DNA from: a virus
IMG/VR virus record: IMGVR_UViG_3300045996_001765
Span: 1 to 43,578 of that record
Length of the DNA: 43,578 nt
Direction: 5' to 3' (one strand)
Under the pieces are notes generated by a model. It made no database searches, was not told the DNA's origin, and saw nothing but the letters and a program-made list of their open reading frames with translations. Position 1 is the first letter of the stretch, and each line of letters begins with the position of its first letter. The position numbers and the translations under genes were made by a program. Positions 1-43,578 of this stretch are shown here, in pieces.

Positions 1-127
1 ACCGCCGCGCCCCGTCCCTGCTGCTGCTGGGCCCGACCGGCGTCGGCAAGACCCACCAGGCGTTCGGCGCGCTCCGCGCGGCCGTCACGGTCGAACTGCC
101 GCTGCGCTGGCACGCGCTCACCTCCGC
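1..127. repeat. Terminal direct repeat, identical to 43452..43578 (overlap of a circularly closed assembly)
   Basis: Read base by base: nt 1-127 (accgccgcgccccgtccctg...cacctccgc) equal nt 43452-43578. The repeat lies inside one continuous reading frame. Confidence 0.95.
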
Positions 128-443
128 AGACCTCTACGCCTCGCTGCGCCCCCGGCACAACCACGACTCCGAAGCCCAGCTGAAGCTCTACCGCGACGCC
201 GAGTTGCTGCTCATCGACGACCTCGGCGCGGCCAAGGCCAGCGAGTTCGTCGAGGAGATCACCTACCGGCTCATCAACGGCCGATACGAGGCGTGCCGGC
301 CGACCATCTTCACCTCGAACCTGTCCGTCGACCTGCTCAAGGACACCCTGGGCGACCGCATCGCGTCCCGGCTCGCCGAGATGTGCACCCGGGTCGTGCT
401 CACCGGCAGCGACCGGCGCCGCGCACCCCGGGAAGCGGCATGA
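1..443 (+). CDS. DnaC/IstB-like AAA+ helicase-loader ATPase, 3' part (5' part is 43244..43578; the gene crosses the circular junction)
   Basis: Frame 3 is open from the window edge to TGA 441-443. Walker A GPTGVGKT is at nt 30-53, with Walker B LLLIDDLG and an IFTSN sensor motif. It is in frame with ATG 43244 through the 127-nt repeat. Confidence 0.85.
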   Translation, partial: RRAPSLLLLGPTGVGKTHQAFGALRAAVTVELPLRWHALTSADLYASLRPRHNHDSEAQLKLYRDAELLLIDDLGAAKASEFVEEITYRLINGRYEACRPTIFTSNLSVDLLKDTLGDRIASRLAEMCTRVVLTGSDRRRAPREAA

Positions 444-808
444 GCACCACGCCAGCGCTCGAATCGGCCCGCCGCAACGCCGAGCGGTTCCATCTGTCCG
501 CCGGCGGCTACGTCGAGTCCGGCGCTGTCGGAGACACCGACACCGCAGGTGGTCAGTCGATGCGGTGGCGTCCGGCCGAGGAAGGCGACTGGGACCCTGC
601 ACGTCCGCCGGTCGTCACGCAGACAGTCGCGAGCTTCACCCTCGCTGACATGGATGCCGTCTCGGCTGCCGTCCGTGCCGCTGGCCCGCGTGACCGCTTC
701 GTGCGGATCGCCACCGAAGACGCCCCGCCGCCCGCTTTGCCGTGGTGGCGCTCCCTGTTCACCTGGCCTACCAAGACGACCGAACGCACACCAGGAGATG
801 CCACGTGA
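440..808 (+). CDS. hypothetical protein
   Basis: ATG 440 overlaps the upstream stop (ATGA). Third positions are G/C-dominated. No domain recognised. Confidence 0.6.
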   Translation: MSTTPALESARRNAERFHLSAGGYVESGAVGDTDTAGGQSMRWRPAEEGDWDPARPPVVTQTVASFTLADMDAVSAAVRAAGPRDRFVRIATEDAPPPALPWWRSLFTWPTKTTERTPGDAT

Positions 809-1434
809 CCAAACTCGACGACTGCTGCCCCGGCGAGGAAGTCTTCGGGGACCCGAACGGCATGCACACCCACGACTGCCCGGTCTACCTCGCGACGGTC
901 GCTCGGATCGAAGCGAACCACCGTAGCGAGATGCGGCTCCGTCGCCCGCGCCTCGACGAGCCGCAGCCGCCCGCCTCCGGCGGTGTCGTCGAGACCGGAC
1001 CCGCCACCGACGTGGTCAAGCAGGCGAAGCCGTTCCTCCAGCAGTGCGGGCCCTGCGACTACGGCCTGGTGGAGATGAGCTGCAGCTGCGCCGGTGGGGA
1101 CTACCGGCCGGCGATGATCGCCCTGGTCCGCGAGGTCGAGCGGCTGCGTCGCTACGGGGCGTCGGCGTTGCAGCTCACGTACGAGCGTGGCCTCGCCGAG
1201 GGCCGACGCCAGGCCACCGAGGGCTGGGAGCTGCAGTGGGGTGTCCTGTTCGCCGACGTCACCGACACCCAGCGGTTCGCGACCGAGGAGTCAGCGCGCA
1301 AGCTCGCCGGGCCCTATGACGACGTGATGATCCGTCCCGTCGGTCCGTGGCGACGCGCCGAGCCCACACCGTCCGAGGGTGAGGGCAATGAAGACCACGC
1401 GGGCATCGACACCGCCGACAGGAGCGAACCGTGA
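805..1434 (+). CDS. hypothetical Cys-rich protein
   Basis: GTG 805 overlaps the upstream stop (GTGA). Several Cys clusters are present (DDCCPG, HDCP, CGPCDYG, SCSC). No family recognised. Confidence 0.6.
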   Translation: MTKLDDCCPGEEVFGDPNGMHTHDCPVYLATVARIEANHRSEMRLRRPRLDEPQPPASGGVVETGPATDVVKQAKPFLQQCGPCDYGLVEMSCSCAGGDYRPAMIALVREVERLRRYGASALQLTYERGLAEGRRQATEGWELQWGVLFADVTDTQRFATEESARKLAGPYDDVMIRPVGPWRRAEPTPSEGEGNEDHAGIDTADRSEP

Positions 1435-1625
1435 GCGCTCGCACCGCCCTCGCCGAGAACATGGTCTGGCACATCGCCGCCAGGCTCACGCGGGCAACAG
1501 ACGAGGCGGAAAAGAAGGCCCTGACCCGGCTCGGTCGTGCCGCCGTCCGGGTCTGGAGGGCCTCGATCGCCCGGGACGCGCGCCTCGCCCGGCTGCACAC
1601 CGCCTACCGCAGGAGGAACCGATGA
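1431..1625 (+). CDS. hypothetical protein (64 aa)
   Basis: GTG 1431 is in a GTGA overlap. The product is basic and helical. Confidence 0.55.
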   Translation: MSARTALAENMVWHIAARLTRATDEAEKKALTRLGRAAVRVWRASIARDARLARLHTAYRRRNR

Positions 1626-1891
1626 ACGTCCGCGACGAGCTGATCAAGCACATGACCGACCGGATCGCCGCCGCCGGTCTCGGCCCGGCGCAGGCCGACA
1701 CCGCCGCGCACGCCGTCCTGCGGATGCTCGGCAGCATCCGCCGCGACACCATCGAGGTCGAGCTGACCACCCTCGTCGACCGTGATCGCCAGGTGCAGTA
1801 CCACCGCGTCATCGTCGCTGATCTGACCGTCGGCGTGGAGTCCGGCCACTACAGCACGCCGCACCACCGCGCCTGGGAGGCAATGCCGTGA
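1622..1891 (+). CDS. hypothetical protein (89 aa)
   Basis: ATG 1622 is in an ATGA overlap with the preceding stop. Confidence 0.6.
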   Translation: MNVRDELIKHMTDRIAAAGLGPAQADTAAHAVLRMLGSIRRDTIEVELTTLVDRDRQVQYHRVIVADLTVGVESGHYSTPHHRAWEAMP

Positions 1892-2991
1892 CCGACGAAC
1901 ACTCCGGCTCCTGCCCCACCTGCTTCCGCCGAGACGCCGACGAAGGCTCGCTCCTCTGCGCACCGTGCCGGTCGAAGCTCCGGGCGTGGCTCGCTGACAT
2001 CCCCGACCTCACCAACGAGCTGCAGGGCCGCGACCGTGACGGGTTGGCCGTCGACAACCGGGTGGGCAACGTCGTCGTCCGGGGCCGCTACGGCGGCGTC
2101 CTTGAGTCGGTGGGCCCGCTGGACCCGGTCGCCTACCACCTGCCCGGCGGACCGCTGTCCAGCGGCGGCGGGAAGGGCGGGCCGGTCACCGGGTCGAAGG
2201 AGCGCCGTCTGCCGATCGACGTCGACACCGTGGACCTGCTCGCCCCGGCCCGGGTCGCCGGCAGGACGCTGCTCGACGAGGACGCCGTCGGCCACGCCTC
2301 CGTCGCCTCGGTGCTCGACTTCTGGGTTGAGGACTGGCGCGCTGACCGCCGCAAGGGCGAGCGTCGCCCGGAACCGCGCGTCTCGCACCTGTCGGAGTGG
2401 CTCCTGACCCGGCTTGACGACGCCATGGACTCCAGTCCTGCCATTGATGAGTTCTTCCACGACGTCCGCCGCCTCCGTGGTGCTCTACGCGCCGCTGTGG
2501 GGCTCGTGGACGTCCCGGACTACAAGCACGGCGTCCCATGCCCTCGCTGCCAGTCTCTGACCCTCGTGCACCACCCGGGCGGTGAGTACGTCGAGTGCGG
2601 CTCCTGCCCGGCCGTCCTGACCTTCCTGGAGTTCGACGACCACGTCCGCTCCTGCTGGACGGCTCAGCAGGCACACCGAAAGGCGACCATGGCGAAGATC
2701 AAGGCACTCCGGGCGCTCCTGGTGGCGATGCGCTCGGCAGGCTGGCGACGGAAGACCAGCAAGACCACTGGCGAGCACCAGTGGACGCGCGACGGAGAGC
2801 GTCTCGTCTTCGCGCCGTGCCCAGGGTTCGATACGCACAGCGCGACGCTCTACCGCACGGGCAGCGACGCGAGGCTGCATCTCTACATCGCCGACGAGTT
2901 CCTCGACGTACCCGGCATCCCCGCACTCCAGAAGCTCGCCCGTGCTGCTGGGCTGCTCACCGCTCCGAAGCGACAGGAGGTGGCAGCATGA
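1888..2991 (+). CDS. hypothetical protein with two zinc-ribbon-like CxxC pairs
   Basis: GTG 1888 is in a GTGA overlap. The product is 367 aa, with CPTC...CAPC near the N-terminus and CPRC...CGSC mid-protein. Confidence 0.7.
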   Translation: MTDEHSGSCPTCFRRDADEGSLLCAPCRSKLRAWLADIPDLTNELQGRDRDGLAVDNRVGNVVVRGRYGGVLESVGPLDPVAYHLPGGPLSSGGGKGGPVTGSKERRLPIDVDTVDLLAPARVAGRTLLDEDAVGHASVASVLDFWVEDWRADRRKGERRPEPRVSHLSEWLLTRLDDAMDSSPAIDEFFHDVRRLRGALRAAVGLVDVPDYKHGVPCPRCQSLTLVHHPGGEYVECGSCPAVLTFLEFDDHVRSCWTAQQAHRKATMAKIKALRALLVAMRSAGWRRKTSKTTGEHQWTRDGERLVFAPCPGFDTHSATLYRTGSDARLHLYIADEFLDVPGIPALQKLARAAGLLTAPKRQEVAA

Positions 2992-3341
2992 ACGCCGACA
3001 GCTTCGACCGCGTGTTCGCCGAGCGGCTCCAGGAGCTGATCCACGAGACCGGCCCGATCCACCTCGGCGAGGCGTTCGGCGGTCCACCGGCCGACCCGCC
3101 GCCGACGATCACGGTCAAGCGCCACTCGGCCTATGTCCCGATGAGTACTGAGATGGCTCTCGACGCGGGTCTCATCACCGAGGAGCAGGCACGCGCTCAG
3201 GGCTGGACGCCATACGTCGCCCCTCCCGTGCCGTGGCGCACGAAGGCACGGGGGCGCTGGCAGGCTTGGCGGGAGCGCGCCGGACGGAAGGTCGGCGGCT
3301 GGATCGCTGGCGTGGACCTCACCGAAAGGGACGACTACTGA
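2988..3341 (+). CDS. hypothetical protein
   Basis: ATG 2988 is in an ATGA overlap and is preceded by caggagg. Confidence 0.65.
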   Translation: MNADSFDRVFAERLQELIHETGPIHLGEAFGGPPADPPPTITVKRHSAYVPMSTEMALDAGLITEEQARAQGWTPYVAPPVPWRTKARGRWQAWRERAGRKVGGWIAGVDLTERDDY

Positions 3342-3451
3342 TGGTTGCGCTGTGGGAGTGGATGCGACGCGGCGACGTCGTCCTTACCGTCGCCATTGCG
3401 GCCGTACTGCTCAACCTGGCTGCGCTGATCGTGAGGTCCATCCGTGGCTGA
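3341..3451 (+). CDS. small single-pass membrane peptide (36 aa)
   Basis: ATG 3341 shares one nt with the upstream TGA (TGATG). It has a hydrophobic core VVLTVAIAAVLLNLAALIV. It fills an otherwise unexplained 100-nt gap. Confidence 0.45.
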   Translation: MVALWEWMRRGDVVLTVAIAAVLLNLAALIVRSIRG

Positions 3452-3836
3452 CCTCGTGGAGTTCATCAAGGCCCGGATCGACGAGGACGAGGCGACGGCA
3501 CGCGCCGTTGAGGCGTCCTGGCGCTGCGTCCCGGGCACCGGTGAGATCGTCGCGTCGGACGGCACCAACGCGGAGGTGTGCGGCGAGGCGCATTGGGAAG
3601 GCGTTGGCGAGCACATTGCCCGCCACGACCCGGCCCGCGTACTGCGCGAGGTAGAGGCGCGCCGCCGGACGCTCGCCCGCCATCACCGAGACCCTCGCGG
3701 TGCTTGCGTCGGCTGCGGCTTCTCCGGTGATCTCGACGAGGCGCGCACCGGCGCGCCCGAGGACTGTCCGGAGCTGCTCGACATGGCGTCCGTGTGGTCC
3801 GACCACCCTGACTGCCACTCCGAGTGGGCGCCGTGA
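3444..3836 (+). CDS. DUF6221-like actinobacterial/phage protein
   Basis: Motifs FIKARIDEDEATARA, HIARHDPARVLREVEARRRTL, CxxC and C-terminal DHPDCHSEW match my recollection of the DUF6221 family. This was not verified by search. Confidence 0.6.
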   Translation: MADLVEFIKARIDEDEATARAVEASWRCVPGTGEIVASDGTNAEVCGEAHWEGVGEHIARHDPARVLREVEARRRTLARHHRDPRGACVGCGFSGDLDEARTGAPEDCPELLDMASVWSDHPDCHSEWAP

Positions 3837-4138
3837 CCGTCCTCGGGCTCTACGTCCGCCGCCGGTCGTGGTGGTCCGGCAAGGACTCGTGGGAGCCGAT
3901 CACCAGCGCCGAGTGTTGGAGTTGCGGCCGTCCTCAGCCCGACCTCGCCCACACCGTCATGGAGCACGTGCTCTCGCTGATGGCCACCGAGCTGGAGCGG
4001 CGGGTCGCCGCGGCCATCACCGAGCATCAGGCCGAGCACGGCTGCGGAGACACCTGGTTCGTGGTCAACCAGTGCGACGCTGCTGGCGACCTGATCGACC
4101 TACTGCCCGACGCGATGCTGCCCGTGGCCATCGGCTGA
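3824..4138 (+). CDS. hypothetical protein
   Basis: The start is GTG 3824 or GTG 3833; the latter forms a GTGA overlap with the upstream stop. It is the last gene before a 160-nt gap. Confidence 0.55.
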   Translation: MGAVTVLGLYVRRRSWWSGKDSWEPITSAECWSCGRPQPDLAHTVMEHVLSLMATELERRVAAAITEHQAEHGCGDTWFVVNQCDAAGDLIDLLPDAMLPVAIG

Positions 4139-4242
4139 CACCGAACCTGCCCACGTACCCGCTCTAGGGAGTGGTAAACGCGTCGACCGTTGACGGAGTG
4201 AATCTTCGCGATACACTTCGCGCAAGGACGAGTCTGTCCGGA

Positions 4243-4272
4243 AGCGCCCACCCCATCTCAGGGTCGGGCGCT
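4243..4272 (+). terminator. stem-loop at the end of the replication/early operon
   Basis: agcgccc (4243-4249) pairs with gggcgct (4266-4272), with an inner ccc/ggg pairing, followed by ttcgcc. It sits in the 160-nt gap before the late operon. Confidence 0.4.
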
Positions 4273-4298
4273 TTCGCCGTCTCCGGGGAGGTTGACCG

Positions 4299-4523
4299 GT
4301 GAACGAGGCCTACGCCCCGCTCGCGACCGTCGCCGCTCTGGCCCGCGTGGAGGTCGGCACCGTCCGCAACTGGCGATACCGCGGCTGGATCGACCGCACC
4401 GGCACACGCCGCTACGTCCGCACCCGAGGCCGCGACTACTGCGCCTCCGACGTGCTGACCGCCGAACGCGACACCTACCTGTCTGCCCAGTCCCACCGCG
4501 ACCGGCAGCCCATCGCCGCATAG
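4299..4523 (+). CDS. MerR/excisionase-type HTH DNA-binding protein (possible excisionase/RDF or packaging-associated DNA-binding protein)
   Basis: GTG 4299 is preceded by ggggagg. The motif LATVAALARVEVGTVRNWRYRGWI is typical of Xis/MerR-like winged HTH proteins. Confidence 0.6.
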   Translation: MNEAYAPLATVAALARVEVGTVRNWRYRGWIDRTGTRRYVRTRGRDYCASDVLTAERDTYLSAQSHRDRQPIAA

Positions 4524-4663
4524 CACCAACACGTCAGCGCTCGGGAGGTGATCCGAGCTGTCTCGCCCCAAGGACAACCGTCCACCACCACCGCGTAACC
4601 CACCGCCGCCGAAGCAGAACCCCAACGTCTCGCCGCCGCCGGTCAAGACGAAGTGAGGTGACC

Positions 4664-4888
4664 ATGGACGCCAGCACCTACGGCCGTATGGTCGAGCGCG
4701 GTGGATACGCAACCGGCGGCATCGTGCTCGTCGGCGAGCGCGGGCCCGAGCTGACCAGGCTCCCTGCCGGCTGCACCGTCAGCAGCATGGCCGACGCGCA
4801 GTTCGCGCTCATGATGGATGCGCTGCCCGCCGCGCCGCGCACCGTCGACCCTGACGACGGAGCAGCCGGCGTCCTCGCACGCCGATGA
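4664..4888 (+). CDS. hypothetical protein carrying a tape-measure-like GxxLVGExGPEL motif
   Basis: ATG 4664 is preceded by gaggtg. GGIVLVGERGPELTRLPAG parallels GIALVGENGPELRFLNQG near the C-terminus of the tape measure. Confidence 0.55.
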   Translation: MDASTYGRMVERGGYATGGIVLVGERGPELTRLPAGCTVSSMADAQFALMMDALPAAPRTVDPDDGAAGVLARR

Positions 4889-5241
4889 GCAACCGCTCCC
4901 GCGACCGCCTTACCGCGGCCCAGCGCCGCGGGCGGTCCGGCAGACCGGCAGACCGCGTGCGGCAGCAGACGTTCCAGCGCTACGGCACCCGCTGCGCGAT
5001 CTGTGGTCACGAGGGTGCAAGCGACAGCGACCACATCGTCCCCATCAGCAGGGGCGGCGATCCGCTGGCGCTGTCGAACCGCCAGCCGGCACACGGCCGG
5101 GTACCGTGCACGGTGTGCCCGCCGGTCAACGGCAAGCCCCGCCGCTGCAACCAGAGCAAGGGCAACATGCTGACGAGCGGGCGAGGGAAGCGCAAGGGCA
5201 CGGCAGCGCAGCGCAGGCTCAACACCAGCGAGGCATGGTAA
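4885..5241 (+). CDS. HNH endonuclease (terminase-associated position)
   Basis: Motifs CAICG...DHIVPISRGGD...NRQPAH...CNQSKGN are present. ATG 4885 is in an ATGA overlap. The gene lies directly upstream of the terminase genes. Confidence 0.85.
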   Translation: MSNRSRDRLTAAQRRGRSGRPADRVRQQTFQRYGTRCAICGHEGASDSDHIVPISRGGDPLALSNRQPAHGRVPCTVCPPVNGKPRRCNQSKGNMLTSGRGKRKGTAAQRRLNTSEAW

Positions 5242-5531
5242 CCAAGGGTGGTGATCGGGCCATGGTTACACACAGTGCATGGGTTACGAAGCGTGATGAG
5301 CATGATCGACAGTCACTCCGTGTGCGTCACGCACAGTGCGCACAGGGGGTAGGGGGTCAAGATTCACGATGAAACGAGAGGTTGACCCCCCGCTTCGCTG
5401 CCCCCGTTTCTCTCTCCGAGATCATCCCCTGGCCTTGGTCACTCTGCGTAGTCAAAATCAGGGTGACGGAGAGTTACATTGATCTCCCCGAGCTACCTCA
5501 CGCAGCGTGATGTCCACAATGGACGTCCCTC
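5242..5531. other. noncoding, locally GC-poor region; candidate cos/pac packaging site
   Basis: This is the largest intergenic gap of the late operon, between the HNH and TerS genes. It has three direct repeats CATGG(G)TWAC (5234, 5261, 5278). It has an inverted repeat GTGCGT-c-ACGCAC (5322-5334). It has a 9-bp stem GGGGGTCAA (5352-5360) / TTGACCCCC (5382-5390) flanked by G5/C5 runs. Confidence 0.4.
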
Positions 5532-5789
5532 GTGAGCGCCACCGACCGGCTCACCGTCCTGCTCGCCGCCCGCGACCGGCTCATCGACGCCATGTCCGGT
5601 GACCTGGCCTGCCGCGTCTGCGCCAAGGGCGTCGACCCGCCGCTCGCCGGCGTCGTCCGCGAGCTCCGCGCGGTCCTCCTCGAGATCGACCAGATCCCCG
5701 GCTCGGGCGAGGTGACGGACCTTGACCGCCTCGCTGACGGAGTCCAGGACGAGCTCGCGGCGCGGCGCCGCGCCTACGAGGCTGGGTAG
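5532..5789 (+). CDS. putative terminase small subunit
   Basis: The 85-aa protein lies immediately upstream of, and overlaps, TerL. The helical C-terminus ending DELAARRRA resembles actinophage TerS proteins. The call rests on position plus weak similarity only. Confidence 0.5.
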   Translation: MSATDRLTVLLAARDRLIDAMSGDLACRVCAKGVDPPLAGVVRELRAVLLEIDQIPGSGEVTDLDRLADGVQDELAARRRAYEAG

Positions 5790-7257
5790 CCGAACCCCCA
5801 GGATCTGTGTCATCCCGCCGTTCGACCGCTCGTACGGCGACGAGGTCAACGACTTCATGGCCCAGATCGGCCGGGCCCCGGACCCGTGGCAGGCCGACGC
5901 CAACCGGGCCGCGTTCGGGCTCCAGGACGACGGGCTGTGGGCAGGGTTCGAGCAGAGCTACCTGATCCCGCGGCAGAACGGGAAGGGCTACATCACCGAC
6001 TCGATCGAGCTCGGTGGCCTGTTCCTGTTCCGTGAACCGCTCATCTTCCACTCGGCGCACCTGTTCAAGACCTCCCGGTCGGCGTTCATCCGCCTCGAGG
6101 AGATCTGCAAGAACTCCGACTGGCTGTCGAAACGCGTCGCGCGGGTCTCGAAGTCCAAGGGCGACGAGGGCATCTACCTCACCGCGGCCGCCGGCGGCGG
6201 GTCGCTGCAGTTCATTGCCCGGACCGAGGGCGCCGGCCGTGGCCTGACCGGCTCGACGACGGTGTTCGACGAGGCGTATGCGCTGACGATCTCGCAGTAC
6301 CAGGCGCAGACGCCGACGCTGTCGACGATCCCGAACCCGCGGATCATCTACACGTCGACGCCGCCGGACGAGGACACCGGGCCGATGCCCGAGGACGCGA
6401 TGCTGCCGTCGGTGCGGAAGCGTGGCCACCGCGGCGAGGACCGCACGATCTGCCTCGAGTGGTCACCGCCGAAGACGTTCAACCGCCACGACGTCGACGA
6501 GCTCGTCGAGGAGATGTACCGCTGCAACCCGTCGCTGGGGATCCGCATCAGCGAGTGGTTCCTGCGCAAGCAGCTCACCGCGTTCACCGAGGCGGGCAAG
6601 CCGGAGAAGTTCTTTACCGAGCACCTCGGCCTGTGGCCGGCTGACCCTGACGAGCAGTGGCAGTTCGTGCCCGAGGGCGACTGGAGCGACGCCGAGGACG
6701 GCGACTCGAGGCGGGCCGGGCCGCTCGCCATGTGCATCACGATGTCGCTGAACCGGCAGTGGACGACGATCAGCATCGCCGGGCCTCGGGCTGACGGACG
6801 ACACCACGTCGAGGTCGCGATCTCCGACCGCGGCAACGGCTGGACCGTGCCGAAGGTCAAGGAGATGGTCCGCCGGCTGGGCCCGGTGGCGGTGGTCATC
6901 CCGGCGTCATCACCGGCCGCGGCGCTGATCCCCGACCTCGAGGCCGAGGGCATCGACGTCAAGACGATGTCGTCGGTCGAAGAGGCGCAGGCGTGCGGCG
7001 GGCTGTGGGACGGAATCTCCGGCCCGGCCGTCGCCGACCAGCCGTCGCCGCGGACGGTCCGGCACCGCGGCCAGGGCGTGCTCACCACCGCAATCGCCGG
7101 GGCCGTCGTGAAGAAGGTCGGCAACACCCGCACGTGGGATCACCACGCTGCCGCGGTCGACACAACCCCGGCCGCCGGCTGCGCCGGGGCGTTGTGGGCA
7201 TACAAGACGTTCGCCGGGTCGGGGCAGCAGCTGCTCACCGGGAGCCTGATGGCGTAG
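5722..7257 (+). CDS. terminase large subunit
   Basis: Motifs DPWQ, a PRQNGKG Walker-A-like motif, and VFDEAY are present in a 511-aa product. The start is assigned to TTG 5722 (gaggtg 7 nt upstream), because conserved-looking residues (FDRSYGDEVNDF) precede the first ATG at 5857. The start remains uncertain. Confidence 0.85.
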   Translation: MTASLTESRTSSRRGAAPTRLGSRTPRICVIPPFDRSYGDEVNDFMAQIGRAPDPWQADANRAAFGLQDDGLWAGFEQSYLIPRQNGKGYITDSIELGGLFLFREPLIFHSAHLFKTSRSAFIRLEEICKNSDWLSKRVARVSKSKGDEGIYLTAAAGGGSLQFIARTEGAGRGLTGSTTVFDEAYALTISQYQAQTPTLSTIPNPRIIYTSTPPDEDTGPMPEDAMLPSVRKRGHRGEDRTICLEWSPPKTFNRHDVDELVEEMYRCNPSLGIRISEWFLRKQLTAFTEAGKPEKFFTEHLGLWPADPDEQWQFVPEGDWSDAEDGDSRRAGPLAMCITMSLNRQWTTISIAGPRADGRHHVEVAISDRGNGWTVPKVKEMVRRLGPVAVVIPASSPAAALIPDLEAEGIDVKTMSSVEEAQACGGLWDGISGPAVADQPSPRTVRHRGQGVLTTAIAGAVVKKVGNTRTWDHHAAAVDTTPAAGCAGALWAYKTFAGSGQQLLTGSLMA

Positions 7258-7266
7258 GAGGCCACG

Positions 7267-7488
7267 ATGACGACGATCGACCTGCCCGCCGTCGACCGGA
7301 TCCGGGCCCGCGCAGCTGACGTCGACTGGCCGAAGCTCCTGCTCACCGTCCTGCTCATCATCCCGTTCGCGCTCGGCTGGACCGCTCGCATGGTCGTCCG
7401 GACCGTCGGCTGGATCCTCGCGTTCGCGTGGGCGTCCGTCGTCGAGGGCTACCAGGCCGGCGCGGGCCAGAAGCCGGAAGGCGGCTGA
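7267..7488 (+). CDS. membrane protein (two hydrophobic segments)
   Basis: ATG 7267 is preceded by gtaggagg. Hydrophobic segments are LLLTVLLIIPFALGW and VVRTVGWILAFAWASVV. Confidence 0.6.
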   Translation: MTTIDLPAVDRIRARAADVDWPKLLLTVLLIIPFALGWTARMVVRTVGWILAFAWASVVEGYQAGAGQKPEGG

Positions 7489-7489
7489 C

Positions 7490-8878
7490 GTGGGACTGCT
7501 GGACCGTATCCAGGCCCGCAAGGCCGACCTCGGTCGCCGCGCCTGGCCGGTCGGCCCCGGATCCATCATGGGCACCGACAGCTCGTGGGGTCACGACCTG
7601 TCAGAGTTCTCGCCGCTCGAGTACGGCGACTACCTCGCCACCTCCAACGAGATCTACTCGGTAGTCTCCAGCCGGGCCCGGCTGATGTCCGGCCTGCAGC
7701 TGAAGTTCTTCAGGGGCCGCGGGTCCGACAAGGTCGAGAAGCCCGAGTCGAACGCGGCCCGGGTGCACCGGTACGTCAACGACTTCTGGACGGCGGCGCG
7801 CCTCGAGCGCATGGACGAAATGTCCATGGGCGTCTGGGGGCACACCGCCTGGGCGCTCGAGCCGACCGACCGGTCCGGCGGCGAGCCCGGCCAGATCTGG
7901 TGGATGAAGCCGAGCCAGCTCAAGCCCGTCCCGCACGAGCTCCACTACCTCGGCGGGTTCCTGTACGAGCCGATCGTCGGCGGCCCGTCGATCCACTTCG
8001 AGCCGCACGAGGTGTGCTGGTTCCGGTACCCGAACCCGCTCGACGAGTTCTCGCCGCTGTCGCCGCTCGCCGCGGCGCGGCTCGCCGCGGACACCGCGTC
8101 GGCGATGGGCAGGGCCAACCAGAACCTCTTCGTCAACGGCCTGATGGCCGGCGGGGTCATCGTGCCCGGCACGGACAAGGTGACGTTTTCCGCCGAGCAG
8201 GCGAAGGACCTGGAGCGGCAGTTCGGCGCCCGGATGAAGGGTGTCGACAAGGCGCACCGGTGGGCGGTCCTCAGGTACGAGGCGCAGATCCAGGCGCTGA
8301 ACGTGACGCCGAAGGACGCCGAGTTCATCGCCGGTCTGGGTCTCACGTTCCGGCAGGTGTGCCGGGCGTACGGCATGCAGCCGACCCTGCAGGGCGACAT
8401 GGACGGCGCGACCCTCGCCAACGTGACCGCGTTCGAGCGCCTCGAATGGTCACGGACGATGGTGCCCGACTCGACGCTCCGCGCGGCCGAGGTCCGGGAG
8501 CAGTACCTGCCGCGGTTCAAGGGCGCGCCCGACCACTGCGAGTACGACTACTCGACGGTACCGGCGCTGCAGGAGTCGGAGACGGAAGCCTGGGCCCGGG
8601 AGGCGCAGGCCCTGGACCGCGGCGCGATCACGATCAACGAGTGGCGACGCAAGCACGGCATGCCCGACGTGCCGTGGGGCGACAAGCCGTACATGCCGGT
8701 CAACAAGGCGCCGCTCGGCGCCGACGGCCAGCTGCAGCTCCCCGCCGCACCCGAGGGCGAGAAGCTGCCGGACGACGAGGTGAACCCGGCCAACGCGCCG
8801 GAGTCGCCGCGGTCGTTCACGCACCTCGAGGCCCGCCGCTTCCTCGAGGCGGTCCAGCTCAACGGGGTGAAGCTGTGA
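7490..8878 (+). CDS. portal protein (HK97-like family)
   Basis: The 462-aa product lies between the terminase and prohead protease genes. It has the typical portal length and acidic C-terminus. GTG 7490 follows the upstream stop. Confidence 0.8.
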   Translation: MGLLDRIQARKADLGRRAWPVGPGSIMGTDSSWGHDLSEFSPLEYGDYLATSNEIYSVVSSRARLMSGLQLKFFRGRGSDKVEKPESNAARVHRYVNDFWTAARLERMDEMSMGVWGHTAWALEPTDRSGGEPGQIWWMKPSQLKPVPHELHYLGGFLYEPIVGGPSIHFEPHEVCWFRYPNPLDEFSPLSPLAAARLAADTASAMGRANQNLFVNGLMAGGVIVPGTDKVTFSAEQAKDLERQFGARMKGVDKAHRWAVLRYEAQIQALNVTPKDAEFIAGLGLTFRQVCRAYGMQPTLQGDMDGATLANVTAFERLEWSRTMVPDSTLRAAEVREQYLPRFKGAPDHCEYDYSTVPALQESETEAWAREAQALDRGAITINEWRRKHGMPDVPWGDKPYMPVNKAPLGADGQLQLPAAPEGEKLPDDEVNPANAPESPRSFTHLEARRFLEAVQLNGVKL

Positions 8879-10203
8879 CCCGGCACCTGCCGGGCGAGCA
8901 CGATCAGGACAAGCACGGCGACGGCGGCGGGTCCGACCTGCTCGGTATCGCGGACCGGATCAAGCTCGCCGACGGTGAGAGTCTCGTGTCGTCCGGACGG
9001 TTCGCTGCGGGCGACTCCGACTCCGAAGTCGTGTGGGCGGTGACGTCCACCGCGGACGGCCGCACGGCGAGGGTCGCAGTCATCGGCGCGGAGGCGGCCG
9101 AGGAGTGGGACGGCACTGGCGATCTCACGACCGTCCTCGACCGCGGCCAGGTCGACGCCCTGCGCGGCGACCTCGAGGCCGGCGGTGCCACGTCGAAGGC
9201 GACCGCGGCGAAGCTCACCAAACTCGACGATGACGGCGAGGACGTCGACGAAAAGTACTTCGACGAGCCGACCGCCTCCGGCCGCACCGCTGACCTGCGG
9301 TGGGAAATGTGGCTCGACGGCATGGACCCGCTGTCGTACGTCGTCGAGCTGCACGTCGGTGACGACGAAGAGGACGACGGCAAGACCCTGGAGCCGAAGG
9401 ACCTGCGGAAGCTGCTGAAGAAGCTTGCCGCACTCTCCGACGACCTCGCCGGCGGCGACGCCCGGCAGTACGAGCCAACAGAGTGGAGCAAGTTCATGCA
9501 CGGCATGCGAAACCGGCGCGCCGGCGTGGGCCGGACGCTCGGCTACATCGACCGGACAGCGATCCAGGACGGCCAGCCACTGCGGGTCATCATGGCGACC
9601 GAGGGCCGCAAGGCCGACGGCGTCGACCTGCGGATGGCCGGCGCGGACCTGGCCCGGTACCGGGCCAACCCGGTGCTCGGCTACGGCCACGCCTACTGGG
9701 GTCGCGACAACCTGCCGATCGGCCGGGTCAACCCCGACTCGATCGGCGTCGCCGGTACCAGCCTCGCCGGCGACCTCGACTTCGATCAGGGCGACCCGTT
9801 CGCCCGGGAGATCGAACGCAAGATGCGCGACGGCTACATGTCGGCCGTGTCCATCGGGTTCGAGGTCCTCGAATGGGAGGACGGCAAGGGCGACCTGTGG
9901 CGCGGCGGCGTCGCCACGAAGTGGGCCCTGACCGAGCTGTCCGTCGTGCCGATCGGCATGGACGAAAAGGCGCTCGTCACCGCCGGCCGGTCGCTGATCG
10001 ACGAGTTCGACCGCGACGCGATGCGTGCGCTCGTCGACGAGTTCGGCGCCGAGCGCGTCATGGCCGCGCTCATCGGCTCCGCGCCGCCGCCTGAACTGCC
10101 GGCCCCGCCGGCGCAAGACCCGAAGCCCGCCGAACCGGCGGGCTTCTCCGTTCCCACCGATGCTGCGCGCGCCCTGCTCGCGGCCTTCGCAAAGGAGTCC
10201 TGA
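8875..10203 (+). CDS. HK97-type prohead maturation protease with an acidic N-terminal extension of about 220 aa
   Basis: GTG 8875 is in a GTGA overlap with the portal stop. The C-terminal half has S78-like motifs (PVLGYGHAY, IGRV, ELSVVPIGMD). The N-terminal half is D/E-rich. Confidence 0.8.
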   Translation: MTRHLPGEHDQDKHGDGGGSDLLGIADRIKLADGESLVSSGRFAAGDSDSEVVWAVTSTADGRTARVAVIGAEAAEEWDGTGDLTTVLDRGQVDALRGDLEAGGATSKATAAKLTKLDDDGEDVDEKYFDEPTASGRTADLRWEMWLDGMDPLSYVVELHVGDDEEDDGKTLEPKDLRKLLKKLAALSDDLAGGDARQYEPTEWSKFMHGMRNRRAGVGRTLGYIDRTAIQDGQPLRVIMATEGRKADGVDLRMAGADLARYRANPVLGYGHAYWGRDNLPIGRVNPDSIGVAGTSLAGDLDFDQGDPFAREIERKMRDGYMSAVSIGFEVLEWEDGKGDLWRGGVATKWALTELSVVPIGMDEKALVTAGRSLIDEFDRDAMRALVDEFGAERVMAALIGSAPPPELPAPPAQDPKPAEPAGFSVPTDAARALLAAFAKES

Positions 10204-10205
10204 CG

Positions 10206-11741
10206 ATGACCGACACGGTCACCCTGGACGCGCTGGCTGGCGAGATCCGGCAGCGCTTCGACGCAGTGGACCAGACCGTCTCCGAGCGCACCTCGGACGA
10301 GAAGCTCAAGTCTCTCGTCCGTGAGGTCGCCGAGGACCTGGTTCGCACCGACACCGAGTTCGTCCGGAAGATCCGCTTCGGGACCGAGCCGTCCGACACG
10401 CAGATGGTCGGCACCAAGTACGCCCGGTTCGGCCTCACGGTCTCCGACGTCGAGTTCCTCTACGACCTGATGTCCTCGCACCGCGGGCAGCGGACCAAGC
10501 AGGGCGGTGTCCACCCGGGCCCGTCCGAGGAGCTCACCCGCACGTTCGAGTCGATCTCCGCGGCGCGGTACCTGCCGGCCGACAAGGTCCGGGAGATCGA
10601 CCGGGCGGCGCTCGACGACCTGTTCCCCCGGATCGCGCTCAGCGAGTTCCACGGCCCCGACCGGATCCTCGCCCGGGCCGGGAAGTTCGAGCTCACCCAG
10701 GCGTACCAGCGGGCCATCCGCGCGATGGACACCGCCGAGTCCGGGTTCGGTTCGCAGCTCATCGGCGCCCAGTACGTCGGCGAGCTGTGGGAGGCGCCGC
10801 GCAAGCTCGGCCGTGTCTTCCCGCTGATCGACAGCTTCGAGATGCAGCACCCGACGGCGTACCTGCCCGTCGAGGTCGACATCCCGGAGATGACGTTCGT
10901 CGCGGAGAACACGGCGAACAACAGCTCCGAGTACGGCACGGTCAAGACCGGGTCGCAGCGGGTCAGCGTGTCGGCGTCGAAGTTCCTCATCCACCAGATG
11001 TGGTCCGGTGAGATGGACGAGGACTCCCTCATCCCGTTCATCCCGTTCCTGCGCCGGCAGGCCGCGCTGTCGATCGCGCACTACTCCGACAGCCTCGTCC
11101 TCAACGGCGACACCACGAACGCCGCCACGGGCAACATCAACCTCGACGACGCCGACCCGGCCGACACCAAGCACTACCTGGCCCAGGACGGCATCCGCCA
11201 CGCCGCGCTCGTCGACAACACCGGCAACGCCGTCGACATCGCCGGCGCGATCAGCCTCGGGAAGCTCCACGACCTGCGGTCCAAGATGCTCGACCTGACC
11301 CGGCTCGTCGACTGGGGTCACCCCATCGACAAGAAGGACCTGGTCTACTGCGCGGACCCCGAGACCGCCGACAAGATCGCGCAGCTCGACGAGGTCCTGA
11401 CCGTCGACAAGTACGGCACGAACGCGACCGTCTTCAACGGCGAGCTCGCCCAGATCGCCGGCCACCCGGCCATCTCGACGATCGCGATCTCGAAGACCGA
11501 GGCCGACGGCAAGGTCTCCACGACCGCGAACAACAACATCAAGGGCCAGGTCGTGGCGTTCAACCGCCGCGGCTACAAGGTCGGCTGGCGTCGCCGGGTG
11601 ATGGTCGAGTCGGAGCGTCTGCCCGGCCGTGACCAGACCCGGCTCGTCTACAGCCTGCGCATGGGTGTCGGCCGGTTCACGCCGACCGGCGCCGCGTCCG
11701 GCATCGAGTCGGCCGCGGTCGCGTACAACATCTCGCTCTGA
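10206..11741 (+). CDS. major capsid protein (HK97 fold) with an N-terminal delta/scaffold-like domain
   Basis: The 511-aa product follows the protease directly. It has a coiled N-terminal region of about 110 aa and is followed by a strong terminator. No separate scaffold gene is present. Confidence 0.8.
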   Translation: MTDTVTLDALAGEIRQRFDAVDQTVSERTSDEKLKSLVREVAEDLVRTDTEFVRKIRFGTEPSDTQMVGTKYARFGLTVSDVEFLYDLMSSHRGQRTKQGGVHPGPSEELTRTFESISAARYLPADKVREIDRAALDDLFPRIALSEFHGPDRILARAGKFELTQAYQRAIRAMDTAESGFGSQLIGAQYVGELWEAPRKLGRVFPLIDSFEMQHPTAYLPVEVDIPEMTFVAENTANNSSEYGTVKTGSQRVSVSASKFLIHQMWSGEMDEDSLIPFIPFLRRQAALSIAHYSDSLVLNGDTTNAATGNINLDDADPADTKHYLAQDGIRHAALVDNTGNAVDIAGAISLGKLHDLRSKMLDLTRLVDWGHPIDKKDLVYCADPETADKIAQLDEVLTVDKYGTNATVFNGELAQIAGHPAISTIAISKTEADGKVSTTANNNIKGQVVAFNRRGYKVGWRRRVMVESERLPGRDQTRLVYSLRMGVGRFTPTGAASGIESAAVAYNISL

Positions 11742-11763
11742 TCCAGCTCTGACCGACCGAGGA

Positions 11764-11790
11764 GGGCCGCACCCCTGTGGTGCGGCCCTT
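11764..11790 (+). terminator. intrinsic terminator/attenuator after the capsid gene
   Basis: There is a perfect 10-bp stem gggccgcacc (11764-11773) / ggtgcggccc (11779-11788) with loop cctgt, followed by tt. Confidence 0.7.
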
Positions 11791-11813
11791 CCGCTTGAGG
11801 AAGGACCACCGCA

Positions 11814-12242
11814 ATGCAGATCTCCCGCGAGATCGCCAAGGGCCAGCTCGTCCAGCTGACGTTCATGCAGGACGCCGTCGCCGCGTCGCAGACCAACGTG
11901 CAGCTGCCGATCGCCGAGGTCAACGCTGGCGCCGCCGTCGCCGTCGACTCCTACGTCATGCCGTTCGCCGGCGAGGTCGTCGCCATCTCCGCCGTCACGA
12001 CCGCCGCGGCGACCGCCGGGTCGCTGACCGTCGGCGCGACAAAGGACGGCACCGAGTGGGCCGACCCGACCCTGACCCTCACCACCGGCACCGAGGCGTG
12101 GGACACGTGCCCGCGCGGCACCTGCCAGTTCGCGGCCGGTGACCAGATCGGCGCCGAGATCACCTCGTCTGGCACCTGGGACGGCACCACCGCCGACCTC
12201 GGCGTGTCCGTCTGGGTGCTGCTCTACCTCGAGGGGATCTGA
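11814..12242 (+). CDS. hypothetical structural protein
   Basis: ATG 11814 is preceded by gaggaagga. It lies in the head-tail module. No family recognised. Confidence 0.6.
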   Translation: MQISREIAKGQLVQLTFMQDAVAASQTNVQLPIAEVNAGAAVAVDSYVMPFAGEVVAISAVTTAAATAGSLTVGATKDGTEWADPTLTLTTGTEAWDTCPRGTCQFAAGDQIGAEITSSGTWDGTTADLGVSVWVLLYLEGI

Positions 12243-12244
12243 CG

Positions 12245-12478
12245 ATGCCGTTCTACACCGTGCAGCACCGCTACAGCGCCCGCAACGGCGAGCAGACGTT
12301 CGGCCCGTGGGAGGCCGACGAGACCGTCGACCTCACCGAGGCCGAGGCCGAATGGGTCAACCGCGACTCGGCCGGCTGCCTCGAGCTGGCCAAGCCCGAG
12401 GCGAAGTCTGCCGGCCGGGAGCAGCCGCCGGCGAAGGACCGGCAGCACCGCGGCGGCACGAACCGGTCGGGCCGATGA
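12245..12478 (+). CDS. hypothetical protein
   Basis: ATG 12245 lies 2 nt after the upstream stop. Confidence 0.55.
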   Translation: MPFYTVQHRYSARNGEQTFGPWEADETVDLTEAEAEWVNRDSAGCLELAKPEAKSAGREQPPAKDRQHRGGTNRSGR

Positions 12479-12744
12479 GCGCCGCCAACATCAAGAACGT
12501 CACGGCGACCGGCGACATCACGACCGCGGACGGACACCTGTACTCCGTCGTCCTCACCGGCGGATCCGACGCCGCGACGCTGACGGTGAAGGCGGGCGGG
12601 TCCGGCGGCACCACGATCCTCGTCCTGAAGGCAGCCGCGTCGACGACCGCCGCGGCGCCGCTGAACGCGTCCGTTTACTGCGACGGCGGCATCCACGCAA
12701 CCCTGGCCGGCACGGCGCCCAACGCGGCGTTCGTCTACGCGTAA
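12475..12744 (+). CDS. hypothetical structural protein
   Basis: ATG 12475 is in an ATGA overlap. The sequence is beta-rich with many Thr/Ala/Gly residues. Confidence 0.55.
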   Translation: MSAANIKNVTATGDITTADGHLYSVVLTGGSDAATLTVKAGGSGGTTILVLKAAASTTAAAPLNASVYCDGGIHATLAGTAPNAAFVYA

Positions 12745-12756
12745 GGCGGGTGAATC

Positions 12757-13122
12757 ATGGCTGAAGGCTTCGGCTCCGCCGGCGCGAACACCGCCCTCGA
12801 CGCACTCGTCGCCGCCTACCCGTGGATCAAGCTGCACACCGGCGCGCCCGGCTCTGCCGGCACATCGAACGCGGCGACGGAGACCACGCGGAAGCAAGCG
12901 TCCTGGGCAGCATCGTCCGGCGGCGCGACCAGCAACAGCGGCGCCCTCACCTGGACGAACGTCGCCGGGTCGGAGGACTACACCCACTTCACCGCCTGGA
13001 CCGCGTCGACCGCCGGCACGTTCGGGTTCTCCGGCACGATCACCGCGAACGCGGTCACGGCCGCGGACACGTTCACGATCGCCATCGGCGACCTGGACGT
13101 CTCGCTCACCCTGGCGTCCTGA
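12757..13122 (+). CDS. hypothetical structural protein
   Basis: ATG 12757. The product is 121 aa and Ala/Thr/Ser-rich. Confidence 0.55.
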   Translation: MAEGFGSAGANTALDALVAAYPWIKLHTGAPGSAGTSNAATETTRKQASWAASSGGATSNSGALTWTNVAGSEDYTHFTAWTASTAGTFGFSGTITANAVTAADTFTIAIGDLDVSLTLAS

Positions 13123-13442
13123 TGGCGGCGCTGGGCCGCGGCGACCCTGCGCAGTCGCCGTACGTGTGGGAGTCCGGCGACTACCAGGGCAAGGTCATCC
13201 GCATCACGGTCGTCTTCAACAACGCCACCAGGTCCATCACCTCGGCGTCCGTGTTCCGCGACGCCGACTGCGTCTACACCCGGCTCTACCTGGGACGCGG
13301 TGCTGACGGCAGTCCGAACTCCTCCACGCGGTCGTTCGTGGTCCCGGCTGGCATCACGAACGTGCCAGTGCAGCAGATGGCGAACCGGGGTTTCTCGACG
13401 ATCGAGGACTTCCTCGCGCTCCAGATCACTGCTGGACCGTAG
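13122..13442 (+). CDS. hypothetical structural protein
   Basis: ATG 13122 shares one nt with the upstream TGA (TGATG). Confidence 0.55.
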   Translation: MAALGRGDPAQSPYVWESGDYQGKVIRITVVFNNATRSITSASVFRDADCVYTRLYLGRGADGSPNSSTRSFVVPAGITNVPVQQMANRGFSTIEDFLALQITAGP

Positions 13443-13451
13443 GAGGTCGGC

Positions 13452-14678
13452 GTGGCGCTCGCCATCGATGCCTCCACGCCCGCCTTCGCCTCCAGCAACA
13501 CCGGCGCAACGGTCACCACGGCGAGCTTCACCCCGCCGGCCGGCGCGGTGCTCGTCGCGGTGGCATTCCACGACACCGCCTCGGGCAACCTCACCAACAC
13601 CTCGATCGTCACAGGCGGCGGGCTGACCTGGACCATCCGGGCCACCCGCAACCGCGCCGACGCCGGCGGTCAGAACGCGCACGTCCAGGTCTCCACGGCC
13701 GTCGTCGGAAGTTCCGCGGCGATGACGATCACGACGACTGGCACGAACTGCCTCGGCCCCGTCGGGCTCTACATGTTCGTCATGACCGGCGCGGACACCA
13801 CGACGCCGTTCGACGACATCGACGAGGGCTCCAACACGTCCGGCGTCGTCAGCCTGGCTTTGAGTACGGTCACCGACCAAGCGTGGGCCTTCCTGGCCGT
13901 AACCGACTGGAACGTGGCCGCGGCGATGACCGCCGGCGCGTCGCAGACGGCGGTGCTGTCCACGGGCATCGGCCCAGGACCGGACGTCCGCATCTTCATC
14001 GGCCGGCAGAACGCCGTCACGTCACCGGCCGGCGCGGTCACGATGTCGACCGGGTCGCCGAGCTCCGGCAACACCAACAACTTCATCGCCTGGGCAGTCA
14101 AGCCTGCGGCGGCGGGCGGTGGTTCGGTCTCCGGTACGGCTGTCGCCGCGCTCGGTGGCCTGACCGCCACGGCAGCTGGAACCCCGACCACCTTCGGCAC
14201 GGCGGCCAGCGCCCTCGGCAGTCTCACCGCAACGGCGGCAGGGACGCCGACAACGTTCGGTGCCGCAGCATCGACGCTCGGCGCACTCACAGCCACCGCG
14301 GCCGGGACGCGCACCGTCCTCGGCGTGGCGGTCGCGCCGCTCGGCCAACTCGCCGCGGCAGCCGTCGGCGGCCGACAGACCACAGGCACGGCAGCAGCCC
14401 TCCTCGGCGCACTCACGGCGACAGCGGTCGGTGGCCGTCAGGCGACCGGCACAGCAGCCTCCGCACTCGGCGCACTCACGGCGACAGCGGTCGGCACCGC
14501 CACTACCCCGGTCGCTGGCACCGCAGCCGCGCTCCTCGGCGCACTCACCGCCACTGCGGCCGGCACGGTCACCACCGGCGTCGTCGCCACCCGAACGCTC
14601 GCCGACGGGCCGCGCCTGAAAGGCGTGACCCCGCTCGACTCGACCCGCGGCACACCGAGCATGCGCAGAAGGAGGTGA
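13452..14678 (+). CDS. structural protein with a globular N-terminal domain and seven 21-23-aa tandem repeats (fibre-like)
   Basis: GTG 13452 is preceded by aggagg. The C-terminal half consists of repeats of GTAAxxLGxLTATAxGxxTTx. Confidence 0.7.
   Translation: MALAIDASTPAFASSNTGATVTTASFTPPAGAVLVAVAFHDTASGNLTNTSIVTGGGLTWTIRATRNRADAGGQNAHVQVSTAVVGSSAAMTITTTGTNCLGPVGLYMFVMTGADTTTPFDDIDEGSNTSGVVSLALSTVTDQAWAFLAVTDWNVAAAMTAGASQTAVLSTGIGPGPDVRIFIGRQNAVTSPAGAVTMSTGSPSSGNTNNFIAWAVKPAAAGGGSVSGTAVAALGGLTATAAGTPTTFGTAASALGSLTATAAGTPTTFGAAASTLGALTATAAGTRTVLGVAVAPLGQLAAAAVGGRQTTGTAAALLGALTATAVGGRQATGTAASALGALTATAVGTATTPVAGTAAALLGALTATAAGTVTTGVVATRTLADGPRLKGVTPLDSTRGTPSMRRRR
14133..14582 (+). repeat. in-frame tandem repeat, 7 units of about 63 nt (one of 69 nt)
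   Basis: Units begin ggtacggctgtcgcc / ggcacggcggccagc / ggtgccgcagcatcg and so on. The core ctcggcgcactcac-gc-ac-gcgg is conserved, while synonymous positions have diverged. Confidence 0.85.
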
Positions 14679-14682
14679 CCGG

Positions 14683-15309
14683 ATGCCGATCACCAACGGA
14701 TATGCGACCCTCGCCGAGTTCCGCGAGCACATGGGCGACACCGGCACCGTCCTGACCGCAGCGGTCGCCGAGCGGGCCATCACCGCCGCGTCCAGGGCCA
14801 TCGACAAGCACTGCGGCTACCCGCACCGGAAGTTCTGGCTCGACGCGTCCGCGACCGCGAAACGCTACCGGCCCGACGACCCGTACGAGGTGTGGGTCCA
14901 CGACATCGGCTCGACGACCGACCTGGTCATCGCCACGGACACGACCGGCGACGCGTCCTTCGCCACGACCTGGGACTCTGCGGACTACCAGCTGGAGCCC
15001 CTCGACGCCGACGCCGAGGGCGACGCCGCGTTCGCGTGGTGGCGGATCGTCGCCGTCGACGAGAAGACGTTCCCCGTCTCGCGGTACCGGCCGACGCTGC
15101 GAGTCACCGCACGCTGGGGCTGGGCCGCGGTCCCCGACGATGTGAAGTTGGCGTGCCTGATCAAAGCCGGGTCGCTGTTCGAGCGCCGGAACTCCCCGAA
15201 CGGCATCCACGCCGTCGACGGGTTCGGTGCGGTCCGCGTCAACCGCTACGACCCGGACGTCCTCGAGTTGCTCGGCCCGTTCCAGCGCGAACACGTCGGG
15301 GCGCTCTGA
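14683..15309 (+). CDS. head-tail adaptor (gp6-like connector)
   Basis: The N-terminus YATLAEFREHMGD...AITAASRAIDKHCG is typical of gp6-like head-tail connectors. Its position is appropriate. ATG 14683 is preceded by ggagg. Confidence 0.6.
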   Translation: MPITNGYATLAEFREHMGDTGTVLTAAVAERAITAASRAIDKHCGYPHRKFWLDASATAKRYRPDDPYEVWVHDIGSTTDLVIATDTTGDASFATTWDSADYQLEPLDADAEGDAAFAWWRIVAVDEKTFPVSRYRPTLRVTARWGWAAVPDDVKLACLIKAGSLFERRNSPNGIHAVDGFGAVRVNRYDPDVLELLGPFQREHVGAL

Positions 15310-15731
15310 TGGCCGGCCTCGCCGCGATCCGCGCTGCGGTGAAGACGACGATCGAGGCTGCGATCTCCGGGCTCCAGGTCCACGAGATGGTGCCGGCGAA
15401 GCCGGTCCCGCCGTGCGTGCTCGTCATCCCGGACACCGCCGACTTCCTGGTGGCCATGGGCAAGGGCACCGACACCTGGAACTTCGACCTGCTCGTCCTC
15501 GTCCCGACCGCCGATCTAGTCGTCGGGCAGGCGCTCCTCGACCCGTATGTGACCGGTGCCGGGGCCAGCTCGATCCGCAGCGCGATCTTCGCAGCGAAGA
15601 CCCTCGGCCTGGCGAGCACCGACGCGCACGTCTCCGGGATGTCCGACTACGGCGGCGCCCACGAGTACGGCGGCAACCAGCACATCGGCGCCACGTTGCG
15701 CCTCGTCGTCCACACCATCGGCACCGCATGA
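15309..15731 (+). CDS. head-tail joining / neck protein (uncertain type)
   Basis: ATG 15309 shares one nt with the upstream stop. The call rests on size and position only. Confidence 0.45.
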   Translation: MAGLAAIRAAVKTTIEAAISGLQVHEMVPAKPVPPCVLVIPDTADFLVAMGKGTDTWNFDLLVLVPTADLVVGQALLDPYVTGAGASSIRSAIFAAKTLGLASTDAHVSGMSDYGGAHEYGGNQHIGATLRLVVHTIGTA

Positions 15732-15742
15732 GGAGACCCACT

Positions 15743-16015
15743 GTGGCTGAGCCCGTTTACGTCCGCGCCCGGGTCATCGGCGCCATGCCGATCCGTGACG
15801 CCGTCACCCGCGAGTCCGTCACCGAGGGCGGCATCGTCCGGCTCCTGCCGCGCGTTCCCGGCACTGGCCGGCTGCCGACGTGTGCCCGGCACCCGCGGCG
15901 CGGCGTCGTGCTGCAGCGGTCGACGTGCACCTGCGGCGGGACCCTCATCGACGCGCTCGTCGAGTGCGGCGCCGTCGAGGTCCTCGGCGACGGGGTGGAT
16001 GAGGAGCCGACCTGA
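15743..16015 (+). CDS. hypothetical protein
   Basis: GTG 15743 is preceded by gaggag. It is the last 90 codons of a longer track ORF. Confidence 0.45.
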   Translation: MAEPVYVRARVIGAMPIRDAVTRESVTEGGIVRLLPRVPGTGRLPTCARHPRRGVVLQRSTCTCGGTLIDALVECGAVEVLGDGVDEEPT

Positions 16016-16740
16016 TGGGCACGGCCGCGATCCTCAACGCGTTCGCCTACGTCGACAGCCACGACTTCACCGGCGACGCCAACGACTTCGGGCTCACCTG
16101 CGAAGGCGAGATGAAGGAGAAGACGAACTTCCGGTCCGGCGGGTGGCGCGAATACCACCTCGGCCTGAAGACGTCGGCGCTGAACCTCTCCGGGTTCTAC
16201 CAGGCCGGCGCGGACACCGTCGACGAGTACGCGTTCGCCGCCCTCGGCACCGGCGGCAAGGTCACGACCTGCGGTGTGAACGAGGTCGAGGGCGAGCCCT
16301 GCGGCATGTTCCAGCAGATGCAGCACGAGTACCAGTGGCTTGGCGAGGTCGGCGAGATGGCCCCGTTCCAGCTGCAGGGCGGCTGCTCCGACGGCGTCGG
16401 CGTCATCCTCGGGAAGCTGGTCAAGGAGCAGGGCGCCGTGTCGGCGACCGGCGCGACCGGGACGGCACTGGAGCTCGGCGCAGTCGCCGCCGGGAAGTAC
16501 GTCTACGGCACGTTCCACGTCCTGGGCACGCCGGGGACGACGGTCACCGCGGTTGTCGAGTCGGCGGCAGCCAGCAACTTCGCCGGCGCTACCACGCGGA
16601 TCACGTTCGGCCCCTACACCACGGCCGGCGGCCGGTGGGGCGCGCGGGTCGCCGGGTCGATCACCGACACGTGGTGGCGGCTGAGGGTCACCGCGATCAC
16701 CGGCACGTTCACCATCGCCTGCGGAGTGGGGATCCAGTGA
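16015..16740 (+). CDS. tail-tube-like protein (paralog A, with a C-terminal extension)
   Basis: The N-terminal ~90 aa align by eye with 17056..17469 (D-F/L-T/S...T...WREY..GLK...F...VD...A..TG). A T.F....WRE..GLK pattern is typical of siphovirus major tail proteins. Confidence 0.55.
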   Translation: MGTAAILNAFAYVDSHDFTGDANDFGLTCEGEMKEKTNFRSGGWREYHLGLKTSALNLSGFYQAGADTVDEYAFAALGTGGKVTTCGVNEVEGEPCGMFQQMQHEYQWLGEVGEMAPFQLQGGCSDGVGVILGKLVKEQGAVSATGATGTALELGAVAAGKYVYGTFHVLGTPGTTVTAVVESAAASNFAGATTRITFGPYTTAGGRWGARVAGSITDTWWRLRVTAITGTFTIACGVGIQ

Positions 16741-17054
16741 CGAGCCTGTGGACCGTCGCCCGGGTCGACACCGCGGGCGAGCACATCACCGACGAGCAGC
16801 GCGCCGAGGCCTTGGCCTGGGTGCAGTCCTTCGTCCCCGACTTCAGGCAGCTGACCCCATGGCTGGCCGTCTCGCAGGACGAGCACACCAAGGCCTACCG
16901 GCTGCACCTGTCCCGGTTCGCCCTCGACGCCGACGGCCAGAAGATCCCCGACCACGCCCTCAAGCGGTTCCACACCGAGCCGCTGACCTTCCCCATCACC
17001 ACCTGGCCGGGCTGGCTCGCCGACGTCTGGCAGCAGCAGATCGGAGAGCACTGA
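16737..17054 (+). CDS. hypothetical protein
   Basis: GTG 16737 is in a GTGA overlap. It is the last 105 codons of a long track ORF. Confidence 0.5.
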   Translation: MTSLWTVARVDTAGEHITDEQRAEALAWVQSFVPDFRQLTPWLAVSQDEHTKAYRLHLSRFALDADGQKIPDHALKRFHTEPLTFPITTWPGWLADVWQQQIGEH

Positions 17055-17055
17055 C

Positions 17056-17469
17056 ATGGCCGTCCTGGCTTTGACCAACGAGTACAACACCTTCAACTCC
17101 GTCGACCTGTCCGACCACGTCCGGTCCGGGGTCGTCACCGCGAACGCCGACCAGCTCGACTCGACCGCCATGGGCGACTCGTGGCGGGAATACACCGGCG
17201 GCCTCAAGGGCGGCACGTACGCGGTCGAGTTCCTCGACGACTTCGCGTCCGGCTCGGTCGACGCCACCACGTGGGGCGCGTTCAACACCGGCACCGCGGT
17301 CGCGGTCGCGGTCCGGCCGGTCAACACGACCATCGCGACGACCAACCCGGAGTACCAGTTCAACATCCTGCCGAACCAGTGGTCGATGGGCGGGCAGCTC
17401 GGCACCATGGCCGGGAAGACCCTCACCTACCCGATCACCGGCGCGATCACCCGCGACGTCACCCCGTAA
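17056..17469 (+). CDS. tail-tube-like protein (paralog B; candidate major tail protein)
   Basis: The product is 137 aa and shares the WREYTGGLKGGT pattern with 16015..16740. Confidence 0.55.
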   Translation: MAVLALTNEYNTFNSVDLSDHVRSGVVTANADQLDSTAMGDSWREYTGGLKGGTYAVEFLDDFASGSVDATTWGAFNTGTAVAVAVRPVNTTIATTNPEYQFNILPNQWSMGGQLGTMAGKTLTYPITGAITRDVTP

Positions 17470-17472
17470 GCC

Positions 17473-17994
17473 GTGAGCTTCCGGGTCCAGCTCGCCGGCG
17501 GAGACTCGCTCGGCAGCGTCGCCCGGGATCTCCGCCGCGCCGGGAAGGGCTTACGGCCGACGGTCGCGGCGAAGCTGCGGAAGCCGACCGAGCGGGTCTA
17601 CCGGGTGGTCTACGACAGCATCCTGACCGCGGACCTCCCGGGCCAGCGGGTCCGGCGGGCGAAGCGCCCGTTCCGCGGCCGTGTCGCCTCGCAGGGACTG
17701 CGGCGGCCGACCGCGCGGGCGCTCACCTGGAAGGTGTCGACGTCCGCGGGGAACCCGACGGCGCACATCGAGTTCCGGCGGACGAAGATGCCCATCCGGA
17801 TCCAGCCCCTCTACCCGTACTGGGTCGGGCAGAAGACCAAGCTGAGGCACCCCGTCATGGGCAACCGCAAGGTGTGGGCCGGACAGACCGTGCCGAACGT
17901 GTGGCAGCAGACGAGGCGGCTCGCCCCCGCGGCGCAGGCCGCGGTCCGGGACGCGATCAACGAGACCGCCGACATCATCGCTGGGAGACGCTGA
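17473..17994 (+). CDS. basic tail-module protein (HK97 gp10-like?)
   Basis: GTG 17473. The product is Arg/Lys-rich. Family assignment is only a weak impression. It contains a TTA codon at 17551-17553. Confidence 0.5.
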   Translation: MSFRVQLAGGDSLGSVARDLRRAGKGLRPTVAAKLRKPTERVYRVVYDSILTADLPGQRVRRAKRPFRGRVASQGLRRPTARALTWKVSTSAGNPTAHIEFRRTKMPIRIQPLYPYWVGQKTKLRHPVMGNRKVWAGQTVPNVWQQTRRLAPAAQAAVRDAINETADIIAGRR

Positions 17995-18453
17995 GTGAAG
18001 CTGCGCATGGGTGAGGCGGACCGGGCCCGCTACGGCGGTCCGCCCTTGCTGGACTGGGACCCGGACGTGCTGACGGTCGCCGAGGCGGAAGCGTTCGAGG
18101 CCAACCTCGGCGTCGAGGCCCGCGAGTACGGCGGACGCAAAGGCTGGCTTGCCACGGCCGGTGAGCCGGCAACACGGTGGGCGTTGTGGCTGTCGCTGTG
18201 CCGGGTGGGTGTCGAGATCGCCTGGGGCGAGTTCACCCCGGACGTGTCGGAGGCTCACGCCCTGCGCCCGCCCGCAACCGCTGCGCCCGCCGAGGAGCCC
18301 GGCGTCGTCCACCCTTCGCGGGCGTTGCGGCTGCGCGTCGAGGAGTACACCCCGGCACTGATGCACTTCTACCACCTGCGCTGGGACGACATCCCGCGCC
18401 TGCCGCTCGGCCTGTTCGGCCGGCTCGTGGACGGACTGCCGAAGGCGGGGTGA
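17995..18453 (+). CDS. putative tail assembly chaperone
   Basis: It lies immediately upstream of the tape measure. It is acidic, and its C-terminal LRWDDIPRLPLGLFGRLVD resembles chaperone T-segments. It is in the same frame as 17473..17994, separated only by TGA 17992-17994. Confidence 0.5.
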   Translation: MKLRMGEADRARYGGPPLLDWDPDVLTVAEAEAFEANLGVEAREYGGRKGWLATAGEPATRWALWLSLCRVGVEIAWGEFTPDVSEAHALRPPATAAPAEEPGVVHPSRALRLRVEEYTPALMHFYHLRWDDIPRLPLGLFGRLVDGLPKAG

Positions 18454-18457
18454 CCTG

Positions 18458-20398
18458 ATGTCCCGCGACGAAGAGCTGAAGATCAAGGTCACCGGCACCC
18501 GCGAGGGTGAGCGGGACCTCGACCGGCTCGGCGACGCCGTCGACGACGTCAGCAAGTCCGTCACCGGCCTCGGCAAGGCGTCCGACAAGGCGGGCAAGCA
18601 GGTCGACGACCTCGGCGACGAGGCGACCGGCGCAGCCCGCGACATGGCCGGCCTGGCCGACGAGCTCGGCGACGCACGCGAGGCAGCGGTCCGCGCGGGC
18701 CTGGCATTCCGCGACACCGCGGGGAAGATCCGAGACCTGAAGGGCGCCTACCTCGGCGCCGCCCGCGCACAGCAGATGCTCGCCGGCGGGCCCGGCGGCG
18801 GATTGGGCCGCGGCGGTGGCGGCGGCAAAGGCCGCGGACCCGGCTGGTGGAGCGTCGCCGGCGGGATGGCCGGCCAGGTCGGACAGATCGGCTCCACCGT
18901 CGGATCCGGAATCGCTGGCAGCCCGGTCCTCGCCGGAACCGCGGTCGCCGGCGGGATCGCCGCAGCGCCAGCGCTCGGTGGCGCGGTCGGCGGCGGCGTC
19001 ATCGCCGGCGCCGCGCTCGGCGCGGTCGGTGCCGGTATCGCCGGGGCGGTGCGGGGCGCCGGCGGTGACGAGATCCGAGACGAGTTCGGCTCGGCGATCG
19101 ACGACGTCGCCAACCGCTGGAAGTCGTCAACGGCCAACTGGGTCGGTCCGCTCCTCGGTGGGATCGAGGAACTCGACGGCGCATTCAAGAGCCTGCCGAT
19201 CGAGTCGGTGTTCGGCAAGGCTCGCGACTACGTCAAACCCCTCGCGGAGGGAGTCGCAGGCCTGACGACCGGTGTCGGGCGCGGGGTCAACTCGCTGGTC
19301 CGGGAGGCCGGCCCAGTCGTCGAGCGACTCTCGGAAGAGTTCGCCGAGCTCGGCGGTGACATCGCCGAGTCGATGGAGGCCATCTCCCAGGGCGCCCCCG
19401 GCGCGGCGGATGCCCTCGGTGATCTTCTGGATGTGACCGGCGGGCTGATCGCCGGCTTCGGCAAGGTCGTCCTCGGCGCAGAGCACATGTACTCGGCGCT
19501 GGAGGAGAACCCGCTCACTGGGTGGGGCCACGACGTCTTCATGGGCATGATGGAGTCCGAAGCTGAGGTCGTGCAGCAGGTCGGCCGGACCCTCGATAGT
19601 GCCGCATCGTCCACCGGCCGCTACGCGGACGTGCAGAAGCTGCTCAGCGACGCTGCAAACGAGTCGAACGAGGCGATCGAGACGCAGCTCGGCATCATGC
19701 TCCAGCAGGGCGAAGCGACCGACAATGCTGTTCGGGCGGTCCAGGCGTTCAAGGAGGGCCTGGAAGAGACCGGCGGCGTCATGAAGGGCAACTCCGAAGC
19801 CGCTCTGGACAACCGCGACCGGCTCCGGGACGTGATCGCCGCTTGGGAGGACGATCGAGAGGCCGCGATCGCCGCTGGCGGCGGGACGCGTGATGCGATC
19901 AATGGCGCCAACGCTGCCCTGCTCGGTCACCTTGAGGAACTGCGCCGGATCATGAGAGCGCACGGCGCGAACACCGACGAGCTCGACGCGTACATCCGAA
20001 AGATCAAAGAGGCCAACGGCATGGTCTCTGTGGTGACGCTTCGAACCGTCTACGAGAACATTGGCACTCCTGGTGAGCGGCTTCGCAGCGGCCACTCCCG
20101 GCTCGGCTCTGACGACCAGTACGCCGCCGGCGGCGATGTCCGCCGGACTGGCATAGCGCTCGTCGGTGAAAACGGTCCGGAGCTGCGGTTCCTGAACCAG
20201 GGTGACCACATCGTCAACGCCACCGACACTCGCCGAATGCTCTCCGGCGCGGCCGGCAGCAGGGGCGGAGGGGTTTCACCCGCCGCCGCCGCGCAGGCGC
20301 TACCGCCCCTATCGGTGCTGGAGCAGTACCTCGTTGCGATGCTGATGCGGATGATGCAGGACGGGCTCTTCCAGGTGCCGAGCACCGCGATCGTCTAG
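18458..20398 (+). CDS. tail tape measure protein
   Basis: The product is 646 aa and helical. It has a Gly-rich block and hydrophobic Gly/Ala segments. The C-terminal LVGENGPEL motif is present. Its position before the distal tail gene is appropriate. Confidence 0.9.
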   Translation: MSRDEELKIKVTGTREGERDLDRLGDAVDDVSKSVTGLGKASDKAGKQVDDLGDEATGAARDMAGLADELGDAREAAVRAGLAFRDTAGKIRDLKGAYLGAARAQQMLAGGPGGGLGRGGGGGKGRGPGWWSVAGGMAGQVGQIGSTVGSGIAGSPVLAGTAVAGGIAAAPALGGAVGGGVIAGAALGAVGAGIAGAVRGAGGDEIRDEFGSAIDDVANRWKSSTANWVGPLLGGIEELDGAFKSLPIESVFGKARDYVKPLAEGVAGLTTGVGRGVNSLVREAGPVVERLSEEFAELGGDIAESMEAISQGAPGAADALGDLLDVTGGLIAGFGKVVLGAEHMYSALEENPLTGWGHDVFMGMMESEAEVVQQVGRTLDSAASSTGRYADVQKLLSDAANESNEAIETQLGIMLQQGEATDNAVRAVQAFKEGLEETGGVMKGNSEAALDNRDRLRDVIAAWEDDREAAIAAGGGTRDAINGANAALLGHLEELRRIMRAHGANTDELDAYIRKIKEANGMVSVVTLRTVYENIGTPGERLRSGHSRLGSDDQYAAGGDVRRTGIALVGENGPELRFLNQGDHIVNATDTRRMLSGAAGSRGGGVSPAAAAQALPPLSVLEQYLVAMLMRMMQDGLFQVPSTAIV

Positions 20399-20886
20399 CG
20401 GAGCGCGATTTCGAGGAGTCCTCGCCGCAGGTCCGCCTCACTGTAGGTGCGGGCGGGCTGCTTGCCGACGTGCAGCTGGTAGGTCTCAACCCCGGTCGGA
20501 ATGCCGACGACTGTGAACTCGAGGACACACGCCAGCCCGTCGGCTCGCCCGGGGCCGAGGTGGCCGGCCGCGAGCTGCGCGCCACCGACGTCGGTGACGA
20601 CGACGGCGGCGCTCGCGGCGATGTCCTGATATTGGCCTCGGCCGGCGCATGACGTTGCAGTCTCGTCGACCTGAGTCCAGAGCGTCACGGTCCCGCTTGT
20701 GCCGAATGCGGGCGCGGTTGCTTTCGCGGCGACTTCAGTTGACGCAGGCAAGCTGGGCGCGCCTGCGATCGCGGGGTTGGGCGGCTGGTCGCCAGCGGTC
20801 ATCAGCCAGGCACCGGCCGCCGCGAGCGCGCCCAGAACGGCGATAGCGGCGACGCCTATCGCCACGGCTGCTCGTCGGCGGGACAT
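20395..20886 (-). CDS. membrane-anchored or secreted protein of unknown function (reverse-oriented moron)
   Basis: The minus-strand ORF starts at ATG 20886 (MSRRR followed by a 23-residue hydrophobic helix); a TTG at 20949 is an alternative start. Its stop shares CTAG with the tape-measure stop. Its third codon positions are visibly richer in A/T than those of its neighbours. Confidence 0.65.
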   Translation of the reverse strand: MSRRRAAVAIGVAAIAVLGALAAAGAWLMTAGDQPPNPAIAGAPSLPASTEVAAKATAPAFGTSGTVTLWTQVDETATSCAGRGQYQDIAASAAVVVTDVGGAQLAAGHLGPGRADGLACVLEFTVVGIPTGVETYQLHVGKQPARTYSEADLRRGLLEIALR

Positions 20887-20976
20887 GGCGAGGCGGAACG
20901 GCTCTTCGGGGGTCGCGGTCACGCACGCGAGTGTGCACCCGTCACGCAATGATCACATCGGGTGAAGGGGTGACTC

Positions 20977-23721
20977 ATGCCTGCCCGCTTCGACCCCACT
21001 GTGGAACTCGCGCCCGGCGCCGACCTGACCGCCGAGCCGTCGACGTGGTCGTGGACCGACATCACCGACTACGTCTTCGAGCCGACGAAGGCCGCCATCC
21101 GGCGCGGCCGGCCGGACCGCTATGCCCAGGCCCCGCCCGCGGCGGTCCGGCTGACGCTGCTCAACCCCGACGGCATCTGGTGCCCCGACAACCCGCTCGG
21201 CACCTACTACGGCCAGCTGGACATCAACACCCCATTGCGGGTCCTGAACCGGCCGCTGACGAACACACTGATCGACGGGTTCGCCCGTACCGCTGCTTCG
21301 AGCTGGGGCTCCGCCGACACTGGCGGGGCGTGGACGAACACCGGCGGCGCGGCATCCGACTACTCCGTCAGCTCGGCGAACGGCGGCAGGCACCTGCACA
21401 CCGCCGCGGCGAGCAGCCACTACTCGACCTTGGCGAGTCTTTCGATCGTCCGGTCGGACGTCCGGGTCCGCGTGCGGGTCAACGCTCTGTCGACGGGTGC
21501 CGCGCAGACTGCGGGCATCACCGTGCGGTGGGCGTCGGCCAGCGCGAACCGTAGGGCTGAGGTGCAGTTCGGGACGGCCGCCGCCCTCACCGGCCGGCTG
21601 ATCGTCCGCGACGGCGGCGTCGACACCGTCGTCGGCACGGCGACCGCCACCCCGACCCACACCGCAGCGACGTGGTACTGGATCCGCCTGCAGACCGGGC
21701 TGACGACCGCGCGGATGAAGGTGTGGGAGGACGGCACCGACGAGCCGGCCACCTGGTTGCTCGACGGTGAGGACGGCTTCTTCTCCAACCCGGCCGCCGG
21801 CTACTGCGGCGTCTACTCGATGCGCGAGACCGGCAACACCAACGCCAACGCGACCGTCGACTTCGACGGATTCGAGATGGTCGACGGGCCGCGGATCCAG
21901 TTCACCGGCTACGTCGACTCGTGGCCTACCACCTGGGTCGATCAGTCCGAGGGTGTGCAACTGGCGCCGATCACCGCGTCGGGCCGGCTGAAGCAGATCT
22001 CGCAGGCGCAGCAGCTGAAGTCCGCGCTGCGCCGGGCCAGCACGGCCGAGGCGTACTCCGGTGCGCCGCTCGCCGTCGCCTACTGGCCGATGGAGGACGC
22101 CAGCGACGCGACGATCCTCGGGTCGGCGATCGCCGGTGCGCCGCCTATGAGCTTCACGGACCTCCGGCCGGCCGGGACGGCTATGGCCGGGTCCGACCCG
22201 CTGCCGACGTTCGGTGAGAACGCCACGTTCTACGGCGTCGTACCCGCCTACGCGTCGTCCTCTGAATGGGCCGTCCGGGCGTTGATGAAGTTCGACGCGG
22301 GACCGTCCGTCAACAGCGGCGTGCTGGCGTGGACGACGACGGGCACCCTCTCCCGGGTCGCGTTCGTGATCAACACCGGCGGTCAGTGGTCGGTGCACGG
22401 CTACAACACTGCTGGCGTCGAGGTTTTCGGCACACCCGTCGCGAACTTCGTCGATGTCAACGGTGGCCCGCTGGCCGGCCAGCAGTTCTACATGGTCGCC
22501 GACGCCACCCAGAACGGCGGGAACATCGACTGGAGCGTGATGCTCTACACCTCGGCCGGCGGGGTCGGTCTGTCCGGCTCGTACGCCGGGACGGTCGGCG
22601 CGGTCGCCCGGGTCTTCCACTCCGCGTTCCCCGGGTACACGGCCGGCGGCTACACCATCGGGCACGTCGCCGTCGGGTCGGACACGGCGCTGCTGACCGG
22701 CGCGGAGATGCTCGCCTGCGGCTACGCCGGCGAGCTGACCTCGACCCGCTTCACCCGGCTCGCGGCGGAGGAGAACCTCCCGAACTACTTCGGCGAGATC
22801 TTGACCGGCGCGGGGTCGACGACGCAGACGATGGGCCCGCAGCGGACGACGTCGCTCATCGGCCAGCTCCGCGAGGTCGAAGCGACGGAGTTCGGGCTGC
22901 TCTTCGACGGCAAACAGGGCCAGGTCACACTCCTGCCCCGGACGCTGCGGCAGAACCACGCCGTGGACCTGGTGCTCGACCACGACGGCCGGGACATCAC
23001 CGGCTACCAGCCGATCTACGACGACGTCCTGCTCCGCAACGACATCCGGGTCACCAACGCGGGCGGGGCATCGGCAACGGCGCAGGACCTGCCCGGCATC
23101 CGGGCCCGCGGTGTCCGTCCCGAGACGGCGACGATCAACGCGCACAAGGACACCGACGTCCAGCTGCACGCCGACTGGAGGCTCAACATCGGCAAGACCG
23201 CCCGGCGTCGCTGGCCGGGGATCGTCATCGACCTGGCCCGCAGTCAGGACCTCATCGAGGACTGGCTCAACTGCGACATCGGCTCGCGGATGACCCTGAC
23301 CAACCTTCCGGCGCCGCCGTTCTACGACGACCCGGACCTGCTCATCGAGGGCTACACCGAGGTCTTCGACAGCTTCAGCTGGACCGCGACGATCGACACG
23401 TCCCCGGCCGAGCCGTGGAACGTCTTCGAGCTCGACGACCCGGTCCTCGGCTGGATGCACACCTCCGGCTCCGAACTGGCGTCGGGCATCAACAGCTCGG
23501 CGACGAGCCTGTCCGTGGCGACGCCGACCGGCCCGGTGTGGCCGACGACCGCGAGCCCCTTCGACATCGTGATCGGGGGTGAGCGGATGACGGTCAACAC
23601 CGTGACGGGCACGTCCACACCGCAGACGTTCGACGTCACCCGCTCCGTCAACGGCGTCGTCAAGGCCCACCTCGCCGCCGCTGCGGTCGTGCACTACGGG
23701 GCGGGGGTGCTCGGGCTATGA
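20977..23721 (+). CDS. minor tail protein (distal-tail-protein-like N-terminus fused to a large C-terminal region)
   Basis: The product is 914 aa. The N-terminus (W.DIT.YV....I.RGR.D......A.L.L.NPDG...P.NP...YG.L) fits the siphovirus distal tail pattern. ATG 20977 is preceded by gaagggg. Confidence 0.8.
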   Translation: MPARFDPTVELAPGADLTAEPSTWSWTDITDYVFEPTKAAIRRGRPDRYAQAPPAAVRLTLLNPDGIWCPDNPLGTYYGQLDINTPLRVLNRPLTNTLIDGFARTAASSWGSADTGGAWTNTGGAASDYSVSSANGGRHLHTAAASSHYSTLASLSIVRSDVRVRVRVNALSTGAAQTAGITVRWASASANRRAEVQFGTAAALTGRLIVRDGGVDTVVGTATATPTHTAATWYWIRLQTGLTTARMKVWEDGTDEPATWLLDGEDGFFSNPAAGYCGVYSMRETGNTNANATVDFDGFEMVDGPRIQFTGYVDSWPTTWVDQSEGVQLAPITASGRLKQISQAQQLKSALRRASTAEAYSGAPLAVAYWPMEDASDATILGSAIAGAPPMSFTDLRPAGTAMAGSDPLPTFGENATFYGVVPAYASSSEWAVRALMKFDAGPSVNSGVLAWTTTGTLSRVAFVINTGGQWSVHGYNTAGVEVFGTPVANFVDVNGGPLAGQQFYMVADATQNGGNIDWSVMLYTSAGGVGLSGSYAGTVGAVARVFHSAFPGYTAGGYTIGHVAVGSDTALLTGAEMLACGYAGELTSTRFTRLAAEENLPNYFGEILTGAGSTTQTMGPQRTTSLIGQLREVEATEFGLLFDGKQGQVTLLPRTLRQNHAVDLVLDHDGRDITGYQPIYDDVLLRNDIRVTNAGGASATAQDLPGIRARGVRPETATINAHKDTDVQLHADWRLNIGKTARRRWPGIVIDLARSQDLIEDWLNCDIGSRMTLTNLPAPPFYDDPDLLIEGYTEVFDSFSWTATIDTSPAEPWNVFELDDPVLGWMHTSGSELASGINSSATSLSVATPTGPVWPTTASPFDIVIGGERMTVNTVTGTSTPQTFDVTRSVNGVVKAHLAAAAVVHYGAGVLGL

Positions 23722-24188
23722 GCCTCACCGCCGGGCCGTTGACCGCGCAGATGCTCATCGACCGGCTCCCGAAGATGGTCCGCAAGACCGCCGACGAGAC
23801 CAACGCCACGACGACGATCCAGTCCGACGACGAGCTGCTCCTGGCCCTCGACGCCAGCAGCTCCTACCGAGTCAAGCTGATCGCGGTCGTCAACGCGCCG
23901 GCGGCGACCGACATGAAGATGGAGTGGACCACCCCGGTCGGGGTCAGCGGCTACTGGACGCTGAAGAACCGGAGCTTGGTCGGGGCCGCGGACACCGTCT
24001 ACCAAGGCTCGCTGGGCTGGGCGACCCAGGGTCAGATCGAGGGTTCAGCGTCGGACATCGTCGTCGAGATCTTCGGCGTCATCGTCACCACCGCCGCCGG
24101 CACGCTGACCTACCGCTGGGCGGCGCAGGCCGCGGGGACGGTCGCGGTCAAGACCAACTCGTACTTGGAAGTCCTGAAGTTCATGTAG
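23718..24188 (+). CDS. minor tail / tip protein (hypothetical)
   Basis: ATG 23718 is in an ATGA overlap. The product is 156 aa and beta-rich. Confidence 0.55.
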   Translation: MSLTAGPLTAQMLIDRLPKMVRKTADETNATTTIQSDDELLLALDASSSYRVKLIAVVNAPAATDMKMEWTTPVGVSGYWTLKNRSLVGAADTVYQGSLGWATQGQIEGSASDIVVEIFGVIVTTAAGTLTYRWAAQAAGTVAVKTNSYLEVLKFM

Positions 24189-24196
24189 GAGGCGCA

Positions 24197-25111
24197 GTGG
24201 CTCCGAACCCGAACCCGGCCCGGATCACCGAGCCGATGTGGCGCTTCATCGAGCGGGTCGTCGCGCTCAACCCGAACGACACCGTGTACTCCGGCAGCTA
24301 CGTCCTCAAGCCGGGCTACCACGCCACCGTCGATGACAACCTGTCGCGCTGGCCGGGGAACTACTCGATCCGCCTCGCCGCCGACCTGAAAGGCCCACGG
24401 GACAAGACCCGCGGGATCGACTTCAAGTCCAAGCAGGCCGCGGCCGGGGCGAAGCCGACCGTCATGGCCACCCGCGGCGCCCGCGTCCGCGCCGCCGCGA
24501 AGGCCGGCGACCCGCGGGTGTCGAAGTGGCGGGAGTACCTCGGCCAGTTCGACGTCGACCAAACCCCGGAAGCGATCGACTTCCAGACCCTCGTCGAGCG
24601 CCAGCCGGACTCGACGCACGAGTGGCACGAGCACCTCAGCATCCTCACCCAGTACGTGAACGACCCCGAGGCGTATGACGCCATGTACTCCGTGCTCTCC
24701 GGCCAGAGCCTGGCCGACTACCAGAAAGGCAGGGCCAGCATGGTCGACCTCAGCCCCGAGTCGGAACGGCAGCTCGACGCCGTCGACGAGACCCTCTTCC
24801 GCGTGCTCATCGAGGGCGCCAACGCGGTCGCGCTCCCGCCGCACCCGGCCGGCACGCCGTGGCAGACCCACCCGGTGTGGCTCGTCGCCGCCGCCGAGAG
24901 GCTGCAGGCGGGCGTGACGCAGCTGCTGCAGCGGCCACCCGCCGAGGCGGTCGTCACGCCCGAAGCCGAGCAGCGCATCATCGACGGCCTGTTCGAGAAG
25001 CTGTCGACGAAGCTCGGCGACGTCATCGTCCAGGCACTGCTCGACCCGCAGGTCCGGCAGGCCGGTGTCGAAGACGCCCGGCAGGGCGCGGAACTGTCCA
25101 GCAACAGCTAA
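24197..25111 (+). CDS. putative LAS-type zinc metallopeptidase (endolysin or tail-associated cell-wall hydrolase)
   Basis: GTG 24197 is preceded by gtaggagg. It has an HxxxD motif (GYHATVDD) and an HxH motif (HEWHEHLS), as in LAS peptidases. It is the only lysin candidate I can see. Confidence 0.45.
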   Translation: MAPNPNPARITEPMWRFIERVVALNPNDTVYSGSYVLKPGYHATVDDNLSRWPGNYSIRLAADLKGPRDKTRGIDFKSKQAAAGAKPTVMATRGARVRAAAKAGDPRVSKWREYLGQFDVDQTPEAIDFQTLVERQPDSTHEWHEHLSILTQYVNDPEAYDAMYSVLSGQSLADYQKGRASMVDLSPESERQLDAVDETLFRVLIEGANAVALPPHPAGTPWQTHPVWLVAAAERLQAGVTQLLQRPPAEAVVTPEAEQRIIDGLFEKLSTKLGDVIVQALLDPQVRQAGVEDARQGAELSSNS

Positions 25112-25133
25112 CACCGTCCCGAACGGGGTACAT

Positions 25134-25451
25134 GTGGATGTGCAGGCAATCGCCGCTTGGCTGGTCGGCTTGGCGGCCGGGCTCGGAGCATTGGGGTGGC
25201 TTGTGACGAAGACGTGGCGCGGTCTCCGTAGCCTTGGCCATCTCGCCGACGACCTGCGGGGTGAGCCTGCCCGTCCTGGCGTCCCGGCCCGGCCCGGCAT
25301 CATGGACCGGCTGGCCTTCATGGAGCACCGGCTCGCCGTCGTCGAGTCCGACGTCGGCAAGGTCAAGGCCGAGGTCACCCCGAACGGCGGCGGGTCACTG
25401 AAGGACGCCGTCACGCGGATAGAGCAGCAGCAGCGCCGCGAACTGACCTAG
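25134..25451 (+). CDS. single-pass membrane protein with a coiled-coil tail (lysis-associated?)
   Basis: The start is GTG 25134 or 25140. The TM helix is AIAAWLVGLAAGLGALGWLV. The C-terminal motif is TPNGGGSLKDAV. Confidence 0.5.
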   Translation: MDVQAIAAWLVGLAAGLGALGWLVTKTWRGLRSLGHLADDLRGEPARPGVPARPGIMDRLAFMEHRLAVVESDVGKVKAEVTPNGGGSLKDAVTRIEQQQRRELT

Positions 25452-25596
25452 TCCGTCCACCGGACCGGAAACACGCCAACCCAAGCCTCGTGTCGGCCCT
25501 CGTGCCCGGCCGGTTTCGCGCACCGCACCTCGACGTCGCCGTTGGCCGTCGGGCTGACGTGCGTCGCTGAGCAGGTCTCTTCCACTCCCTCAAGCT

Positions 25597-25622
25597 AGCC
25601 CGCTGACCTCGGTCGACGGGCT
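25597..25622 (+). terminator. stem-loop followed by CTTTG at the end of the late operon
   Basis: agcccg (25597-25602) pairs with cgggct (25617-25622), with an inner gacc/ggtc pairing, followed by ctttgcc. Confidence 0.45.
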
Positions 25623-25629
25623 CTTTGCC

Positions 25630-25688
25630 GTGCCCCGTCCCTCCTCGCCGAGAATCTGAGGGGGCGCTCGGCGAGGAGGGCGGGGCAC
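25630..25688. repeat. long imperfect inverted repeat (22-bp arms, 14-nt loop) upstream of the antirepressor gene
   Basis: gtgccccgtccctcctcgccgag (25630-25652) pairs with ctcggcgaggagggcggggcac (25667-25688). There is one bulged T. Confidence 0.8.
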
Positions 25689-25724
25689 TCGTATGCCCCC
25701 TTGCTCCCTCGGAATGAGGTCCAC

Positions 25725-26546
25725 GTGACCGAGATCGCCCGCTCCATCACCTTCGACTCGCTCAAGCTCACCGACAACCGCGGCGAGCACTGGTCCGCCC
25801 GCGACCTGATGTGGGTCATGGGCTACGGCGCCGACTGGCGGAACTTCGCCGACGCCGTCAACCGCGCGGCTGCGGCGTGCTCCAACGCGGGCCACGACCC
25901 GGCGGACCATATCGGTGACGCCAACAAGATGGTCCGCATCGGCTCCGGCGCCGAGCGGGCGGTGGCCGACTTCCGGCTGAGCCGGTTCGGCGCCTACCTG
26001 ACCGCGATGAACGGCGACCCGCGCAAGCCGGAGATCGCCGCGGCGCAGACGTACTTCGCGGTGAAGACCCGCGAGGCCGAGGTCGCGCAGCAGCGGATGC
26101 CCACGCACGCCGAGGCGCTCCGCGGCTGGGCGTCCGCGATCGAAGAGGTCGAGGCGGTCCGCCAGGAGAACGCGGCACTCCAGCCCGCGGCCGCGGCGTG
26201 GGATCACCTCGCGTCCGGCGACGGCGACTGGGCGATCGCCGACGCGGCGAAGATCCTGTGCCGCGACCCGGCGATCAAGACGGGCCGCAACCGGCTCTTC
26301 AACGTCCTGCACGCGTGGGGCTGGATCTACCGCGCCTCCGATGGGGCGTGGCGGGCCATGCAGTCCCAGGTCGACAACGGTCGCATCTCCGAGATCCCCA
26401 TGTCGCACTACCACCCGCGCACCGGCGAACTCGTCCTCGACCCGCCGCAGGTGCGGATCAAGCCGAAGGGTCTCGTCGAGATCCACCGCAAGCTCGGCGG
26501 GTCCAAGCCGCTCGCCGTGCAGCGGCAACTCTCGCTCCCGGCCTGA
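25725..26546 (+). CDS. antirepressor: DinD/BRO-N-like N-terminal domain plus KilAC (ANT) C-terminal domain
   Basis: The N-terminus aligns by eye with E. coli DinD (WSAR.L...GY, AC.N.GH...DH, MV.IGSGA.RA, LSR...YL..NGDP.KP.IAA.QTYFA.KTR). The C-terminus AAKIL......G.N.LF..L...G.I......W...Q..VD.G fits KilAC. GTG 25725 is preceded by gaggt. Confidence 0.8.
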   Translation: MTEIARSITFDSLKLTDNRGEHWSARDLMWVMGYGADWRNFADAVNRAAAACSNAGHDPADHIGDANKMVRIGSGAERAVADFRLSRFGAYLTAMNGDPRKPEIAAAQTYFAVKTREAEVAQQRMPTHAEALRGWASAIEEVEAVRQENAALQPAAAAWDHLASGDGDWAIADAAKILCRDPAIKTGRNRLFNVLHAWGWIYRASDGAWRAMQSQVDNGRISEIPMSHYHPRTGELVLDPPQVRIKPKGLVEIHRKLGGSKPLAVQRQLSLPA

Positions 26547-26623
26547 CGAATACCTGAACCACCCGGCTCCCCGTTCAAGGTTCGAGCCGATTCCCTGAAT
26601 CCCAGCTCTCGGAGGAGTGCTCC

Positions 26624-26896
26624 ATGTCCGACTTCATCACCAGCCTGATCCGCACCTGGGTCCCGATCGGTGTGGGCGCGGTCATCACCTGGCTCGCCAC
26701 GAACTACAACATCGTCGTCCCCGAGGACGCGTCCAGCTCCCTCGTCGTCGGCGTCGCAGCGCTCGTCACCGCGCTGTACTACGCGGCCGCCCGGGCGGTC
26801 GAGAAGGCCTACCCGTGGCTCGGGAAGCTGCTCGTCGGCCTGGGCGTCGGCAAGGCCCCGGAGTACCCGGCCGTCACGAAGGCCCGCGGCTACTGA
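26624..26896 (+). CDS. holin-like two-TM membrane protein
   Basis: ATG 26624 is preceded by ggaggag. The product is 90 aa with two hydrophobic helices and a basic C-terminus. The call rests on size and topology only. Confidence 0.5.
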   Translation: MSDFITSLIRTWVPIGVGAVITWLATNYNIVVPEDASSSLVVGVAALVTALYYAAARAVEKAYPWLGKLLVGLGVGKAPEYPAVTKARGY

Positions 26897-26937
26897 CCCG
26901 CCTGTGCAACACCCTGTACTACAAGCTGTCGTACAGC

Positions 26938-26976
26938 AGAGCGCCCCGTCCGGCTTCGTGCCGGGCGGGGCGCTCT
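26938..26976. terminator. strong bidirectional stem-loop between convergent genes
   Basis: There is a 17-bp stem (agagcgccccgtccggc / gccgggcggggcgctct) with one G-T wobble and loop ttcgt. It lies between 26624..26896 (+) and 27018..27254 (-). Confidence 0.75.
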
Positions 26977-27017
26977 TGTGCGTCCGACCTCGTTCATAAC
27001 ATCAACGAGGTTCCAGA

Positions 27018-27254
27018 TCAGGTCCACGCCACCTGGGCACGGCTCCGGCCCCGGATCCGCTCCGCGTGCAAGTTGAGCGCGTGCGCCAGGTCGTTCAGCC
27101 GGCGCGCGGCGAGCTCGGGGCTGCCGATCTCGTGGGTGAGGACGATCGCCTGCTCGCCGTCGGTGATCTCGAACGACTCGACGCCGTCCTCGTCGGTGAC
27201 GGTCCGGCCGGTCAGCGCCTGTGAGGACAGCTCTACTGCCTCGTCGACGTCCAT
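27018..27254 (-). CDS. hypothetical acidic protein (78 aa)
   Basis: ATG 27254 shares one nt with the stop of the upstream minus-strand ORF (TGATG). Confidence 0.55.
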   Translation of the reverse strand: MDVDEAVELSSQALTGRTVTDEDGVESFEITDGEQAIVLTHEIGSPELAARRLNDLAHALNLHAERIRGRSRAQVAWT

Positions 27255-27385
27255 CACACGTACCCCCGGCGCCTGGCGCGCGCGGCGAGCTGGACGAAGC
27301 AGGGCCACTGCTGGCCGCAGCCGGCGCAGTGTTCCTCCCGGCGCCACCAGCGCCGTCGGTGTCGGATGCCGCTGTCGATGACCAC
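27254..27385 (-). CDS. small Arg/Trp-rich peptide with a CxxCGxxWPC motif (43 aa)
   Basis: GTG 27385 has a GGAGGT Shine-Dalgarno 5 nt upstream. It is translationally coupled to 27018..27254. A longer 75-aa version from 27481 is less likely. Confidence 0.45.
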   Translation of the reverse strand: MVIDSGIRHRRRWWRREEHCAGCGQQWPCFVQLAARARRRGYV

Positions 27386-27478
27386 GATGCACCTCCGGGG
27401 GAGTGGGCGATGCGGGCGGACCTCCGGAACCGGTCGGGGCTCTACGGACGCACGGCCCGCCCGCACCTCTGGGAGCAC

Positions 27479-27506
27479 CACCGGGGCGGAGCAGGCCGCC
27501 CCGGTG
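27479..27506. other. perfect 11-bp GC-rich hairpin in a divergent intergenic region
   Basis: caccggggcgg (27479-27489) pairs with ccgccccggtg (27496-27506), with loop agcagg. Function unknown. Confidence 0.7.
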
Positions 27507-27570
27507 GGCGGGGAACCGTCCGAGGGCCTTCCCTTTGCCGAGTTGGGACCGCCGGGCGCTTCTCCGCTAA

Positions 27571-27604
27571 CATAGCTAGCAATGTGAGCAAAGGCAACGT
27601 TGCT
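27571..27604. promoter_or_regulatory. AT-richer palindrome cluster upstream of the GntR-type gene (candidate operator/promoter)
   Basis: There is a near-palindrome catagctagcaatg (27571-27584) and a perfect 10-bp palindrome gcaacgttgc (27594-27603). Confidence 0.35.
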
Positions 27605-27660
27605 CTTGAGGGAGATGGGGCGAGGTGATCGAATTGACGGGCCGAGTTGGGAGCCTGATC

Positions 27661-27921
27661 ATGCCCGTCAATCCTGAGTACAAGCCTGACTATCAGTTGA
27701 TCATCGACTATGTGACCGCCCGGATCGCGTCGGGCGACTGGCCGCCCGGCCACAAGCTGCCGCCGCCGGCCGAGCTGGCGACGGTGATCGACCCGCCGAC
27801 GTCATCCGCGACCGTTCGCCGCGCAACCGACACCTTGCAGGACCGCGGAGTGCTCGTCGGCCGACAGGGGAAGGGCGTGTACGTCGCTGAGCATCCACGC
27901 GGCGTGACGTCAACAAGCTGA
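27661..27921 (+). CDS. GntR-family winged-HTH protein, DNA-binding domain only (86 aa)
   Basis: The pattern Y..I.DYV...I.SG.W.PG.KLP....LA......S..TVR.A...L...G.L....GKG.YV matches the GntR N-terminal domain. ATG 27661 is preceded by gggag. There is no effector domain. Confidence 0.65.
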   Translation: MPVNPEYKPDYQLIIDYVTARIASGDWPPGHKLPPPAELATVIDPPTSSATVRRATDTLQDRGVLVGRQGKGVYVAEHPRGVTSTS

Positions 27922-27934
27922 TCGCGTGATCAGC
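27917..27934 (+). terminator. short stem-loop overlapping the stop of the GntR-type gene
   Basis: gctgatc (27917-27923) pairs with gatcagc (27928-27934), with loop gcgt. There is no T tract. Confidence 0.3.
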
Positions 27935-28086
27935 CGTCCGGGGGATAGATCCGAAGATTACGCGACCGTTACGTTCGGCTCTACGGTCGGTTAACTGTCC
28001 TCGATCCGACAGATCGCCGACACGACGGTAGGCAAAGGCGCCGACTTCCCCCGCCCTGCCCGCCACAAGGCAGGAGGGAGAAGTAC

Positions 28087-28521
28087 GTGTCCAACCGCGC
28101 TGCCATCTTCGTTCAACGGGGCGGTCCGCCGGCGGATCGGCAGATCGACGCCTGCCTCCAGTTCTGCATCGCGTCGGAGTACACCGTCCTCGCCCTCATC
28201 AGGCACGGCGAGCCAGAGGCCGCGGTCGCCCTAGCCAGAGAGCACCGTGTGTCGGTGATCGTCACGGGTTACGACTCCAAGGCCGTCCGGCAGCTCGCCG
28301 CCGACATCGACGGCAACGGCAGGGTCGAGGTGATACACCCGGAGCCCCGCGTCATCCCGCCACCCAAGCACAAGCTCGACGGGCCGATCGGCGAACTGAT
28401 CGTCAGGTGGTTCCGTCGCGGCAAGACCGTCCAGGAGATCGCGAAAGACGTTGAAAGCGACACCCACGAGGTTCGGGCGCTCATCCGAAGGTATGGCGGG
28501 GACCCCGGCCAATCGCATTGA
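28087..28521 (+). CDS. resolvase-like N-terminal domain lacking the catalytic serine, plus a C-terminal HTH
   Basis: GTG 28087 is preceded by ggagggag. RAAIFVQRGGPPADRQ...C..FC parallels RAAIYARVSTDEQ...Q...C of serine recombinases, but with Gly where the Ser nucleophile sits. The C-terminal GKTVQEIAKDVESDTHEVRALIRRYG is HTH-like. Confidence 0.5.
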   Translation: MSNRAAIFVQRGGPPADRQIDACLQFCIASEYTVLALIRHGEPEAAVALAREHRVSVIVTGYDSKAVRQLAADIDGNGRVEVIHPEPRVIPPPKHKLDGPIGELIVRWFRRGKTVQEIAKDVESDTHEVRALIRRYGGDPGQSH

Positions 28522-28538
28522 ATTGCCCCACATGAGTA

Positions 28539-28570
28539 ACCGCCCCGAGTGCATCAGCAACCGGGGCGGT
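28539..28570. terminator. stem-loop between convergent genes, 3' of the integrase gene
   Basis: accgccccg (28539-28547) pairs with cggggcggt (28562-28570), with a 14-nt loop. Confidence 0.5.
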
Positions 28571-28595
28571 CCACACTGTGTGCAGCTTCGAACTT

Positions 28596-29483
28596 CTAGG
28601 AAGAGGTCGGGGTGGCGAAAGTGGGGAGCGAGTCGATGGCGTCGGCTCGCTCCTCATCCGTGACGAGGGTGTAGATCGCCGTCGTCGCCAGCGTTGAGTG
28701 GCCCATGTTGCTCTGGACCGTCCGGATCGACGCTCCGGCCCCGCCGTACTTGACCGGTCGCAACTGCATCGTCGCGTACCAGTGCCTGAGCCGGTGAAGG
28801 CTCATCCCAGCCATCCCGTTCCGGTTGAACGTCATGATCATCGACGTCGAGATGTATCCCGCGGTGACCGGCGCACCGTCGCGCACCTTCCGTGCGATGC
28901 GGCCTGCCGGCAGCGGTTTGACCGCCTCCCAAACGACCCCGTGCGTCGGCACCACTCGGGTCTTGCCTGACTTCCCGGTGAGCCGGATCGATTCCGCGGT
29001 CACGTCCGACCGGTCGAGGTTCGCGATCTCGCAGCAGCGCGCCCCGGCGTAGGCGGCGAGCTTGACGTAGAGCCTCCACGGGTCGTCGAGTTGGAGGGCT
29101 TCCGCCAGCTGGGCGTTGGTTGCCGGCTTCGGCACCGTCGGAGCGACCCGCGGCCGGCGCAGTCCGGCGCTCGGGTCGAAGTCGATGCGAGGGTTAGCCG
29201 GGTCGGACGCCCAGCGGAAGAACGCGGTGATGTGGCCGTAGTAGGTGGCCTTCGTCTGATCGTCGTCGTGGGAGGCGAGGAAGTCTTCCAGCTCCTCGAT
29301 GGTGGCCTGGCCGAGGCCCATGGGCAAATCCCGGTCGAGGTACCGGAGGAGTCGCTCCCGGCTGTCCCTGGTGGTCTGTGCTAGCCCTCGGGCTGCGCAG
29401 TGGCGAATATGCTCGCCTATCAGTTCGGTCATGAACCTGACGATCTCATCGTCGGCCTTGGACCGCTTCCGCGCCGTGGTCAC
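28596..29483 (-). CDS. int: tyrosine integrase (XerC/D-like, no arm-binding domain)
   Basis: The product is 295 aa. It has a SAM-like core-binding N-terminal domain. Catalytic signature: GARCCEI (Arg), HRLRHWYAT (His-x-x-Arg), GHSTLATTAIY (His, Tyr). GTG 29483 overlaps the repressor stop (GTGA). Confidence 0.9.
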   Translation of the reverse strand: MTTARKRSKADDEIVRFMTELIGEHIRHCAARGLAQTTRDSRERLLRYLDRDLPMGLGQATIEELEDFLASHDDDQTKATYYGHITAFFRWASDPANPRIDFDPSAGLRRPRVAPTVPKPATNAQLAEALQLDDPWRLYVKLAAYAGARCCEIANLDRSDVTAESIRLTGKSGKTRVVPTHGVVWEAVKPLPAGRIARKVRDGAPVTAGYISTSMIMTFNRNGMAGMSLHRLRHWYATMQLRPVKYGGAGASIRTVQSNMGHSTLATTAIYTLVTDEERADAIDSLPTFATPTSS

Positions 29484-29953
29484 CGAACCGGCACCGCTCG
29501 TCTACCGGCGGTACCGGCGGGGATGGAAGCCCGTGAATCGGCTCGGACCTTCGGTCGCGTGTCGGCCGGCCGAACGGATGAAGCTCGCATCGGCTTATCA
29601 GGTCCCAGGGGATACCCACTGGTATCAGAGATTACCCGTTTGGTCGGACGCCCGCGTGCCGGCTCAAGCGCGCCGCCCAGCAGCAGCCAGTTGAAGTCGA
29701 CGTCCAGCGCGTTCGCGATCGCCTGACACACGTCGACCTGCCCCTGCGGCCGGCGGCCGTTCTCCCAGTTGGCCCAGCTGGACCTGTTCAGGCCTGCAGC
29801 TGCGGCGGCTTCCTCGATCGTCATGCCGGCAAGCCGCCGGGCGAGCACGAGTCGGTTGCTGAAGGTGTCAGCGGGGATGCGGCCGGTCCTCGGCGTGGAT
29901 GCCTTCGCCGCGCTGAGGGCGGCGTCGTCGGGGTTCGCGGTCATGGCAACCAT
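29480..29953 (-). CDS. XRE/cI-type HTH repressor with a ~60-aa compositionally atypical C-terminal tail
   Basis: The HTH is FSNRLVLARRLAGMTIEEAAAAAGLNRSSWANWENGRR. The start is ATG 29953 or 29944. It is divergent from a cro-like gene and co-oriented and overlapping with int. Confidence 0.8.
   Translation of the reverse strand: MVAMTANPDDAALSAAKASTPRTGRIPADTFSNRLVLARRLAGMTIEEAAAAAGLNRSSWANWENGRRPQGQVDVCQAIANALDVDFNWLLLGGALEPARGRPTKRVISDTSGYPLGPDKPMRASSVRPADTRPKVRADSRASIPAGTAGRRAVPVR
29595..29637. other. candidate attP core inside the repressor gene (hypothesis)
   Basis: There is a perfect inverted repeat GATACC-cact-GGTATC (29611-29626), flanked by TTATCAGG (29595-29602) and GATTACCC (29630-29637). 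It lies within a locally GC-poor stretch of the repressor tail with low GC3. Confidence 0.3.
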
Positions 29954-29954
29954 T

Positions 29955-29995
29955 TTGGCGGATCGCCAACCCGGTTGGCAACGGTGCACATGTGC
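29955..29995. promoter_or_regulatory. operator-like half-site array in the rep/cro divergent region
   Basis: TTGGCG-gat-CGCCAA (29955-29969) overlaps GCCAAC-ccg-GTTGGC (29965-29979). This gives three alternating TTGGC/GCCAA half-sites 10 bp apart. A 10-bp palindrome gcacatgtgc follows at 29986-29995. Confidence 0.5.
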
Positions 29996-30037
29996 CAGTG
30001 AAGCAAGGAACTGACCGAAAGGCTTAGTACCTAGCCG

Positions 30038-30067
30038 TTGACGCAAAAGTTAGCGTCGTGCCAACAT
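30038..30067 (+). promoter_or_regulatory. candidate early rightward promoter (near-leaderless cro-like transcript)
   Basis: TTGACG (30038-30043), 18-nt spacer, CAACAT (30062-30067), 7 nt before ATG 30075. A GCCAA half-site (30060-30064) overlaps the -10. Confidence 0.35.
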
Positions 30068-30074
30068 TAGCGGC

Positions 30075-30281
30075 ATGAAGCGAACCGCCACCGCGCAACT
30101 CGTGGAGCTGAAGCTCGGCGAACCGTTGGCCGACTTCGTCAAGAAGCTCCGCAGCGACGAGCGCTCCTGGCCCTACATCGCCAGGAAGCTCCGCGAGCGC
30201 ACCGACGTGTCGTTCTCCGTCGAGGCCCTCCGCAAGTGGTTCCTCGACGAGTTCGGTGACGACGCCGAGCGTGCGGCATGA
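30075..30281 (+). CDS. cro-like / small HTH DNA-binding protein
   Basis: The 68-aa product is divergent from the repressor. It has the HTH-like segment SWPYIARKLRERTDVSFSVEALRKW. Confidence 0.6.
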   Translation: MKRTATAQLVELKLGEPLADFVKKLRSDERSWPYIARKLRERTDVSFSVEALRKWFLDEFGDDAERAA

Positions 30282-30454
30282 CCTACTCCTCCTTCCTCTC
30301 CCGCTTCGGCCCGGTCGCGACGTTGATTGCGATCCGCGCCGCGGCGCACGAGCCGCCGGCGCCCCGCTGGACCCGGGCGCAGGCCGACCCGTGGTTCGGA
30401 GCTGACCCGGCCCACGAGACCCGCTTCGCCTACGTGCCGGCGGTGGCGTGGTGA
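30278..30454 (+). CDS. hypothetical protein (58 aa; below the track threshold)
   Basis: ATG 30278 is in an ATGA overlap. The stop TGA 30452-30454 overlaps GTG 30451 of the next gene. Third positions are almost all G/C. Confidence 0.5.
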   Translation: MTYSSFLSRFGPVATLIAIRAAAHEPPAPRWTRAQADPWFGADPAHETRFAYVPAVAW

Positions 30455-30639
30455 CCGCGGCAGACAAGCTCCGCGAGGCCGACGCACTGCTGGCCCGCGC
30501 CTGGCTGCTGATCGAGGCCGCCTACCAGGAAACGCCGCAGGCAACGAGTGCACGCACGGCGCTGGCGGGTGCGTCCGACGACGTGAGCCAGGCCCGCTAC
30601 CAGCTGAAGTACGTCATCGAAGAGGCGGCGCAGCCATGA
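30451..30639 (+). CDS. hypothetical helical protein
   Basis: The start is GTG 30451 (GTGA overlap) or GTG 30448. Confidence 0.55.
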   Translation: MTAADKLREADALLARAWLLIEAAYQETPQATSARTALAGASDDVSQARYQLKYVIEEAAQP

Positions 30640-31661
30640 GCACCGACATCGAGAAGCCCGACGTCATCGGTGCGACCCGCCGCGCGGAGACGATCCGCGC
30701 CGGCATGGTCGGCTACGCCGCCGCGATGGAAGCCATCGGCGAGGCGTACGAGAAGCGCGACTGGGCGGCCCTGGGCCACAAGGACTGGGACACCTACTGC
30801 GAGAAGGAGTTCTCGGAGAAGCGCCTCAAGCTGACCCGAGAGCAGCGGGAACAGGCGGTGCTCGCGTTCCGCGGCGCTGGCATGTCGATCCGTGCGATCG
30901 GCTCGGCCCTGGGCGTCAGCACGACGACGATCCAGCGGGACCTGTATCAGAGTGACACACCTGCCGCCGTCACCGGCGCCGACGGGAAGACCTATTCGGC
31001 GACCCGTCCGACGCCGTCCGTTCCAGATGGAACGCCTGACACTGCGGCGGCTCAGTCCGAGCCACTCGTCGACCCGCTCGCCGCCATCTCCGCCGCAGCT
31101 GCCGCCGTCGACGCGTTCGCGGCCAACCAGAGCACTCCGGCTGTCCGGGACCCCGAACCCTCACCTGAGGGTCCCGCGGTCGCTACGACCGGCCAGCCGG
31201 AGGAAGACCCCCGGCCCGCGAAGTCCGGGGATGAGGACGACGCCGCAACGTCGTCCGACGTGAAGCCGTCCGAGCCGACGCCAAGCGGTGAGGGCGATGA
31301 GGCCGAGCCGGAGGCGCCTACCTCCGAGCCGGCCGACCCGCGGCAGCAGGAGACGCCAGGGGTGACGCCTCCTGCTGCCGCCTCCGACGAGGACGACGAG
31401 GAGGAGAAAGCGAAGGTCCACCGCGAGTACCGCGAGCGGACGTCGCAGCGGTTCTGCGAAGCCCTCGTCACCCTCACCCAGGGCGTTGCCAGCGGCGACC
31501 CGCTGGAGTGGCTGAAGAAGGTCTACCTCCCCGACGCCTACAAGATGGCCGACCTGCCCGGGATCCGGAAGTGCTTCACCGCCGAGTCCATCGAGGACCT
31601 CGGCGCGAAGCTCTACGGCCTCGGCAAGCACATGCGTGAGACGGGACGTGAGCTGCCGTGA
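30636..31661 (+). CDS. HTH DNA-binding protein with a long acidic/Pro-rich linker
   Basis: ATG 30636 is in an ATGA overlap. WDTYCEKEF...GMSIRAIGSALGVSTTTIQRDL is an HTH. A disordered D/E/P/T-rich region of about 140 aa follows, then a C-terminal globular domain. Confidence 0.65.
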   Translation: MSTDIEKPDVIGATRRAETIRAGMVGYAAAMEAIGEAYEKRDWAALGHKDWDTYCEKEFSEKRLKLTREQREQAVLAFRGAGMSIRAIGSALGVSTTTIQRDLYQSDTPAAVTGADGKTYSATRPTPSVPDGTPDTAAAQSEPLVDPLAAISAAAAAVDAFAANQSTPAVRDPEPSPEGPAVATTGQPEEDPRPAKSGDEDDAATSSDVKPSEPTPSGEGDEAEPEAPTSEPADPRQQETPGVTPPAAASDEDDEEEKAKVHREYRERTSQRFCEALVTLTQGVASGDPLEWLKKVYLPDAYKMADLPGIRKCFTAESIEDLGAKLYGLGKHMRETGRELP

Positions 31662-32122
31662 AGAACTCCCGCTACAAGAAGATCGCCGAAGAGGCGTACG
31701 CACGGATCGCTGACGGCGGTGAGCAGTTCGACCTCGACGAGGTCATCGCCGAGATCGTCGCCGAGCTGTCGCACGAGACCACGAACGCCGAGCTGGTCCG
31801 GGAGTTCGCCGAGACCCTGGCGGCCCGCGCCGACGACCGGGCCGCGTCCCGGGTCGACAACCAGCAGATCGACCTCCTCACCGGCGAGTCCGTCGCCATG
31901 GACGCCGTGTGGCGGCTCGGCGGTGGCCGGCGGGTCAAAGCCCGGCACGCGGTCCGGGAAGACGTCCTCGCCTGGCTGCAGATCCGCGCCGCGAACGCCC
32001 AGCGTGTCGCCGACGCGTTCGACGCCGACCGGCAGCTTGCCGCCGAGTTGCTGCTGTACATGCCGGACGGCGAGACCACGGTCGGGGCCGCGGTCGAAGC
32101 GCGACTCAAGGCCAGGCCCTAA
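31658..32122 (+). CDS. hypothetical protein
   Basis: GTG 31658 is in a GTGA overlap. Confidence 0.6.
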   Translation: MKNSRYKKIAEEAYARIADGGEQFDLDEVIAEIVAELSHETTNAELVREFAETLAARADDRAASRVDNQQIDLLTGESVAMDAVWRLGGGRRVKARHAVREDVLAWLQIRAANAQRVADAFDADRQLAAELLLYMPDGETTVGAAVEARLKARP

Positions 32123-32151
32123 CCACCCGCCAACCTCCACAAAGGACTGTC

Positions 32152-32730
32152 ATGGGAACTCGTGGATTCGTCGGCTTCGTCGTCGACAACACCGAGAAGA
32201 TCGCCTACAACCATTGCGACTCCTACCCCGGCGGCCTCGGCACGGACGTGCTCGGCTGGCTGCGGAAGGCCCACCTCGGCGGCGCCGAGCGCCGGGCGCG
32301 CGAACTGCGGGTCGTGAACGAGTCGACCAAGCCCACCGCCGAGGACGTCGACCGGCTCCGCGGCTACACCAACGCCAACGTCGGATCGCAGCAGCTCGAC
32401 GACTGGTACGTCCTGCTGCGCCACACGATGGGCAACCCGGCCGCGATGCTCGACGCCGGCTACATCGAGGACGCCAGCGGCTTCCCTGCCGACTCGCTGT
32501 TCGCCGAGTGGGGATACGTCGTCGACTTCGACGCCAAGACCTTCGAGGTCTACGAGGGTTTCCAGCGCGCGGCGCACGACAAGGGCCGCTTCGCCGCGCG
32601 CTCGGACTCCGACGATTCCCGGCGCAACGGCTACTACCCGGTCGCGCTGATCGCGAGTTGGCCCCTCGACGCGCTGCCGGACGACGCGACCTTCGTCAAG
32701 ACGGTGGAGCCCGCCGACGCGGACGCCTGA
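32152..32730 (+). CDS. hypothetical protein
   Basis: ATG 32152 is preceded by aaagga. The product is 192 aa and globular. No family recognised. Confidence 0.65.
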   Translation: MGTRGFVGFVVDNTEKIAYNHCDSYPGGLGTDVLGWLRKAHLGGAERRARELRVVNESTKPTAEDVDRLRGYTNANVGSQQLDDWYVLLRHTMGNPAAMLDAGYIEDASGFPADSLFAEWGYVVDFDAKTFEVYEGFQRAAHDKGRFAARSDSDDSRRNGYYPVALIASWPLDALPDDATFVKTVEPADADA

Positions 32731-32808
32731 CCCCAGACAGAGAAGTAGGCGGCCCCGGATCGCTTGAGACGTGGACGAGGCCGCCCCGACAAGAAGTGAG
32801 GCTACCTG

Positions 32809-33054
32809 ATGAACCAGGACCTGCACGAATACGGCAAGACGAAGCTCACCGACGCCGAGTGGATGAAGCTCGCCGCGAAGCGGCACGGCGCGTACCTCCT
32901 GATCGTCGACGGGGAGGTCAAGGAGCAGGGCACCTGGTTGAAGATCCACGGCCAGTTCCTGCTGTCCACCCACGCCGGGGACCGGGTGAAGGTCGTCTCC
33001 CACACCGACTACGTCACCCGCCGCCTCGCCGAGTGCCTGGTGGTGGCGCTGTGA
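32809..33054 (+). CDS. hypothetical protein
   Basis: ATG 32809 is preceded by gtgagg, after a 78-nt gap. Confidence 0.6.
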   Translation: MNQDLHEYGKTKLTDAEWMKLAAKRHGAYLLIVDGEVKEQGTWLKIHGQFLLSTHAGDRVKVVSHTDYVTRRLAECLVVAL

Positions 33055-33212
33055 ACCCCGACCTCTCGCCGGCCCGCCTCGCCGAGATCCTCATCGGCGC
33101 CGGTGTGCAGGTGCAGGACGTGTTCCGCGTGCTCCGCAGGCGCGGCGTCCCCAACCCCATCTCCGTCACCATCGACGCCGCTCTGCGGGTCGAGCAGGGA
33201 GCTACGTCATGA
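33051..33212 (+). CDS. hypothetical protein (53 aa)
   Basis: GTG 33051 is in a GTGA overlap. It is the last 53 codons of a long spurious-looking track ORF. Confidence 0.45.
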   Translation: MNPDLSPARLAEILIGAGVQVQDVFRVLRRRGVPNPISVTIDAALRVEQGATS

Positions 33213-33556
33213 CCGAGCCCACGATCAGCCGCAAGCAGGCGTGGTGCAAGCTCGCCGTCCTCATCGCCGACGGGCTGCCGGAGCCGAGCGCGATCAGCTT
33301 TGGCGGCGGCGACCACAACCTCGTCACCGTCACCCTGGACTTCGCCGACGACCTGTTCACCTGGGCCGATCGGCTCGGCGTCACGCTGTCCGGGCCGACC
33401 TACTCGGCCGAGCCCGGGAAGTGGCTGAACAACGGCTACAACTGGGCCTGGCACGGGCACGCGCTGAGCCTTTGGTGCTCCAACGCCAGTTCGATGCGCC
33501 AGTCGGCACCGGTCGAGAGCATGGCCGCCGTGCGCGAGCTCGCAGGTGCGGCATGA
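33209..33556 (+). CDS. hypothetical protein
   Basis: ATG 33209 is in an ATGA overlap. Confidence 0.6.
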   Translation: MTEPTISRKQAWCKLAVLIADGLPEPSAISFGGGDHNLVTVTLDFADDLFTWADRLGVTLSGPTYSAEPGKWLNNGYNWAWHGHALSLWCSNASSMRQSAPVESMAAVRELAGAA

Positions 33557-33801
33557 CCGGCCCGCGCGTCATCCCCGGATCCGGAGTGCCGGAGGTGGAG
33601 CAGGAGGGTCGGTTCGTCGACCCCGCCGTCAGCCGCGAGCGGGAGTGGCAGATGACGCACACGCCGGACGCCCCCCAGCTCGCTGACGACCTCGCCGTCC
33701 TCCGTGGACTCGTCAAGGCGTACATCGACGACTGGCCGCAGCAGTCGAAGGCTCTCGACGCGCTCGTCCGAATCGAGAGCGCGATCCGGGGTGCCTCGTG
33801 A
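33553..33801 (+). CDS. hypothetical protein
   Basis: ATG 33553 is in an ATGA overlap. Confidence 0.55.
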   Translation: MTGPRVIPGSGVPEVEQEGRFVDPAVSREREWQMTHTPDAPQLADDLAVLRGLVKAYIDDWPQQSKALDALVRIESAIRGAS

Positions 33802-33902
33802 AGCGCCTCCTGCTGAACCTCGCCGTCGCCGTCGGCATCCTCGCCCTCGCTGCGGTCGTGCTCCTCGCCGCCGTCGGGCTCGCGGTGGTGATCGCCCGAT
33901 GA
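33798..33902 (+). CDS. small single-pass membrane peptide (34 aa; below the track threshold)
   Basis: GTG 33798 and the stop 33900-33902 both sit in 4-nt overlaps with neighbouring genes. The product is VKRLLLNLAVAVGILALAAVVLLAAVGLAVVIAR. Confidence 0.45.
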   Translation: MKRLLLNLAVAVGILALAAVVLLAAVGLAVVIAR

Positions 33903-34099
33903 GCGAGCCGAAGCTGCCGTGCTGGCTGAAGTGCCCCAGATGCGGCCACCAGGAATGGTGCAGCGAGGAAGACCCCGATGCCGGGCAGGGCGCCATGTGG
34001 AACCACCTCTACTGGGACCACGCGCTCGGCACCGTGGCGAATCCGCAGGCGCTCACCTTGGAGCTGCTGGCGAAGGTGACGGTGATCCCCGATGCCTGA
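33899..34099 (+). CDS. zinc-ribbon protein (66 aa)
   Basis: ATG 33899 is in an ATGA overlap. It contains CWLKCPRCGHQEWC. Confidence 0.55.
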   Translation: MSEPKLPCWLKCPRCGHQEWCSEEDPDAGQGAMWNHLYWDHALGTVANPQALTLELLAKVTVIPDA

Positions 34100-34382
34100 G
34101 ATCAACGGCCTGTACCCGACCCGGACCCGCCTGGCGCTGCTCAAGGCCATCCACGCCGGAGGTGGGGACGTCTACTGCGAGGCCAAGGTCGTCTACGCGA
34201 AGTCCCTGGGCCAGCGGGTCACGGAACGCGTGCGGGAGCAGATCCAGCACGGGTGGATCCGGGCCTTGGAGCCCGGTGAGGCGCGCGGCCGGGGCGAGGC
34301 GTCGGCGCCGGGAGTCACCTTCTATCGCTTGACCGACATCGGGGAGCGCGTGCTCGCCGACGACCGAGGCAGGCACGTATGA
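34092..34382 (+). CDS. hypothetical protein
   Basis: ATG 34092 overlaps the preceding gene by 8 nt. Confidence 0.55.
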   Translation: MPEINGLYPTRTRLALLKAIHAGGGDVYCEAKVVYAKSLGQRVTERVREQIQHGWIRALEPGEARGRGEASAPGVTFYRLTDIGERVLADDRGRHV

Positions 34383-34567
34383 GCGGCCCGGAGTTAGCAG
34401 CGACCGCCGAGCGGATGCGCAACGAGGCCGAGCTGGTCGAGCTGATCGGCAACGTCCTCGCCACCTCCACCTCCGTCGCCGACGCGGCCGGGAGCCTCTG
34501 CGCTGTCGCCGGCGCGAAGCGGACCGCTGCCGAACTCCTCGACGAGATGGCGAGGGAGCAGTCGTGA
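34379..34567 (+). CDS. hypothetical protein
   Basis: ATG 34379 is in an ATGA overlap. Confidence 0.5.
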   Translation: MSGPELAATAERMRNEAELVELIGNVLATSTSVADAAGSLCAVAGAKRTAAELLDEMAREQS

Positions 34568-34659
34568 ACGGCCTCACCCTCGCAGCCCTCGTCGCACTGA
34601 TCCTCATCGCCGCCGGGACGCGGCTCCACCACTCACCGAAGGGACCGAAACGCCGATGA
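34564..34659 (+). CDS. small single-pass membrane peptide (31 aa; below the track threshold)
   Basis: GTG 34564 (GTGA) and the stop 34657-34659 (ATGA with the next gene) are both in overlaps. The product is VNGLTLAALVALILIAAGTRLHHSPKGPKRR. Confidence 0.45.
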   Translation: MNGLTLAALVALILIAAGTRLHHSPKGPKRR

Positions 34660-34850
34660 GCGTCTACTTCGAGGCCACCGAAAACGGCCGTCTCGACTCG
34701 TCCGAGGTCTCCCGCTTCGGCGTCCGCAGGGCGTTGAAGCTCGCCAAGCGGCGCGAGGCCGAGGAGCGCAACGCCCGGACCCCGTACGAGCGGACCAAGC
34801 GGTCCCGCCGCGACCTGGCCGGGCTGTCGAAGCGAGTCGGCCGTGGCTGA
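34656..34850 (+). CDS. hypothetical basic protein
   Basis: ATG 34656 is in an ATGA overlap. Confidence 0.5.
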   Translation: MSVYFEATENGRLDSSEVSRFGVRRALKLAKRREAEERNARTPYERTKRSRRDLAGLSKRVGRG

Positions 34851-35184
34851 CTACCCCTTCACAGAGGACGGCGTACTGGCCGCCCTGAGAGCGCTCGGGT
34901 CGACGGTCGCGGACGTCCGGCAGAACCTCGGAGCGCTCGGGATCAAGGGTCGCACTGATGACGAGGGCCACTGCGTCGTCGCGAACTACCTGAAGGCCGC
35001 CGTCGGTGCCGAAGGCGCGTCCGTCTGGGACGTCGACTGCACGCTCACCCGGGACTACATCGTCGACGGCGAGGTCGGGATCGAGGACGTCATCGTCGAC
35101 ACCCCTGATCACGTCGGTGCGTTCGTGATCCGTTTCGACGCCGAGGACTACCCGGAACTCATCGAGGAGGGGAACCGTGGCTGA
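34843..35184 (+). CDS. hypothetical acidic protein
   Basis: GTG 34843 overlaps the upstream gene by 8 nt. Confidence 0.6.
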   Translation: MADYPFTEDGVLAALRALGSTVADVRQNLGALGIKGRTDDEGHCVVANYLKAAVGAEGASVWDVDCTLTRDYIVDGEVGIEDVIVDTPDHVGAFVIRFDAEDYPELIEEGNRG

Positions 35185-35539
35185 GGTCACGTTCGAGCCC
35201 GGCGCCGACCGGGGCGACGATGTCGCGACGATCCGGCTCACGCACTCCACGGAGATCTTCCGGTTCTGCGTCAACCTGCTCGACGACCAGATCCAGTTCC
35301 ACGAGGCCGGGCGCGCTCTGCTCGTCCCGCTGCGGGAGCACCTGACGCCGGAGCGGTTCGACCCGATGGCGAAGTCGCTGCTCGGCGAGGACCGGTACAA
35401 GCGGCTGGCCGAGTACTTCGAGCGGGACGCGTTCTGCTGCGCGTGCGAGAAGAACCTCACCGGCAACCGGAAGCGCCACCCGGCAGGCGGCCACCGTGCG
35501 GTCTGCTCGGCGTGCAAGAAGGCGGCCGACCGTGGCTGA
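35177..35539 (+). CDS. hypothetical protein with a C-terminal CxxC...CxxC
   Basis: GTG 35177. It contains CCACEK...CSACKK. Confidence 0.6.
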   Translation: MAEVTFEPGADRGDDVATIRLTHSTEIFRFCVNLLDDQIQFHEAGRALLVPLREHLTPERFDPMAKSLLGEDRYKRLAEYFERDAFCCACEKNLTGNRKRHPAGGHRAVCSACKKAADRG

Positions 35540-35993
35540 CCTCCTGATCACCCTCGGCATCCTCACCCTGCTCGGCGTGGGCGTGATCGTCGTCTACCGT
35601 GCCCGGACCAAGCAGGAGCGGCGCCGGAAGAAGGCGATCGCCGACGCGACCGGCCGGCACGCGCCGCTGCTGAACGCCGAAGAGCAGAAGCTCGCCGACG
35701 AGTGGCGTGCCGACGTCGAGAAGGTCCGCACCGGTGAGCTGCCCCGCATCACCGACGAGCCGAAGCGCCCGAAGGTGCTGGAGGTCGCCCGGCGGTATCG
35801 GCGCCCGGCGAAGCACTCAGCTCGGAGAGTCCCGCGCACCAGGGCACGCACCGACGACGCCCTCACCGGGCCGCTGCCGGCGCAGCTCGAACGACCCGTG
35901 ATGGTGCCCTCGACGCCGCCCGCGTGGCGTCTGGAGAGCTTCACCACCGACGTGTGGAAGGCCGCGCAGGTCGTCAGGGGGCGGGCGCGATGA
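35532..35993 (+). CDS. N-terminally anchored membrane protein
   Basis: GTG 35532. The TM helix is LLITLGILTLLGVGVIVVY, followed by a basic region. Confidence 0.55.
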   Translation: MADLLITLGILTLLGVGVIVVYRARTKQERRRKKAIADATGRHAPLLNAEEQKLADEWRADVEKVRTGELPRITDEPKRPKVLEVARRYRRPAKHSARRVPRTRARTDDALTGPLPAQLERPVMVPSTPPAWRLESFTTDVWKAAQVVRGRAR

Positions 35994-36172
35994 GCCTCGA
36001 CCAGTCCACCCCGTTCGACGCCGACTTCGTCGAGGTCACCCAACCCCTGCGGCCGTGGCTGCCAGCCGTCGACGTCGTCGGCGCTGACTGGTTCTTCCGC
36101 CCGTCCGGTGAGTTTCCTGTGCGCCGGGACCCGGCATTGATCATCGAAGAGGAGGGCAGCGATGTCCGCTGA
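35990..36172 (+). CDS. hypothetical protein (60 aa)
   Basis: ATG 35990 is in an ATGA overlap. Confidence 0.45.
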   Translation: MSLDQSTPFDADFVEVTQPLRPWLPAVDVVGADWFFRPSGEFPVRRDPALIIEEEGSDVR

Positions 36173-37157
36173 CGACCAGACCACCGCCCGCCTCGCCCAG
36201 GTCGGTGACGTGATCGAGCGCGGGCAGACCGTCGCGGCCAACGTCCGATCCTTCACGGACGAGGACGGAAGCCAGTGGTGGCGGAATTCGATCGGCCACT
36301 TCCACCTCGACCCCGACGACGACCCAGCGACATGCCGCGACAACTGCTTGCCGACAGCGCGATTCCCCGACGCCTATGGCCCGCTCAAGGTGGTCGAGGT
36401 CGACCCCGAGCCGCAGCCCGCCGTGGGCATGTGCGCGAGGTGCGGCGAGCGGCGCCCGGCCAACGGGACCGACGTGTGCTGGCGGTGCGAGCGGCTGAGC
36501 GCACTCGGCGAGGGCACGGCGACCGGCGACAACCAGCTCGCCCCGCCGCCGCAGACCGCCCGCGACCCCGGCACGTTCGCCGACTGTGTCCGCTGGCTGA
36601 TCGCCGCAGACCTCGGCCAGAATGCCGACCGTCGCATCGACCGCATGGCCGCGCAGCACCAGGAGTTGCAGGCCCGCTACGACACCGTGGTGTCCGACCG
36701 GGAGACCTTGCGTGCGTCGCTCAACCTGCGCAAGGAGCGGTGCCGCAAGGAGCACGGCATGACCACTGACGAGTCCGGCAGGAGCGTTCTGTGCCTGCCC
36801 GAGGTGCCGGAGGGTGCGGTAGCGCTGGTCGGCGGCGAGAGTGGCACGCGCTGGACAGCCGACGGTCAGTCGCGGCTCTGGTGGCGCAGCGAGTACGGCG
36901 TTGTCCGGCGGCTTCACGACGTCCTCGGCGCCGAGGGTGGCGTAACCGTCGAGTTCGCCCCGCCGCGCGAGCCGCGCACCTGGCCGAAGCTCGAAGAGAT
37001 CGCCGACTGGCCCGAGTTCGTCAATGTGACCGACTACGCCGGGGTGAGCCAGCGCTTCAACCTGTTCGCCGGGCGGTACCGCAGTGACGCGCGGCAGGGG
37101 TACTGGACGCTGCACGAACTGCGCCAGCTGGGCGACGTCACCGAGGCGACGCCGTGA
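36162..37157 (+). CDS. hypothetical protein with a central zinc ribbon
   Basis: ATG 36162. The product is 331 aa and contains CARCG...CWRC. Confidence 0.65.
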   Translation: MSADDQTTARLAQVGDVIERGQTVAANVRSFTDEDGSQWWRNSIGHFHLDPDDDPATCRDNCLPTARFPDAYGPLKVVEVDPEPQPAVGMCARCGERRPANGTDVCWRCERLSALGEGTATGDNQLAPPPQTARDPGTFADCVRWLIAADLGQNADRRIDRMAAQHQELQARYDTVVSDRETLRASLNLRKERCRKEHGMTTDESGRSVLCLPEVPEGAVALVGGESGTRWTADGQSRLWWRSEYGVVRRLHDVLGAEGGVTVEFAPPREPRTWPKLEEIADWPEFVNVTDYAGVSQRFNLFAGRYRSDARQGYWTLHELRQLGDVTEATP

Positions 37158-37414
37158 ACCTCCGTAGCTGGATCTCCCGGAAGCTCGACGGCATCCGCCC
37201 GTACGACGAAGCGTTCGCCGAAGCGCCGACCTACGAACGCGCGCGGCCACTGACCGAGGCGGGCCCCTTCGTCGTTGCCGGTTCTGACCTGGACTTCGGA
37301 CCGGCCCGCGTCAACCTGATCTTCGCCGTGCTGACCAACGGACTCGCCGACGACGCGAAGGCGTACGAGCGGGCGGTTGCGGGGCTCTACCTGGTGCCGG
37401 AGGTGGAGCGGTGA
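37154..37414 (+). CDS. hypothetical protein
   Basis: GTG 37154 is in a GTGA overlap. Confidence 0.55.
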   Translation: MNLRSWISRKLDGIRPYDEAFAEAPTYERARPLTEAGPFVVAGSDLDFGPARVNLIFAVLTNGLADDAKAYERAVAGLYLVPEVER

Positions 37415-37698
37415 GCGACGTCCGCTACACCTGCGACCACTGCGACCGCGCCGAGGACCGCCCGAAGGTCTCGGACAAGCTCGGCGGGGCGGATGCCTCG
37501 GCGCGCGTCGCTGGCTGGCGCATCGGCGCCACGCAGACCAAACCCCGCAACGTCATCTGCCCCGAGTGCGCGGGCACCGACGAGGACTACTGGGACCGGA
37601 TCACGCTCTCGATCGCGCACATGGCTGGGATCGACGCCGGCAACCCGCAGATCCTGCCCGGCACCCCGGCCGCGCTCCCGCCGGAGGTGTTCCAGTGA
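37411..37698 (+). CDS. zinc-ribbon protein
   Basis: GTG 37411 is in a GTGA overlap. It contains CDHC...CPEC. Confidence 0.6.
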   Translation: MSDVRYTCDHCDRAEDRPKVSDKLGGADASARVAGWRIGATQTKPRNVICPECAGTDEDYWDRITLSIAHMAGIDAGNPQILPGTPAALPPEVFQ

Positions 37699-37934
37699 AG
37701 GCCTGGTTCTCCCGCTTCCGCCGTCGCCGTGTCCACGCCGAAGCACAGATCGACTACCGGGACGGGCTGTTGGAGGCGAGGGCTGAGCGGATCGCCGAGC
37801 TGGAGCGCGCGAACGCCCGGCTGACCGCCGAGTTGGCGACGTACAAGACCCGGGACTTCATGCAGCAGGCGCTGCGACTGCGCCGGCGGCAGGCGGACTC
37901 CCCGACCGTGATCCTGCCGAGGAGGCACTGGTGA
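37695..37934 (+). CDS. hypothetical coiled-coil protein
   Basis: GTG 37695 is in a GTGA overlap. Confidence 0.5.
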   Translation: MKAWFSRFRRRRVHAEAQIDYRDGLLEARAERIAELERANARLTAELATYKTRDFMQQALRLRRRQADSPTVILPRRHW

Positions 37935-38446
37935 AGCAGGGCAAGCCGCTGCAGCGCAAGACACCGCTCGTGGCGAAGACGGGCCTGCGCCGGGTGACGC
38001 CGCTGCAGCAGCGCGCCGGCCGCGAGTCGCTCACCGCCCGGCAGGTTCCGCTGCAGCGCACCGCCATCGCCAGGAAGCCACCGAAGCCGAAGCTCACCCC
38101 GGAGCAGAAGCGGCCGCTCATCGAACGTTCGGGCGGCTGGTGCGAACTGCGCATCGAGGGTGTCTGCCTGGTCGTCGCGCACGACGTCGCACACCGCATC
38201 GGCGAGGGCATGGGCGGCCGCAAGGGCGCCGCCGCAGTGGAGAACGACCGGCTGTCGAACGTCCTCCATGCCTGCCGGGCATGCCACCGCCGCTGCCACG
38301 ACTACCCGGCGACAGCCCGGGGGCACGGCTGGATGCTCCGCAATGGCGACAACCCGCCGGCCGAGCCGGTCTTCTACTGCAACCGCTGGGTCGTCCTCGA
38401 CGACGACGGCGGCGTCACACCGCACCGAGGGGAAGAGGTCGCCTGA
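37931..38446 (+). CDS. HNH-type endonuclease (basic N-terminal tail, CE...C...H..H...N...C..CH core)
   Basis: GTG 37931 is in a GTGA overlap. It contains GWCELRIEGVC..AHDVAHR...NDRLSNVLHACRACHRRCH. Confidence 0.65.
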   Translation: MKQGKPLQRKTPLVAKTGLRRVTPLQQRAGRESLTARQVPLQRTAIARKPPKPKLTPEQKRPLIERSGGWCELRIEGVCLVVAHDVAHRIGEGMGGRKGAAAVENDRLSNVLHACRACHRRCHDYPATARGHGWMLRNGDNPPAEPVFYCNRWVVLDDDGGVTPHRGEEVA

Positions 38447-39144
38447 TGGCAAAAGCTAGAGCGTCACTGCTCGACTACGTGCTTGAGCGCATCGAGTTGG
38501 ACGACGGATGCTGGCCGTGGACCGGCGTAATCCTGGACACCGGCTACGGTCAGGCAAACCTCGAAGGTGGCCGCCGGCGGGCTATGGCCCACCGCGCCGT
38601 CTACGAGCTGGTTCGTGGCGAGATCCCGGCCGGGCTAGTCCTCGACCATGAGTGCCACAACCGGGACGACTCGTGCCGCCTGAACAGCGCCTGCCCGCAC
38701 CGGCGCTGCGTCAACCCCTGGCATCTCGCGCCCAAGACGGCTGGCGACAACTGTCGGGCCGGCCACACAGTGCTCGCCGAGAACCTCGCCAAAGAGGCAT
38801 GCCCGGCCGGCCATCCATACAGCCACACCGACGATCGTGGCTGGCGGAAGTGTGCCACCTGCATCTCCGAATCGGTGACAGCTCGGGCGCGTCAGCGCGG
38901 GGTCCGCCCAACCCGAGCCGGGTCACCCGAGTGCGTCCGCGGACACGTCTACACGCCGGAGACCACGCGGCTATCCCCGCAAGGCAAGCGGAACTGCCGG
39001 CTGTGCGATGCGGACAACCAGAAGGCGAGGCGGGCCCGTCTCGCGCCGCCGTGCAAGCGCTGCGGCGGGCCGAAGGAGCCCGGACGTGGCAAGCAGTACT
39101 GCGATGGGTGCGCGACGGTGGAGGTGCTCCGTGCGGTCCGGTAG
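38446..39144 (+). CDS. HNH endonuclease (HNH_3-like) with C-terminal Cys-rich repeats
   Basis: ATG 38446 shares one nt with the upstream TGA. It contains GCWPWTG...GYGQ...AHRAVYE...LDHECHN..C.NPWHL. Confidence 0.8.
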   Translation: MAKARASLLDYVLERIELDDGCWPWTGVILDTGYGQANLEGGRRRAMAHRAVYELVRGEIPAGLVLDHECHNRDDSCRLNSACPHRRCVNPWHLAPKTAGDNCRAGHTVLAENLAKEACPAGHPYSHTDDRGWRKCATCISESVTARARQRGVRPTRAGSPECVRGHVYTPETTRLSPQGKRNCRLCDADNQKARRARLAPPCKRCGGPKEPGRGKQYCDGCATVEVLRAVR

Positions 39145-39382
39145 CCAGTCCTACAACCCGAACCGGCCCCTCACGCAGCGGCAGGAGCAGGTACTGAAGG
39201 CCGTCAAGGACTTCATCGCCGTGAACGGCTACTCGCCGTCGACCCGGGACATCTCGAAGGCCGTCGGGCTCGCCGTCGGCGGTGTCTCCTACCAGCTGCG
39301 CGAGCTGGAGCTCGCTGGGCGGATCGCGATGACGCCGTCTGTCGCCCGGTCCATCCGAGTCTTGGAGCGCACCGATGCCTGA
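39131..39382 (+). CDS. LexA N-terminal DNA-binding-domain-only protein
   Basis: GTG 39131 is preceded by ggaggtg. LTQRQEQVLKAVKDFIAVNGYSPSTRDISKAVGLAVGGVSYQLRELELAGRIAMTPSVARSIRVL aligns by eye with E. coli LexA residues ~4-68. There is no S24 peptidase domain. Confidence 0.65.
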   Translation: MRSGSQSYNPNRPLTQRQEQVLKAVKDFIAVNGYSPSTRDISKAVGLAVGGVSYQLRELELAGRIAMTPSVARSIRVLERTDA

Positions 39383-39554
39383 ATCCGGTAGCTACGAAGT
39401 ACGCCCGCTCGACCACCCGGAGAAGGCGCGCGTCGTCACGATCCTCGACGAGGCCACCGCCGCGGCGATGGTCGCGTGGCTGACCCGGATGAACGAGTTG
39501 GAGGCGGAGAACCTGCACCTGAAGGACGTCATCGCCTACGGGCAGGTGGCGTGA
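39375..39554 (+). CDS. hypothetical protein (59 aa; below the track threshold)
   Basis: ATG 39375 overlaps the upstream gene. The stop 39552-39554 shares one nt with ATG 39554. Third positions are G/C-rich. Confidence 0.5.
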   Translation: MPESGSYEVRPLDHPEKARVVTILDEATAAAMVAWLTRMNELEAENLHLKDVIAYGQVA

Positions 39555-40261
39555 TGCGCCTGACGAGCACCGAACCGGTCCGGGAGCACCTCGACATGCT
39601 GCAGGCCGCCGGCCTCGGCACCCGGCGGGTCGCCGAGCTCGCCGGGCTGTCCCGATCCTGCGTCCTCCGCGTCCGCACCCTGTCCGGCATGTTTCCGTTC
39701 GCGGCGTCGAGGATCCTCGCGGTGCAGCCGCAGAACATCCTGCCCGTCAACATGGTCGACCCGACCGGCACCCGCCGGCGGTCGCATGCCCTCGTCGCTG
39801 CGGGATGGTCACTGCGGTCGCAGGCGCGGCACATCGGCGTGGCCGCGGACGTGGTCAGCGAGTCGCTCCGCCGGCCGCTGATCACGGCCGAGTCGGCGGA
39901 TCGGGCGAAACGCGCCTACGACGAGCTGTCGATGGTGACGCCCGCCCCGCAGCTCGCAGTCCGCCCAAAGGCCCTAGCGAGGCGACGACACTGGTTCCCG
40001 CCGCTGGCCTGGGACGACGAAACCATCGACGACCCGGACACCCTGCCGTGCATCATCCCGCCAGTCGAACCCGTCAGCAGGGACCTCGAGCTCCTCGTCC
40101 AGCACACCGCGGCCGGCCACCCGGTCGATGTGACACCGGAAGCCCGCCGGGAGATCGTCCGCCGACTGCCGGACGCACCCGCGGTCGAGGCGGCCCGGTT
40201 CGCGCAGTGCGCACTGACGTACGTGTACGCGATCCGCCGGGCTTTGGCGGCGTCGTGCTGA
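39554..40261 (+). CDS. HTH DNA-binding protein
   Basis: ATG 39554. The HTH is GTRRVAELAGLSRSCVLRV. The product is 235 aa. Confidence 0.6.
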   Translation: MRLTSTEPVREHLDMLQAAGLGTRRVAELAGLSRSCVLRVRTLSGMFPFAASRILAVQPQNILPVNMVDPTGTRRRSHALVAAGWSLRSQARHIGVAADVVSESLRRPLITAESADRAKRAYDELSMVTPAPQLAVRPKALARRRHWFPPLAWDDETIDDPDTLPCIIPPVEPVSRDLELLVQHTAAGHPVDVTPEARREIVRRLPDAPAVEAARFAQCALTYVYAIRRALAASC

Positions 40262-40473
40262 CCCCCGAGGAAGAAGACCAGCTGCTCCTCGACGCGATCG
40301 CGCTGGCGATGGAGACCCGCGAGGACATCACGGCCGCGCACCGGATCATCCGCTCCCTCGGCCGGCTCCAGCTGGAACAGATGTGCACCGCGCTGGCCCT
40401 GATGGTCGACCCGGACGTGCCGCTGCACGACATGGCGTGGTGGCGCAATCTCGCACCCCAGGAGACGTCATGA
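40255..40473 (+). CDS. hypothetical protein
   Basis: GTG 40255 overlaps the upstream gene by 7 nt. Confidence 0.5.
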   Translation: MLTPEEEDQLLLDAIALAMETREDITAAHRIIRSLGRLQLEQMCTALALMVDPDVPLHDMAWWRNLAPQETS

Positions 40474-41069
40474 GATGGGCCGACCGCCCGGAGGCGGAGG
40501 TCGTGGCCGCGGCCGTGGACGGCGACCGGGCCGCTTTCGGGGAGCTGTGGGTCCGGCACTACCCGGCCGTCGAGCTGTTCGTCTTCGGCCGCTGCGGGAA
40601 CCGGCATCTCGCCGAGGACCTCGCGGCGGAGGCGTTCACCCGGGCGTTCCGGAGCGTCTCCACCTACGAGGACACCGGCCGGCCCTACGTCGCGTTCGTG
40701 ATCGCTGTGGCCAAGAACCTCGTCGCCGACCACTTCAAGTCGGCCGCGGTCCGGAAGACCATCTGGTGGGCCATCGCCGGTCCGGATTACGGCCGCGAGT
40801 CCGCGTTCTCGGGCTTCGATGAGGTCGACAACGACCGTCTCGTCAACCCCGAGGCTGCTGCGGTCATGTCCGAGACCAGCTTCCAGGTGCGGCAGGCCCT
40901 CGCCGCCCTCAAGTCGCCCGAGCAGGCCGAGGTCCTGCGGATGCGCCATCTCGACGACATGTCAATCGCCGAGGTCGCAGCAGCTCTCGGCATCCCCGAG
41001 GGCGCCGTGAAGGCCCGTGCCTGGCGCGGCTGCCGTCAGCTCACCAAGACACTCCGGGAGTACGCGTGA
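40470..41069 (+). CDS. ECF-type sigma-70 family RNA polymerase sigma factor
   Basis: Region 2 is FGELWVRHYP...NRHLAEDLAAEAFTRAF...VAKNLVADHFKS. Region 4 is SPEQAEVLRMRHLDDMSIAEVAAALGIPEGAVKARAWRG. ATG 40470 is in an ATGA overlap. Confidence 0.85.
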   Translation: MRWADRPEAEVVAAAVDGDRAAFGELWVRHYPAVELFVFGRCGNRHLAEDLAAEAFTRAFRSVSTYEDTGRPYVAFVIAVAKNLVADHFKSAAVRKTIWWAIAGPDYGRESAFSGFDEVDNDRLVNPEAAAVMSETSFQVRQALAALKSPEQAEVLRMRHLDDMSIAEVAAALGIPEGAVKARAWRGCRQLTKTLREYA

Positions 41070-41341
41070 CCGACTGGCAGGAGCAGGGCCTGTGCCGGTC
41101 CGACGTGGAGCTGTTCACCCGGGTCGAGACGCAGCAGGACGCGATCCACACGTGCCGGCGGCACTGCCCGGTGCTCAGGGACTGCGAGCTCTGGGCGCGG
41201 GGGCAGCCGTGGGTGTCCGTCGTCGTCGGTGGGGTCGCGTACGGGCAGTACGGGATGCCGCTCGTGCTGCTCGAGCGCGGCGCCCACGAGCACACGTTGC
41301 ACTGCCGGGCGTTCGCCCGGGCGCTGGAAGAGGTGAAGTAG
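41066..41341 (+). CDS. WhiB-family transcription factor
   Basis: It has four Cys in WhiB spacing (GLC...C..HCPV...C) and a Trp/Gly turn. GTG 41066 is in a GTGA overlap. Confidence 0.85.
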   Translation: MTDWQEQGLCRSDVELFTRVETQQDAIHTCRRHCPVLRDCELWARGQPWVSVVVGGVAYGQYGMPLVLLERGAHEHTLHCRAFARALEEVK

Positions 41342-42106
41342 ATGGCGTACTACGAAGACGAATGGGTGACGTTGCATCACGGCGACTGCCGCCAGGTTCT
41401 ACCCGAGCTGAGCCTCACCGTCGACTGCGTCATCGCGGACCCGCCGTACGCCGAGACCTCCCTTGCCTGGGATCGGTGGCCTGACGGCTGGCCTGACGCT
41501 CTCATCTCGGCCTCGCGGTCGATGTGGTGCTTCGGCTCGATGCGGATGTTCCTCGACCGCCGCGACGACTTCACCGCCTGGAAGCTCAGCCAGGATGTGA
41601 TCTGGCAGAAGCGAAACGGCACTGGCCTGGCCATCGACCGTTTCCGGCGCGTCCACGAGCACGCCCTCCACTGGTATCGGGGCGAGTGGAGCCGCGTCCA
41701 CCACGAGACGCCTCGCGTGGCCGCCGACCCCGCCGCCCTCAAGCGCAACGGCAACGCCGTGCGCGTCGCACGTGCTGGCGCGCACCTCGGCAACTCCACC
41801 AACCGGAGCTGGGAAGACGACGGAACAAGGCTCATGCAGTCGGTGATCGCCGCACCATCCGTTCGGCACGGCGGCCACCCGACGGAGAAGCCCGTCGAGC
41901 TGCTCGACCCGCTGATCCGCTACGCCTGCCCGCCAGGCGGCGTGGTGCTCGACCCTTTCGCCGGGTCCGGCTCCACTGCTGCGGCGGCAAGGCTGTCCGG
42001 CCGCCGCTCGGTGCTCATCGAGGCCGACGAACGGTACTGCGAGGCGATCGCCCGACGGCTGGATCAGGGCGTTCTGCAGCTCGACGAGTGCGAGGGTGCT
42101 CCGTGA
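41342..42106 (+). CDS. DNA methyltransferase (N6-adenine/N4-cytosine, beta-class order)
   Basis: It has the IADPPY catalytic motif, followed by HPTEKP and the VLDPFAGSGST AdoMet-binding motif. Confidence 0.9.
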   Translation: MAYYEDEWVTLHHGDCRQVLPELSLTVDCVIADPPYAETSLAWDRWPDGWPDALISASRSMWCFGSMRMFLDRRDDFTAWKLSQDVIWQKRNGTGLAIDRFRRVHEHALHWYRGEWSRVHHETPRVAADPAALKRNGNAVRVARAGAHLGNSTNRSWEDDGTRLMQSVIAAPSVRHGGHPTEKPVELLDPLIRYACPPGGVVLDPFAGSGSTAAAARLSGRRSVLIEADERYCEAIARRLDQGVLQLDECEGAP

Positions 42107-42111
42107 GCGGG

Positions 42112-42309
42112 TCAGCTCTGGGCGTCGCGGAGGATCCGCCGCACGTGCTCGCGGGTGTACCCGGTCACGGCGACGATGTCGACCTGCCGGGTGCCGGCGG
42201 CGTCCGCTTCGACGATCGCGGCGGCCAGCTCCTTGCGGCGCTCCTCGGCGATGGCCTGGGCGCGCTTGTACGCGGCGGCGGCCTTCTGCAGCGAGGTACT
42301 CACCCGCAC
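42112..42309 (-). CDS. small helical protein with a C-terminal HTH-like segment (candidate regulator)
   Basis: This 65-aa minus-strand ORF is convergent with the methyltransferase gene (5-nt gap) and divergent from the replication operon. It contains RQVDIVAVTGYTREHVRRI. It starts at GTG with no clear SD. Confidence 0.5.
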   Translation of the reverse strand: MRVSTSLQKAAAAYKRAQAIAEERRKELAAAIVEADAAGTRQVDIVAVTGYTREHVRRILRDAQS

Positions 42310-42351
42310 ATGGTGACAGATCGAAGGTACCCCCTACAAGAGTGGCCTACC

Positions 42352-42404
42352 GATGTGGCGTAGTTAGGATGCACGACGAGGCCACATCATGTGGCATAAT
42401 TCAG
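42352..42404. promoter_or_regulatory. repeat/palindrome cluster with -10-like hexamers in the divergent region upstream of the replication operon
   Basis: There are direct repeats GATGTGGCGTAGTTAGG (42352-42368) and CATGTGGCATAATTCAG (42388-42404). There is a perfect palindrome GCCACAT-c-ATGTGGC (42381-42395). TAGGAT is at 42365-42370 and CATAAT at 42395-42400. Confidence 0.5.
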
Positions 42405-42434
42405 TGGTACACGGCGATGGCGAGAGGGGTGTAA

Positions 42435-43244
42435 GTGCCGACGAAGTTCGAGGTCACCAAGGCGGTCCGCGCGTCGGATCTGCCGGCACCCGCGCGCCTG
42501 GTGATGTTCGTGCTCGCCGATGTCGCCGAGACGGGCACGGCGGAGATCCCGGAGCAGTTCACGCCCTCACTGTCGGTGCTGGCGCGGGAGACCGGGCTCA
42601 ACGAGTCCACCGTCAAGCGGCACCTGAAGGACCTGGAGGCGGGCAGCTGGGTCGACCGGCGCAGGCCGACCGCCGAAGCTGCCCGACTGCGCGGCGAGCG
42701 GACCCGATACCGCCTGACCATCCCTGGGTGCAGAGAGAGCCCTGCCCTGGGCGCAGAGGAAGCCCAGGGGGGTGCACAGAAGGCCCAGGGCAGGGCGCAG
42801 AAAAAGCCCAGGGCAGGGCGCACACCGCGCCCCAATAAAGAGGAAGTCAATCAAGACAACCTAGATCAATCAGAAGAACCTTCGGCGAAGAAGCCGAAGG
42901 CGAAGCCCGAGCAACCTCGGGAGGACGTGGACCGGGTCTGCAACTACCTCGCCGAATGGATCGTCAAGAACGGCTCGAAGCGGCCCACCATCACCGACAA
43001 GTGGCGGACCGAAGCGCGTCTGCTCATCGACAAGGACGGCCGAGCGATCGAGGAGATCCGCGAGGTCATCGCCTGGTCGCAGCGTGACGACTTCTGGAAG
43101 TCCAACATCCTGTCGATGCCGACGCTGCGCGTGAAGTTCGACCAACTCCGCCTCGCCGCGACCCGCCCCGCCGCCGCCCGCGCCTCGCCACACAAGGCGT
43201 GGACAAACCCGACCGACCCCGACGCCTACTACGGAGACCTCTGA
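42435..43244 (+). CDS. replication initiator / replisome-organizer-like protein (N-terminal winged HTH, C-terminal DnaD-like region)
   Basis: GTG 42435 is preceded by gagagggg. The wHTH is SLSVLARETGLNESTVKRHLKDLEAGSWV. The C-terminus is W..EARLLIDKDGR..EEI..VI.WSQ.D.FW..NI.S...LR.KFD.L. It lies directly upstream of the DnaC-like loader. Confidence 0.65.
   Translation: MPTKFEVTKAVRASDLPAPARLVMFVLADVAETGTAEIPEQFTPSLSVLARETGLNESTVKRHLKDLEAGSWVDRRRPTAEAARLRGERTRYRLTIPGCRESPALGAEEAQGGAQKAQGRAQKKPRAGRTPRPNKEEVNQDNLDQSEEPSAKKPKAKPEQPREDVDRVCNYLAEWIVKNGSKRPTITDKWRTEARLLIDKDGRAIEEIREVIAWSQRDDFWKSNILSMPTLRVKFDQLRLAATRPAAARASPHKAWTNPTDPDAYYGDL
42722..42880. other. candidate origin of replication embedded in the initiator gene (iterons plus an AT-rich segment)
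   Basis: Five CCC(T/A)GGG-containing units lie at 42722, 42745, 42763, 42784 and 42807. They include a perfect 17-bp direct repeat gcccagggcagggcgca (42783-42799, 42806-42822) and an inverted 14-mer (42739-42752). A 48-nt stretch (42833-42880) follows in which I count 18 G/C, with TCAATCA occurring twice. Confidence 0.45.
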
Positions 43245-43578
43245 TGCCCGAGCCGACGCAAGCCCTCGCCGTCCGCCTCGAAGAGATCGTGCGCCGCAAC
43301 CCGGACGTGCCCGACGTCGAAGAGTTCGACCGCGACTTCCTCCTCGCCCGCGCCAAGACCCGCTGTGACGAGCTGTTCCCGGCCAGGTACACCGAAGCGT
43401 TGCCTGAGCACCCGCTCGTCACCGGCTGGGTCGAGGCGTTCCGCAAGAACCACCGCCGCGCCCCGTCCCTGCTGCTGCTGGGCCCGACCGGCGTCGGCAA
43501 GACCCACCAGGCGTTCGGCGCGCTCCGCGCGGCCGTCACGGTCGAACTGCCGCTGCGCTGGCACGCGCTCACCTCCGC
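43244..43578 (+). CDS. DnaC/IstB-like AAA+ helicase-loader ATPase, 5' part (continues at nt 128 of the circle, i.e. 1..443 of this window)
   Basis: ATG 43244 shares one nt with the initiator stop (TGATG). The frame stays open to the window end. Walker A GPTGVGKT lies within the terminal repeat. Confidence 0.85.
   Translation, partial: MPEPTQALAVRLEEIVRRNPDVPDVEEFDRDFLLARAKTRCDELFPARYTEALPEHPLVTGWVEAFRKNHRRAPSLLLLGPTGVGKTHQAFGALRAAVTVELPLRWHALTS
43452..43578. repeat. Terminal direct repeat, identical to 1..127
   Basis: See feature 1..127. Confidence 0.95.

Follow-up and report, generated by a model that had tools for sequence, protein, structure and literature searches.

A predicted integration-dependent immunity switch with a candidate palindromic attP core inside the repressor gene of an uncultured actinophage

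Introduction

In the canonical systems of integration-dependent immunity (IDI), those of the mycobacteriophages BPs, Brujita and Charlie and of Cluster P phages (Broussard et al. 2013, PMC3694055), an int-rep-cro cassette with a divergent promoter region carries attP inside the repressor gene, the integrase is arm-less and a recognisable excisionase is not needed. Integration removes the C-terminus of Rep and uncouples int from the rep promoter. The attachment cores are 25-45 bp long and match tRNA 3' ends, and both Rep and Int bear ssrA-like -AA tags (PMC3694055). The closest known systems to the one described here are those of Mycobacterium abscessus with a non-tRNA attB (prophiGD53-3, prophi62-3, prophi108-1, prophi91-3 and phiT45-1; Dedrick et al. 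2021, PMC8092301), in which int lies directly downstream of rep, attP falls in the 3' part of rep and juxtaposition creates a stop codon at integration (PMC8092301). Accepted M. abscessus members in clusters MabC, N, O and H are without -AA and are presumed to have other degrons (PMC8092301), so the tag is typical of IDI but not universal. Outside Mycobacterium, IDI has been predicted bioinformatically in Gordonia phages (PMC5559632) and Bifidobacterium prophages (PMC6109161), predictions that rest on 20-40 bp attP/attB identities, mostly with tRNA genes, and on -AA tags; the locus analysed here has neither.

Here we analyse an int-rep-cro cassette in the viral record IMGVR_UViG_3300045996_001765, whose full 43,578 nucleotides we refer to as the window. 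A preliminary description of this DNA had proposed that the cassette operates as an IDI switch, and our results indicate that the phage very probably carries the known IDI design, making it a fresh example and not a new design.

Results

As read from the sequence, the cassette consists of the immunity repressor gene rep (29480-29953, minus strand), the tyrosine integrase gene int (28596-29483, minus strand) and a 68-aa ORF (30075-30281, plus strand) that diverges from rep, as the preliminary description had stated for its cro-like gene. The rep stop and int start codons overlap in the minus-strand sequence GTGA at 29480-29483 (TGA is plus-strand TCA at 29480-29482, GTG is plus-strand CAC at 29481-29483), and rep and int form a single leftward unit. 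Because of this overlap there is translational coupling and no room for a separate int promoter, in agreement with the earlier view that int has none of its own. A GTGA or ATGA overlap is present in at least ten phage-form relatives, among them L006, L027-29, L145, L147, L148, L150, L153 and L155, whereas phiT45-1 has an 18-nt gap between the two genes. The intergenic control region of 121 nt (29954-30074) would hold the divergent promoters and has palindromic TTGGC/GCCAA candidate operators. A promoter-like TTGCCA-18-CAAAAT, the one such site found where 0.1 would be expected, lies on the minus strand at 29981-29952, and inverted repeats span 29944-29980 and 29976-29997. The small protein encoded by the 68-aa ORF, called Cro-like from its position only, matched no Pfam, PHROG or PADLOC family and is 38% identical (E 2e-8) to the product of the same-position gene in L006. 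On the other side of the cassette, the 74 nt of noncoding DNA reported 3' of int were found at 28522-28595, between int and a convergent 144-aa gene; this spacer contains a hairpin-capable GC-rich repeat. The 144-aa neighbour was considered as a resolvase-like protein, a candidate rejected for lack of Pfam support.

In its virion form Rep has 157 aa from the called ATG at 29953 or 154 aa from the ATG at 29944, the start that homologues favour. It has an HTH_31/HTH_3 domain at aa 35-94 (Pfam) and matches PHROG 2328, transcriptional repressor. Its only matches among cultured phages are M. abscessus repressors, 40-41% identical, and the GenBank notes of these matches place attP inside the gene. 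The A/T-ending codons and the drop in GC to which the preliminary description drew attention are real: GC3 is 0.59 in the last 63 rep codons (29483-29671, minus strand) versus 0.89 in codons 1-94, and it is 0.87 in int. This C-terminal tail of poor codon adaptation is predicted to be lost or replaced on integration. The tails of relatives are variable in sequence, yet they contain conserved DNA blocks made of rare codons, and at the protein level VRPxDTRPKVR and GRRAxPVR are conserved tail motifs. Rep ends in ...GRRAVPVR, with no ssrA-like -AA tag; among the 139 rep homologues collected, 62 end in -AA. Int, which ends in ...LPTFATPTSS, likewise has no -AA degradation tag.

Int is a two-domain enzyme of 295 aa with a GTG start. 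The claim that it has no arm-binding domain is well supported, since PF00589 (aa 137-277) is the only family above the Pfam threshold, a stretch of about 120 aa, as long as a core-binding domain, comes before it, and the best solved-structure match is PDB 5VFZ 'Gp33' (E 9e-22, aa 60-290), which we take to be the arm-less Brujita integrase, followed by XerD. The structural alignments start at aa 56-60, and Int also resembles XerC. It matches PHROG 1, integrase, and its homologues conserve both the N-terminus and the length (295-300 aa). Int is 28-34% identical to integrases of Mycobacterium, Gordonia and M. abscessus phages, including the Cluster P phages Purky and Phayonce, and the integrase of Gordonia phage Walrus (32% identical) is among the best tblastn matches; the phages with matching integrases presumably belong to IDI clusters G, N and P. 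The Brujita integrase, reportedly the subject of work by Lunt and Hatfull in 2016, is similar in length and also has two domains and no arm-binding domain. The two differ in that their identity is low, the Brujita attB overlaps a tRNA gene, and the window enzyme is known from its sequence alone.

The perfect inverted repeat GATACC-cact-GGTATC, proposed earlier as the centre of attP, is present at 29611-29626 (GATACC at 29611-29616, cact at 29617-29620, GGTATC at 29621-29626). Taken by itself it is statistically ordinary and not beyond chance; the window has 255 perfect inverted repeats whose 6-bp arms are separated by 0-8 nt, and in 29 of these the separation is 4 nt. The repeat owes its significance solely to its conservation in relatives. 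The pattern TAC-N6-GTA occurs in 13 of 32 unique related rep tails at the same place and in the same frame, against 0.53 expected from shuffles. It lies 32-80 nt past the W codon of rep and the frame is always identical; the arms are conserved and the spacer is variable. Six kinds of codon (GAT, GTT, GCT, CCT, TCT and CTT) supply the T of TAC as their third base, and the constraint is therefore on DNA and not on protein. In all 13 tails the TA of GTA forms positions 1-2 of a Tyr codon, which in the window is Tyr114 (TAT, 29612-29614, minus strand), its TA being the end of the right arm GTA. The repeat is better parsed as 5-bp arms GATAC and GTATC around the 6-bp spacer CAGTGG than as 6-bp arms around a 4-nt spacer. 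Read on the minus strand, GATAC-CAGTGG-GTATC is the predicted attP core, with the arms as putative Int half-sites and the spacer as the putative overlap region. The remaining 19 of the 32 tails are without TAC-N6-GTA, and in some of these a different element, GTAACGTTGCAGTTTC, is present; the type of core is thus not uniform across the family.

The octamers previously said to flank the repeat, TTATCAGG (29595-29602) and GATTACCC (29630-29637), are present but are not the flanks that the family conserves. Those are CCGTTTGG (CCAAACGG on the minus strand; 29636-29643) on the rep-proximal side of the core and CCGAACGG (CCGTTCGG on the minus strand; 29570-29577) on the int-proximal side. On the rep-proximal side, the window, L006, L027-29 and L145-L155 all have an identical ACCAAACGG, which contains the rare codons AAA and GTA, and the CCGTTTGG motif class is enriched upstream of int. 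The 8-mer CCGAACGG is invariant in the window, L006 and L007, and across 79 loci the density of CCG(AA/TT)CGG in the 260 nt upstream of int is 1.92/kb, compared with a background of 0.17/kb. CCGAACGG is a possible accessory Int site, and this enrichment near the core may leave room for accessory Int binding. A further conserved element, GGTAGACGAGCGG (29494-29506, minus strand), lies just 5' of the int start, encodes Gly-Arg-Arg-Ala with rare AGA and CGA codons, and is conserved in the window, L006, L007, L027-29, L031 and L145-L155.

Mapped junctions come from relatives distant from the window: a Catelliglobosispora koreensis prophage, whose Int is 38% identical, and the curated M. abscessus prophage prophiGD53-3, whose rep is 41% identical. 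In prophiGD53-3 the 18-bp att core ends in TTAC-TCACGA-GTA at the homologous codons, the curated ends have AGTTCTTACTCACGAGTA in common, and the record ends in ...GAG TA where the phage form phiT45-1 reads GAG TAT. The C. koreensis prophage, which belongs to the same integrase family, joins host DNA exactly inside CTAC-GGGACC-GTA. Its attL reads CTGTCAAACTAC-GGGACC-GTATTCGCC, with two copies of CCGAACGG on the phage side, 11-40 nt past the junction, and the empty sites in sister genera read CTAC-N6-GTAG (CTGTCAAACTAC-GGTCCC-GTAGGTTACGG in Catellatospora and CAAAACTAC-GGGACC-GTAGGTTACGG in L351). The window repeat is thus a member of the family TAC-N6-GTA pattern, and this pattern coincides with a curated att core and with a mapped attL/attB junction, which strengthens the proposal of an attP core inside rep. 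The suggestion that attB may be a tRNA 3' end does not hold in this family, where attB, when mapped, is a short palindrome. The C. koreensis prophage is integrated in a desaturase operator 130 nt from a tRNA-Gln 5' end, the L008 and L010 junctions are intergenic and outside tRNA genes, and ARAGORN found no tRNA or tRNA-like segment in the window, whose predicted attP core has no tRNA 3'-end identity.

In every integrated relative examined the int 5' end faces host DNA, within about 45-310 nt, and the 3' side of int is occupied by phage genes (a 141-aa protein, GntR, lysis and tail genes). An int gene at the prophage edge, next to host genes and with no rep upstream, is seen in Dactylosporangium (L008), Phytohabitans (L009/L010), Catelliglobosispora, the Micromonosporaceae loci L013-L023 and the isolate-derived proviruses L041, L047, L050, L054, L058, L065, L075 and L101. 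In the window, the overlap of the rep stop with the int start places every site 5' of int inside rep. In integrated relatives the host junction is on the 5' side of int and not on the 3' side, and the spacer at 28522-28595 is rejected as the location of attP.

Searches for a lysogen, attL, attR or attB of the window phage or of a close relative (more than 60% Int identity) found none. Megablast of 28400-30400 against phages gave no match, an exact-protein look-up of Int gave no record, a scan of genome contigs with Int peptides gave remote matches only, a Rep-alignment scan of genome contigs gave no relative, and another search with a Rep profile yielded no proteins from large genomes. Scanning metagenomes with the conserved rep/int junction pattern found only phage-form contigs and three chance matches. 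The predicted C. koreensis attR (TACGGGACCGTAGGTTAC) is absent from viral contigs; with a relaxed pattern in genome contigs it was not among the matches listed, the sequence being a widespread operator. GATACCAGTGGGTATC gave 18 chance matches in viral contigs, all from unrelated and mostly low-GC viruses. One locus, P0175/L026, is probably an attR, because a shortened Rep there precedes a host-like XRE/MmyB-type gene and there is no int. Its palindrome has a 7-nt spacer, and its crossover is not placeable because similarity to L375, the closest full-length homologue (77% aa), fades about 30 nt before the repeat. P0216, considered as a shortened prophage repressor, lies on a contig that terminates in Illumina adapter and was therefore rejected as an artefact. 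Contig ends near int (L007, L018, L022, L023, L149 and L152) were rejected as markers of core edges and carry little weight because they are mutually inconsistent. That of L007 (Int 72% identical) starts 17 nt to the int side of the repeat-equivalent position, and this break, if a core edge, disagrees with a core at 29611-29626.

Discussion

We regard it as highly likely that attP lies within the rep tail, and likely that its core is the palindrome at 29611-29626; that the int-rep-cro cassette works as an IDI switch with this core, with rep split at Tyr114, is quite likely. Of the switch logic put forward in the preliminary description, every element that could be tested held, the degradation tags excepted. 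The relatives' TAC-N6-GTA pattern, their att cores and junctions, and the position of int at prophage edges together imply that integration should cut rep at Tyr114 and part int from its promoter. The arms of the palindrome would bind Int and its 6-bp spacer would be the overlap for strand exchange with an attB predicted to be a short, non-tRNA palindrome. One prophage end would keep the promoter and the 5' part of rep, terminating at or just after codon 114. A purine as first host base would create TAA or TAG and yield a repressor of about 113 aa (110 aa from ATG 29944) that has lost the 44-residue tail. Int and the tail fragment would come to lie about 43 kb away, at the opposite end of the prophage and severed from the rep promoter. 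If BPs and Brujita are a guide, full-length virion Rep may be unstable or inactive and shortened Rep may confer immunity; immunity would then depend on integration, and no excisionase would be needed because the supply of Int would determine in which direction recombination runs.

An alternative, which we consider unlikely, keeps attP in the rep tail and the switch integration-dependent but places the crossover elsewhere, either at the imperfect palindrome CCGTTCGG-N15-CCGAAGG (plus strand, 29548-29577) or at the ACCAAACGG block (29635-29643), with TAC-N6-GTA as an accessory site only. The window, L006 and L007 have CCGTTCGG(CC) and CCGAAGG in invariant form at a constant spacing of 15 nt, the motif class is 11-fold enriched upstream of int, and two contigs begin at suggestive places, L007 between the TAC-N6-GTA position and CCGTTCGG and L149 directly after ACCAAACGGTCAG. 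However, contig ends are weak evidence, the C. koreensis attL junction falls in TAC-N6-GTA with both CCGAACGG copies on the phage side, the curated prophiGD53-3 core ends in TAC-N6-GTA, and only TAC-N6-GTA combines conserved arms and a variable spacer with a fixed Tyr-codon frame.

It is very unlikely that the palindrome and tail have a non-integrative role, as a Rep/Cro operator, a coupling RNA hairpin or a degron (D-T-x-x-Y), or that Int is a Xer-like resolvase of a plasmid prophage. The resemblance of Int to XerD and XerC, the conserved tail peptides VRPxDTRPKVR and GRRAxPVR, and the fact that no integrated copy of the window lineage was seen would fit such a role. Yet chromosomal integration is demonstrated for relatives of the Int family, six different codons place the T of TAC at a synonymous third position, which points to a DNA and not a peptide constraint, and no parABS genes were noticed in passing. 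Least probable is conventional immunity, with attP outside rep (at 28522-28595 or in the gap 27922-28086), rep intact in the lysogen and the tail a disordered C-terminus: although attB was found for no segment, Rep and Int both lack an -AA tag and 28522-28595 has its hairpin-capable repeat, every integrated relative examined has host DNA against the 5' side of int and phage genes on its 3' side, the rep/int overlap puts sites 5' of int inside rep, and the homologous M. abscessus repressors are split by attP.

Read as an IDI switch with its core at 29611-29626, the locus is most like the M. abscessus systems. It shares with them a homologous rep (40-41% identity over the HTH region), int directly downstream, attP in the 3' part of rep, a short common core (18 bp in prophiGD53-3) with TAC-N6-GTA at homologous codons, a stop made from the TA of a Tyr codon and the first host base and, with some accepted members, the lack of -AA tags. 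In contrast, the window Int has only about 32% identity to theirs, no similarity at the DNA level was detected, and the host probably lies outside Mycobacterium, the integrated relatives of the Int family being in Micromonosporaceae. The spacers differ, CAGTGG against TCACGA, and attB must therefore differ as well. Elsewhere the genome is unrelated, with a terminase about 33% identical to that of any cultured phage. The canonical systems share the cassette, the divergent promoter region, the arm-less integrase, the dispensable excisionase and, as predictions for the window, attP inside rep, removal of the Rep C-terminus and uncoupling of int; the window departs from them in its palindromic core of about 16 bp, its lack of tRNA similarity and its lack of -AA tags. 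Two inverted recombinase-binding arms around a 6-8 bp spacer and a Xer-like recombinase also recall XerC/XerD-dif and IMEX, but the window phage encodes its own recombinase, the site lies within a coding region as part of a switch, and the mapped target of a relative is a transcription-factor-type operator palindrome and not dif.

The concept of the IDI switch is unchanged by this phage. IDI, documented in Mycobacterium and predicted in Gordonia and Bifidobacterium, would now extend to an uncultured actinophage lineage with integrated relatives in Micromonosporaceae. The locus also suggests a recognition rule that can be applied without a host genome, namely a rep stop that abuts or overlaps the start of an arm-less int, a low-GC3 tail and an in-frame TAC-N6-GTA on a Tyr codon. 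It predicts residues 1-113 as the form of the repressor for immunity markers and, for vectors meant to integrate in antibiotic-producing actinomycetes, a minimal attP of about 30-40 bp.

More tentatively, the whole family, from mycobacterial to Micromonosporaceae phages, might share a TAC-N6-GTA core, a Tyr-to-stop conversion and CCG(A/T)(A/T)CGG accessory sites and use operator palindromes as attB, though we hold this broad generalisation to be doubtful. The operator in which the C. koreensis prophage sits, a tandem palindrome of a fatty-acid desaturase/TetR locus, is widely conserved. If operators do serve as attB, the attB of the window phage would be an operator containing TAC-CAGTGG-GTA(R), for which the predicted pattern, with degenerate arms, is [AGT][AT]TACCAGTGGGTA[AGT]; lysogeny would then rewire host gene regulation, and a change in the 6-bp spacer alone would switch the target.

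Cassette layout

The window has the appearance of a complete genome of a temperate actinophage, with rightward structural genes, a rightward early arm and a central, leftward int–rep pair. It carries no tRNA genes, and no close cultured phage relative was found: megablast against phages returned no match, and its terminase shares at most ~33% identity with that of any cultured phage. All coordinates of the preliminary description were correct. On the minus strand, the integrase gene int (28596–29483) encodes a 295-aa protein with a GTG start in which the catalytic domain PF00589 (aa 137–277) is the only domain above threshold, and the repressor gene rep (29480–29953) encodes an XRE-type HTH protein (HTH_31/HTH_3 at aa 35–94; PHROG 2328, 'transcriptional repressor'). 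At 29480–29483 the stop codon of rep and the start codon of int overlap as GTGA. The divergent plus-strand ORF (30075–30281; 68 aa) has no family match, and its product is 38% identical to that of the same-position gene of L006, a phage-form relative. The control region of 121 nt holds several TTGGC/GCCAA palindromes and a promoter-like site directed into rep (29981–29952), TTGCCA-18-CAAAAT on the minus strand, the sole such site in 28400–30300. Since this site ends 8 nt before ATG 29944, and most Rep homologues start (MTANP) at the equivalent codon, Rep translation probably begins at 29944, not 29953, on a leaderless mRNA.

Two plus-strand genes converge on int. The adjoining one (28087–28521) encodes a 144-aa protein lacking Pfam, PHROG or PADLOC matches, with weak C-terminal HTH signals only and 49% identity to its L006 counterpart; the other (27625–27921) encodes a small GntR-type HTH protein. 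An ORF like the former in size and position (homology was compared for L006 only) lies beside int in most relatives viewed, integrated ones included (L006, L007, L008, L027–29 and L375), and all of these but L006 also have a called GntR gene next to it. This placement fits expression from the prophage.

Relatives of Int and Rep

The window itself is a contig from a JGI metagenome. Public data yielded 161 Int homologues at E ≤ 1e-10, the closest with 60–72% identity, and 139 Rep homologues were collected. Int matches integrases from Mycobacterium, Gordonia and M. abscessus phages, which we take to include clusters G, N and P with integration-dependent immunity (IDI), in which attP lies within the repressor gene and integration shortens the repressor. 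The best solved-structure match, above XerD, is 5VFZ 'Gp33' (E 9e-22), presumably the arm-less Brujita integrase. For Rep, the cultured-phage matches are confined to five phages or prophages of M. abscessus (40–45% identity), four of them prophage records whose GenBank notes put attP within the immunity repressor.

The rep–int overlap recurs in phage-form loci L006, L027–29, L145, L147, L148, L150, L153 and L155. In integrated relatives, namely Dactylosporangium sp. CA-052675 (L008), Phytohabitans rumicis (L009, L010), Micromonosporaceae loci L013–L023 and eight isolate-derived proviruses in IMG/VR, int lies at the extreme prophage edge, its 5' end towards host genes, with no repressor upstream. 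This argues that attP lies 5' of int in this family and so, in the window, necessarily within rep; we consider it very likely that it lies in the rep tail, the last 63 codons.

The integrase (P0017) is identical in loci L027, L028 and L029 (JGI 3300072490-92) and their repressors nearly so, but the early-gene sets to the left of rep differ, a mosaicism whose breakpoint falls at the immunity cassette. An apparent truncated repressor, P0216 of contig L030 (ENA ERZ27252338 k141_1662528), was rejected as a false protein in the public protein collection derived from adapter sequence, the last ~45 nt of the contig being Illumina TruSeq adapter AGATCGGAAGAGCACACGTCTGAACTCCAGTCAC.

A recurrent candidate core in repressor tails

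Repressor tails, each starting at the WLLxGG motif and ending at the stop, were taken from all phage-form loci, giving 32 unique sequences. The pattern TAC-N6-GTA occurs in 13 of these, 32–80 nt after the Trp codon (shuffled tails: mean 0.53, maximum 4 in 2000 trials), and is not found in the other 19. Examples are GATAC-CAGTGG-GTATC in the window, GGATAC-CGACGA-GTAT (L006 and L150), GGATAC-CGTGCG-GTATC (L069), GGGGATAC-GGTGCC-GTATCCCC (L093), GGGATAC-CCCGCG-GTATCCC (L375), GGGGATAC-CCTTCA-GTATTCCCC (L035), GTTAC-CGGATG-GTATC (L033) and TCTAC-CAAATG-GTATT (L130). Conserved arms around a variable 6-bp spacer are the sequence pattern expected for a tyrosine-recombinase core. The reading frame is the same in all 13: the TA of GTA opens a Tyr codon, and TAC takes its T from the third position of a GAT, GTT, GCT, CCT, TCT or CTT codon. 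A third-base T in codons for six different amino acids, in genomes with GC3 of ~0.9, points to a constraint on the DNA.

The preliminary description had pointed to the inverted repeat GATACC-cact-GGTATC as a candidate core. The repeat is indeed present at 29611–29626, but means little on its own because the window has 255 perfect inverted repeats with 6-bp arms and 0–8 nt spacers. The codon shift reported around it was confirmed (GC3 0.89 in codons 1–94 vs 0.59 in the 63 tail codons; 0.87 in int). We regard 29611–29626 as the likely attP core.

Junctions of integrated relatives

The curated M. abscessus prophage prophiGD53-3 (MW584183.1) has an identical 18 bp, AGTTCTTACTCACGAGTA, at both record ends. 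Its repressor side ends ...CAC GAG TA|, and its integrase side runs ...GAGTATGAACC... into a rep 3' fragment and int; the free-phage relative phiT45-1 has GAG TAT (Tyr) at that position. IDI prophages at non-tRNA attB sites have cores of 3–25 bp, and the stop codon of such repressors is completed by the first bacterial base (Dedrick et al., PMC8092301).

The prophage of Catelliglobosispora koreensis (Int 38% identity) adjoins glmU–tRNA-Gln, and a scan based on glmU yielded empty sites from sister genera. The lysogen attL reads ...CTGTCAAACTAC-GGGACC-GTATTCGCCGGTAGCCCGAACGG..., the empty Catellatospora site ...CTGTCAAACTAC-GGTCCC-GTAGGTTACGGTGTCGTAGG... and the empty site of locus L351 ...CAAAACTAC-GGGACC-GTAGGTTACGG.... 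Host identity stops 176 nt upstream of int, within the palindrome (the window repeat lies 128–143 nt upstream of its int), and the junction comparison detected no further similarity beyond the tRNA. The preliminary description named a tRNA 3' end as a frequent attB; here attB is instead a palindromic element that resembles an operator and precedes a desaturase/TetR pair. This tandem palindrome (consensus ACCTACGGnnCCGTAGGTTACGGTnnCGTAGGT) precedes a fatty-acid desaturase gene and then a TetR-type regulator, as at L351:1281-1330, in L157, L158, L160, L162 and L163 (upstream of tRNA-Gln) and in L236–L355. It is conserved across Actinomycetota, with >120 genomes among the matches listed (Kribbella, Mycobacterium, Streptomyces, Nocardia, Rhodococcus, Cellulomonas, Micromonosporaceae). 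It has the look of a very widely conserved operator, one that serves the C. koreensis prophage as attB. Scans of genomes and of viral and metagenome contigs, with an exact Int protein look-up, found no lysogen or attB of the window's own lineage.

Other conserved elements

Tails of one sublineage carry GTAACGTTGCAGTTTC, in either orientation, in place of TAC-N6-GTA. As (CA)GTAACGTTGCAGTTTC, 16–18 nt, it lies on the rep strand in L145, L147, L148, L153 and L155 and on the opposite strand in L027–L029, encoding S-N-V-A-V-S in one sublineage and E-T-A-T-L-L in the other. Coding cannot account for this pattern, which makes the element a candidate attP core of an alternative kind, suited to another attB. 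Contig ends close to int were inconsistent as core-edge markers.

Across 79 related loci, CCG(AA|TT)CGG is ~11-fold enriched in the 260 nt preceding int (1.92/kb vs 0.17/kb). Copies at 29570–29577 and 29636–29643 flank the predicted core in inverted orientation, and the C. koreensis attL has two on its phage side. Although the system is supposedly arm-less, integrase or a host factor may use these as accessory sites, so that attP is perhaps not purely 'core only'. Just upstream of the int start, a 13-nt block (29494–29506; GGTAGACGAGCGG on the minus strand) that specifies Gly-Arg-Arg-Ala through AGA and CGA, both rare Arg codons, is kept in the window, L006, L007, L027–29, L031 and L145–L155, even amid diverged surrounding tail; translational coupling, pausing and protein binding are possible roles.

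A proposed immunity switch

The cassette layout, the arm-less Int, the in-frame palindrome and the junction position in relatives support the IDI interpretation of the preliminary description. Int dimers would bind GATAC and GTATC, and the host site with which strands are exchanged across CAGTGG would follow the pattern TAC-CAGTGG-GTA. On integration the promoter-proximal rep fragment would terminate at or just past codon 114, a host purine next to TA giving TAA or TAG (compare GTAG of the mapped attB and TA| of prophiGD53-3). The prophage product would be a 113-aa repressor minus the 44-residue tail, and the tail fragment and int would relocate to the opposite end of the prophage, separated from the rep promoter. 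Full-length Rep may, by analogy only (PMC3694055), be unstable or inactive, and truncated Rep may confer immunity. In the window Rep ends in -PVR and Int in -TSS, neither in -AA, an ending present in 62 of 139 Rep family members; the -VR, -IR, -VW and -IW endings of the window's Rep subfamily are set by the overlapping int start codon. Some IDI prophages at non-tRNA attB sites likewise have no -AA tags (PMC8092301).

The cassette very probably joins an already known switch type: in M. abscessus, IDI has been described with cores that are short and non-tRNA and with stop-by-juxtaposition (PMC8092301), and IDI predictions exist for Gordonia (PMC5559632) and Bifidobacterium (PMC6109161). The most notable parts are the core rule shared across the family and an attB of operator type.
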